Source: Trichosphaerium sp. ATCC 40318 (lineage: Eukaryota; Protista; Tubulinea). Taken from it: a stretch of 64,000 nucleotides of DNA. Position numbers and translations under genes: made by a program. The notes under the pieces are model-generated. The model had not been told where the DNA came from. It saw only the letters and a program-made list of their open reading frames with translations, and made no database searches. The stretch covers positions 124,001 to 188,000 of the forward strand of contig JALMLS010000336.1 in NCBI GenBank assembly GCA_038496445.1, in the 5' to 3' direction. Below, piece by piece: positions 1-64,000 of the stretch. The stretch's first letter is position 1. Every line of letters begins with the position of its first letter.

Positions 1-530
1 TGGTGATACATTTTTCTTTATCCGCTTATACTTGTGATGTGGGTCGAAAACTAGAAGACTCACCAGATGTTCAAATGCGGATTGTGTAATAAAATTTGGT
101 TCTTGCGCCATATTGCCATGCCAGTAAGCTGGTGCATGCGTAAGAAATAAACTCATCGTTCAACGGTTTTTTTTATTTGGAACATAGCACGTGGTAACTT
201 GTGTATCTCTGGCTTTTGAGCTTCGTAAAACGACGAACAATGTTTAACGGTTTTGATAACAATACGCACCTGCGAGAAAATGATTATCTTCAGCGAGTGT
301 GGTCACATAATACTGCTTGGGGGCATACGACATGAAGAAATAAACACGTGATATCTCTATTGGAACATAAACACTGAGATATTCTAGTTTAACCATACCA
401 AGGCTTATTGTATCATTGGACGCTCAGCGAAGCGAGTTTGTTGGCTGCTAAGAGAAGTGTTGCGAAGAAATTTCTCAGATTATATTCAAGGACTTTCTCA
501 CTTCAACCATTTTGCTTTGTTAACGGCTTT

Positions 531-2083
531 ATGTCAAAAGAGGATCCTCCAAAAAAACGTAAGCCGCCTACGTATAGCAGTTACACAGGCAGACCTGGAT
601 CAAGACCAGGCAGGCCAGGTTTACCAGGAGCAAGGCCTACGAATCGCTTGAGAGGTTTAAATACTCCACATGTACCTTTAGGCAAGTTAGAGACAAATAA
701 TAATTGCTCTAAAAGTAAACAGGTAGGGGATTAGCGTTTGCGCCTAATTTGCGTGGTACTGGTAAAAAGCGAGCGCCTACAGGCATTTTGGCTAGAGCAG
801 ATAGGAAAAAAAAGAATCGTGCGTTATATTACACGCGTATGGCCGCCTAGATGTTTAAATACGCGTAGAGGGTTACAGAATGGGTTATACACGGGCAATC
901 CCAAAACCAAAGGACGGAAGAGGAGGTCGACGCGGCCGAGGTAGAGGAGGAGGGTTCAAATTCGCGCCAAGGCTTGGGGGAACACGAACTAATTTACCAG
1001 GTAGTTGTTTATAGCTCTACACTATCTAATATATGCTCCAGAATCGCTAACAAACCCTGACGGCGAACTTAAAGATAAGAAAGAAACCGTTGAAAAGAAA
1101 TGGGACAGTACGACTTTTAAATACGTTACCATGTATCCTAAATCAACTATACAGAGAAAAAAATAGCACCTACAGCCCTAGAAATGAATATTAATCCTCT
1201 AGACTCAGGACATCCTATGACATTGCCTTTCCGAGATCCCAAAAAATTAAAACGAGAAAAAGTGAAGCAAAAGATTAATTCCTTAAAACCAGATCCTAAT
1301 ACAATGGATATTGATAACGAAGATAAAGATAAACAAGGTGGAAAGAGTGGTAAGGCTGCAGGTAAAGAAGAAGTTGAGGACGTCGCAGATAAAGTTGACG
1401 CAATGGAAATTGATGGAGAGGGTAGAGATATACGATATATAGGTTTAGAGGACTTACAATTACTTATTTAGATAGCACACAAGTTAAAAAGGAGGATGAT
1501 GATGACTCTAATGATATTTATTTCAAGTTATCTATGAACAAAGAAGGAGCAGCCGATTTATTCAGAGATGATACTGGATTGTTTGAAGGACAAGATTCTC
1601 TCTTTTTTGTACAGCTTCCTTCTTCTCTACCTTATAAAAAACCAGTTAAACAAGAAGACGGTCCAAAGAAGGTTGAGGAACCTGAGGACGATGTAAGGTA
1701 CCGTACAAAAGAGCGAACTGAAATCGGCAACAAATACAAACGTGTTTTTTCTTTGCTTTTTTTTTGAGACTGACACATTACTAGTGGCTTTAAAAACACC
1801 TTGGCAGAGTTACCAGAGAGTAACTTGGGTAAAATACGTATACATAAGTCTGGTAAGGTCACTATGAAGATGGGAGACGTTATTTTTGATGTAAGTTAAA
1901 ATTTGCTTTAAAATGTATTATTTTGCATCTGACGATTGTCCTTAGGTATCAGAAGGAATGCCAAGCGCTTTCTTGCAAGAAGTATATGGTGTATTTCCAG
2001 AAGAGGGTAAGCTTAACCAACTTGGTAAAGTTTCAGCGCGTTTGAATGTGACACCTTCTATTGATCATTTGATCAACTTGTAA
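531..2083 (+). CDS. POLR3D: RNA polymerase III subunit RPC4 (multi-exon)
   Basis: The spliced C-terminus reads LFFVQLPSSLP...GKIRIHKSGKVTMKMGDVIFDVSEGMPSAFLQEV, the RPC4/Rpc53 signature. The N-terminus is low-complexity and rich in R/G/K. ATG 531, TAA 2081-2083. The first intron (682-722) is GC-AG. Confidence 0.88.
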
Positions 2084-2317
2084 GCTCGCCCTACGCCACT
2101 GTGACCTACTTGGTGAGCATTTTAACTATTCTTGTACAATAAACAAAAAAAACATTCCTCTTAGCGTTGTAGTATGTACTTAAACGCAATGACATGCATA
2201 CCTAAGATTTCCTAAAAACAAAGAAGCATTGTCAGAGCGTATGCGGTCAATTTTCAAGAACTTTTCGTTAAGTTGATTGGGAACGGACCTTAAAACCATA
2301 ATTAAAGCGTTTTGCTT

Positions 2318-5081
2318 ATGGCAGCACCTGCGCCACGTGGTGTTTTCAGCATTAAGACGTTACTTAATAAACAAGACGATCGAGCAGAGTTAGTGGGTTT
2401 TTTTTACATATTTTGAGCTTATTATTACGCCAGACAAGTAAAAAAAGAAGCGTCTAGGGACTTCTACAATGATATTGATAAGTTTTTGAAAACACATGGC
2501 AGAAAGACTGGTAATGTGTTGATAGTTTAATTACGTCTTCGTAACATCTCTGATAGCCGGTGCTATCCCTGAGATAGAAATTCGATTGGGTAGAACGGTA
2601 GATAACCGCTATTTGCCTGGATTATCTAAAAGGAAGTTTCAATACCTTCTAAAGTGCCTAAAGGAACGTTATCGAGGCCAGCAACAACTCCCGCTTCGTA
2701 AAACCGTAGATTACTACTTCGACAAGAACGTACGGATAATTACAGGCTTTAGATACAGTAAATAGTATAATTTTACATCTGCGAAGCGTCACGCAGTTTT
2801 TTATTGATTTTAACGCCATTTTCCACTGTATCCATGATAATCGTTGTATTAACTTTTTTTGTAATGTAGACTTACGGAAAAGGGCGTATAACTGTTGATA
2901 TGATAGGTGGTCGTACTTTTGAGATCACCAAGACGACGCTCGCCAACGTAAACATTATTCATGATCAATACACTTGGCGGTACGTCAACGCACAGAGTAT
3001 TTAAAATGAAGTCAAAAAAAATTCTCATTCAATTGAGCGAGTTTTGGCGTTAAACTCTTTGTGACTGATGTTTTTTGTAGATGTTCATCTTGTAATGAAA
3101 CGGATGAGACGCCTTATCTTGATACTATACCAAACGATTGGGTTCTAAAGCGAGGAAAGGTAAACAACCACAAAACAATAACCATAGAGAACTCAATCAA
3201 TTGATTGAAAAAAGCCTTTTTTTTGTTCTCTCAGAGATTAAAATCCACACCAATATCCATACACGCATATGTATATTACTTACTAGACCATGAAATGTAT
3301 TTTAACATTATTCAATTACATAGAAACGATGGAAGTTTGTTGACTCTGATCACCCTTACTGGCGTATTGATGTGACTGAAATTAGTACATATTATCCGCG
3401 TATAGAACACCCTGTTCGTAGTTACGAAGCAGAGATTGAATTACTTTCTCAAGTCGACGATATTCATGATACAAAGAAACGAGCATCTATACTTCACTAC
3501 GCTCTAAAGATAATAACAATGATAGAGAATATAATCGATAAAGCCGGGACAGAACAAAGTCTAATTAAATCGCTTATAAATACCGTTGAGGTTAATAGGA
3601 ACTCAGCTGTTGGTAAAGTACGTAGTGGTAAAGCCGTTTTAGAGCGTTAACGTTAAATTCGAATACTTACAGCTTTTTTTTTGTTAGGCAGCTATAGATT
3701 CGTGTTTTAAATGTTTCCCAGTCGGTACTCTTCGCGAAGGAGATCGTTTTCCTGTACGCCATCGTTGGCTTTTTTTTGAACAAAATCGTTTTCAAGACTT
3801 GCCATTTTAGGCTTTTTTTTTTTTTTTGTCAGACTCGTTCGGTTTTTTTTTTTCGGATTGTTGTTCCTTTTGTTGACTTGGGTATTTTAGGGATCTATGC
3901 CTGTATCGTTTGGTAAAACGGCATTACGTGTAATAAGAAATGGAGACTACTTTGTATCCGAAAAAACAGATGGAGAGCGTTTCTTTCTTCTTATAAACTC
4001 TGACGGAGTTTATTTAATAACAAGAAAATTCGAAGTCTATGAGGTACGTTCAGTTTTTCTTAATTTTTTTTTTTTTCGGTTTTGAGTCGAGTCACTTAAA
4101 CGTCTTGTAACCTGGTTTATTGTTTTCTTTTGTTTTCTAATACACTTATTTATAAAGATTAAATTCCCTTTGCTCCAAAAAATACTCTCTGATGATATTG
4201 GTGATGGTAACGGAGCTAACAAAGTGACTTTGCTTGATGGGGAGTTAGTCCGAAATTTAACAATGTCGAAGCCTCAATTCCTTGTCTTTGACATCTTAAC
4301 GCACCGTAGTCAATATATGGGTGATAAAGAACTTCTTAGGCGTCTAGAGAGTATTGGTAAAATAATTAAAGTTACAAGACCACAAGCAACACCACAGGAC
4401 CCGTTCATGATGAACTCTAAAAAATTTTATTTCAAAAAAGATTTCAAATCATTGCTTAAAGAGATGGACCTTGTCAATCATGTTTTTACTGATGGTAAAA
4501 CAAGAACTCATAAAACAGATGGTATCATATTCACACCAACAGAAGCTTATTCATGCTATGTAACAGATAACCTATTTAAATGGAAATTCCTTGAAAAACA
4601 AACAATGGATTTCAGAATCGAACAGACAAAGTACAATGACATGTTATGGAATTTTTACTGTGTCTCTGGTAAGGGTAGTACTCTTACAAAGAGGAACGCT
4701 AGATTACTACCTGATGAGCATAATCTGCTATTATCTGATATAGCAGATGCTTATCCTAAAGAAGAGAATAACGGACCTGTTATTGGTGAGTTTTCTTTTG
4801 ATCCAAAATATGGTGTTTGGAGGTATCATACTTTACGTCCGGATAAACCTTATTCGAACCCTGTTACTACTATTATTGAAACACTTGAAGCTATTGCAGA
4901 GAATATTACTATAGATGACCTCAGAGAGGTTTGTTGCTTTGAAGCAAAGAGGAAGCCAAGCTCAGATGGTAGTCAAGAGAGACCTGCTTCAAACAGTAAT
5001 AGAGAGAGACCGAGCACTGACTCAAATGACCAAAGACCAACAAAACGTCAAAAAACTAAAGATGAGAATAGTCAATTGTGA
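2318..5081 (+). CDS. Bifunctional mRNA capping enzyme: N-terminal CYTH/TTM RNA triphosphatase fused to guanylyltransferase (about 9 exons)
   Basis: N-terminal exons give EIEIRLG, RITVD, KRGKKRWKF, WRIDVT and YEAEIEL (tunnel metalloenzyme motifs). The C-terminal half gives FPGSMPVS, SEKTDG (motif I), LDGELV, FLVFDIL, TDGIIF, FKWK and RPDK. All splices stay in frame. Confidence 0.9.
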
Positions 5082-5777
5082 GCAATTTGATAACTTCACA
5101 TGGGTTTGACAAAAAAAAAAACCAAAAAAAAAATAAAGAATAAAGTTATTTCTCTTGCATTGTCACTTTTATCGCTGCTCACTTCATGACCTTCGCTGCA
5201 GCCACTTCATGCGGCGCTTTCATCTATAACACGTGCACGAGGTGGTATAAACCCAGAGGGCAAACGTTGAAGAGTGGAGGCAAGTAAAATCTGACAAGCT
5301 AGAATGTCGAAGTTTGATAACTTAACACTATATAGTGAACCACAACAGTATGGAGTACTTGCTTCTGTTTTTGAGTAAGTGAACACTCAACATCTTTACC
5401 AGTTGTCCTCATCTTCGTCGCTTGTACACTCCTTGTACTTTTGACAGCACCTGGTTTAGCCAGCTATAGCCGTTAAACGCTCACCGAAAATGAGTGTGTT
5501 AATACGCTTTTGGCGTAGTGGTATATACTATGCGACACACCTCTTTCCTGAAATCACATACCAGATAGTTTAGGTTGATTGCTTGTTTTATTTGTGGTCC
5601 ATTTCAAAGCGTCTTAACTTATTCCTTTCAATTGTCGTTAAAAAGCAAACTGACTTGCACTTACCAACACAGAGAACATTTGCATAGTAGTATTCCGTGA
5701 CGTTCTACTAACCTAAGTATAGAGTCATAGTTTTCACATTATTGTGTTTGTTCAAATCATTTTCTTGACTGTTCAGT

Positions 5778-7026
5778 TTATAGCTCTAGTTTTATTTTAT
5801 TTATACTGGTACTATCAGAGAAGTACATATAACCTTGATGATAAACTAAACCCATGGGACCGTCAAGCTCTGAATCAAGTTTAACTTTCACAACATCTTC
5901 TGATTCTGGAAAAAGACGAAACAACCCTTTTACGTTGAAGTAATATACACTATCTAGTATTACCTAGTTAGTATCACAAGAGGTTTAATTAAATATATGT
6001 GAAACATGTTACTGATAGTAAGTGTTATTTACCTCTAGCACAACAAAGATACCAGCCACCGCTTATACAAGATGATGTACATATCTTTGGTATTTTATCA
6101 TTCTTGAGATTCATCTTCCATACAGCCCTCGTTGTACGTATAAACAAGTTCCCTTTCCTATCCATATCGACGCCTTTTGGTGCTCTGAACGGAGCTAGTT
6201 TTGATGATGAAATTATACGGAATATTGAAGAACTGTCATCAAGGATATTGATTGTTTGATTGTCACTGTCAGTAAAAATAACTTGATCATTTTCTCCAAT
6301 GACGACACCTCTTATCCATCCTTTACCGGAATGAACTGCTGATATATCTCCCGTAGATGAGTTAATTTTTTTCACACTCTTGTTGATGAAACAAAAGTTA
6401 GTAGGAGAAATCACTCAAAGAGTGCACGCCACTATTGAAAAAAAATTGTGTTTCTACTTTCTAGTAAAATCACGTGCCCTATTGGCTGCGTCAGCGATAT
6501 AAATATTATTCTTACTATCCACTGCGACATCATGAGGGTATGAAAGACTACCACCTGCGCATTCAAAGGTTGAAACCTCGTTAGTCTTCAAACAAAGTTT
6601 GCGAATGCGATGGTTTTGATTATCAGTTATAATAAGCTAGAACACAGTTATTTCGCCAGAAACGTTAATAAACACGTACGTTATTATCAGAATCGAACGC
6701 TAAACCGCGTATATCATCAAATACAGCAATATCGGCTGAACCTTGTTTTTTGTTAAACCAAGTGCTGTAATAGCGTTTAATAATTATGTACCATCTACAT
6801 AGCCGAGTGTTTGACCTGTTACGCCAATAACTTTGTAAATTGTTGAAAGCTCCTAAACTTCACTTAGAACTCATAAATTCGCCATAACGTTACGTTCTTT
6901 GTGTAACCGACAAGATTTTGTGAGGGAATTAAACTGAGAGCAAGTCTGAGCCACTGATGAAAGATCTGACGGCGTCATGACGAATTCTAGTATGTGTAAA
7001 ACCATTTCTACAGGTAATGTATCCAT
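5778..7026 (-). CDS. F-box protein with NHL-repeat beta-propeller, copy A
   Basis: MDTLPVEMVLHILEF...SVAQTC (F-box), followed by GYVDG...FDDIRGLAFD, ITDNQNHRIRK and YPHDVAVDSKNNIYIAD (NHL blades). Paralog at 20765-22166. Confidence 0.82.
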
Positions 7027-7089
7027 TGTTGCAGCGGAAATAGCGCAGGATCAGGCCACATATGTCAACCTTAGTCAAATGATGGTACA

Positions 7090-7103
7090 TTGTCACGTGA
7101 CAA
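7090..7103. promoter_or_regulatory. 14-bp perfect palindrome TTGTCACGTGACAA (extended E-box/G-box, Cbf1/CLEAR-like) about 65 bp upstream of the F-box/NHL copy A ATG
   Basis: Read directly from the sequence. A regulatory role is inferred only from position and motif identity. Confidence 0.4.
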
Positions 7104-7129
7104 GGTATTTACTTGTTTTGTTTATTCTT

Positions 7130-8898
7130 TTACAGTTGCAACAATAACATTACAATCAAGGGTATTACCAATCGTACACCTGATATTAAACTACAATTAC
7201 TGGTTTGTGATATAACTACAGAAGGTGTTGGCGATGTTGTTGTAGAAGTTGATGGCACGCTTGGTGTTGGCGTTGCTGAAGCAGTAGGCGCCGTAGGTGT
7301 ATTTTGCATTGTTGGCGCTTCTGTAGGTATAGTAGATGGCAATGATGGTACAGCAGTTGTAGGGATAGCTGATCTTGGGGAGACTGTTGTAGGTGTATCA
7401 GTAGTATGTGGGTTTGTTGTAGGTAAAGTTGTTGGTAGAGCAGTTGGAGCAAGTGTAGTTGGAGTAGTTGTTGTCGGTGGTAAAGTCGTAGGAGGTAAGG
7501 TCGTTGGCGGTAAGGTAGTAGGAGGTTGCGGTAAAGTTGTTGGAGGTGCAGTTGGCTCAAGTGTAGTTGGAGGGGCTGTTGTTGGAGGTAAAGTTGTTGG
7601 AGCAACTGTTGTTGGCGGCAAAGTTGTTGGTGGCGCAGTTGGAGCAGTTGTCGTTGGTGGAGTAGTTGTTGGTGGTGGCGTAGGTGGTGGAGGAGCTAGA
7701 ATTACTTCAGCTTTGAAATCATCTTCAGTCACAATGTCAAAAGGATCTATTTCAAGCCTAGTAGTGGCGGTATATCAGTATTTTCAAGTTGTATATGTAA
7801 GGCGTACATGAGTGTTGTTGAGTCTGGAAATGATAAACCAACTGGAACAGGGAATGTAACAATACCAAGTGAAGATGCTGAGAAAGAGGTATTAGAACTT
7901 TGGTAAACACCATTTTTTATGTATTTTTAAATTGAAACAAGTGGTAAATGGACGTACCCGATGGATTATACTCAGCCCAATTGACTCGGGCATACAATTT
8001 AGGAAATCCAGTATTTACTAGTATAGACTCAATTCTAACCGTGACTGTATTACCATCAATGTCAACATCAACAATTAGCTGTGAGGGTTGTGGGAAACTT
8101 GATTCTATGCTTGTATAATTTACAGGTACATTCACTGAGGGTGTTGTAATACTGCTTTCGTAACCAGATGTTAACAAATCAGAAAAGCTGATATTTACAA
8201 GTGTTCCTTCATCTATTTTTTGGGTTTTGTGTCAGTAAACTTCAGATGTAAACATTTTAGACAAACAACGGACTTACCAATGATGGTGGGCTGTTCGGGT
8301 AAATCAATTTCAACAGTATGTGTTCCCGCGACGTACGCATTGCTGGGTATGTATACTCTAAAGGCACGTTAAAACCAGAACAGGTAAATATGTGGTGAGC
8401 GTACTGTATTGATGTTGAGTTTGGAAATGAGACTATCATTGATGACGCTACACCTCGTGGAAATGAATTTGATTCAATTATAGCATCTAAAAACTCGAAT
8501 AAGGTCTTTTCAGTTACTTCATTTGATGTGAATTTTGATGTACCTGCTGTGTTGTAGGGTGATAGATCTACAATAAAGTAGTACTCGCCAAAGAAAGATG
8601 CTCCAGTAAATACATAGGAAACCGATATTGTTGTAAACGATACATCCAGTTGTGCTGTAAATGCAGAACCAATTGTAAATTGAGATTCTAAGGCAGAGTC
8701 GTTCACTGTGACCATCGACTCTGGAAATAAGTTTGTTGAAGTCGGTGATGATCCTGCAAATATAGATACAACAGATCCCTCCGCTATTAAATAACGTTAC
8801 CGAAAATGTGGAATTAATCTGGTATTCGTACTTGGTTGTGCGGAAATGGAGTGTATTATGAGATACAAGACGACTAATGAAATGAAGAGTTGATGCAT
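7130..8898 (-). CDS. Secreted, probably GPI-anchored mucin-like surface protein
   Basis: Signal peptide MHQLFISLVVLYLIIHSISAQP, a beta-rich ectodomain, a long Pro/Thr stalk, and a hydrophobic C-terminus (VRLVIPLIVMLLLQL*). Confidence 0.8.
7440..7695 (-). repeat. Degenerate coding tandem repeats of about 15 nt (LPPTT/APTT units)
   Basis: The ORF 7130-7732 contains a PPTT/APTT/LPPTT array. Confidence 0.85.
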
Positions 8899-9132
8899 TG
8901 ATAGTTTAAGTATTTGAAAAACGACTTTCGATTTTCACATGAACTACTCCACTGTGGATCATTCTTACCAAATAATCCAATTATTGTATGCAATGTAAAA
9001 TGAGTGTTAAACCAAAGAACAATCACTTCTTCACTGGAGGAAGTGACAACTTTGAAACATAGTGGTCTCGTTCAGTGAACGTTGCAACTCGCAAATCCAC
9101 GGAAAAAATGATGTACAAAGTCGGTTTTATTT

Positions 9133-10433
9133 TTACATTAGACAGCACCTATCAGAGCTATTATGAATGTTTGAAATTCTATACTGTAGACCCATTAATG
9201 TTGCTTCATAGAAAGCTACAAACGCAATTATTTGTTTGAAATCAAAAATTAAATTAAAAAAAAAATTGGTTTTACAAGTCACGTGCCATCATTGACACCT
9301 GAATTATCCTTTGCACTTGTTTCAACATAACTATGCGCCTAGAAATTAATTTAAAAATTGTAGCATAAAACTGGATAAAGGGCGCATTGACATACACCTA
9401 TTGCAGAAGCTAATTGTTTTCCTTGTTGGAAAGAAATATGCTTTTCATTCTCATCATCTCTGATATCTAACTTATTACCAACAAGTAAAACAGGTACACC
9501 TGGTGTATGGTAATTGATTTCAGGACTAAACTGAAACAAACTAGCTTCAGATGACGAACAACAAAATGCTAACGTAACTGTAGTTGTAATCTTATCAAAA
9601 CTATATTTGTTGGTAAGATCAAAAACGAGTACCATCACATCCTAAATAAATGACGGAGTTAAATCAAAACCAACATATCTATATCTACTAGATTAAGTGA
9701 ATGCTAAATACAAACAGAGTATCAGATTATTCCTTGTAGACTCAAGTTGAGTTGTTGTTTTTTCAAAAAAGCCTCATTAGATGACAGGCTTTGTTCAACA
9801 AACAGAGAGAACAGGATTGGTTTGGAGTAGAATAAACTCTCGGTGGCTCTAATGCAACACACGAGTAAGTGTTTATCTATTCCTCTTTTCATTATGCGGG
9901 TAATATGGCAGACTCAAAGTTAAAGAATGCGTGTTGGAGTTGTCACAAAATGTGTCAAAGTTGAAAGGACAATAGCACGTGATTGGCGTTAAAAACTTAC
10001 GTACTGCGTTAGTATAACCCAGCGGCCGTAATCTATCATAATCTTCACCTCCTGGAGGGGTGTCAACTAACTCTAAACAACAAATGGGTTTTTTACCTTT
10101 AATACCTAAATTACGCACCCAATACTGTTCGCCCGCATTTTGTTGAAAAAGGGTGTCTTGAGTACATTTAGATAATATTTTATCTTTAAACGTTTAAACG
10201 TGCTTTACTCTATCGTGAGTGCTTGGCGTATAGTCTGGCGAGAACTGATCTTACAGTAGGCGTTATTTTCAATTGTGGAGCGTTTTGTACCATCAACGAA
10301 TCTAAACAACAAACTAGTCTTTCCTTGGCGCTGTAAGTACCTTTGTAATGGCGTACGTATTAAAGTTCAACATACCAACGTTAAAGTGGCCTGTTAGAAC
10401 TACTTTGAGAGGGTGCTCGGCGGTACCCTCCAT
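9133..10433 (-). CDS. Atypical Rho/Rac-family small GTPase with CAAX (CCLM)
   Basis: Spliced product: LKVVLTGHFNVGKTSLL, DYTPSTHD, VDTPPGGEDYDRLRPLGY, LVGNKLD, VETSAK, ...SDRCCLM*. The last intron is GC-AG (donor 9286). Confidence 0.87.
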
Positions 10434-11653
10434 AACGAATATAATACCTATTTTAACACCACTTAATACAGTAATATGTCTTAGGCGACTTTATTCTACC
10501 AACCAACACATTTCTTGAGACTGAACTAGGATTGACGTTTAATGTGACTGGTTGTGTGGATATCAACGGAACAGTGGAATTGGAAGAAGACAATGAAACA
10601 AGTTACAAGTTGCTTTGAGATTCGGAGTTTGAACTGTAAGATAAGTCTCAGCGATGACTTTACAGCAGCCACACCAAATTGTGTTCTTGATGTTACACTT
10701 AACAGTAGGTAGAAAATATGGCGCTGTTAACAAACGATTACTTGCTGATATACTTTTATTAACAGGGCAGGCAACAATACTGAGACCACCATCGTGCGAT
10801 TGTAATAATTACTATTGTACTCGCTGTTCCCAAGATTAGACGCGGAATACTGCCATTTAGAGACTATGAAAAAACACGTGCAAAAACAATAAAATAATAA
10901 GATTGTAACCCATACAGATTACCTACCACGTTTTAGTGAAACCACAATTAGTATACTATTCTGTTGAACCTACCAATGCTCGCTACTCCATAACATGTGA
11001 TCCTCGTTTTGGTTAAATCTTTCCAGGATCTAGATCTAGCGCTCGTGTAGTACAAGAAGCTGTATGTTTTCTTGTACAAACCATGACAAAACCATGCGCT
11101 AGTTGGTATGTGCGAATTGTTTAAAAGAACTACCCTAGTACCATAAAACTCGAAATAGTAAATGGTTTTTTTGCTCTTGGGTTCTACTCTTTCTGATGTA
11201 TGGAGAAAACCAACCACATTGAAAAATATGGAATCACGCTAGTTATACTCACTTATGATACCACACCATAGAAATATAGTAGATCTATCATAGTAGTGTC
11301 CGCACATGAAAAACATTACGAACTTTCGTTTTCTGTTTGATTTTACTATCACTTTGTTTCCTTATCTTCACGCCTACAGAATACGCGAACAAAAGGTATC
11401 GCCATGTGATCGAAACGACACGGGGTCTGTTTACCCGCAGCTCGCTAGTTATTTTGTACACTGCTCGTAATATTCGCTTGCTCCCGCTTGTCGTTTCTCC
11501 GCACGTGTAGGCACAATACATATAAAGTCTGTCTTTCTCTACCTAGCGCTAGGTTAAGTTTGTGTGTTCGTTTTAAAACTCGCCATAAAAAAGCAGAATC
11601 TCGTGAACATATCGTTAACAGCAACTCTTGAGCTTTCAAAGCTTGTTGTAACT

Positions 11654-14386
11654 ATGAAACTGTTTCTTGTACTTCTTATTTGTTGCCCTTTGGCTTGTAT
11701 GAGCGGCACCACAACGTATAATTTTGACGCTTCTAAAACGCACGAAAATCCTTTACGTGGGTTCGTCCCTTTTGTGCCAGGAAGCAATAAGTTCCCTTTC
11801 AGTACGCCACGCACTCTGGTGAAACTAATGTCGAATCCATAGGCATGGAGAACTTTTACGTCAAAATGAAGGACCTAACCAACGGTGTAAACAGGTGCGA
11901 TTTTCCAATACAAAAAACCGCCTATTCTAACACGTGATTTCCGAATAGATACACATTTAACACTGGTTTGGAACCTTTACTGAATGAAGGTACGCTCTCG
12001 AAAAAACAAAAACAGATCCTTTTGAGAGAGTTACTAACTAAACATTGATAGTGGCAAGCCGTGGACATCACTCAATCTTTCGAGTGTTTGTGGATTACCC
12101 ATATCAAACAAAAAACCCTAACGATGCTATACCTTCATACTTGCTCCCTGGCATGAACTTATGTTACTACAACGAGTTCGGCGGAGGTACGCAACAACAG
12201 CTGAAGAGTTGTGAATTTAGTTGTGCTAAATTGCAGATAGGCGTTGCTCCTGATTACGGAAACACTAAATTTCAAAATGCTGTTATAAACCTAATAAAAG
12301 AAATGGGAAGGAGGTATGATGGTGATAATCGTATAGGTATGTGAAACATGTTTTTTTAAAAACACAAAAATCTAATCACGTTTTTTTTACAATCAGGAGC
12401 CATTCAGCTCGGTTTTTATGGGCACTGGTAAGACCAATACTACTCATTTACGATTTTAATAACGCTTTGTTTCAGGGGAGGTACATTGTACATCAAATTG
12501 CTGTAAGAAATTAATGCGATCTAGAATGGCATAATAGTGGTTGTCCATTAGCTAGTGCAGCTTTTCTAGACAGAATTCTTAAAACCTATGATGAGTAAGT
12601 ATAAAACCCCTATAACCCTTCAATGACTAAATATGTATACAATAGCTCCTTTAAGATAACATCCCTTCAAGCGAGATATCCAGATAGGATTGGCACTTAC
12701 AGTGCTTCTCAACTTCGCCTTGGTTTTCATGATGACTCATTTGTATACATGACAAATTTATGTTGTTGGTTAACTTGATGTTTAGGCTCAAGCCACGTTG
12801 TTCTTCAATTGGGGCTTTTTAGCTGAGCTTAACGCCAACAATGGTATTAATAATTGGAAAAAAGCTCCTATTGGTGGAGAGCTTCGTCCTGAACTTCAAG
12901 AATGTATTATGAGACCAAGTACGCCTAAAAAACTTAAACAGAATCATGTCCAACCAGTGACACTCTAATTCTAGATCCTATATCTGCTTGTTCTGGTGAG
13001 AAGGTTGATCCTCAAGATTTCAGTGATTGTGTTGATGCAACGCATCCTTCTTGGTTATGGTACTACAACTTACAATAAACACTTTCTCAGCTATCAAAAG
13101 GAACAATGCTGCTTTCAGTTCCGGGTACCCTTCTGCAGATAGACCAAGGGCGTTAGCTGTACGATGCAATATTAAGCCTCTCATTTACTAATTGTGTTGG
13201 TTATAGGCTGCGCTATCAATGGGATATAAGTTCTACATTCAATCAGTTACAACTACTGTAACCGGTGGTCAACTAAGAGTTACTGTAAAGATGTTTAACA
13301 GGGTACAATACAATTTAAATTACTATTACAACAGCTAACTTGTCTTTACAGGGTAATGCTCCTTTTTACTACCCATTACGATTGACAATGGACTATGGTA
13401 GTTCCACAGTAAACTTCCCTGGTACGATTCTTTTTATCGTTTACACCTTCTCCTGAAGATAAAGAACACGTGTTGACACATGTTTTTTAAGGAAATGCAC
13501 ATAATATTATGCCTTCAAAGTCGAAAACATTTACTGTGACAGTTCCTGTACAATCTAACAGAAACACACTTGATTTAAGGTTATCTGGAAACATTTTATT
13601 GAAGCCAATTGTGTTTGCCTCACAGGTACTGCAAGCATTTTTCTTTCTCGTTAACAACTATAACAAAGGGTGCTAAAACAAATGGAAAATTGACAGTTTC
13701 AGTAAGCGGTAAGCACCTCCTAAAGCTCCAATTGTATTTCATCTGTTTCTTTGTATTCAAACAACTATGTTTGTAACTTTTGTATTTAGGTGGCGGATCT
13801 TCAAGCAACATTTTTACTCTCCAAAAAGGGAACTCACTTTCTTATGCTCTTGATGGTAAAAATGGCGGCTCTTACGATCAAAACGTACGCTTTTCTACAC
13901 CAGTTGTGTGTACTTATAAGACGTTAGGTTATCATTAACACTCATAACATAAATAATGTAAACCAGCAATGGGTTGAGATTTCTCGAGGAAATGGATACT
14001 ACTCTTACCAAAAGAGAAACACTCAATTCTGTCTTGATGGTAATTCGGGAGGTTCAAATGGACAAAACGTAAAACTATGGATTTGCGTAGCGAGCCAGCA
14101 CAACCAACATTGGAAAAAAGGCACGTGTCAAAACAGAATGAGAGAACGAGTGTTGCCAAGTCTATTTTTTTTAAGCTAACTGTTTTGTGTAACAGTGTCA
14201 GTTGGTGGTAGCAAGTTCAGGCTACAAAAGAGGAACGCTCCAGCTTACTCAATTGATGGTGGAGGTAATTTCTATTTATTTTTTATTCGAAGTTGAAGTT
14301 TTGTTGTAGGCAACAATAAAAATGTTCACTTGTGGTCTTCAAGCAATAGCAATAAAAACCAGCAATGGAAATTCAACAGTGTCTAA
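11654..14386 (+). CDS. Secreted DUF4832-type glycoside-hydrolase-like protein with C-terminal ricin-B (QxW) lectin domain, 20 exons
   Basis: Signal peptide, then ENPLRGF, FRVFVDYP, YDGDNRI..IQLGFYGHWGEWH, GFHDDSF, PIGGELRP, MGYKF and NRGNAPFYY. The C-terminus has NQQW/NQHW/NQQW ricin repeats. 19 introns placed, all in frame. Confidence 0.82.
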
Positions 14387-14426
14387 CAAATAAAGTATTG
14401 GGTTACAAAAGACCGGTTCAAACTAG

Positions 14427-14950
14427 TTAGTTTGGTTTTTTTTGTTGCATTTGAAGTCTACCGTTGATACCCCACTGCTTGAATTCACCAACAAGTTTAC
14501 CTTTTTCATAATAACAACGGATGTAAACGCTTCCATTATTCAACCACTCCTTATACTCTCCATCCTTTAAACCAATAGAAAAAGAACAATCTTTGCTTTG
14601 TACTCCTTTTGAATGCCACCTTTTGCAAACCCATCGAACCCCATTCTTGTACATGCAATGTATCTTCAAGAACCTCTTCGTATTATACTTGTCCTCCCAC
14701 TCTTTGTAAACGCCATGTCTCTTTCCATCAACAAACTGAATGCTCTTGTAAACATTGTTTTTCCTATATTCGACATACTCCATGATAAAGACAATATTTT
14801 ATATTGACATTGCAGTTTTATTCTTCCGGATAAGCATTGCCATGAAGTTTACCGTTGTTATACCAACTATGTATCATAATACATCCACTCTTGTACTCTT
14901 TATACTCGCCATGATACATCTTTATATTGGCAACTCTTCACAGTAACCCA
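14427..14950 (-). pseudogene. Decayed intronless MORN-variant (YwqK-like) repeat gene
   Basis: Repeats such as GKRHGVYKEW, LKDGEYKEW and GKLVGEFKQW. Upstream, HGEYKEY..WYNNGKLHG lies in other frames, separated by stops and frameshifts. Confidence 0.7.
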
Positions 14951-16969
14951 GTCAAACCTTGCTACCAGAGCAAGGTTTGTGTTATTCAGGTGTTGTTAGT
15001 GCAAATAAAATATGAATATTGTAAAAAAATCAATCTAAAAGTTCTACCACGGTCTAATAGTTCATTAGGCCAATGCGTGTCATAAGAATGATTACTCTAA
15101 TTAAGGCGCTCTTGTTCATCTTATTTAAACATATTGTTAAGTAAGATGACTTACATGACATAGCAATAAGAAAAAAAAGTTGTATCAAATATAAATGTAC
15201 TCTTATTTGGGGATAAAACACTGTAAAAAAAAGATGACTTGGCGATTGCAATTTCATTTAGGAAAATACATAAGTAATTGGTGTATTATTGTTCACTTTA
15301 TGTGGGTGTTTGTTATGTGAAAATTAAATTCTGTGTTTAGAAAAGCAACTCGTTGGATGTAGAAAAAGTCTCTTACAAGCACTTTGATTCTTTAAATATA
15401 ATATAGGCCATAACGAAAAGATATGGTGAATCAATTCATCATGTATTTGTTGAGAACAAGTCTGCTGAAAAAGAAGCAAATGAGGAATTTTCTGAGAAAA
15501 CGCAGCTTCTCGCAATCATAAATTGTGCTGTATTATTTTTTACTTGTGTTACTGGAATTATTGTGTAACAGTATAATTCATTAAAACGTACGTTTGTGCA
15601 GTTTGTTTATGCAAAGACATCATTGATTTTTAGAAGCAGAAAAAACAGCGGACTACAGTCAAGTCGAACTAACACAGAGGATGACAATACAAAAGAACCT
15701 AATGGTGGCAACCAAGTGGTGTTAGAATAATGTACCTGATATTTCCGAAGTATACAGCCACTGCCAATAAACTAAAAAAAAAACTGATAATAATGCGGTA
15801 TGAACAACCACCAGCTATCCACTACAATCTCGTGCCTCCGAAATATGTACAATATATTTACGTCTAAGTTCCTAAGGTACTTGCAAGTGCCTAAACACCT
15901 TGTATTTAAAAAAAGTGCCTAAAAGAACGAAATTGTTGCTTTGTCATTGACATTTTCAGCTGAACGGCAATGACTATGGACCAGTAACCGATACCTTTGA
16001 GCTCTGAAAAATACCTATAGCTTCTTCACCTATCAACCTGCAATCAATTCTTATTTAGTAAGACAAGAATGCGATATCTGATATATTTTAGACGCTCAGT
16101 TTTATATCTTCTTTGAACTTGCATTTAATTCACGTGAACACGAACAAACGGCGTAACGAAGAATTCAAAAACTGGCTAAAAACTGTCAGTGTTGTATTTA
16201 AGTTATTGGGTACAGAGTTCGGAGAATTAAAAGGCAATCTACTGATACATCAGCATTGATTGAGAAATGGTAATTTTCAAAGCTAATCAGTTCATGTCAA
16301 TACAAGCTGTTCTTGTCATTGTAATCACGACTTAGTATGTACGTCAAGTAAATGTCTTGAGTCTAAAAAGAACAAAGTGGCGCAAATAAACCATTAAGTG
16401 AAGCCCACCTTCAAAAAACTGTGCAGCACGTTTTTCTCCTGGAAACATGTGGAGTTTTGTGACTGTCTGGCGTTTGTTCATATATTTTAACCTTCGCCTA
16501 TCTTTGGTGCTAACCAAGATATCAAAATGGCAACAGTGAGCCTTGTTTTTCACTACCACACCATCAACACTTCACTCCGTTACGAAGGTACGTGAAATAT
16601 AAATTATCTCATGAACAAGTTCGCGTGAGATACCGATTAGGATTGGCTTGACAAAACGACAAAAAGCTCAACACGTTTCTTGTTGGTAGCAGACCAAATA
16701 CCTCCCCTAAATATGTGAACATTTCAACCAGAATCAACAGTGGCGATGAAAAAAAAAAGCAAAAGCGATTGCTCGTACGCACGTGAAACGTAAGTGTAAA
16801 AAAGTTGTGATTCTTAAACTATTTAGTAAACGTGTATTCTTAAAATGATAAATCAAGCATGAACTTTACTTGCGTGTTTACTGAACAACTTGCGCACTTA
16901 GATTTGAGGTTAAGAACGCTTAACAGTTTAAAATAGTGAGAAACAAACAACTAGTGCAACACTTCAACA

Positions 16970-19900
16970 ATGCGCTTTACCTTACTTCTCATTGTATTGT
17001 CTACCTTGTTATTTTATGTCATGGGTCATAACGAAGAAGTCTGTGGCGGATCAAGTCAGTCTCAAAACGCTATTTGCTTCAATACAGGAAGGTATGTACT
17101 CAGTTTGCTTTAATGTTTGTGTTAATGGGTTCGCTAATTGTTTCTTTTAGTTCTTCAGATCTTTTTGATAGAAGCCTTATTACAGCGCGTATGATAACAA
17201 CTCAAGGATGTTCATGTACCGGATGGTTGATAGGAGCAGATGGTCACTTTATTACAAACCACCACTGTTGGTCTGATCCTCGGTGCAAAGGGTTCGTTTG
17301 GGAAATGTTTCAGCTTTTTTTTTACAGTCTTTTCTTAGGTCTGTAGCGAACAACGCGGATGTAGCGTCTGCTACCTACAGGTTCAATTGTCACCAACCTA
17401 CTTGCGCTAGTGCCAATCCTTCAGGATCTACGCCGGCTTCATGTGATTCATGGGGAGCTGCAGGAGCAACTGTACTTTGAAATACTATGTTTATGTTCTG
17501 TTCAATGACAACTAAGTGCTTTAGATCATTGACCAAGATGCCGGTTTAGATTATGTTTTAATCGACCTTCCTGGGAACGCTGCTCAAACCTACAATGGAC
17601 AACTTATTGCAACAGATGCAAACATAGGAGAAGTGCGTGAAAATACCTGCAAATGGTCTTTAAGACAAATCTATTCACTCTTCGTTAGCAAATCTTCATT
17701 TCTCAGCATCCATCCAGTCGGGCTAGAGAGATTTCAAATGTCAACGATGATGGCGACAGATGTAGTATTCAATCTACAACTGAAAATAACTTCATGGGTG
17801 GCGGTGACGCACTGTACGTAAATACAGCATTATTTATACTAAAACAGCGTTTAGTGGATATGATTGCGATACTGAAGGCGGAAGTTCAGGCTCTCCAGTT
17901 GTCAGGAGAACAGATTGGGTACTAACACATTAATCACAAGTATTTAACTGTTCAATAGCGCGCCGTTGCCATACACCATGCTGCTTCCCGCCAAAACAAT
18001 CCGTGCTGGAATAGAGGTAATCCAAAGAACAAGATCGAGTAAAACAGTTAACGAGTTTCTGTATTTAGGTGTTCCAATGTGGCGTATTAGAAATATGCTT
18101 GATGTTAGAAGTATTGATACTACTGGATATTTGACTGATGCACCTGGCGGCGCTCGTGCATGGGGTGATCCTCACTACACTACTTTTGATGGAAGAAGGC
18201 ATCATTTCCAAGGATTGGGCACTTTCAATCTTGCTATGTCTCATTTCAACAAGTACTATCTACAATCTAAAACAGCAAACAATCCAATTCTTTGGCCTCA
18301 TACCACTATCAACCACGAAGTATGTTGTTTGAGTTTTTCTTTTTTTTCTGTGAATTAGCACGTTTTTTTTCTTGGTCACGTGACTATGTTTTAGATTGGA
18401 TTGGGATATCAGATTGACGGAAACGATGTTTTCGTTGCTGTGAAGGCGATAAGATCTAGTGGTGTTTGTGTAGGGTTTGATGTTATTCATCAGTGTAAAT
18501 ACTCGTAAGCACTTTGCTTTAGTGCTGAAATACAACTTACTGTTCTTATCTAGTTTATTCGATCAGATATACTTTGGCCAAACTATTTCAAGGTCTGTCA
18601 CAAGAGATGGATTCAGAGCATCTGTCAGTCAAGCCAATAACAAATACTATGTCACCTTCAGATTTACAACAGGTACAACATATCTATCTGCTCTAGTTTA
18701 ACCTAACACGTGTTTTAAGGTACAACTTTGAAGGTTTCTGTGAACTACAGAGATAACGATTGTTGGATGAATGTTGCTCCTAAGATGCCAGGATCATTTT
18801 ATGGACGCGTTCAAGGTCTTCTTGGAACTTGGGATGATAACATATTCAACGACTTTACAAAGAAAGGAACCAACACAATTGTACCTCATGCTGAGTTTGG
18901 TGAATCATGTATGATGGCTCTTCCTATAAGGTCAATTTGTTTTAACCTGTGTTGTTTAGACCGAGTGGAGAAAGGAGAGCCAGACGTATTGAATTGTAGA
19001 CTTGCTCCAACAACAGTTATTGATCCAACATTCACACCTTTGGTTGGATTGACACTTGAAGGAGCAGACCCAGATTGTACGATTATTTCTTTCGTTTACT
19101 ATTGTGTCTTTCTAACCTATCATTACAAAGGGATACAAATTGCCAACCAAGCATGTAGTAAAGTCAAAGATGATGAAGACAGAAAAGCGTGTATATTCGA
19201 TGTCGCTCACACAAGAAATCTCGGATTTGCTGAGCAAGACGTTTTAGTAAACAACAGTATGTCGCAAGTGATACTGTACATAAAACTGAACTATTTTTTA
19301 AGATTGTCCAAATGACTGCAATAGTCGCGGTGCATGTGTTAGTGGAGTATGTGAGTGCACAATGGGATTCTCTGGAGATGATTGTAGTCAACGTACGTAC
19401 ACCATACACCACGTAATTTACCTAACTACATATACAGGTGAATGCGAACATTGCAATATTACGAATGCTGATTGTATTGGTGGCCGTTGTATTTGTCACC
19501 CAGGATACCTTCCACCTACTTGTGATGAATCTACGACATCTTGTAGCTTGAACACATTCTCCGATCTTCCTGAACCTACTGTTACATCAATGGCTGTCGA
19601 TGGAGGTAGACTTACCTTTCTGTACCGTTGTCTCTGACGCATCATTAGGCACCAAAGTGTTTGTTACTGTTCCGTACTATACGCAAGGAACTACTATCAT
19701 TGATTTCAAACCTTTTGAAAATCTTGATAGCCTTTCAGATTGCACTAATCATATGCCTCCAACATCAGATGTTTTTTCCGCAAGTTCATTAGTGCGTTGA
19801 ATACAATAAGAGTTCATTCTGCTAATAAATGATAATAGCGTAAGTGGAGATACGCTCCGGATGCTACGTTCCCAGGCGCCCTATCAGGAGACTTTTCTGG

Positions 19901-20637
19901 ATACCCTCTCCCAAGGTACAACATTGATCATTCCTTCAAGTTATTTCCGATTTTTGACTGTGAAATCTAGGCGTTGGGGTGTTGTTGCAAAGAGTTGTAA
20001 CACTATACACTACTCAGCTTTCTTTGATGAAGACTTATTGGACCATTGTAAGTTCGATGGAACTGTCTACATAAGCTATGTCTCTCCTCATGATAACAAC
20101 AATATTGACGGAGGTTTTGATGTCCAACACTTTGAGAGTGTCCTTGAACGTACGCGATAACATGTCCCACCTGATTGAATTAATAATTGTTTTGTAGCTG
20201 AGGAGCGAGAGCCTATAAGGCTTTCTTTCAACTTGAAGCCAAAAGGCATTCTTCAACAAGGTGTACCTGAAACTGCAGCAGAAAATCTACGAGTTACAGC
20301 AGCTGAGGTGTATGGCGTGAGTCCAAATGATGTATCAGTCACTCGTTCTGGTAGAACGCAAGAGCTCTTCAATGTTGACATTACAATTGACGCTGTTCCT
20401 GACCAGCCTCCGCAGATGCTAACAGGAGCTATTGCAATAGCGATGAATAGCCATGGTGTGGTAGCAAGTGTTGGTACGGACGAGTGTACTTTAAAGTACA
20501 ACTCTAACATTGCTTTAGAATCTAGCGCTCATACAGTTTCATCTAACCATACAGTACATCATAAATCAAATGCAAGAACAAACTCATTTGTTTCCGTCTT
20601 TTGGATGATACTCTTGATAGCTTATTCTTTGTTTTAA
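16970..20637 (+). CDS. Secreted or GPI/TM-anchored trypsin-like serine protease - VWD - EGF multidomain protein
   Basis: Signal peptide; catalytic triad motifs ITNHHC, LDYVL and DTEGGSSGSPV; VWD start AWGDPHYTTFDG and GLLGTWD; two EGF-like Cys repeats; hydrophobic C-terminus. Confidence 0.85.
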
Positions 20638-20764
20638 TCCTTCAAATAAAGCCTAAGTTTCCCTGCATAGTGGCATTATTTTATAGAATCAAAAGAGAGT
20701 CAAATAATTTTATTTGGTAGAAACGATCAAGAAGTATTGGTTTTTTATATCTTGTTTTGGTCTA

Positions 20765-22166
20765 TCAGTATGTACTCCTTTCATTGATTTTTTTAATGTT
20801 ATCTGTGTTTTTCTTTTGCTTTTTGACATCAAGTTTTATTTTTTTTATACAGTTCCCATCAGGAAAGTATAGATAACCTTGATTATATGCTAGCCCTTTA
20901 GGAGTTACAAGGGGTGAATCAAGTTTAAGTTTTACTAAATCTTTTGATTCTGTGAAAAACCGAAACAAATGAGGGCAGGTGAAGAAATATACACTCTCTA
21001 AAGTAGTACATTGTTGTAAGCAATCATAACAAGTCTTTGACATAGAAAAGTAAAAAAAAAGAAAGAACGTTGGCGTACCAAAAGCACAACAAAGATATCC
21101 ACCCCTTGTGTTAGCTGAGGTGCATATCTTTGGTATTTTACCATCCTTTAGATTCATCTTCCATAGACCGTTGTCTGCGCATATAAACAGGTTTCCTTTC
21201 CCATCTACGTCCACTCCTTCTGGTGAATCCAGAGGAGCAAGATTTGACGGTGATATTACAAGGGGTTCATGAGAACTGTCATCAAGAATACTGATTGTGT
21301 TGTAGTCACTGGCAGTACAAATAATTTTATCATTTTCTCCAATGACGACCCCTCTTATCCATCCTTTACCGGAATGAACTGTTGATATATCTCCCGTAGA
21401 TGAGTTAATTTTTTTCACACTCTTGTTGATGAAACAAAGTTAGTAGGAGAAATCACAGTGGCAACCTTTTTTTTTCGAAGAAAAGATAGAAAAAAATTAT
21501 CTGGTTCACGAAATTGATCCACGATTTACTAAAAGATGAGCTGTTTTCTTTCCAAAAATGTTGTACAAAAGGCCGCCAAAAGAACCTCTGACATTGTTCT
21601 TGAGAAATCACGTGCCTCATTGGCTGCATCAGCGATATAAATATTATTCTTGCTATCCACTGAAACATCGTGAGGGTATGAAAGACTACCAGTTGTGCAT
21701 TCAAAGGTTGAAACCTCGTTCGTCTTCAAACAAAGTTTCCGAATGCAATGATTTTGATTATCAGTTATAATAAGCTAGAACACAGTTATTTCGCCAGAAA
21801 CGTTAATGAACACGTACGTTATTATCACAATCAAACGCTAAACCGCGTATATCGTGAAATTGAGCAATATCGGCTGGACCTTAGTTTTATATTAAATAAA
21901 GCCTAAAATGGCGTATAGTATTCCGTACCATCCACATTCCCTCCCAAACTAAGACCTGTTACGCCAATAACTTTGTAAACTGTTGAAAGCTCCTAAACTT
22001 CACTTAGAACTCATAAATTCGCCATAGCATTGCGTTCTTTGTGTAACCGACAAGATTTTGTGAGGGAATTAAACTGAGAGCAAGTCTGAGCCACTGATGA
22101 AAGATCTGACGGTGTCATGACGAATTCTAGTATGTGTAAAACCATTTCTACAGGTAATGTATCCAT
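20765..22166 (-). CDS. F-box protein with NHL-repeat beta-propeller, copy B
   Basis: The F-box exon is nearly identical to copy A, with the same intron positions. The blades are more diverged and the C-terminus is longer and Lys-rich. Confidence 0.8.
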
Positions 22167-22395
22167 TGTGCTACAAGGGAACCAGTTACGAGAAAAGTTT
22201 TCTACAATTTTACAGTCACTCAATTTCAACCCTTACACGATAGCCAAAGCAACGTAAATGAATATTTATACTTCTACAGCTAAAACACTGAGTAGCATAT
22301 AGACACATGATAATATCTTCATTTTCTTGGAGTTGTTATTCGGACATTCTGTTAAAACTTAGGGTTGCCTTAATACTTTTGATGTTAAGTTATGA

Positions 22396-24025
22396 TCAAC
22401 ATGGAATGTCTGCTACATGTGTAGGGTGCAATGTTGAATCGAAAACATCTGAAACAAGCACTTCCAAATGCTTGATACTATACTTCACAGCACAATTTAA
22501 AAGAGTATGCCATTTACCTTCTTCCCATGTTTCATTTCTAGCCCAAGACATTATTTCTTTTCTTGTTTTACCATTTGAATAATGCCATACTGCATCCTTC
22601 ATACATATTTCATCATATGAAACAACATTGTGTCCGGTCAACTTAAGCATAGTAGTTATTATATCATGTTGATTCCTATTGTAAACCAGTCAACACTGAA
22701 AGTCACAGAACCTGAAAGAAATAAGACAAATTGTCAAAATGTTCATAGGTTTTCTTATAGTATGAACTGTCTTTTTGGTTGTACTTTAGCTCTCTTCTGG
22801 CACCAATTGGAAAAAGTGCGATTATTGTAGCTCCTTCTGGGAGGAATATACCATTCCATAGATTAGAACCAAAAACGCCAACCAAATGTGAAGTGAGTGA
22901 CATTAATTCTATTTGTTGCTTCATATCAAAATCAACAAACGCAATGTCACGGACATCCACACCTCTTCCTTGAATCTTATATAAACTTAGTGTTTATAAT
23001 ACAAAATTTTAATCTATTAATCGTACCATGTTAATTATTTCATCCTTATTCACGGCATGCCTAACAGCCCTAATGTTTTTAGTTTTTAGAGTTTTTTTGA
23101 AACATACACTTCGTGGTTTTGACTTATTCTTGATGACCATACCACACTTTTTTCAGAAGGGAGGATAGGATTTCGTTCTACCCCTGATTGAACCCTCATC
23201 TCAGTTATTAGTTCTTTCCATTCACCAGCCATGGCGCTATGGTCACTAGAAACCGATGGCATTGATCCTCCGCCACCAATATACAATTGCTTAAAACAAG
23301 AGACATCACTTTCCCACCCACCCATATAAACATCTGTTATACCAAAAACTAACTCCAACATATAGTTCGCGAGCTTTTTCTCTTTTCCACCATTGAACCA
23401 AACTACACCAATGCGAGTTCCTTGAAAGGAAGGTAAAAATGAGAACAATAAATACTGTTCAAAGTAATGTATACCTGTTGGTAGATTAGCACGCTTAATG
23501 GCCAGCCATAACGGAGCTATAGTCTCATGTAGTGTGTGAGTATACTGTCCAGTATACTTATTGTATGACATGAACACAGGGAAATCCACAGTGCGATCAC
23601 AGTTAAGTGTATCAACAAGCTTGACTGGAACACGTTTTTTGTAGTAAGGAGTGATAAACTCTGAAGGTATTTGACCTCCACGGTCTGTTACATCTGGTTT
23701 TATAGCTTCTATTCGCATACCATCACAGCATTTGACGTTTGTTATGAGTGCTGGGGCATCTTGAGCTTGTGGCTCAATATAAACGCTCTTTTTCTTCTAA
23801 AACAGTTTTAAAATGCTGTCGATTTAATGCTAGCATTGGGACGTACTATATTAGGACGTAACCATGCAATATTCATTAAAACCGTCAAAATTCCCATTAC
23901 TAGTACTAATCTGTAAACCCACGTGACTACCTAGTACGAAAAATACAGTGTAAACAAACAAAACATAGATTTAGAAGCGTCACCTTTGAACGGCCTACAC
24001 CATAGCGTCTTACTTTCTTTTGCAT
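22396..24025 (-). CDS. Type II membrane glycosyltransferase, GT61/DUF563 family
   Basis: N-terminal TM (RLVLVMGILTVLMNIAW), YTHTLHETIAPLW, CFKQLYIG, and the GT61 C-terminal motif DFDMKQQIELM...LVGVFGSNLWNGIFLPEGATIIALFP. Confidence 0.75.
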
Positions 24026-25025
24026 GCCACGTGAGTTTTGATCATGAAATTATGTATCGCATAACTACCTTGACTGCAATACAAAAAATAAAAGAAACAC
24101 ATAGTTGTTTAAGACCATACTTGGCTCACTTGTATCCATCAAATACGCCGTAGGTGGCGTTAAGAGAAAAGTAAAATGCTTTCGATTCTATTCTTTAGAT
24201 TGAGTTGCAAAAGTAATGAGTTTTTTCACTCATAATAGAGAAACGAAAAAGTTTACTGACAAAGTATCTGCTCATTCAAGAACAATACAAACCACGATCA
24301 AATGCTTATACAATACTCTCTCAGGTGTTATTTTCAGCTCCCAAGGCCGACAGCAGGCGCTCCCGCCGGATGTTTAACCACTCCAACTCCTTGAAATCTA
24401 AAACAACTGTTTTCGCTTTTGAGTGTCGCATTTCTCGCTCAAAAAAAAAAAGTGGTTTGTAGGGATTTGCTTTTACGGTTATTACATACTATATGAAGCG
24501 ATTTAGAATAATTTTGCAATAACTGCTTTTCCAATACTCAATCAAAATTGTTCCAAAAATTATGAGTTTTCCCTATTTTTTTTAAGTTTTTGGCCTCTTC
24601 CGTTATAATTTACAAAGCTATGTTTGATGTTCAAGGCGTGATAAACATGCAGCAATTGCACTGTTACTACATAGAATTCTCAAATAAGGAACGTCAAACA
24701 AGACACAAAGTCGAAAAGACGGTATCAGTAAGGCTAGGTTTAACGTTAAAACGTTTTAGGGCTGTCTTGTGCTGTGCATAGAGCAAGAAAGGCTAATATT
24801 AGAAACAGCAGAAGAGTTGATAACATGCGGTTGACAATTAGAGAGGTAACCATGTACAAAGCGTATAGAACATGACCTATTCTAGTAGTATAATTTAACT
24901 TAGAACAGCTTGGTGTAGTCGATTCTAGTGTATTGTACTGAATGGGTTTGAATGAAGATTGTGTTAATAAGGAAGCACAGAAAAAAGAAACCACAAATTA
25001 TCTACAATGAAGAATTCTTTTTTTT

Positions 25026-27288
25026 TTATTTCTTCCCTTTTTGGGTTCTCCTTCGCTTATTTGGTGTTGATTGTTTCTCCTGTGATAACCTACGTTTTCC
25101 TCCCTTTGTACTACGTTCTATTGAGTTGTTTTTAGGAGATGCCGTTTTAGGTTTCTTTAAAATTCCTTTTGGTTTTGTTGGTGTTTTCTTTACAGGTGTT
25201 GTTTTGCCTTTTCCTTGCTTCCCTGGTGATTTCTTGTGGTCTGGAGTTTGCTGTTGTTTCTTTGTATCCTTCTTTGTTCCCTTTTTAGGTTTAGGAGATT
25301 TGCTTTTGCTTGGTGAAGCCTTTTTAGGAGCGTCCAAGTTGCCTTCTATTTCAACTTCAAAATTATGTTCTTGAAGTTTTTTCGATTGTTCAGCGTTCTT
25401 CTTCTTTTTTGGCTTTGTTTTAGATTCTACATCGATATTATTCGTCTCTGAGCTTATTTCAGGTAGACCTAAGTGATGAAGAATTAACAACAAAACAAAG
25501 ACAAAGATCAAGAAGAACTTGAAACTGCAAAGAGGTTGCTCTTTTTTTTTTTCAGTTAATTAAATTCTTCGTTGGTTAAATGTTTGCTAATAGTCAGTGG
25601 TGTCTCAAGACGAAGAAACACCACACTAGGTCAGCAATGTTATGTTGTTTTAATATATCGCTACGCCTTAAATCACTACCATTAACCTCAGGTAGCGATC
25701 CTAATTATGTAGCGAAAAAGGAAAGAAAAAAGTTCTTGGTTTTACTAAAAAAGAAAACAGCAGGGAACAAAAAAAAAGTACCTTGTGTTATTTTTGTACA
25801 TGTGAGACAAGTCAACCTTCCAGGTATGTGTACATCTGCCTGAACAAATATTAGACATATGTAACAATAATGAAAGAATACGTACAACAGGGTATTTAGT
25901 ACTAACATCGAGATCCCAAATTTTCATCTAAGGAAAAGTTAGTTTTTTGGATTTACGGTTTTTCTTGTTTGTTTCTTACTTGTTCATCAGATGACACTGT
26001 TACAATATATTTTTCGTATTTTTTTACTAAATGTTTTGGCTTTTCAATACAAGAGATTCCTTTAATCCTAAAGACAATAAAAGTAAATAAAAAGCAAATC
26101 CATCCAACAAACAAAAAAACAAAAGAAAAAAAATAAACAGTCCAGCTCTTCAATTTCCTTTCATGCGTACCTGTTGGTATAACCCTTTAATATACAAATA
26201 CGTTCTGACTTCTCTATATCCCAAACACTAACACGATCCATTTCTCCACCAGTTACAAGCAATCGCTCCTAAACAGGAAAAAAAAATTAACAAAATTTCA
26301 ATAATTCAAAAAAATAGGAAAAACTCATGGTTAAGTTTCTACGCACGTTGTAGAACTCTATTGCAAGAATTTTATCCCTCTCATTTCCTTCTTCGGTAAT
26401 AATCATATCAATATCACCCTTCCTAGCATCTAGGATGGCAACATCCACCTCTGACACAACAGCAAAGTGAAATCCGTCTGGGGACCATTTTATCAACTCA
26501 CCAACTACAGAAAACGTTAGGATTATGTAGTGCAAGCTCAGACGCCTTTTTCAAGCGTAACAGAAGCATAAAATCAACGTGCCATAACCGAGATTAATAA
26601 CTGCCTCTGGCATGCCGTTTTCAAGGTTCCAGAGCCTTATTTTATTGTCTTTAGCTGTTGTTAGTAGCATACCACCAGAAGGGTGAACAGATAGAGCTAC
26701 AATCGGGTAACTGGACAGAAGAAGTTAGTACCATTTGCGTAAGTGACGCACAGCCTTGATCTACGTACTTTTTGCCTTTTTTTGACAGTTGGATCAGTTT
26801 GTGCCATTCTTTTAATGTTTTGCGTGTGTATATAATTAAATCACCTGCAGATGTACCAACGAACAGATGGGACTCTTTGTACCAATCCATAGCTGTCACT
26901 TTGCCTAATAAATCGTGTTAATTAGAAACCGACTTTTTGGCGCGTTGTTATGCGTATTTACAACGTTCTTCGCGTAACTAACCTGCAAAAGGATTGAATG
27001 AGCGTGCTTCTTTTAATTTTTGAAGGTCATAAACGCTAATATAAGTTAATAACGTCAATAACCCATAGGTACGTGCTTAATTGTCTCATCAAAGCTTCCT
27101 GTAGCTAATAGTCGGCCTGAACTAGCCGCACATGAAATATAACCACCATGAGGGCGATAACACACCACAATTTCGGTATCTAACTTCGCGTCTTTTTCCG
27201 CATTTCCTTGTTGGTTCTCAGCTTTCGGCTCTGATACCTTGACGATCACCAAAGTATGCTCGTAGGTTCCAATAGATGCGTAGAACAT
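25026..27288 (-). CDS. PAK1IP1: WD40 ribosome-biogenesis factor PAK1IP1/Mak11-like with Lys-rich tail
   Basis: N-terminal IGTYEH motif, LATGSFDETI.VYDL, WSPDG, RIKG and IVTVSSD..MKIWD, followed by a basic nucleolar-type tail. Confidence 0.75.
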
Positions 27289-27347
27289 GACGAAGAACGC
27301 TAACCGAACTTAAAGAACAAGTTAAGCCACAAAACCTGCAAATCTTT

Positions 27348-28892
27348 TTATTTATTCATGCTAAGCTCGTCGGTAAACGCGTGAACAGGGAATGGTTGGT
27401 TAAACAATTTGGCAAACTCGCTTCTGTAGCTCTTTTTGGATGCCATGAGCGGTGGTCTACACGTGATTAGAGCTGAAATATTTTTTTGTCAAAAAGTGAA
27501 AATATTTTAAGAACAACAATGTTAGTTTGTGTCCTGTGCTTACCTGACAACCCCCATTTCGAAACCCATGTTGGTAATTGTTTCTTTTAGTCCAGCAAAA
27601 CCAATCTTACCCACAAGATTGTCAATCTTAGCAAGATGGTCTTGAACAATACTTGATTCCACTGACTTGGTCGTTAACTCCAAATGTTTGCATTCTTGCG
27701 GGTACAACTAAGAACGCATTAGCAACTGTAGTACAATAAATTATTGAAACATACGTTAGCAATGCCAAGAATACCTCCTCTTGCACCTGCCTGCATATAA
27801 TCCTGAAGGAGGCTTCCAGAGCCTAGACAATAGACGTAAATGAGTGGAAATTATTTCGAATAAGAATCGTGCCTCCCATTACGCTAAAGTTCTGTCCCTT
27901 TGAGGCCTCAACGTAGGCCTTACATGTATCCAAACTTCCTGTACTGTCTTTAATACCAATAATATTAGGATGAGCTGATAAAGTAGCAACTACTTCTGGA
28001 GATATCTCAACTCCAGTAAACCTTGGGATAGTGTATAACAAAATTGGGATTTTAGTGTTATCAGCAAGCTTAGTGTAATACTCAATGAGTGCATCATCTG
28101 TGAGCTAGTAACCATTAGAATATTGCGTGAATATTTATCAAAAAGTTGCGTCTGATACCCTGATAGTATAGTAGTACGGTGTGATAACCTAAGAGAATAT
28201 TGGTTACGTTGTACAAAAATTGATAATTCGTACCATTGCAATATTGAAACCAAGTGAGTGAGCGTAGTTTGTTAACTCTAGTGTTTCTATATATCCAGCA
28301 GCGCCTGTACCAGCAACAAGACTTTTAGTATTGCCGACAACTTCCTTTTTTCAAACAAAACAAAGTTAGCTGAGCAGTAAAATACGAAATCCAAAACAAA
28401 AAAAAAGACAAGCACGTGATGCATAATAACTCAATTTGGATGTAATTTGAGTCTGGTAGCGTAGAGTAACTGACAATTTTGTAGTCGAGTTTACAACTAA
28501 CGTTTAGCCTCTTGGAATGATTTTCGTACCATTGTTGTGGCGAAAACTTCTTTTCGCTCTTCTAGTGTTTGTAACGCGAATTCTCCATTAGATCCACCAA
28601 TTACAATACCTTGCAAAGTGTTAGCGGTTAGTTTATTGGTTTTTTTGTCCAACCATCAAGTTGGCTTTTCGCTAAATGACGTAGGAAGTTTGCTAGCCAA
28701 TCGTGGCGCACTTCAAGTGTCTTTGGATCAAAAGGTGTAGGTATAGGCGCAAACATGCCAGAAATATGGCGCTTGGCACTGCGAGTGGTGGATTTAGTGC
28801 GCGTAGCCTTATTAGAGTCATTAATGACACGTTTTATACTAAATCCGCACAGTATGCTTGGTAGTACGTGACAGAGAGCGAAACGCCAACAT
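27348..28892 (-). CDS. HOGA1: DHDPS/NAL-family aldolase, HOGA1-like, with mitochondrial presequence
   Basis: MLAFRSLSRTT presequence, PIPTPF, GGSNGEF (HOGA-type rather than GTTGE), VAGTG, ITPYYY, LYTIPRFTG, and the Schiff-base Lys in IGIKDS. Confidence 0.78.
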
Positions 28893-29203
28893 TTGGTGCG
28901 ATTAATGCGAATATAAACGAATCACACCGAATTTCTAAGCCAAGATTGACTTTACACAGTACAAATTACAAGTTCATTTTGCCACACGCTGTACAATACC
29001 ATTTAGGATTTGAACAGAATACTCCGCTAAATAAATACCAAAACGAAAAACAAAAACAAGCAAAGCGCGGGTACGTGGAGTACACTCCAATTGTAAAGCT
29101 TATACCGTTGTGGGCAGTTCCTTAACGCTATTTAACTGAATTCGGCGTTTGCTTCTCTTTATCCCTTATTAATGAAGGTGTAGTACATAAATCCATCAAG
29201 TCC

Positions 29204-32038
29204 ATGCAGCAACCAAACGTTGGCGCTTCGTCACCAACTACACCAACTTGCTACCTATGTGAGGTACTACAATCGCTTTAAACCATCTAGATATTACGTC
29301 ACAATTATGTGGTGTTAAAAATGAGCCTTTTAGAAAGATTTTTGAGCTATTTCTTTTTGGTTTTTTGTATTTTTCTTCTCCACAGCTTTATCCGTGTATT
29401 TCATACCGTAACATATTACACTAGAGAAGTAACTTGCATGAGATGTGTAATGGCTTCAAACCGTGTAATATTTGTATAGCCAACAAAAAGACGCATATGT
29501 GCTGGGGTGTTGGCCTAAGAACGCAGCGATCTATTCAAATGCCGCAAGCAAATGGTAATGTCAACCCTATTTTACCTACAGCACCAGCCGTACGTCTCAA
29601 AGTCTCTCAATATTACTAAATACGCTTTGACATGTTAAATACACGCTAACACGTTTTACAAAGGAAATTGCTAAAAAACGTAAACGGAATAACGGCCAGG
29701 CAGTACCTATACACGTTAATAACGCTAATACACAACCTCCTACAATGTATCAGACGCCTACAATAATACAACCAGAACAGGATCAACAACAGCCAAACAC
29801 GCTTCAGGTACCCTTCAAAACTATACCCCTATATCTCTTCTGTGTAGTGTTAATAAAATTAACGCTTTTCTGTAAAGGCGTACGGCAGGGGGAATACACA
29901 ACAACAGAGCGACCTTGTTGTTATGTTCATGAGGGAGCTAAATAAACTAAAAGACGAGTGCAGGAGGTTAAATGATAAAGTATCAAGAATGGAACTAGAA
30001 AAACAAGCAATGCAGCAAAAGATAAACAAAGCACTTGCTAGACCACAACCACAACAACCTAATATGATAAACCCGGTATGTTTTAAATACTCCCCTTCTT
30101 CACTCAATAACTTTGTGTGATTTTCTTTAAATACTTTTTTGTTAAAACCGTTCAAAACGCCATTTAATTTTTCCGCTTTTTTTGATTTTTTTTTCCACAA
30201 ATCTCCCGCTCCTTTATCTCATCTTTGAAATGGAGTTGACCTATGACAATTAGTCATGACGGATTATGGAACGCTTTTTCGTTATTATAACAGTTTATTT
30301 CGAAAATCTATTGACACTTCATCACGTGCGAATTAAAAACGCATCTCGAGTAAAAATCATTTTGACAAAAAAAAAAAGAAAAAATTCTCTACGTTCTTAG
30401 ACTCTAAGAAATACTATTGTTTCTTCTATAATAGGATCCAACGTATTTTATCATATTTTATAGAAGTGAAAAACGATATTTAGAATGATTTTGAACGCGT
30501 TAATAGTTAACTGTCGCAGAACTTTGTGCTTTTTTTTATTTATTTTTTTTTTAGGCTCAGCCTCACCATGATGGACCTATGGTTGTTTTTGAGTTAGAAT
30601 CAAAGACACCTAGAGTACTAAAGAGTAATGTACAGTTCAATAAGCTATTTGGATATACAGAGAGACAAGTAAAGGGAATGGAGTGGGTTCATTTCATTCA
30701 CCCTGATAATGTTGAAAGAACAATGAAAGTACTAAGAGATCAGTCTTTAACAAAAAAGACGAATCAACAAGTATATACAATAGAGCTACCACAGATATAT
30801 GTTACAGCTTCTGGAGAACAGTTGCACGCTGTGGATTACCATACTTTTTTCATGGGTGCGTCATCATTTAGTCCTCAAACAAGCAGAGGAAAACTCACCG
30901 AACTTTTTTTTTTCAACAAACAAAAAGAGAAAAATTACGTGGCAACTTGCCACTTCTTCAAACAAAAGAATTTTCTTTGTTTTTACGGTGCTTATATTTT
31001 ATACTTTCGAATTTTATCTGAAAGGCATTTTAAGGTTGTCATAGAACTTCATAGTAGTGAAAAACTTATTTTTTTTTCTTGTTTTTTTTTTACATTTCAT
31101 TTTCTGGCTCTTGAACTTTGGAAGGATTTTTGATTAATTATTTTCTTAGGTGCCCATGGACCAATCTTGGATATAGTTCATATTGTTCCTTTGGCAACAC
31201 ATATTGCTAGGCTTAACGGAAGCAACACTAAATATCCTCGAATAGAACACAATACAAACTCCGTAGTAAGTGCTCCAGAAAATGCACCTTACGGTGAGAT
31301 TAGCCCACTGCCTCTTCCTGTACGTTTAATCGCTATTAATCCTTGCAAACAAACATCAAATCGCTCTTTGTAAAAGAAAACATCAATCTCCGAAAAAAAG
31401 CCTTTCTTTCCTTCTAAATATTTAGCTTGCTTATACCTTTAGCTTCGATCTTCTATGGATCTAGAGCTACCTACAGACGACTTAGTACAACCTATTCTTT
31501 CAAGTCACGTACCAGAAGCGAATATTGTAGATAATCTTAACAACCTTAATTTGCGTGCTCCTGTGCCTATACAACAGCAACAACCTAATTTTGATGTTAA
31601 TAATACTCAAAACCGTTTAATCAATACTGAAGTTGGTCCTATCGCTGATAATGGCGATATTGATATGCTTGGAGATCATGGCTTAGCGGTAAGATATTTG
31701 AACGTTTTATCACGTTTTTGTCACGTGTAAAGCAAAAGAAAACACAAAGTCTTTGAGAAAAATAAGGTTTTTTTTGACTTTCGAATTGTCACTTTTCTAT
31801 TTACCCTTGCTCCACAAATACCTTTGAATGCTATTACAGTAGTAATTTTATATGTTATTTACATACTGTGGGTCAAAAAAACAGTAATGGTTCAGAGTAA
31901 TTGGAGTGTAAACATAAAACTTTCTTGCCTTTTTTTTTTTTTGGTTTCGAACACTTCACTTATTTCTTTATCTAGGGTTCATGGGATTTGGGTTATATGG
32001 ATAATACCGCATTTGATTTCAAGTATGAAAATGTTTAG
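29204..32038 (+). CDS. Putative transcription factor: Zn2Cys6-like cluster, coiled coil and PAS domain
   Basis: Spliced CYLC-x8-C-x5-CNIC-x8-C; a heptad segment ELNKLKDECRRLNDKVSRMELEKQ; PAS motif SNVQFNKLFGYTERQVKGMEWVHFIHPDN; Q/P/N-rich linkers. Confidence 0.75.
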
Positions 32039-32314
32039 GCATACATATGACTTGTGTTTTTTTAAAAAAAAGTATTGATTGGCTTGTACAAGGCACTCCA
32101 TTTGTACATTTTGTAATTTTGTTCAAAAAAAAAAAGAAAAACCAAAGAAGAAAACTTTAATTAAAGAGTTTCTTTCCTTCTGGTCCTTCCTTCTTTTACT
32201 CTTTACTCTTTATCCCAGTAACGAGATACTATCTTTGGTATTTTTACTGGCTCCAAAATGTCTACGTTAGTAAACAGTGAGCCTAAACATAAACTTTACA
32301 GATACCACGTGACA

Positions 32315-34180
32315 ATGGGTATTAATCGAGTACTTACTTTACTTATTTGTTTGCTTGTCACAGTACAAGGTACTGACCCGTTTGTACCCCTTTTCGTAAA
32401 TCCATACGATAATTATACTCCCTTTCCTATTCGATCGCATATTTCAATGCGCTAGCGCCGTGTTAAGAAAATTGTCGATGTTTTTTTGGAGTATGAGCTA
32501 AATCACGTGCGTAACAGGTTCTATTCGCTTTCAGAATGGCCAAGACAACTACGATGGTTGTGTTGATACAACATTGCATTCAGAAATGCCTGGCGCTAGT
32601 ATATCTCATGGCCACGAAGAATACCTTACGCTAGAAGATGATACCAATGACCGCTTCGCACTTATTCGTTTCAACACGATTTTGGAACCTGAAGGCAAAA
32701 GCTCTTTATTTTCTTCTATTGTTTACTATTTTTATCAATATGCAAATCTATCGTTGTACTTTATGCTCAGTCTTCTATAGGACCTCTTCCAAAAGCTGTA
32801 AATATTACTAATGCTGTATTGACCTTTTGGAAAGATGGGGATTCGCTCAGTACTTCAGGACTCATGTACAACGTGTTGACAAGTTGGGATCAAAACTCAA
32901 CTTTCTCCAATTTCCCGGCGCAAGCTGGTGTTGGTTATGCGAGAACAAGTTCAGCGTCTCTTAGAACTACAGATTTGACACAAGGGTTTGTTGAAGTTGA
33001 TGTAAAGAAGAGCATAGAGGATTGGATAAGTGGTGATACAAACCTTGGATGGTATATTTTATCATGTACGCTTTTCTGTATGAAAAAAACGCAACTTTCT
33101 CAACTGGCCCACCTTTTGGAATCTGCGTTAAACCCAAGGGACTGCGTGGAAACTTAACTTTAATTGCATATTTGTATAAGCAATTTCTAACAAGGTTTTG
33201 CGAATAGCCACTACTGGAACAACACGCATAGCAAGGTATGTTTGTTCGTATGCAATTTTTATTAAATAACTATGTATTTAGCTCAAATCATTTCAACGTG
33301 TCTAGAAGACCTTCTCTATCCATAGAATATGTGTCTAATCTTCCTCCAAATCCTACACGTGATCCTACCGATGGCGTTCCTACCTCAGCGATATTAAGAG
33401 TAAGCTATTTCAGCTGGAGAATGCATTTCTTATTTTTTTTAAAGGAATGTACAAGTCCACCTCCAATGCCATCTTTCACATGTAGTGATGGCGTATGGAT
33501 ACTAAGAACTACTAAATTAGAAGTTACAGGAACTATGGTATTTAATTCAGATACTGCTATTCAAGGCACGTGTTTATTTGATTAAAAATCAGCTCTATCT
33601 GATGCAAAACCATATAGGCGATTTAATTGTTCCAAGAGGCGCTGAGTTACACTTAAAGGATGCCTCCGTAACTATTAGTAATTGTGCTGTACTGAACGGT
33701 ACTTTGAGGGTTACATTATCTTCACTCTCACAAACAGTGATTAAATTATTTGCCTTTAACTCTCGGTGCTCTACAGGTAACAAGTGAAAGAAAAAAATCC
33801 ATTCATTTGAACTGACATTACTTTTTTTTTAGTGGCATTTGCAGAAACAATCCTGGAGGAAAATGATGGAGATAAAGATATAGTAGGAAGATCTTTCCTG
33901 GTTACTTCTTCAGCTTTTGAAGTTTCTCTACAAACAGAAGAGGTAGATGGTACGTAAAGCAAACATTCACAAAAAAAGAGTTAACTTCTTTTGATTAATT
34001 ATTTTGTTAGAATCTACAAATGTCGCACTAGTGGCCATAATTGTATCAGTTGCTGTTGTTGTATTTATACTTTTCGTGGCTGGATTGGCTGTTATTCTTT
34101 TATACCCACGATATAGAACACGTGTTTTTACTACTCCTCGTGGAGCAGTGAATTCGATTAGACTTACCATACAACCTTAA
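32315..34180 (+). CDS. Single-pass surface protein with DNRLRE/CBM96-like N-terminal domain
   Basis: Signal peptide; FQNGQDNYDGCVDTTL, RFALIRF, ITNAVLTFW, VEVDVKKSIEDWISG..NLGW and RPSLSIEY; then a C..PPP.PSFTCSDGVW module and a TM helix near 34030-34100. Confidence 0.68.
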
Positions 34181-35138
34181 CAAAAGATCCTGTTTTTATT
34201 TTTAGTGTAGTACAAATACAATATCCACTTTTTGATTTAAGTTTGGCTTGTTTATTCTGACTTTGATAGACATTAAAACCAACTAGTTTCCTGTCATCCT
34301 AAAGTAACTTTTTAGTATTGATGTTCAATGACGATGTTTGTTACATGTTCGCTCTCAGCGTCTAGCTACTACTTTACTACTAATACTGCTTAAGTTAACG
34401 TAGATATAATCAACAAGACACTCACTTTTCATAGTAAATACTGTAGGTATGTATGTAAGTATCTCTGGAGTAGAGCTCTTAGAAAATCGGAAATCGACTT
34501 AACTGGTTCGGTTATTTAAGGTTATTGTGAAAAGCAAAAGTTGTTGGGTTCATTGTAAGCCACTAGACGCCTTTTTATACATCCAAACTACTCATACTCT
34601 TAAATAACAACAATCTACAAGTTAAGCGAAAGTGACAAACTATTTTTATTGAGTTGGTTTTTACTAGTAAAGTTTGCCTTGTCCAACGCTGGTAAGCATA
34701 AAAATACGTATGCTTAGTTGCTAAGAAACGAGGTTAACCAGTTTGTAACCGGAAAAGTAAGACCTCTACTCTCTGGAGCAAAGCAATCGAGTGACAGCAT
34801 TGTATTCAAGCTTGTTAAACGACAGTACAATCAATTTCTAACCATTGCATACACTCTGATGTAATAGCAGAATATTCTTTCGCCTAATGATACTGATGAA
34901 GATAATACAGACGCTTTTAATGATATGCTTAGCAATGTCATGAGTATCTTCACATGTCAGTTGCTCTGTACGGAGTATTCCATGACTGAGAATTGATTGA
35001 ATGTTGTTAAATGAAATTTATTGGGTATGTATTGTTTGTTACAACTCCAACTTCGCCTCCCAATAGGCTCTCCGGATACACCTCGAATACTTGTTGTAAG
35101 ATCCAAGTTAGTAGCAGCATTGGTATAAAGCGAGAAAA

Positions 35139-35450
35139 TTATTCATAGAACGAATAGTCATCTCCACCACGAAGGCGAAGTACTAGGTGTAGTGTTGATT
35201 CTTTTTGGATATTGTAGTCCCTTAGGGTGTACCCATCCTCAAGTTCTCTTCCTGCGAAGATAATGCGTTGCTGATCTGGAGGTAAACCTTCTTTGTCTAG
35301 GATAATATGCTTGATATTCTCAATTGTAGCTAATGGATCAACTTCAAGAATGATTGTTTTACCTGTCAGAGTCGCTATGAATATTCGCATCAAAATTTGA
35401 TTAGTTGTCAATGAGGCTACTGGGATTTTATTTTGCACCATTAAGTTCAT
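35139..35450 (-). CDS. Intronless divergent ubiquitin / ubiquitin-like ORF (Ub moiety 35163-35390) with short N- and C-terminal extensions; may be a pseudogene fragment
   Basis: [13 protein letters not shown]...[10 protein letters not shown]...[15 protein letters not shown] followed by DDYSFYE*. Confidence 0.75.
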
Positions 35451-35860
35451 GGTTTTCAGTTCTGTGATAGCGAGGAAGACTTCATAAAAAACAGTGAAAG
35501 TCTTGTGTACTTCTTGAATTTAATGTCTGACATTATCACTTGTATCGTACAACGCAAGTACAACCGCAATTCTCTTACTTGTCAAGGTCTCAGATTTTGG
35601 CGAGACTTTCCAGGAACTTGAACAAAGTTGAACTAAATCATAGAGACAGACGTCTACACAGTTACCATTCAATCTCGTAAGATTTTGTAAACTCACCTAA
35701 CATTTTTTATGTTTGTACCACTATTTAGCCTAACAGTGTTGTCATAGTATTCACATTGCGTAACATACGCGTAGGAAAGCATTGTATCGCTTCAAGGTAT
35801 GAGAGATATCCTACATAAAAATCTCATACAACTTTTTGATTGCGGTTTGAAACAACGAAA

Positions 35861-35947
35861 CACGTGCAAAATGCTTTCCAAAATATGTGTTTCTCACGTG
35901 ATTGTCTTTTCGGTTTTGCTTCCGCGGAAATGTAAAACTGACACGTG
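35861..35947. promoter_or_regulatory. Cluster of three CACGTG boxes between the divergent ubiquitin-like and F-box-MORN genes
   Basis: CACGTG at 35861, 35895 and 35942. Confidence 0.35.
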
Positions 35948-36116
35948 GTCAAAGTAAAGAATCTCCTTAAGGTTTTTTCTATACATGTTCCGATTCTAAC
36001 ATTGAGCACTGTGACCTTTTTTAACTCTGCCTTTTGTTATTTGAAAGCTCAACTTTTGAAACGCCTTTCTTTGACAAAGTCCGTAGAATTCTTACTTTTT
36101 TCGTAGAAAACAAAAA

Positions 36117-36843
36117 ATGACCGAATTGACTTTGTTGGATCTTCCTTCCGAAATTCAGCAGTATATTTGTACATTCAATGTTGAGGCATTCACAAAATTT
36201 CATACACTATCAAAGAAAGCTGCAATCAACACGCATTTTGATGAAGAATTAGAACCCATGGGTCAATGATATACAACACGGTGAAACCAAAGTATGGTAC
36301 GAAAATGGTAGGCTTAAAGGGTATACCAATTGGATTGACGGTAAAAGACATGGGGAATCTAAAGCATGGTACGAAGATGGACTACTAGGAAGGCAAATTT
36401 CATGGGAAAATGGTAAGAAAAACGGACTAGTCAAAGAGTGGTACAGCAATGGACAACTTCGGACACAAAGCACATGGGTCAATGATATACAACACGGCGA
36501 ATTCAAGGAGTGGTACCATACTGGACAGCTTAAGTTACAAGGAGTGTTCGTTGATGGCAAGCTAAGCGGTAAACCGAAGGAATGGAATCAAAATGGAAAA
36601 TCGGTAAATGAAACAAATCGCAATGTCAATAAATGGTTTGGTCGGCAAAAAACCAATACAAGGCACTTTGGTTTTGGCAAAAACCGAAGAAACAATAACC
36701 AAAGTAGGTCAATGATAAGATTATCCACAACACAGTTGCTGTTGTTTCCTTTACAAATGTTGCACCGTGTATTTTACGCTTGGTCTAGGTACTTTACAAA
36801 CAATTGTTATGCTTTGGTATCGTATTGGTATGGGATGAAATAA
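36117..36843 (+). pseudogene. Intronless F-box + MORN-variant (YwqK-like) repeat gene with a frameshift near 36255
   Basis: ATG 36117 gives MTELTLLDLPSEIQQYICTF (F-box), which stops after 50 codons. The +1 frame continues WVNDIQHGETKVWYENG...GKRHGESKAWYEDG...HGEFKEWYHTG to TAA 36843. Confidence 0.72.
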
Positions 36844-37349
36844 TCTCATGTTAACGAAAATGGATAGTAACATTTTATTTCACAGCTCTTGAACTTACAT
36901 TATCAATAGCTAAAAATTAATAGTGATAGAAGTTATGAAGAATAGGTTTATCACGACGTGGAGCACCCAAAAAATGTTGTACAACTCTTGTGCTAATGCA
37001 ACACGGCGAATTCAAGGAGTGGTACCATACTGGACAGCTTAAGTTACAAGGAGTGTTCGTTGATGGCAAGCTAAGCGGTAAACCGAAGGAATGGAATCAA
37101 AGTGGAAAATCGGTCAATGAAACAAATCGCGATATCAGTAAATGGTTTGGTAGGCAAAAAACCAATGCAAGGCACTTTGGTATTGGCAAAAACAGAAGAA
37201 CCAACCAAAGTAGGTCAATGATAAGATTATCCACAACACAATCGCTGTTAATTCCTTTGCAAATGTTGCACCGTGTATTGTATGCTTGGTCTAGGTACTT
37301 TACAAATACTTGTTATGCTATGGTATCGTATTGGTATGGGATGAAATAA
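36490..37349 (+). repeat. Direct tandem duplication of about 350 bp (36490-36843 and 36999-37349), the 3' end of the MORN gene
   Basis: Both units run from CAACACGGCGAATTCAAGG to GGGATGAAATAA with scattered substitutions and one 3-nt indel. Confidence 0.92.
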
Positions 37350-38207
37350 TAGTAATCTTGTTTTAGTACTGACAGTTTAGTTGTATACAGTAAATAAACG
37401 GAAGTGTGTTTAAGAAAGTACCAGTACTTGAGGCAGTCTGGATACTGTTTGATTTAAGTTATGACTTCTAACATTCACCAAACATCATACGAGTACTTTC
37501 AATATCGATATAAAGACTTCAATAAAACCGGCTATCTCAGCAATTTTCGCAAGTTGTATTTTGGATCTTTGGAACTGTTACGTTAAATCTCTACGCGATA
37601 TGAAGCTGCCATTATAAGCTGACAGTTTCATAGTGAACCATTAGTTCACAACGCAATTTTGTGGCAATATGTTCTAACGCTTTATATAATGACGAGGGCA
37701 TTATAATGCAAATTTTATCGGAATACAGATTATTCATATAATTAAACAGTCTGCGCATATTCACTAATATTCAATTCATGAATTATTCACTGTTGTGTAC
37801 TGAAACTGTTCACTCATGTAATGGACGGTTTACTTTGGCAACTATTAAAATGCGATAACCTTCACGGCCACAAACATCATAGAAACCTAGAAAGAACTTT
37901 GTTGTGCAAAGTTTTAAACATATTTTCTATTTTAGACTGAAATACCAATGCTGATTTAATAAATGAATTCTAAATACACCAATATTTACTAGTAAAAAAT
38001 ATGATACATTGCTTACAAAGTTTTCAGTAAGTACGAAAACTAGATAAATTATACGGTTACTGCTTCAAGAGCTAGAAAACTTCAGATAAGTAGCTCAGAT
38101 ACTTACCAGCATGAGAAAAAATTATTGAGTGTTTTTTCAGTTTACTTTCCGCTCAAGTTGTTCAAATGTGCACAGAACTACTTTTGTTATTTTCTCAACA
38201 CAACTGC

Positions 38208-39078
38208 ATGAGCAACAGATCTACTATTTTTGATACCGTTTTAACTGGGGCAAGGCCTTACAGACACCTTGCTAAAGAGTGCATAGTGCGTACACTTACA
38301 TATACTTTCCCAAATAAGTTTATAGGTTATCTTTAAGGGTGGTAGAAAACAAGAAGGGTATTTATATCAATAGAGAGACATACAATAAGTTTTTTGAAGA
38401 GTATGCAAACCTCAAGTCAATAACTAATAATCTTTACAAATTTTGTATTAGATCTACTCTCCCAGTACGTCCTGACCAGTGAACCAATAATCTAGCTCAC
38501 TATTTTACTATAGCGCCACCGAGTGAAGTTCAAGTGGGTTCTATGTAATGGTGAGGAGTTATGTGAATTGGTTGTGTTTCACTGTGAAGCTCCTGATATG
38601 AGATCAAACTATGAAGTGAACGACCACGTGTCTGTAAAGGGAAACCAAATAGACGGTACTTCGGTTAGCTTGTTAATATTGACTTATCAACTCTAGGGTT
38701 TAAAGAGATCCAAATAACAGGCGACAAAGATTCAACATCGCAACATGCAGCCCCTCAGAGCGAATCTAACACTGTTGACAGAAATAATTGGGATGGTAAC
38801 AGCCAACGTGTTACCCTTTGAATCTTCTAATCTTTTACAAAGGCCACGCAACGGAGGATCCAATGTCAATCGATTCTCCATACTCCCAGGCTACAACGAA
38901 CCTTTCATGTCAAAGGGCTTGCTGTCGTCATTGGCATCAACAATACATGGATTTATTGTTAATCTTGAACACTGTTCAAGAAGAAAACGAGCTATTAAAA
39001 GGTGAAAGAGAAATATTACTAATGAACCAACAGCAAATGCAAAATAGTTTGCTTGCTGGCGAATACTGGAAACTGTAA
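38208..39078 (+). CDS. Hypothetical 5-exon protein with C-terminal coiled coil
   Basis: Four GT-AG introns join MSNRSTIF... to ...LNTVQEENELLKGEREIL...YWKL* without stops. No family recognised. Confidence 0.6.
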
Positions 39079-39559
39079 CATGTTAATAAACTTGCTTGTT
39101 AGTGCTGTTAGGCTTTGAAATTTTTGTATGTTAGATTCACTTCGAGATTATTTGCTTTGGAGACATACCAATGCAGTACTCCCTGGCCTGTTCGTACACT
39201 AAATTCCGTTTGTAGGTTAGTGGATGTAAACTCATACATTCCGTCGACCAATGATTTAGGAAAGCTGTTTACTTGGAGGCTCCTCTCATAGTTGTACCTG
39301 TAATCATGATTTTAGTCAAAACTTGCTGGACTTGTATCGTCTATATGGATCCAATATTGTCACAGCCGTTTCATTTAATCTCTACATGATACCCAACCTG
39401 TCATTTAAAGCTGGAGTTTCATAGTGAACTATCAAGTTCATGACTATTTTGTAGGTTCTATCTCTAACGATTTCTGACTACGAGAACATCTCACTTAGCA
39501 GTATGTGAAAACACTTTTATTAACAAAACTGTCAACAAGTCTATTAAATTTTTAAGCTT

Positions 39560-40669
39560 TTAATAGCCTTTTTCTATCACGTGATCGGCCTTTAAGCAAA
39601 GCAATACGTCGTTTATAAATAGCTCTATTATCATGAAAGCTTCGCTTACTCACACAAGGTGTCATTCCAGGTACTCCAAAGACTGATAAAGTTCCAAACA
39701 ATGCATATGTTCCTGCTCCATTAGTTGATCCAAATCCAACAATTCTGATAGTTGCAGAACTTTGGATCATTGTTCCTGATGGAAAATTGACAACTACATC
39801 TGTACCACTATTATCGTCAGGAACAGGCATAAGTGTATCAAAAGGCATTGTTGCTACAACTCCATCAATATCAATGAAGAAAGCAAGATCAGTGGGTCCA
39901 GTAGGGCTCCTGTCATGATTGAACCTGCAAATAGAATTGTTAAAAGAATATCGCCAGACAACAGTCGAAGGTAAAGTGGAGTTAGCCCGGATTAAAGCTC
40001 CAGTGCAAAACACAACACGAATGTAAAGAAAATAAGAAAATTCTGGAACAAAACTTGTCTTCCTACGTACGCCATGCTAACAAGCTCATATGGCATTGTA
40101 GTAGTGAATCCAAATTCGAGAAAATCTCCATTGGTTACAGCAACATTGACATCTGTAGTACCAGATGCGAAGCCTGTAAATACAATCAATAAAGACACCA
40201 GTCTAATTTTTTTTTGAAAAAGTGGTCCAGTTTTCGGCGATCATTACACAGAACCAAAATCACGTGGACAAAAAAACGATTACAATAAAATAAAGGCCTA
40301 CACATTAAAAAAACCCAAAAGTCGAGATGATAATCCTAATCTGTAACGACGACTTACGTCCAACAAAAACGGCAAGAAAACCCAGCCGGACTTTAGTTTT
40401 TGTTTCGTCAAATAACGTACTGTTTGAACTAAAAGCGGCCGTTCTGTCAGCTTGATTAAGGCCCATTCCTCTTGTTAAATCAATACCCGTAACTCCTGGT
40501 ACTGATGAAGGATTGGCCATAAGAGACACGCTCATGTCCATCATTGTATAATCGACAAGAGTGAGCTAATAAACAAATGAGGTTTGGGCTATAGTATATT
40601 CGCTTTATAGCGTACCTGACATTTTACAAGGCATAGAAACGCAAACAAAACAAGAATTAAGCTCCGCAT
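39560..40669 (-). CDS. Small secreted beta-sandwich protein of bacterial surface-protein type (3' end uncertain)
   Basis: Signal peptide MRSLILVLFAFLCLVKCQ, then DLTRGMGL, GDFLEFGFT, RSPTGP and TIRIVGFG motifs across 4-5 exons. Confidence 0.62.
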
Positions 40670-41481
40670 GAGGTGTAAACAGAGTAACGGTAAACAAAAA
40701 AGAAAAAAAAAGTCAAACGTGGTTTGTTGTACATTTTGCCGTGGTGCCATTGGCTTACAAACGATCTAACAACTTGAAGATTACTTATTATCACCACATC
40801 CTTTGGAATAGGTATAATGTACACGAGATTTCTCGTGATTGTATCACGTGACTAGCTTTAGTTTGAAACTACTTCTTGTTTTGCAAGAGAACACAGATGA
40901 TATTGATATTTTTACGTGCATGTTGTAGTACTTGGTACAATTTTGGAAAAAAAGCTTACAAAGTAGCACAGAAATTGTGGCTGTTGTAAAAACACTGCAT
41001 GTTGTTTACATTGGAGGAGTATTTATCGCTCAGCTTACAAATGTACTTGGAACAACGTAGAAAGAGCCTTCACAATTCTTAGACGGTATATTTCAAGCAT
41101 TTCTAGGTATTTTGAGACTTTCAAATAGCACCAAAAGAACTGTTGATTTCTCACCTTAGGGTTCATTGTAGTAATTATGTCATACCCAATGTGTATGCAC
41201 AATGTTTATTAACATTTGGCTGCATTTACAAGCACGAGATATGTATTCAAAATGTTTCCAATAAATAAGGTAAAAAGACAAAGCTGTCGTATCCAATTGC
41301 ATACTCTGTATTTATGTATTGTATTGGTACAAGCTTCTATTATCTGCTGTGGCAAGAGGAGATGCACTGTACGGTCCAAAGTCAGTTTCGTTTTCGTACA
41401 TGCGCACGTGATTTTTATGTTGGTAAAAGTCATTTCAAGGTCACATCAGAATTTATTCCACACTTGATAGTTGTCCACACA

Positions 41482-42723
41482 ATGAAGACAACCGCTGTAA
41501 ATGACTATTCTTCTAAGCCTAAACTATACTCTTTTTGGCTCTCATCGTGCTCATGGCGTGTTCGTATTGCCCTTGCTTTAAAAAACATCGATTATACTTA
41601 CATTGGTACACAAAGAAGACGTGTAGTCCTTTTTTTGACATTCTTAGCTGTAAATGTATTTAAAGATGATCAGTTGACTTCTGAATACTCTAGGATAAAT
41701 ACAAGCAAGGTTTCATCCGTTTACAAAACATATTAACGTCATTTAACGTCAAAAAACTTAAACTTAACAAAAATAGCTTGTACCGACTCTAGAGATTAAC
41801 GGATACACCCTGACGCAGTCAATACCTATAATAGAGTACCTAGAAGAAAAGTTCCCAACGCCATCGTTACTCCCTAAGGAAGCACATGCACGAGCTACTG
41901 CAAGGTGCCGTGAACTTCTTTTTTTTTTTTGGATAATTTCTTTAAAAGTTCGCTGCATGCTCACTACTTCCAGAGGTATTGCTCAAATTATTGCTGCTGA
42001 TATACAGCCTCTTCAAAATGTTCGTGTAGTCAAACATCCCTCAGTACGTATCCACATGGATAGTCGGTTTTTTATAGAACAACACCAAATCAGGCATTTT
42101 TATTCTCCATAATATTCAACCTTTTTTTTTTGGAATCTTATGACCTAAGAATACTGGTAAAAATTTACCGTACATCTGGGACAATTCCTTGTTATTTCAC
42201 CGTGGTTGTCGTGTACAATACATAATTTTTGTATTTCAGGTTAAGCCTATAACGCTTGAATGGAGACAACATTGGATAACTGAAGGCTTTGAGTCTTTAG
42301 AAAAGATTCTCAAGACCACATCTGGTAAATACTGTGTTGGAGACACAGTTACAATTGCAGATATTTGCTTAGTACCACAAGGCACGTGCACATTTTAAAA
42401 AAAAGTCGACAATAAGAAGGTCATCAAAAAAAAAAAAGAACATATATTAACAACATTTATGGAGTACTCTATGTCGCGAAGGTTAACGCTGACTTATTTT
42501 ATAGTGCGAAATGCACGTGGTTTCAAGGTAGACATGAGTAGATTTCCTATCATAACAAGTATAGACACGCGACTACAGAAGGTATGCATAGCGAGTGATA
42601 GTGTATTTTAGGTTTTTTCTGTAATTGTTTTACTTGTAGTTGGACGCATTTCAACAAGCACTACCTGAAAACCAGCCTGACGCATTAAAAGGAAATGTTA
42701 TGTCTATCCGAGCAAAGCTATAG
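41482..42723 (+). CDS. GSTZ1: Glutathione S-transferase zeta / maleylacetoacetate isomerase with C-terminal -AKL
   Basis: LYSFWLSSCSWRVRIAL, VPTL..TQSIPIIEYLEE, DIQPLQN, ADICLVPQV, PENQPD. One GC-AG intron (42382-42504). Confidence 0.93.
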
Positions 42724-44336
42724 ACACTTGCTTGAGCAGTGTGAATGAATGCTACATCGAATGAGAAACAAAGAACTACAAATTAAACCCAAAAGTACTT
42801 CCTTTTTTTGTAGTTTTTTTTCTTCACAAAAAAATTGAAACCAGCGCTTTACTAAAGCGAATTTGAGCACTAAAACATTATTTCAATATTATAAAGGACA
42901 TATTTAACATGCTATTATACAACAAAAAGACCGTAATGCCCGAAAAAAGGTCCAAAAATAAATAACTTTTCAAACATAAATAAAAAAATTTCCTTCCTCT
43001 TTACTTCGCTTTTGTTTATTACTTCCAACCCAAAAACATTACAAATTACTCTTTTTTGGTCACCAAAGAAATTAAACTTACAAAAAACCCAAAAAAAACA
43101 GTTCCAAGTTGAATACATTCATTATGTCGCAATATAAGAAAACATGCTTTTGTGTAGCGACATACTCTACTGTAAATTCTCCTCGACACCAGGGGTTTTT
43201 TAGATTTACACTTGTTGGCGAAGGATGACGAACACTTTGTAACAATTCTGAGAATATGCTAAAAACATTGGAACAGACGCTTCCTACGCTCTCTTTTTTA
43301 ACGTACTACATAATATTCGCGTAGTTTACAGTTTTAGCCTAGAAATGGAAGTAACAAAACAGGTAAAGATCTTCTTCTACGCGAAGACCTACAAACGCCA
43401 TACAGCGCGTAGCATGTAGAACAAGGAACCACAAGGTATGTAACTATATTACGAACAAAATGAAGGGAGTTGAATTGTCTCGCAATCATAACGTGGTTAA
43501 TGTCATATTAGAATCAAGATCCTTGTACGCCAGTTCAAACAGATAAAGATATTTTTTGTAGAGCAACGAAACTCGTTTTGTTCCGTTTTTCTAAAATGGT
43601 AACTGAAAGCTCTGTGTGCGTTGTTTGAATTCAAACTAACCTTATAAAGCATTCTCATGATTAATTAGTGAACCGCAGTTTACAAAAAATTACTCAAAGT
43701 CTTTCAATGGTTAAACAAGTACGATAGATAGTATTATTGATAAACAATCAATTGTTTGGTTATGCCCAAGAAGGTTAAAATGAGAAACTCCGACAGTTTT
43801 GAGGCAAAACCTCTCTAGCTTTACGACTTTTTAGTCCGCCAATGCGGAAAAACTACCATGGTTATTACACCATCCTTTGCAATAACATACGGTTACTAAT
43901 ATGATAAATTATTGTTTTGGGGAAACAAAGACAATATTAATTGACAAACGTATACAAAATACTTGTACGTAAACAGCTACTATATTAATATCGTTCGGGA
44001 TTTTGTTTGATAAAAAAATACTTATTTGGGAGAACGACAAATAAACTAAAAATTCTACTCAAAAGACTTTACTATCTGTTCGAGTACCTAATAAATAAGA
44101 TATTTAGATAATTATGCTTCTCTAGAATACAAGAATAAAGCTGAAAAACCTAAAATAAAAACCAAGAGTTGAGAAAGCGCAAAAAATAGGAAGAACTTAA
44201 TGCTTTCTCGATTTAATATACCGTATGGAATAAACACTACTATACTGTCATTTGTCTTCGGAGGTTACCTTGGTTCCGACTTAATTATTGTGCTTATTTT
44301 ATATTTCTCGTCAAACTAAGCACAACGTACAACTAA

Positions 44337-45130
44337 ATGGACCTATCTAAGATACTTTGCAACACAAACGAGACCTTAGAGAGTTCACAACATTCACAAC
44401 GCCCTTCTTTTCCGGTGTTACCACAGAGGTGGCAAACTCTAGCTGCAAAGCCAAACAACAACAGCAACGCATGGATACCTACAAAAAACCTTATGGAATC
44501 AAGGTTCGAGAGCACTGGAAGGTAAGACAACCTTTTTAATACATAAAACGCATGAAACATCATTACTGCCTTTACATCCTATGTATTGATAGGAGAAAGT
44601 CTATTGCGCAATATATTTTTCTAAATTGGGAGTTGTAAAGTTCTGCGTTGCAAGTTATGTATTAATGTGTATGTATTAGTTCTAGCGAAGACACAGAACC
44701 TTTGGAGGAGGAATTAATGCGTATGAAGATAGTTAGAGTTCAAGGGGGTATTAGAAAAAGAAAAAGTGTCAATATGGCGTCTAGAGGGCCAGACCCTAAG
44801 CGAAAACGTACTAGATTGACAAAATATCAGAGAGAAGCATTAGAACGTATTTACGAGAAAAAGAAATTCCCTACAAGCGAATCGAAAGCAGTTATTGCAG
44901 AGAACTTAGATATGGACTTTAGAAGAGTTCATGTGTGGTTCCAAAACAGACGAGCAAAAGACAAGCGAGCAAATAAGGATTTAACACTAAAGCGCCAAAT
45001 TCAACCTACAAGACCATCTACTGTACCAACTTTCTCCATGCAACCACATCCTATTGTCAAACCAACTGCAAGACGTAGACACTCTTTCGAAGCGCTAGTA
45101 CAAGTATCATCCGCGTACAACTACTCTTGA
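44337..45130 (+). CDS. Homeodomain transcription factor (Q50 type), 2 exons
   Basis: KRKRTRLTKYQREALERIYEKKKFPT...VHVWFQNRRAKDKR. Confidence 0.9.
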
Positions 45131-46214
45131 AAATACCCCAAAGACGTAAAAAGCATCATTTGTAGCCATTTTCAAAAACCCGCCTGCAAAAAAACTTTTG
45201 CCGGAAGCGTACACACAACCACTTTCACCTCAGGCGCCATGCTACATTATAAAAAAACCCCCTAACAACATCATCAGAAAAAAAAACACACTTGTAAAAC
45301 AGAAAACTGCGATTTCCTCTTTTGGCTACTCGCACTTCACAAGAAAAAAATATAACCTCCCCTTGTACATACTTTTAAAAAAAAAAGGAACCCCGAAATA
45401 TAATAATAATAGCCAATTTGCAAAATACTATTTTCTTCTTTTCGTGATTCCGAAGAACAACTTTGTCTATTTCTAGTATGCTTTTCCCCATTTCATTTGG
45501 AATGAGACACAAATAATACCAATAGTGTTATATTGTTTTAAAGAAAGAAGAAACGTATAAAGAGGGAAAAACGGAGGAAATTTAATTAATATGATAATAT
45601 TGCTTTATCCTTAACTTATATTTGATATACAGAGTACGTTTAGCTACTTTTTTTAAAACTCACGTAGTTGTCAATCATCTACAACAGATCATTATGTCTG
45701 CAACACACTGTAGGCATTCCCACGGATACTCGATACCATTTATCTACTCGTTTTCGGCGCCTATCGCACACTCGTAACATCATTTTAGCGCTCATTGTTG
45801 CTTCTAATATTGGTGATATACGTGGTATTTACGTATTATAAGAACCTTCAACTCGTCGAAAACACTCAAGAAAACAAGGTCAGTGACAATCTAAAACGTT
45901 CAATTTCAAAATATTGTCCAATCTGAGAAACTAAAATTATCTTTTCTGTTAACGTAAATCATGGTTTTAGTAGATTCCAGGCACAATTAGTACTTTTTGA
46001 AGAGTTGAAAAGTTTTGGTATAAAATACGCTTTGAACTATTTCTTACTTTGTTGTACGCCTTAAGACCATACCCATACAATCGTAGAATTTTAAAACGAT
46101 AGTAGAATTGTCTGTCAAGTGTTGACTAAAAGCAACAAATACTGAAAAACAAACTAAAAATATTCATAAAACATGTTTTATCAAATTTTGTTTTTTTACT
46201 TTAATTTTAGGTCA

Positions 46215-47410
46215 TTAATTATTTTTTTTAAAGTCATTCATCGCATCGTATATACCCGCAAGTTGAACCAATTTATCATTCAAACTTACTGGCAATAAAT
46301 GCTCTAAAAATATGGCAAATATTAGCTTCCCAGGGAGATAAACTACCTGCTTATTGCGTTTCACGGCTAACAAAAAAAGTAAGAATACTCAAAAACTGCA
46401 ATGTCACTTTTTGTTCATCAAAAAAAAAAGTTTTGTTTTGACTATTTTCTTGCATACCCGAAAGCACACTCTTCGCTACTGATTCCGGTGTTAAAGACTT
46501 TGCGGTGCTTAATTTGAATCCAGTGAACATACCAGTTGTAATATGTGCTAGTAGTTACATCAATAAGTTGATCAACATAAAGAAAAACAGTTCCAAAAAA
46601 AAACCAATCTCGTTTTTGTTCAACAAAAAAAAACCGTACTAGGACAAATAGTAGTAACACGAACACCATCATGGCCTGCTTTTTTAAGCTCTCTTCTCAA
46701 CGCGGTGCTTACCGCGAAATTGGCTGCCTTAGATGCAGAGTAATCGCCCATCTATGGAAAACTGTCAGACAAAAAAAAAAAATCAGAAAAACTCACTTTT
46801 GGAGCAGTGCTATGCGCTGATATCGATGAGATGTTTACTATGTGACCCCACTTGTTCTTGATCATATCAGGTACGTATTCTCGGATAGTATTAAAGTTAC
46901 TGTAGACGTTTACGCCGAAAGTGAATTTAACGTCTTTTTCTGTCAGATCTAAAATGTTTTTCCCGACTACAACGCCAGCGTTGTTGATGAGGATATCTAT
47001 TACACCCACATCGTCGCGCACGGCTTTCGCGACTTTTTTAACGGCTTCCGCTGAAGAAACATCGCAAGAATACGTGTGACAAGTATGTCCAGCGGATTTT
47101 AATTCCTTTGCTGCCATTTATGAGCTGTTTGGTTAATAGTAACGCGTTTACCTAATTTGTCCATGCCTGACTGGTTTATATCAAGTATTACTATGCTACA
47201 TCCCTCATTAGCGAATAATCTTGCCATTTCTCTACCCTTTTTTGACGAGAATGTTACAATAATTACAAATACAACTCTACGTACGATACCACACGCTCCA
47301 CCAGTAATTAGACATGTTTTCCCGTTTATTTTCTTATCAGGTGTTATTAAATCAAGCAGCTTACTGATAGCTATAATAGCCACAACGATACCGATCAGCC
47401 AGTACAACAT
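46215..47410 (-). CDS. Membrane-anchored short-chain dehydrogenase/reductase (RDH10/17beta-HSD11-like)
   Basis: N-terminal hydrophobic anchor, ITGGACGIG, ILINNAGV, catalytic YSASK, and ICP..ITTGMF. Confidence 0.88.
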
Positions 47411-48870
47411 TTGATTGGTCCAGTCTACCGATAACTATGTTTAAACACTATCTTTGACCGGCAAATTTTGATGTTTTACAATGTAGCAAAGTACTTTTGC
47501 AAGGTGGTATGTAAGTAGGTGTATCTATTTTATACATGCACGTAAATTATAGGTCTCTAAATTGCGTTACATCTCGGCCTCACGAAGTCTTGGTTGAGTC
47601 TCTGGGCATTAACTGAATATCTTCAGTGATGAGTCTGATACAGAATCTCTTATTTATTACATCCAACTCGTAAGTACTTACCAAGGTAAAACGGGAACTT
47701 TTGTACAATACAATATAATATTCTTACAATCCTGTTATGCATGTTTGGCAGCATCGTCTATGAAGTGTCAAAATGTGTAAACTTTTTATTTTTGCTTGAC
47801 GCACTAATGATTTTTAAGACTGCCCTCTCTTTACCACGCTTGTAATTATGTTGTGTTAAATCTAAAACTAAAAACAAACATTTAGAAATCACGTGGTCAC
47901 CGCACACGACAATTGTTGAAAAAAAAAAGTTTGTAATAGGTACCTGACATTGCAACTGGGCCATTTATATCATTCATTAGCTCTCGAGGCATTATTCTAT
48001 TACATAATAAACGATAAAAGCCAAAAAAAATCAAGCAAAAAAAAATGACATTGTGACACCTGTCGTTTGTGACATATGACGTACTTGGTGTAAATGCCTC
48101 TCAAGAATTCTTGGCTACCAATAAAATGATACTCACGAAGTAGTTGATTATCAACCTTGTTGCACATAAGCACGTTGATAACAGAAACACATTATGCACG
48201 TTTACCTTTGTAACTGTGAAGCCATCATGCCAACAAAGCATATGAACACGCTACCATGAACAGTGAGTTGCGTGTACGACGGTTTTAACGTACTGTTGTT
48301 TCTGGGACATGTACTTTTTTACCTGATACGTCATTTAGCGATTATTGCTATTTGTTGTAGCCACAAGTATGTATCACGGAGCAAGCGTACCACTAAGCGA
48401 TTCTCCTTTGCCAGTGAACGGTGTAAATGTCGGAATATCAGCTACGATACCATCAGGAGAATCTGCGAACTGCGTGCCCTCTCTACAGGAGTTATACAAG
48501 TTTTAACAGTTATTCGTACTCCAGACATTGAATAAGTATTTTAGACACCCAGTTATCACCTGGTGTCTCGCTTTCAGTAGTGCTAATGCCTCTACAACAA
48601 ATTACAGTAAGCAAACAATAGAAAACGCTCTAAATAGTAACCTCAAGTGCTCTAATAAGCGTTGTTTCCTCACATCATCAATATTATTACAGCAAGCCAT
48701 GACGTTTTGCCAAAAAACTTTCGTGCGCAACCGTCAACCTTCCTTACAACGGTCGTGTCTGTCAACAGCACCTACTTGAATTTGTGAGGAAATACATCAC
48801 AGTACAAATTCTTCAACTCAAAGTCATGTTGACGTGGCTAAATTAAATTTTAGATTTATAGTGCTTAACA

Positions 48871-50480
48871 ATGATGAAAGCGTTTCTCTTTGCTGTATTG
48901 TTCTCCCTCGCTGTTGTAGCCGTAGTTGGTGAAGGTGAAAGCTCTGATGTAGTCGACTTGACCCCAGACAACTTTGATGAGATTGTTGATGGTTCAAAAG
49001 CCGTATTTGTTGAATTCTTCGCCCCATGGTACGACACGCTCCATTATGACTTTTCTGATTGCTATTAAAGGTGTGGACACTGTAAACGCCTTGCACCTGT
49101 ACATAGAATACGTCCAAACCAATTAATCTAATCATTTACAGGACTACGAAATCTTTGGAACCGCTTTCGCGAAAATAGACTCAGTTGTCATCGCAAAAGT
49201 AGATGCTGACAAGCACAAAGAACTCGGCAAACGTTTTGGTGTCTCTGGATTCCCAACCCTAAAATTTTTCCCAAAAGGCGCCACTGAGCCAGAAGAGTGC
49301 GTTATAATTGTCTCTACTGCCAAGAATGTCTTTCAGCCTCTAAATTATTTTTTGTAGCTACAAAGGTGGTAGATCCGTTGACGAGCTCGTTACATTCGTT
49401 AACAACAAGGCCGGTGTCCGTGGTGGTGTATCCAAACCTGCCAGTGCTGTCGTAGAATTAGGTCCAGACAACTTTGATGAAATCGTCAACGACGAATCCG
49501 TAGATGCTTTCGTTGAGTTCTTCGCCCCATGGTACGTTTTCTACACTTTGCGGACAATTATCACGTCAAAGTGTTTATTGTTTTTGTTGATGAGTCACCA
49601 ACTCACTGAAACGTCAGGTGTGGACACTGCAAACGTTTGGCTCCTATCTGGGAACAACTCGCCGGTATTTACAAAAATGACAAGGTACAAACTAGTCAGC
49701 CTTCTTTGAGTGCCTTTGATGCTTTATTTTTGTTGTAACGTCATGCTTATGATCTTTGTTAATAGTTGGTCATTGCTTCCGTTGATGCTGATAAGCACAA
49801 GACTCTCGGACAACGTTTTGATGTAAGCGGATACCCTACCTTGAAAGTCTTCCCAAAAGATAACAAAGCAGGTGAAGCTTACAACGTACGTTCAAAGCAA
49901 TTTTTTTTTGATAGATTGAAAGACACAGTTTATAAACTTTTCGAATTTTCTCTTGAGAAGTGTACTTATACTGGATTTTTAGGGTGGTAGAGAACTCTCT
50001 GACTTTATTAAATACTGTAACGAGAACTTTGGTCTTTTCCGTACCGAATCTGGTCTCTTGAACGACCAAGTACGCAAACACAACACAATTTTTTTTGGGT
50101 TTTTTTCATCACTCTTATTTTTTTTTTTCAAAGGCTGGTCTTGTTGAGAGCATGGAAGAATTCGCCAAGGGTTTCCTTGCTGATGATGCTTCAAAAGAAG
50201 ATCTCATTGTTAGCGCTGAAGCTGCTCTCAAAACTGTAGAAGAAGCTGATAAATGGTACTAAAGCTGCTCAGAGTTTTGCTTCCGTTACTCATTTTTTTT
50301 TAAAGGTCTGCTGGATTCTACGTCAAATTCATGAAAGTCATCGTCAAGCGTGGTGTTGAGTTTGTTGACAAAGAAATCGAACGTACTAACGGTTTGTTGG
50401 CTGGTGATAGCCTCTCCTTGCAAAAGAAGGACGAGTTTGCCATCCGTAGAAACATCTTGAGTGTTTTCAAATCCGAGTAA
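48871..50480 (+). CDS. Protein disulfide isomerase, ERp38/PDI-D type (a-a'-D), no KDEL
   Basis: Signal peptide, two APWCGHCK sites, [16 protein letters not shown], and a C-terminal ERp29-like helical domain ending [11 protein letters not shown]. Confidence 0.93.
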
Positions 50481-50735
50481 ACAAACAAAAAAAGAGCTTT
50501 TTTAGTAATTTTAAAGCGGTCATTCGTTGTTGTAAAGACCCAGACAATAAACTTATACGCTATACAGAGCTTTTCGTCATGTTTTTGTTTGTACTTTCTA
50601 AAACGACTAAAATGGTATCATTCTACGCTGTCCCTGTCGCAACGATGCGTGGGTCAGTCATTAAAACGAAAACGTCATGATGCAGTACAAAACAGGTATA
50701 TTTGAAATGAGCTGAGCTCAAGGTGCGTTTTAATA

Positions 50736-51398
50736 TTACTTTTTCTCTTCTGCAGCCTTTTTATCTTCTTCGGCCTTTTTGTCCTCAGCAGCCTTCTTCT
50801 CTTCTTCAGCTTTCTTGTCTTTATCAGCGTCTTTGGCTGGTACTTTTCTTGCTCTTGGCTTCCTTGGTTTTCTCTCACGCTTTGTTGGAGGTGGGTCGGC
50901 GTCAACTTGACGATTTTGCATCTCCCACCTTTTTGGAGTGATTGTTTTGACGCTGGTTGGATTAACTCCTGCGTCTAGTTCCTCTTTAATGCAATCAGTT
51001 ACCATTTGGTACTGGCGCAAAAGAGTCAAGCCAGCAAAATCTTCAGCAACGATTTCGATCTATACAGCGCACGCGTGAGGTCACTAATGAAGTATTGTAG
51101 AGTACCTTAAAATGCGTTTCTGAGCCTTTTGGCACGTTATGCCTTGAACTGTCGTTAATAACATTCAAGAACGCTGGTTTGAATTTTGAGTGAAGCTTCT
51201 CGTATATTGCGCCCTCAATTCGGCCTCTGTTTTTCACTTCTGGTGTTTCTTCAGGTTTATCTGCATACCACCTGCGTACTTGCACAGCGTTACGTCGCGT
51301 AACTACAGAGCGTCTTGCTATACTCAATGGTTAATTTGCTAATTCTACTTGATGCACTACCCACCTACTGGTCTAACACGAATGAATCGTCCAAGCAT
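50736..51398 (-). CDS. Mitochondrial BolA-family protein with K/E/A-rich repeat tail
   Basis: Presequence MLGRFIRVRPVARRSVV; BolA1-type LNVINDSSRHNVPKGSETHFK.EIVAEDFAG; tail KKAEEEKKAAEDKK. Confidence 0.82.
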
Positions 51399-51579
51399 AG
51401 TGACACTACTTTGAGGATGAGCAATAGTCCAGTACGACAAAGTCTTTTGTGGGCTTTTTTTCGCTTCATTAAAAATTGGACCTTTCAAGCAGTTCACGCC
51501 TCAAATGACGCTGTGAGGTTAATGCGCCACTCAAAGACTCTAATACAATCAATTATTGGCGTTCAGCACTTTAACGTTG

Positions 51580-53354
51580 ATGTTACGCGTCATATGCCAG
51601 TGTCGTCCATCAGGGCGAGTGCGCGAACGTGCTTGTGGGGCTAAGAACGCAACGTCTCGACAATCTAAAGCTTATCACATTACAGCGCATTGCACTGATC
51701 TAACAATGGACTCAAGAGACATTTTACAGGCACATTTTCCCAAGAGAGCTCATTTACACACAGCGAAAGTGCTATTCAAAAAGGGGCAAATGAGCGAAGC
51801 TCTAGAGCAATTTGATCGCTTAGAAGAACTTGGAGCTGTTCTATCTCCAGAAGACAACTTGTTTAAACATCACCTGATGCTTAGATGCCATCGCTACAGC
51901 GATATAATAAAAGAGTTTGAGACGCGCTTATCAAATCACAGCGTTGGTACACTTCCTGGTGTTGGGACTGCGTACGAGAAGGCTGGTGATGAGCACCAGA
52001 CGTTTGATATTGCAGATCAAGTCATTGGAAGCAGTATGGGAGACGAGGTAAGTAGAATTGGATGTTTTCTCATTTTTTTTTTCTTTTTTTGTGCTTCTCC
52101 TTGTTGATGCGTTTGACGCTTTAGGTGAATTCAAATCCGGCTGCTTGTAGTGGTATTCTAAAGAACGCACTTCATGCAAGTGCATCAGCGATTACGAAAC
52201 ATTTGGATGTGAATAAGAAATATCTAGGTGAGTATTGTTATTAGGTGTCTTCTCAATTTTTTCTTTTTTTGAAAGGTTGTCAAACAAAAATTGAGTAACC
52301 TTTTTATTTTCGTCATTTACAACCGTAATATATGTAAACAGTTATAAATTACTTGAGAAGAGAAGTTCAAGAATATTTTAATGGGCGCTTAGCGCTTCAA
52401 ATCTCTTTTTGTTTTTTTTTTGATTCATTCAAACACCTGACTAAGTTTTGTTGTAGATGAAGTAACACCTCTGACTTTTTTGGAATTACTTACACAATAT
52501 AATTTATCTGTTGATAACAGTGATTACTTTGTTGTTTTACAAGCGCTAAGTTATACACGCAAGCACCAACTATTTCTTCGTGTATTTGAACAATATGTTG
52601 AAAGTGGTACGTACTCGCTTTTTATTCTCTCCTCCTTTCAAAGAGTTTGTCTTTGGCTTCATTACTTTATAAGAATTTAAACAACATGTCAATGTAACTT
52701 TACGGATGAGAAGTACATCCACACGTGTCAATGTCGTGTTCTTTTGTTGAGTGCTAATTTTTCCTTTTTTTTCTTCTAGGCTTGCCACAAGAGCCAAAGT
52801 TTATCAAGTTAATGTTACAGACAATGCTTATTACTGGTGATTTTGATACAGCAGTTAAAACCACACATTTGGATTCAGATGCAATGGTGCCCGAACTACA
52901 TCCTCTTCTTGTAAGGGTTGCAAGGTAACAAAGAGCTTCTTCTTTTTCTTTTTTTTTCTTTTTTGTTTTCCAGCTTTTCGCTTATCGGCTTCCTTCTAGT
53001 GCACAAATCAATCGTATTAAGATACCTACTCATTTACCTGCTTTATTTATTGCTATGGATACAAGTGATACACTAGATGCTGTATCTGGTGTTCTGCTGT
53101 CTCTGAGGAAGATATATAATTCAAAAACATCAATGGTCATTATAGACTTTACAAGAAATGATATGTTAATACTTTTGGGTTCTGTAAAGAAGCTTATTGG
53201 TAGTATAGAAAATGGTATAAATGATATACCTAATAATGAACATAATCAAACACGTGCTTTGACTCTTTTTTTTAAGAGTTGCTTAACACAAATGTGGGAA
53301 AGTTGGAGAGAACTTAATACAACGTACTCATTGTCAAATAAATCAAAACAATAA
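51580..53354 (+). CDS. Helical-repeat (PPR/TPR-like) protein, probably mitochondrial; ends uncertain
   Basis: Arg-rich N-terminus; helical repeats such as LFKKGQMSEALEQFDRLEELG and DYFVVLQALSYTRKHQLFLRVFEQY. Multi-exon. Confidence 0.5.
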
Positions 53355-53996
53355 TGTAAGAAAAAAAACCAATATGATTGTTTTTAACTGCAATAATTTC
53401 ACGCAGTTCCCATTCCTTTCCCGTTTTCCAAAAACATCCTTAAATCAACTTACTTTACTTTGCCTAAAAAACCAGTTTTATGGAACTGTGAATGCCTTAC
53501 TAATCATGGTTGCTCACTTGAGGCTCGGGATGGCGCGCAACATACTGTCGTACTAACACTTCAATAAGTACCAGCGATTATGCAGTTTGTTAAGTTGCCC
53601 TGACATTGTTTGACGCAGTTCGTTAACGTGACAAAGGCTTCATAAGCTTGTTTTCCCCTCTTCTTTAATACCTGGCGGTAGTACAGCTGAAAATGTCATG
53701 TTTGTCTCGTCTATTAGTTTCTTGTGCTTATTTAATCACGTGTATTGATTTATAAGCAAAACAACCAAAAGATGGCGATTTAAGCTAGTTTTGAAATGTT
53801 CCGATTTAGAGCACGTGTGATAAATTGGTATCGTCAAACTGGTATCGTGTGATGTCGTGACTACGATGTAAACCAGGTACTACATAGTTACTGCACCAGA
53901 GTTGACTTCAAACCAAAAAAAACTCAAGAAACAAACAACTTATCGGAGAAAGGCTTTCTACGTTAAAATTTTAACTTAAAACAAGGCCTGACTGTG

Positions 53997-56900
53997 ATGA
54001 ATTGTATCTACGCCTTGGTTCTATTATTCTTAGCAAAACTGACTTACCAAGCTCCGCCTATTGCCGGAGGACCAGGGTATGCACTTAGCGCATATGATAA
54101 AGGAGATTACTTAGCCGGAGAAAATGTACAGCTTTTTGGGACACCTGATTTTACAGTTGAATATTGGATGGCTGCTAGAACACCCTCTAATTTCTATCCT
54201 GTTATTTCTTACGCTGTGGCACGTGGAGAAGGTAGCGGTCGTATTGGGCAGTTTGATGATCAAAGGTGAGCGCAGTTTTGTTTTTTTGTGAAGAAGTTGT
54301 TTGAGGCTTTCGTTTAAGGTCTTAATAGGATTGCAATGATGCACGGATCGTCTATATTTATATTTTGTATGGATGCCACAGTATCTTTAGATGTTCCTCT
54401 TGAAAGCGGATGGCATCATTGGGCTATGACGTATAAAGGAGACTCAAATATTTTCAGAGTCTATTATGTAAACAACTATCCATTGAAACTGTTTTGTTTT
54501 TTTGACGTCTACTAGGATGGCCAAGTTATGTACAATGGTACACTGACAGGAAGGGATACGGTCGTTGGCATAGAAAATGGAGGAACAATCGTCATTGGCC
54601 AAGAACAGGTACGTCAATCAAAATCTAAAAAACTCCGAAATTGGGAACTTAAAAACTGCAGGATAGTAGTTTGGGCAATTTCGATCAACTTGCTTCTTTT
54701 CAAGGTTCTATAGATGAAATACGTATATGGCAGATACAAAGAACAGGTACCGACGACAAGCGTTTCAAAAATAATTCACGTGATTAAACGTATTTTTTGT
54801 TTGAAAACAGAAGCCGAAATACAAGAGCACATGAACATTGGATTGACTGGAACAGAACCAGGTCTCTCTGCTTTGTTTAACTTCGAATCATTCGATAGTA
54901 TTGAAAATAAGGTATGATATGCGCCATTATTCCTACGCTTTCGAGACGCGCCATTGTCTGTACACGATAATTAAGTTAAAGCTAATTTTTGTGTTTTTTT
55001 TTATAGTACACCAATCAAGCGAGCCTAACGCAAGACTTGTTTGTAAGTCATTGGGATATAGAGAAGGATACTTACACTATAGGAAATACAACAAAAGGAC
55101 CTATTCAAGGTTTATCAACTGCACCGTTGTCGAGTTTAGGAAGACCTACTATTATTTTCACAAACGACATCGATGAACGGGTAAGAAATAGCAAAATATT
55201 GTCTCGTATTTTCTCATAACAATGCCAGGTTATCACCTTAAACGCCGTTGATTTTGATGGAGACGCTTTGGTGTTCGCTTTGGATACCCTTCCATCTCAA
55301 GGAAACTTATTTATGTATGATGGTCAGAGCAAGCTCGCGCAAATCACAACAACTGGTTCACGTTAGTTCAAATAATATATAATCCATAAAATATCCTTAA
55401 AATTCTCTAGCAATATTGGGAAATCAAGTAATATTCGTTCCAAATAGTAACACTGTAATGAACGATAGCTTCACATACACGGTATCCGACGGTGTTGACA
55501 CATCAAGTGGTACGTACATTAACCATAAACTCACTCTCTAAAAGCATACAAAAGGTCAAATTATTATTCTACAAAACAATGCACCTACAGCGTATTCTGC
55601 CACCTACGATTCAGGTATGTTAATTTAGTTTTCTTTCATCTTTCTGATTTTTCTCGCTATTGTTGCTCTAATAATTTCTTTTCAGAGGAGGATTTAGAGT
55701 TGATATTGACGCTCACTTGCAGCGATCCAGATGGTGGTTTTATTGGTGCAACAATTACTTCTTTACCTACACAAGGATCGTTGTATCAAATTAAAACGGA
55801 TAGAACAACCAGAGGTACGTTTAAACGAGAAAATATACAAATAGTATAATGACTCTAAATCCAAAAAGGGGAACGCATCGTTTTACCAAATACAGCACTT
55901 ACACGTGACTCGAACATTGTTTTATTTGTTCCTCCATTAAATGGAGCAAATATACGCTCTACGTTCACTTTTGATTGCAGAGATGATAATAGTATACACT
56001 CAGCAGCAGCTATGGTTGATGTCGATTTGGAAGCTTTTGATGACAAGGTATGTCACAAGCTTTCTTGTTTTTTTTTCCCACTTTTTTGGTTATTCACTCA
56101 ATGCTTAGGCATTTGTCGGTGGCGCCTTATATGCTTTATCATTCGGTGGTATTGGTCAGAGAGTATCATTTATAATTCCTGGAAATGTACCGGATATACG
56201 AGGAATCGATTTATGGATAAAACCTGGGGTACATTTTTGTTAAGATGATTTCATTTTTAACATTTGTATTTAGGCTAAGGATGAAATGTCTTTAATGTCT
56301 TTTGGTCATTTCGAACTTGCATTAAGGTTAGGAAGTGTTCCTAATATGTATAATCTATACTCAAGTTACACGGACGCCGGTGGCGATAAAATTATAACAG
56401 CACGTTTCGGGGAAGTACATACAAACGTGTGGTCTCACATCGCTTGTGATTTTACTATTGAAGATGGGATATCTTTTTACGTCAATGGTGACTATGTTGG
56501 TTCCACTGGGAGTATAGGTTTCGGAAGCATCACTGTAAATACAAACTTTGACATTGGTGGATCATCAGAACACGGATACTACACAGGCGATATCGACGAA
56601 GTGAGTTTCTTTCTTTTTTTTTTTGTGATATTAATGTACCACGTTTTAGATGCGTTTGTGGAGCATCCCTTTTAGAAATCAAACGGATCTATACTTATTA
56701 AAAGATTCACTTGTAACTGGTCTTGAGACAACCCTCATATCTTCATGGAGTTTTGATGAAGGTGTTGGTAACATAGTAAAGTCAATTGGACTATTTACAA
56801 TACGGTACTAAGTGCAAAAAGTTACTTTCGGGTTTCTGACTTTTTTCTTAGTGGTACTCTTACTGGTTCTTCGTTGATACCTTCTTGGACTACATCGACT

Positions 56901-59900
56901 ATGCCTGGTCATAATACTGTAGTTCTTGATGAAGATAGTGAAGGGGTATATTTTAAAGTACCATGGGCTGACGTAGAAGGAGATAGAGTTGCTGCAGTTG
57001 TTTTGAGCCTTCCAACCAAAGGAACATTGTATCAAGTACTGATTTGTCATTATCGATTATTCTTAATTCCATCTTGCTTACTTGGAAACATAGGTAAACG
57101 AAGATGGAAGTATAGGCGCTAGGTTTGAGCCAACAGATTTTTACCAGGTAATTCTCGGCAGTTTTTAAGGAAAGGCTGATAATGTTGTTAGTCTTGGCTA
57201 TCCGATCAGCCGCCAATCGCTCAATGGGTTTCTAACGCCACTAATTGGTCGTCTCAATGGGGAAATGGACCTTCTTATTTCGCTTCCCAGCTTATAGGAG
57301 AACCAGAAACGTTTGATGAGACGAAATCGAAGCAACAAAGCGGGTATGAGGCTAAACTCTTTAAATGAATCAAGTTTCAAGTTTAAACTTTGTTATAGTG
57401 ATAGCGTATTTGCTTGGTCTCCATTAACTCAATGTGCTCGAGAATGGTCACGTGCGTAAATATGTTAATGCGAAAATACTAAAGGTATTCAAGAAAATGC
57501 TACGAGTGTCGAGTTTGTTGAAATTGAATTTGAGCAGGAAGTTTTTGTGACTGGTTTCGAGTTTTATGAGAGTTACAACCCAGGTGCTGTTGCAGAGATT
57601 TATCTACTCAACGAACACGGTGATTGGGTAGTATTATATGATGAAGGATTCAGGGTTATGCCTAATATATATAACGTGTTTCAACCAACAATACAATGTC
57701 AACGTATGTTGATAGGAGATCTTGTTTCTTATTTTTTTTCTTAAACGCAGCTTGTAACTTTTATATAGGTCTCTTTAAGACAAGACATGTTAGAATTATT
57801 CACGATACATGCAATGCCCAAGGTTGGAATGAGATTGATGCCATCAGAATGACGGGTGTACAATACAAAAAAGCTGTACGGAGGGTTTTAATTTTATTTG
57901 TTCCTTACTTGTTTTTTCTTTAAACAGGGTGTCATTGAGAATACAAACTCTCTTCTCTATTACGTTCCACATCCAAATAAAAATGGTATTGATACTATAG
58001 AATATACAGCAATAGATTGCCCTTATCGAGTAGACAGAGAAAGCAAACCTGGTTTCATTACATGTACGTCTTGAGTTGACTCATGGTTTCTTCGTTTTTA
58101 ATTAATTGACATTTTTCTGGATAGTTAATATATCGAGAGTGAATGATTATCCAGTAAATGAACCAGCTGTAACTGTTAAGGGTATGTCTAACGAAGATAC
58201 CTTTATTTTCATAAACATGACCGACATTGATAACCGGAACATTTCATTGGCGATAACAAGGTGGCCAGTTTATGGTGAACTATGGGCTGTACGATAAAAA
58301 CTATACTCAATCTTACAAAAAATCACGTGTCTTACATCTACAAGGTTTCCAATGCAAATGAAACTACAGAACAACTCAGAGCCCTACCGTAAGTCGTTTA
58401 GCAATAATTGCCAGCGTAATCTTTTGTTGTTTTTAACTCTAGTATACAGTCGTAATGCATCGTTGGAGAACGGATTTGTTGTTTACAGACATATCAAAGG
58501 AACTTGTGGTATTGAGTTTGATTTCTTTGAGTACAAGCTTTGTGATACTTCTCTTTGTTCAAACAATTCTAAGGTAAGCCTCTAACTACTTTCCGTCTAA
58601 GGCAGTTAATGTTTATAGGTCACTCTCGATATTTTCTGTAAGCCAGGAAGTCATGTTATCCATGATTACGTCAAAATAGCAATTGGTATCATTACAGGAT
58701 TTCTTATCCTTGCTGCTTTTTGTCTTCTCTTGTTCACATTCTATGGCGGATATATTTATACATATCCTCAGATTAAGGTATTATTAATTATGCTTCAAAG
58801 GGTGTTAAGGCTGATATTGTTTTGTGTAGATTGCTTCACCTCCGTTTTTGTTGATTATAATTTTCGGCGGTATTCTTGCTTATAGTACAGTCTTTGTATG
58901 GATGCTAGAAGTCACTAAAGCCACTTGTATCATACGAGTATGGACTCTTGCCTTTGGCACAATTCTTATGTTCACGTGCGTTCATCTGAATCCAAACCTC
59001 AAACCGTTTTGTTCAACATTGTACTAAGATGTTTGGTTAGTGGTATGTTTGTTAAGACGTGGCGTATCTACAAGATATTCAGGAACAAGTCTATCAAAAT
59101 ATTCAGTGTGCCTGACTACAAGCTATGGCTTATTGCTGGAATTGTTTCCGTAAGATCAAAACACGTTCTTGGTATTTTCCTGTTATATTTACTCCAGTTC
59201 TTGTAGAGCATTGGTATTGTTTTATTGCTTATTTTCAGTTTCGTCGACCCACCTGCAGTAAAATCACGTGTAAACCCATCAGACCCTTCTAAGACATTTT
59301 TAACATGCACCACTAATTATTGGACAATGGGTTCTATCGTTGCTGCTTTGGTACGATCTTACAAACTAGAAAAGAAAAAAAAAGGCTAACAAGTATTTTC
59401 TTTTAGAGCGTTCTTGTCATTTGGGGTGTCTTCCTTGCTATTGGCGTAAGAAAAGTAAGCTCAGTGTATAACGAAAGCAAGTACATTGGAATCAGTATAT
59501 ACGGGTTCGCTGGTATTGCAACAATCGCTGTACGTGACGAAGTCTTTCTTCAATCAACAATCAACTAAAAACCAAGATTTAAACATAACTTTTATACTAG
59601 GTACCGACTTTAATTTTGGTTAACACCAACCCCCTCCATACATTTGTGATTATCAGTATTTGCACTATACTTGCTGTAACGACGAGTATTTGGGTACTGT
59701 TTGTACCTAAACTAATTTCTTTGGCAAAGGGAGAAGACTTAAAAGCGAAGCACTTAAAACATAAGAATGCAAATAGCATAAAAGATCTCAATGCATCCCT
59801 TCAGGCTTCTAAAATGGATGCTTCAGCGCTTAAACGTCATCTAGACGAAAAGAATAATGAGCTTGATCAGAAGAATGCCTTGATTGAGAAACAACAAAGA

Positions 59901-60086
59901 AGAATAGAAGAGTTAAAGAAAAAACTACACAAAGATAAAGGATCACTTAGAAATCATAGTATTGGTATAAAGAAGAGATCTGGTCCTATGGTTGTTAATG
60001 TATCAATGTCAGAGTCAGTATCATCGGAAATTACAGAACAGGATACAACAGATGCAACACAAACATCAAATATCATTGATGCCTAA
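53997..60086 (+). CDS. Class C (GABA-B-like, 7tm_3) GPCR with a large LamG / cadherin-like / jelly-roll ectodomain and a C-terminal coiled coil
   Basis: 7TM motifs IKIASPPF, GMFVKTWRIYKIF, YNESKYIGISIY and LFVPK. Ectodomain: two LamG-like domains (WHHWAMTY..IGQEQD..GSIDEIRIW; WSHIA..GDIDE), repeated D.DGD/LPT.G.LYQ units, and a SSQW..AWSP..ESYNPGAV..EIDAI domain. More than 20 introns. Confidence 0.85.
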
Positions 60087-60160
60087 GAGCGACTAACAAA
60101 AAAAAAATAAAAAATCAAGCGTTTGGGTATCACGTGTACCGGAAAGTACGCTTGTAAAAA

Positions 60161-60734
60161 TCATCCTGTGTAAATAATACTAGCTAATAAATAGTCGCTA
60201 TAACCTGAACCAAGTATATTTTGGACTCTTAGACTCATTACAATCGAAACAGTGTCGAGGATACAAAATATCTGCACTTTTTCCAAAAATGACTTGCCAT
60301 GACTCAGACCATCTAAATTACAGCCCCGTGAATACACAATACCGTTTGAATCAACTGCAAGGCTATGACAGCATCCAGCAGCAATACAAACAATATTTAT
60401 GAGTGACTTTATTGGTCTAGCGATAGAATTCTTGATTTCGTCTGTATTACCTAATTGGTGGTGATAGTTTCTTCCCCAATCGTCGAGCAGCGATTAGCAT
60501 TGAATGTTCAAAACCAGCGGCCAAACGTTAGCATATCGTAAATTAACACCCAAAGTTTGACGTACTGCTATAAATCACGTGGTCTTGACCTTTTTGTATT
60601 TTGACAGAGACAAAAGGTCCTGTACCCAGGTTATTTCGATTTGTATTATGTAAAAAACCTGTACATACCTCAAGCAGTGAAAATAAACAAACAAAATCTT
60701 CCACCACGCTGTTACATTTAACTCCTGAAGCCAC
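60161..60734 (-). pseudogene. RCC1-repeat gene remnant
   Basis: WGRNYHHQLG...IVCIAAGCCHSLAVDSNGIVYSRG is an RCC1 blade. The flanking blades are broken by stops and frameshifts. Confidence 0.68.
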
Positions 60735-61474
60735 GTATCAATAAATCGAAAACTTGTTCTTTTTTAGCTAAGTCTCAAACCGTGCACCTTAACAATGGAG
60801 CTATTCGTTTAGGTATACACTCACATACGTAAAACCACTTATATGAGAGACGAAGACGTATAAAAATGGACCCCAAGGGACATAGAGGAAGCAGTGTACA
60901 AACTCATTGCTTTACGCAAACGGCGTTCTCGTGGACGAGCCACACGAAAACAGCAAAAATGCAACGGAGAAAGATCAAGATTAAAACTTAAAAGCGGCAC
61001 TTGTTATAAAGAACAAGAAGATAGAGCAACGCTTCTCATGAAACAAGCAATAGCAAAAAGAAGAGCTACATTTGAAAGGCTTTAAGTTTGGAATGTTATC
61101 TGAAATGGAGTTTAGATAGCAATGTAGAGCAGTAATAAGGTTTGTAACGGAAATACAATGTGTTTTTTTGCTATGTCTCATAACAAATTATGATGTAAAC
61201 GTTGGAGAAGTGTAGAGAGTCGAGGACGAACGTCATACTTTAACATCTAGACCATGCAGTAGGTACCTTAAAAGATGTGGTGTTGGCTACCTCACAACAC
61301 AATCAACGAGATGTAAAAATTGTGCTAATGGTAAACATTTTGAGCTGTTTGGCTATGAACTTTCGTTGTGGTGATAAATGTCCACAGAACGTTGTAATAA
61401 CAGCTCAGGTCTGACTCAATCAATGTCAAAGGAATGAAAAGTAAAGTAATTAATGATTTTTTAATTGTGCTTGA

Positions 61475-63570
61475 TCAAGTTGTATTGAATTGTACAAGTT
61501 CTAAAATACCACCTACAAGAAAAAAGGTACCAGTGACAAAAGCATGGATTTTTCTTTTCTTTGACCGTTGTTCTAGTACACCCAACGCTTCATTAATAGT
61601 AGGAATAACCTCTAGTTTTGTATCAACATTCGGCCAAAATGACTTCATTTGTTCTTGCCAATCCAAGTTTTTATCTGGCTTACTTACACTTATATTAGAG
61701 TCATCAAGACGTGTTGTAGGATCAATCTTAGGTGATGTAAAGTATATAGTATCAAAGGATAATCCTTGTTTTGTCGTAGTTTCATGTATTGCTTCAAGGA
61801 GCACCTTGGGATGCCTAGAATGGCTGCAGTTGAAAAGTAAAACTCTTTCAACTTGTTCATCGTCTTGACTTGTATCCTCTTTATATGTAGAGCAAAACCA
61901 ATTTGTACATGCCTTAATACTTTCTGGCGTATGTGCACCATCAAGGTAGAAAGTCACAGATCCACCAAAACACTCTAAAACTTGCGATCTGCCTTAAGTT
62001 GATGTTAAGCAAACTTATTGAAAAAAAACCAAAAACAATTTTTAAGCGCTTACCAGGTAATACAGTATCCTTTAATCCTTTCTTGAATATATCATCTATA
62101 TTAAATAAAGGCGCATACGGTACTTTTGATTCATTTGCGCTATCTACGATCATATTTTTTTCCGATTTTTTTCCAGTTTTTTTTTCTAACCAAGCCTGAG
62201 CCAATGCCACCGCCAATGATGCGTTTGTAACTTGATGATCTCCCTTTAATCCCAATTCTATTTTAGATGTTTCTTGAGCAAAATAATGATCAAGAGGACG
62301 TGTCATGAGTAGTTTAGTGTCTTGATGTGCTTGAGCCCTTCTAATGAGTTCATTTAAAGCACTAGACTCTTGCGGAACAGTGATAGCTTGAACACCTTTT
62401 AATAAATGTTAACTCAAACAAAACTGTAATCAACTATGAGTGCATACCATCTTTAAAGATTCCTGATTTCTCATAAGCTATTTCTTTTAGTGTATTCCCT
62501 AGTAAGTTCATATGATCGTAATCAAGTTTTGTAACCCTAAATAAGCATGTTTGTGAGGAGGGAGATTGGTTAATATTATTATTGTACATACGCTGTAACA
62601 GCTGGAGATTTGAAGCAATTTGTTGCATCTGTTCTTCCTCCAATACCAACTTCCATAATAACACAATCAACGTTTTCCTCTTGGAATACACGCATTGATA
62701 GAAGTGTCATATAACGGAACCATATAGGCATATCAGCAGGTGATTTCTAGAAAACTTATGCGAATGACAAACACAGATGGCTTTCGGATTTTTTTCTTAA
62801 ATGGGTGCTCAATAAACCGTTCATGCAACGGAACTTTGCAACAATTAGATTGTAACTAACAGTATGCCAAATGGAAAAAGATGATAGTATGTTGTTAATA
62901 CACAACTTGGTTTTCTTCACGCCACAAAAATAAAACGCCATGTGAACACTTCAGTTTGTACGTACTTTACTGCTCTCTAGTGATTCCCACACATTCCAAA
63001 AGTGCTTTGCAAACATGTCTTCTCCAATTGCCTTGCCATTGATCCGTATACGTTCTCGAACAGTAATCAAGTGTGGAGAAGAAAACAAGCCTGTTTTTGT
63101 TAACGTTAAAACGAGATGAAAGCTTTTGGAAGTTTTCTCGTTTGAAATAACGTTTGTACCTGTTTTAAAGCCTTGATTACGTAAAATAGACTCTACAAAA
63201 GCGCATGTGGAGCCTTTTCCTTTTGTTCCGGCAACATGAACTACTTTTGGTCCTAGTTTCGTTAACTACCTTGTAATTAGCGTCATTAAGTTTTATTGCG
63301 TACGTTTACGCCTATTCTGTTGGCAAAACTGGTCATTTCTTCGCTTAGGTCTATTTCCAAGTTACTTCGCCTTGCTTTCTCCCAACTAGCCTTTGCAGCG
63401 TTGTTTGACATGAGGGAGGTGTTCATTACATCCAAAGCCTCCTTTTTCTTTCATTGGCGTTATATTCTCTCGTAATAGCGTACCTTGTACGTGTGATGCT
63501 TCATAGCGCTAGTTTTAGAGCTTTTCATCCTATTCCTTGCTACAGTATTTCTCAGCCTGCTCGCAAGCAT
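61475..63570 (-). CDS. FPGS: Folylpolyglutamate synthase
   Basis: [68 protein letters not shown]. Confidence 0.93.
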
Positions 63571-63837
63571 CACACAAGTATTACTACTTCACAGTCAGGT
63601 ACAGCCGCGTATGGAGTGCACTTAATTAAATGCTCTAAGTCTTTTTTTTTTGTTACTTCACGTGACAGTCGAATCTCGTTTGTTTTGAGTAGTAAAGTCT
63701 CCGTTACCCACTCTGAAGATTTATAGTAATGTTGCCAACAGCGCTGAAACGTATACGTTTTGTACAAAACGACTGCTTTGGTGTAAAGTTATAGTTGACT
63801 TAACACAAACTTACTGTAACACAACGTGCGCAAGATT

Positions 63838-64000
63838 ATGAATTTTTCTGGTGTTTCTCTTGAGCAGGTGCTTACCTATTATCGTAACAATCATGTGGAG
63901 TTGTTCAGTACCATTGCTCCAAAAAATCAACAAACAATCATGGCTCAACTCAAGAATATCCTCAACGTATTTAATACAAGTCTACAACAAACACTGGACA
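63838..64000 (+). CDS. Possible 5' end of an unknown gene running off the window
   Basis: ATG 63838 opens a frame with no stop before the window end, divergent from FPGS. Confidence 0.3.
   Translation, partial: MNFSGVSLEQVLTYYRNNHVELFSTIAPKNQQTIMAQLKNILNVFNTSLQQTLD

Follow-up and report, generated by a model that had tools for sequence, protein, structure and literature searches.

Class C receptors of the GABA-B type (GABBR1/GABBR2) work as a heterodimer, carry an ANF-type Venus flytrap as ligand-binding head, lack the NCD3G domain and continue directly after helix 7 into a coiled coil. On the same branch, GPR158 (mGlyR) and GPR179 have no flytrap and possess instead a head made of a Cache domain and an EGF-like stalk, which binds a small ligand (PMC12716839). 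Outside the Metazoa, class C receptors bear diverse non-flytrap heads (PMC12716839, PMC3971589, PMC5168858), including pectin-lyase beta-helix or SBP type II heads in gut fungi and BMP heads in the Grl receptors of Dictyostelium; in these non-canonical protist and fungal receptors, which form large lineage-specific families, the head has been replaced, is sometimes carbohydrate-binding and in some cases exceeds 1000 residues (PMC5168858, PMC3971589, PMC10445921, PMC12716839). The premise of the first-pass annotation of this DNA, that established class C receptors sense through a periplasmic-binding-protein (PBP) fold, was therefore too narrow, as shown by the Cache heads of GPR158 and GPR179 and by the published non-flytrap heads (PMC12716839, PMC3971589, PMC5168858). 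Surveys name LamG, pentraxin-like and cadherin-type repeats among the domains of adhesion GPCRs (class B2) and not of class C receptors (PMC3251606, PMC12716839), and the non-canonical class C receptors described in PMC5168858, PMC3971589, PMC10445921 and PMC12716839 include none that combines a seven-transmembrane (7TM) core with LamG, cadherin-like or PAPP-A-type domains.

The amoeba gene analysed here, located in a window of 64,000 nucleotides (the whole stretch of DNA examined), follows the same principle of head replacement. Head swapping is already known from protist and fungal class C receptors; no earlier description of a LamG/cadherin-like/beta-sandwich head on a class C 7TM was found. 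With GABBR2 and GABBR1 the encoded receptor has in common the motifs KTWR..IF, NESKYIG.S.Y and FVPKL, the absence of NCD3G and, as predicted, a coiled coil directly after helix 7, whereas LamG, cadherin-like and discoidin-like domains stand in place of the flytrap. Its set of folds is also quite different from the heads of GPR158 and GPR179. With adhesion GPCRs it shares LamG/pentraxin domains, cadherin-type repeats, lectin-like domains and a long stalk, but its 7TM is of the 7tm_3 and not the 7tm_2 type and a GAIN/GPS match is absent.

The gene that the first-pass annotation had placed at 53997-60086 was confirmed on the forward strand as one open frame of 30 exons, with 4422 coding bases (1473 codons) and no internal stop. 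The start codon (53997-53999) is the first ATG downstream of an in-frame stop, and the stop codon lies at 60084-60086. All 29 introns are of the GT..AG type and 42-95 nt long, those of exons 1-15 having been called by hand. A frame of this length over 30 exons, with GT..AG signals and the verified size class at all introns, is not a chance product. The last 14 introns were confirmed by a single 2330-nt spliced contig (public run, presumed RNA), whose 14 GT..AG joints extend from 57094 to beyond 59990 and connect the 7TM and tail with the beta-sandwich and the final cadherin-like repeat of the head. Its alignment begins exactly at the predicted exon 16 acceptor (57094), with about 7 further contig bases unplaced, and it departs from the genome in three places, each of them synonymous. 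Exons 1-15, including both LamG domains, have no RNA cover and are linked to exon 16 by the open frame, the splice signals and collinearity with paralogs. The gene is real, is transcribed over its 3' half at least, and encodes a 1473-residue type I, seven-helix class C (7tm_3) receptor. Head and 7TM belong to one gene, as had been claimed, and are not separate genes: the contig bridges the beta-sandwich part of the head to the 7TM, and the order is the same at three loci. The layout runs from a signal peptide through LamG, two cadherin-like repeats, LamG, a cadherin-like repeat apparently holding the beta-sandwich and a further cadherin-like repeat to the 7TM and a tail modelled as a coiled coil (Table 1).

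Table 1. Features of the receptor gene, with positions in the window and the basis of each assignment.
Feature	Exons and positions	Strand	Residues and basis
Signal peptide and LamG/pentraxin-like domain 1	exons 1-5, 53997..54911 (53997-54265, 54329-54467, 54516-54608, 54662-54746, 54811-54911)	+	residues about 1-229; hand-called GT..AG introns, open frame; no RNA cover
Linker and two cadherin-like/Big_9 repeats	exons 6-11, 55007..56047 (55007-55180, 55229-55361, 55411-55509, 55591-55614, 55686-55814, 55869-56047)	+	residues about 230-475; no RNA cover
LamG domain 2	exons 12-14, 56109..56804 (56109-56228, 56274-56600, 56650-56804)	+	residues about 476-676; no RNA cover
Cadherin-like repeat 3, first half (ADVEGD...LSLPTKGTLYQ)	exons 15-16, 56852..57147 (56852-57035, 57094-57147)	+	motif order; contig from 57094
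PAPP-A/FBXL4-type discoidin-like beta-sandwich	exons 17-20, 57192..57875 (57192-57343, 57399-57451, 57494-57703, 57769-57875)	+	residues about 756-929; apparently nested in repeat 3; introns contig-confirmed
Repeat 3 second half, cadherin-like repeat 4 (start RVNDYPV) and short four-cysteine stalk	exons 21-24, 57928..58573 (57928-58063, 58125-58288, 58345-58388, 58450-58573)	+	introns contig-confirmed
Class C 7TM, GABA-B-like	exons 25-30 (first part), 58619..59740 (58619-58777, 58830-58975, 59041-59149, 59207-59350, 59407-59529, 59601-about 59740)	+	introns contig-confirmed
Predicted cytoplasmic coiled coil (residues about 1364-1424), Ser/Thr-rich tail and stop	rest of exon 30, 59741..60086	+	heptad pattern; coiled-coil-type Pfam matches

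The 7tm_3 profile (PF00003) matched exons 26, 27 and 29 collinearly (30.3, 20.7 and 32.3 bits; profile positions 41-87, 90-125 and 175-212), each single-exon score lying below the whole-protein cut-off of 33.5 bits and only the collinear sum of 83 bits above it. Seven hydrophobic segments were found by hydropathy within residues 1105-1345. Among solved structures, GABA-B2 was the top match for exons 26, 27 and 29, with E-values (4e-3, 2e-3 and 7e-4) that are modest for queries of 36-50 residues; the alignment includes MFVKTWRIYKIFRN versus MFAKTWRVHAIFKN. For exon 30, GABA-B2 chains were the only receptor matches (E above 0.5), with FVPKL in both. GPR158 and GPR179 came next, being second-best for exon 29, with mGlu5 behind. 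The 7TM core thus appears closest to GABA-B2 among solved structures, as judged by pairwise matches rather than a tree, and the GABA-B-like character read from it earlier holds in four separate exons.

A coiled coil following the 7TM had also been proposed. Two copies of the tail were predicted to form a parallel, in-register, two-stranded coiled coil of about 60 residues right after helix 7, over tail residues 52-112 of exon 30, with a score of 0.54 (best control 0.00). Of 30 proteins solved as pairs of one chain, 21 reached this mark, compared with 0 of 23 solved as single chains; the result may, however, stem from solved coiled coils that the model had memorised. Three runs had at least 90% of contacts in common, with a partner pLDDT of at least 81. 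GABA-B is a heterodimer, whereas the coiled coil here was modelled as a homodimer.

The head of about 1085 residues has 13 cysteines in total, four of them just before helix 1, and holds no Venus flytrap. In exon-wise Pfam searches covering 26 exons, nothing matched ANF, Peripla_BP or SBP even with E-values of up to 1, the nine-cysteine NCD3G domain was likewise without a match, and no exon matched 7tm_2, GPS or GAIN. All stretches longer than about 100 residues were assigned to other folds, and no room remains for a flytrap because no unassigned stretch is long enough. The absence of a flytrap or PBP domain, on which the first-pass annotation relied, was therefore upheld, as was its description of the head as LamG domains, cadherin-like repeats and a jelly-roll, which agrees with the Pfam matches, the motifs and the fold of a close relative of the jelly-roll.

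Both LamG domains lie where they had been placed. Within LamG domain 1, Laminin_G_3 and Pentaxin matched exons 2 and 4 collinearly and weakly (E 0.04-0.09; exon-wise Pfam), while residues 29-221 aligned to the Laminin_G_3 domain of library protein P0113 (BLAST E 5.6e-11) and residues 117-478 to protein P0129 (E 3.5e-22). In LamG domain 2, exon 13 alone matched Laminin_G_3 (PF13385) above the cut-off (E 4.5e-9; 37.1 bits, cut-off 27.6). An internal duplication had been suggested from their similar beginnings; the common 'GG..YAL' start is present, but identity between the blocks is only 28% across 87 aligned residues (two-sequence BLAST, E 1e-4), so that any duplication is old, at best ancient.

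The first repeat was supported by Big_9 (PF17963) in exon 8 (E 5.1e-5; 24.5 bits, cut-off 23.6), with further matches to Cadherin_5 (E 1e-3) and Cadherin_3 (E 2e-3). The D.DGD...LP..G.L motif recurs in the translation of exons 6-11, and repeat 2 was assigned by this motif only. Repeat 3 has the same motif order as repeats 1 and 2 and aligned collinearly to P0145 and P0129, the alignment with P0145 continuing through 'VNDAPV' in the region of repeat 4. Sub-threshold matches to repeats 3 and 4 comprised Cadherin_5 (positions 55-84) and Big_9 (positions 51-76) in exon 21 and Cadherin_4 in exon 22.

The jelly-roll corresponds to exons 17-20, which align to the consensus of a beta-sandwich family. 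A profile built from exon 19 and its paralogs matched 377 library proteins, and the only HMM signal for the family, in a Pfam set that does not include PF25900, was F5_F8_type_C, which 14 of 26 relatives matched weakly. The fold was modelled on a 32%-identical relative (P0007:11-153; AlphaFold pLDDT 96.7) and not on the receptor itself. This model matched PAPP-A and PAPP-A2 best in the PDB (TM 0.76), followed by muskelin, XRCC1-N and CBM32, its matches also including chitosan-binding modules; in the ESM Atlas, it matched PF25900 PAPPA clusters (TM 0.90-0.93) and FBXL4 (TM 0.94). On this modelled fold, residues 756-929 are assigned to the family of the C-terminal module of the PAPP-A scarf domain (PF25900) and the FBXL4 N-terminal domain, and motif order suggests that they are nested between the halves of repeat 3. 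PAPP-A also starts, at its N-terminus, with a LamG-type module. Neither the metalloprotease of PAPP-A nor the F-box of FBXL4 occurs here, the beta-sandwich being part of a receptor head.

A paralog census yielded two full-length paralogs and one partial copy (C78), on different contigs and with unchanged domain order. Collinearity extends over residues 2-1472 in C131 and 28-1408 in C11; the two other loci run from exon 1 to the tail with order and strand unchanged, and the stretch of exons 6-11 is collinear in paralogs L008 and L009. Identities (C131/C11) were 60%/40% for exon 1, 37%/27% for LamG domain 2, 81%/52% for the beta-sandwich and 75%/58% for the 7TM exon, the 7TM being the most conserved part apart from the beta-sandwich core. 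These alignments indicate that at least two gene duplications have left head and 7TM connected. The genome contains at least 141 7tm_3 exon matches, and G-alpha genes are abundant.

As a whole, these results are best explained by a dimeric, GABA-B-like class C receptor with a modular head without flytrap, which senses a large ligand and signals via G-alpha (probability about 0.6). The receptor would be dimeric, with the coiled coil contributing to the association of its two chains, and its lectin-type modules (LamG, discoidin-like) would recognise something large, for instance a glycan, a matrix molecule or a molecule bound to a surface, rather than a small metabolite. By analogy with other class C dimers, the stiff and probably calcium-dependent cadherin-like repeats may transmit the resulting shift of the two heads relative to each other to the pair of 7TM bundles, which would then activate one of the many G-alpha proteins of the amoeba. 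Given the lectin-type folds, the earlier proposal that this is a convergent receptor for adhesion or pattern recognition, directed at surfaces or prey glycans, amounts to a reasonable guess but is too strong as a reading.

The protein might instead be mainly an adhesion or mechanosensing molecule, whose head holds the amoeba to substrate, prey or cells while the 7TM reports force or serves as an anchor, without a GAIN domain. The domain types listed for adhesion GPCRs and not for class C (PMC3251606, PMC12716839), the long head with its four stiff repeats and the modelled dimeric coiled coil, which could bear load, all suit this unlikely alternative. No exon matched 7tm_2 or GAIN/GPS, however, and the 7TM keeps GABA-B-type motifs and its high conservation among paralogs; signalling therefore fits better than anchoring alone. 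Less probable still is that the receptor pairs with a paralog in a heterodimer, comparable to GABA-B1/GABA-B2, in which one subunit binds the ligand and the other couples to the G protein, so that the protein by itself may not signal. Three collinear paralogs with similar tails (C131 aligned to residue 1472), the GABA-B-like 7TM and the position of the coiled coil are compatible with such pairing, but the homodimer model already passes its controls and the paralogs sit on different contigs.

Sensing of a small ion or molecule by the head, for example of calcium through cadherin-like and LamG sites in a functional analogue of the calcium-sensing receptor, appears quite improbable. Many LamG domains bind calcium, and the translation contains D.DGD and VNDxP, motifs typical of cadherin-like repeats that bind calcium; in such repeats, however, the usual role of calcium is to stiffen the structure rather than to act as the signal, and the typical ligands of discoidin-like and LamG folds are glycans, lipids or proteins, in line with CBM32 among the fold matches. 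That a secreted LamG protein and a shorter receptor were joined by hand, or that the locus is a pseudogene, is hardly credible: exons 1-15 do have hand-called introns and no RNA cover, but the frame stays open through 30 exons with GT..AG at every intron, the alignment of the contig starts at the predicted exon 16 acceptor with few bases unplaced, order and strand are preserved from exon 1 through the tail at two other loci, and all three contig differences are synonymous.

Related head cassettes were also found outside GPCRs, in P0129 of the ichthyosporean Chromosphaera perkinsii, which has Guanylate_cyc and kinase-like domains, and in P0145, a metagenomic receptor kinase (two-sequence BLAST, E 4e-17 and 5e-33 respectively; identity about 26-27%). 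Like the receptor, both carry LamG, a Big_9-type repeat and a PAPP-A-type beta-sandwich with LP..G.LY and YVP...D..Y..DC on either side, and P0145 likewise continues with VNDxP and one more repeat; their output is a kinase-like or cyclase domain behind a single transmembrane helix and not a 7TM. In the lineage of the receptor, the cassette would probably have replaced a flytrap-type head on a GABA-B-like receptor. Flytrap-type heads on the next-nearest 7TM paralogs, C49 and C70, are suggested by weak Peripla_BP_6 matches (E 0.001-0.004).

One spliced contig from the public sequencing run X1 joined the beta-sandwich (jelly-roll) of the head, the last cadherin-like repeat, the entire seven-transmembrane domain (7TM) and the tail of the receptor. 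A quarter of the sequence words of the locus were present in this run, which is kept as contigs and classed as RNA by guess ("RNA?"), while no part of the locus was found in runs X2 and X3. The region 53997-59990 matched a single 2330-nt X1 contig with 14 GT..AG joints, from 57094 on, which fixed exons 16-30. The alignment began exactly at the predicted acceptor of exon 16, and about 7 contig bases were unplaced before it, as expected if they derive from exon 15. Exons 1-15 were called by hand from frame-keeping GT..AG pairs. A first gene model obtained by dynamic programming ran through several introns, and was replaced by the RNA-supported joints and the hand-called introns. In total, the 30 exons comprised 4422 coding bases uninterrupted by any stop, and all 29 introns were of the GT..AG type (42-95 nt, mean = 58 nt). 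The ATG at 53997 was preceded by an in-frame stop and began a hydrophobic signal-like peptide.

In a three-frame reading, the coding pieces switched frame every 50-300 bases, as expected of a eukaryotic gene whose introns are very short; a bacterial-type ORF scan of the region returned short open frames only. The G+C content was about 37% at the locus, in an assembly of 642 contigs (70.3 Mb) in which the window corresponds to C90:124001-188000. The tRNA scan found none, and no tandem receptor copy was found in the window. The X1 contig differed from the genome at three positions (59110 G>A, 59242 C>T and 59469 T>C), all synonymous and third-position, which probably reflect allele or strain variation in a constrained gene, RNA editing not being favoured.

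Family, homology, fold and complex searches were performed exon by exon, the joined model being used only for frame checking, hydropathy and BLAST against fetched sequences. The 7tm_3 family was matched collinearly in exons 26, 27 and 29 (30.3, 20.7 and 32.3 bits, respectively), each score lying below the cut-off of 33.5 bits and the three summing to 83 bits, and by hydropathy residues 1105-1345 contained seven hydrophobic stretches. GABA-B2 ranked first of all solved chains for exon 29, alone and with a three-paralog profile (E = 7e-4), and for the three-paralog profile of exon 26 (E = 4e-3), the single sequence of exon 26 having no match in the PDB. For exons 26 and 29, GPR158, GPR179 and GABA-B1 came next, with mGlu5 behind. 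GABA-B2 was the sole match of exon 27 (E = 2e-3), with MFVKTWRIYKIFRN aligned to MFAKTWRVHAIFKN, and helix 7 aligned weakly to GABA-B2 chains (E = 0.6-2.5), sharing FVPKL with one of them. The E-values are modest because the queries contained only 36-50 residues; by sequence, the 7TM is nevertheless GABA-B-like, as the four exons concur.

In the tail, residues ~1364-1424 showed a heptad pattern, and their Pfam matches were solely of the coiled-coil type. Modelling of two tail copies gave a parallel dimer in register, with a score of 0.54 (best control: 0.00). This mark was attained by 21 of 30 proteins with a solved structure of paired identical chains, and by none of 23 solved as single chains. 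Three runs had at least 90% of contacts in common, with a partner pLDDT of at least 81. The model thus supports, and does not show, pairing of the tail, since the pass may stem from the model's memory of coiled coils.

Concerning the head, exon 13 alone matched Laminin_G_3 above the cut-off (E = 4.5e-9) and corresponded to the second LamG domain (LamG2). For the first (LamG1), exons 2 and 4 gave weak collinear matches to Laminin_G_3 and Pentaxin, and BLAST alignment with genuine Laminin_G_3 domains in two library proteins, P0113 (E = 5.6e-11) and P0129, made the assignment secure. The two LamG domains shared 28% identity over 87 residues (E = 1e-4), and are therefore homologous and long diverged. 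Exon 8 matched Big_9 above the cut-off, as well as Cadherin_5 and Cadherin_3, and exons 21 and 22 had weak cadherin-like matches. When the head was compared with itself by BLAST, its cadherin-like repeats showed no similarity to one another at E values up to 1, so these repeats are old. The head contained only 13 cysteines, four of them directly before helix 1. The exon-by-exon Pfam scan returned no match to ANF_receptor, periplasmic-binding-protein, NCD3G, 7tm_2 or GPS. Relative to the canonical class C layout, the 7TM was found and the flytrap was not; the protein is not an adhesion GPCR.

Exon 19, within the beta-sandwich, was the most conserved head exon between paralogs (81%, 52% and 49% identity). 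Its profile matched 377 proteins in a library of 1.84 billion, many of the matches coming from bacterial and animal sequences in which a unit of 140-160 residues is repeated. F5_F8_type_C was weakly matched by 14 of 26 beta-sandwich family members, and against PDB sequences the profile weakly matched the C2 domains of lactadherin and factor VIII, and CBM32. The AlphaFold model of a 32%-identical relative (pLDDT 96.7) was closest in the PDB to PAPP-A and PAPP-A2 (TM = 0.76), followed by the muskelin discoidin domain, XRCC1-N and CBM32 modules. Its matches in the ESM Atlas were clusters of PF25900, the C-terminal module of the PAPP-A scarf domain (TM = 0.90-0.93), and FBXL4 (TM = 0.94). The pappalysin/FBXL4-N-like label proposed by the first-pass annotation was therefore right. 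The blank hmmscan of this domain is explained by the Pfam set scanned, from which PF25900 was missing, PF25900 domains then reading as blank or as weak F5_F8_type_C. Exons 17-20 aligned to the family consensus, with QW, SSQ, G.P, GD..AW, YE.YNPGAV and GWNEIDA kept.

Repeats 1 and 2 had D.DGD...LP..G.L as their first half and V.F.P..N..G.D.F.Y...D as their second, the latter following within ~25 residues. For repeat 3, exon 15 contained the first half (ADVEGD...LSLPTKGTLYQ) and exon 21 the second (LLYYVPHPNKNGIDTIEYTAIDC), which matched Cadherin_5 and Big_9 in their C-terminal halves; the 170-residue beta-sandwich lay between the two halves. P0145 and P0129 displayed the same order of repeat halves and beta-sandwich. 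From this arrangement of motifs, the beta-sandwich appears to be nested within cadherin-like repeat 3.

The observation of an adhesion- or lectin-like ectodomain on a class C receptor was confirmed, and the anatomy given by the first-pass annotation proved accurate, its likeness to PAPP-A/FBXL4 included. The degree of surprise attached to it was too high, as earlier publications already describe exchanged heads on receptors of this class. Non-metazoan class C receptors are described as bearing diverse, lineage-specific heads (PMC3971589, PMC12716839). In gut fungi, ~100 receptors of class C carry heads of the pectin-lyase beta-helix, EGF or SBP type II kind, which reach 1600 residues and for which carbohydrate binding has been proposed (PMC5168858), and the amoebozoan receptors surveyed to date carry ANF, BMP or no recognised head (PMC10445921). 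In the literature covered, no description was found of a class C 7TM combined with LamG/ConA-like, cadherin-like or PAPP-A-type modules. Neither this particular cassette, nor its nested arrangement, nor its reuse on receptors with a cyclase or kinase output seems to have been described.

Models of class C activation rest on closure around a small ligand, by a flytrap or, in the case of GPR158, by a Cache domain. A lectin/cadherin-like head on a GABA-B-type core with a coiled coil raises the question of whether a 7TM dimer can be switched by large or surface-bound ligands. In the favoured working model, the receptor would form a dimer linked by the coiled coil. Ligands that are large or attached to a surface would be bound by the lectin-type modules of the head, and the stiff repeats would shift the position of the 7TM pair.

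At the genome level, at least 141 exon-level matches to 7tm_3 and at least 81 to G-alpha were detected, indicating a large expansion of both the class C receptors and their G proteins. The LamG2 and beta-sandwich exons matched the same loci on contigs C131 and C11, and the beta-sandwich also matched one on C78. By tblastn, the gene model was collinear with C131 over residues 2-1472 and with C11 over residues 28-1408, the alignments breaking at identical exon boundaries; these paralogs were ~50% identical, with saturated synonymous sites. C131 was nearer than C11 in exon 1, LamG2, the beta-sandwich and the 7TM, which indicates that head and body were inherited jointly through at least two duplications. 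The C78 locus (L010) made a fourth member of the family, shorter than the others and more distantly related, and may have one LamG domain only. The next-nearest 7TM exons, on C70 (49% identity) and C49 (47% identity), belonged to genes without the LamG cassette. Both genes show weak collinear matches to the flytrap-type Peripla_BP_6 upstream of the 7TM, which gives a hint, and nothing stronger, that the LamG cassette replaced a flytrap-type head.

Locations and contents of the receptor gene, its neighbours, related loci in the genome assembly (G000) and library proteins with related head modules.
Feature	Source	Coordinates or length	Content
Receptor gene	window	53997-60086 (+)	1473 codons
Neighbour	window	46752-47410 (-)	looks like short-chain dehydrogenase (by eye, ORF translation); unrelated to the receptor
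Neighbour	window	61475-62306 (-)	looks like folylpolyglutamate synthase (by eye, ORF translation); unrelated to the receptor
L010	G000, contig C78	G000:C78:158300-163100 (-)	LamG end, repeat with beta-sandwich, 7TM at 26-37% identity
L011	G000, contig C70	G000:C70:141500-151499, about 5553-9431	weak collinear Peripla_BP_6 upstream of 7TM, E = 0.004
L012	G000, contig C49	G000:C49:247000-256500, about 5862-8700	weak collinear Peripla_BP_6 upstream of 7TM, E = 0.0014
P0129	Chromosphaera perkinsii (ichthyosporean)	1719 aa	Laminin_G_3/Pentaxin, Big_9, beta-sandwich, one TM helix, kinase-like domain, guanylate cyclase
P0145	ENA metagenome	1071 aa	LamG, nested repeat/beta-sandwich unit, VNDAPV, further repeats, one helix, kinase
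P0062	transcriptome protein	3270 aa	several LamG, beta-sandwich, Ephrin_rec_like repeats, seven C-terminal hydrophobic segments, weak TRP match

Among the best 150 of the 377 library matches, none carried this 7TM, the closest being ~30% identical, and no ortholog was found in the 1.84-billion-protein library, where marine amoebae are poorly covered. A word search with the P0129 head retrieved six proteins, none with 7tm_3, a weak negative. P0145 was similar to residues 637-1027 of the receptor (27% identity, E = 5e-33). We tentatively propose, with a probability of roughly 0.3, that the composite head is an old portable eukaryotic recognition cassette used on at least three outputs (class C 7TM, receptor guanylate cyclase and receptor kinase), which here displaced a flytrap on a GABA-B-like receptor. 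If so, the head would be a recogniser of macromolecules or surfaces, and the receptor natural proof that a rigid lectin-type head can drive class C 7TM dimers. The receptor also adds a case to the growing picture of protists reusing sensing cassettes across GPCR, cyclase and kinase outputs, for which the three paralogs and the cyclase and kinase relatives offer a ready-made set for comparison. Separately, P0062 bore a loose likeness to the LamG/cadherin-like/PAPP-A-type cassette.
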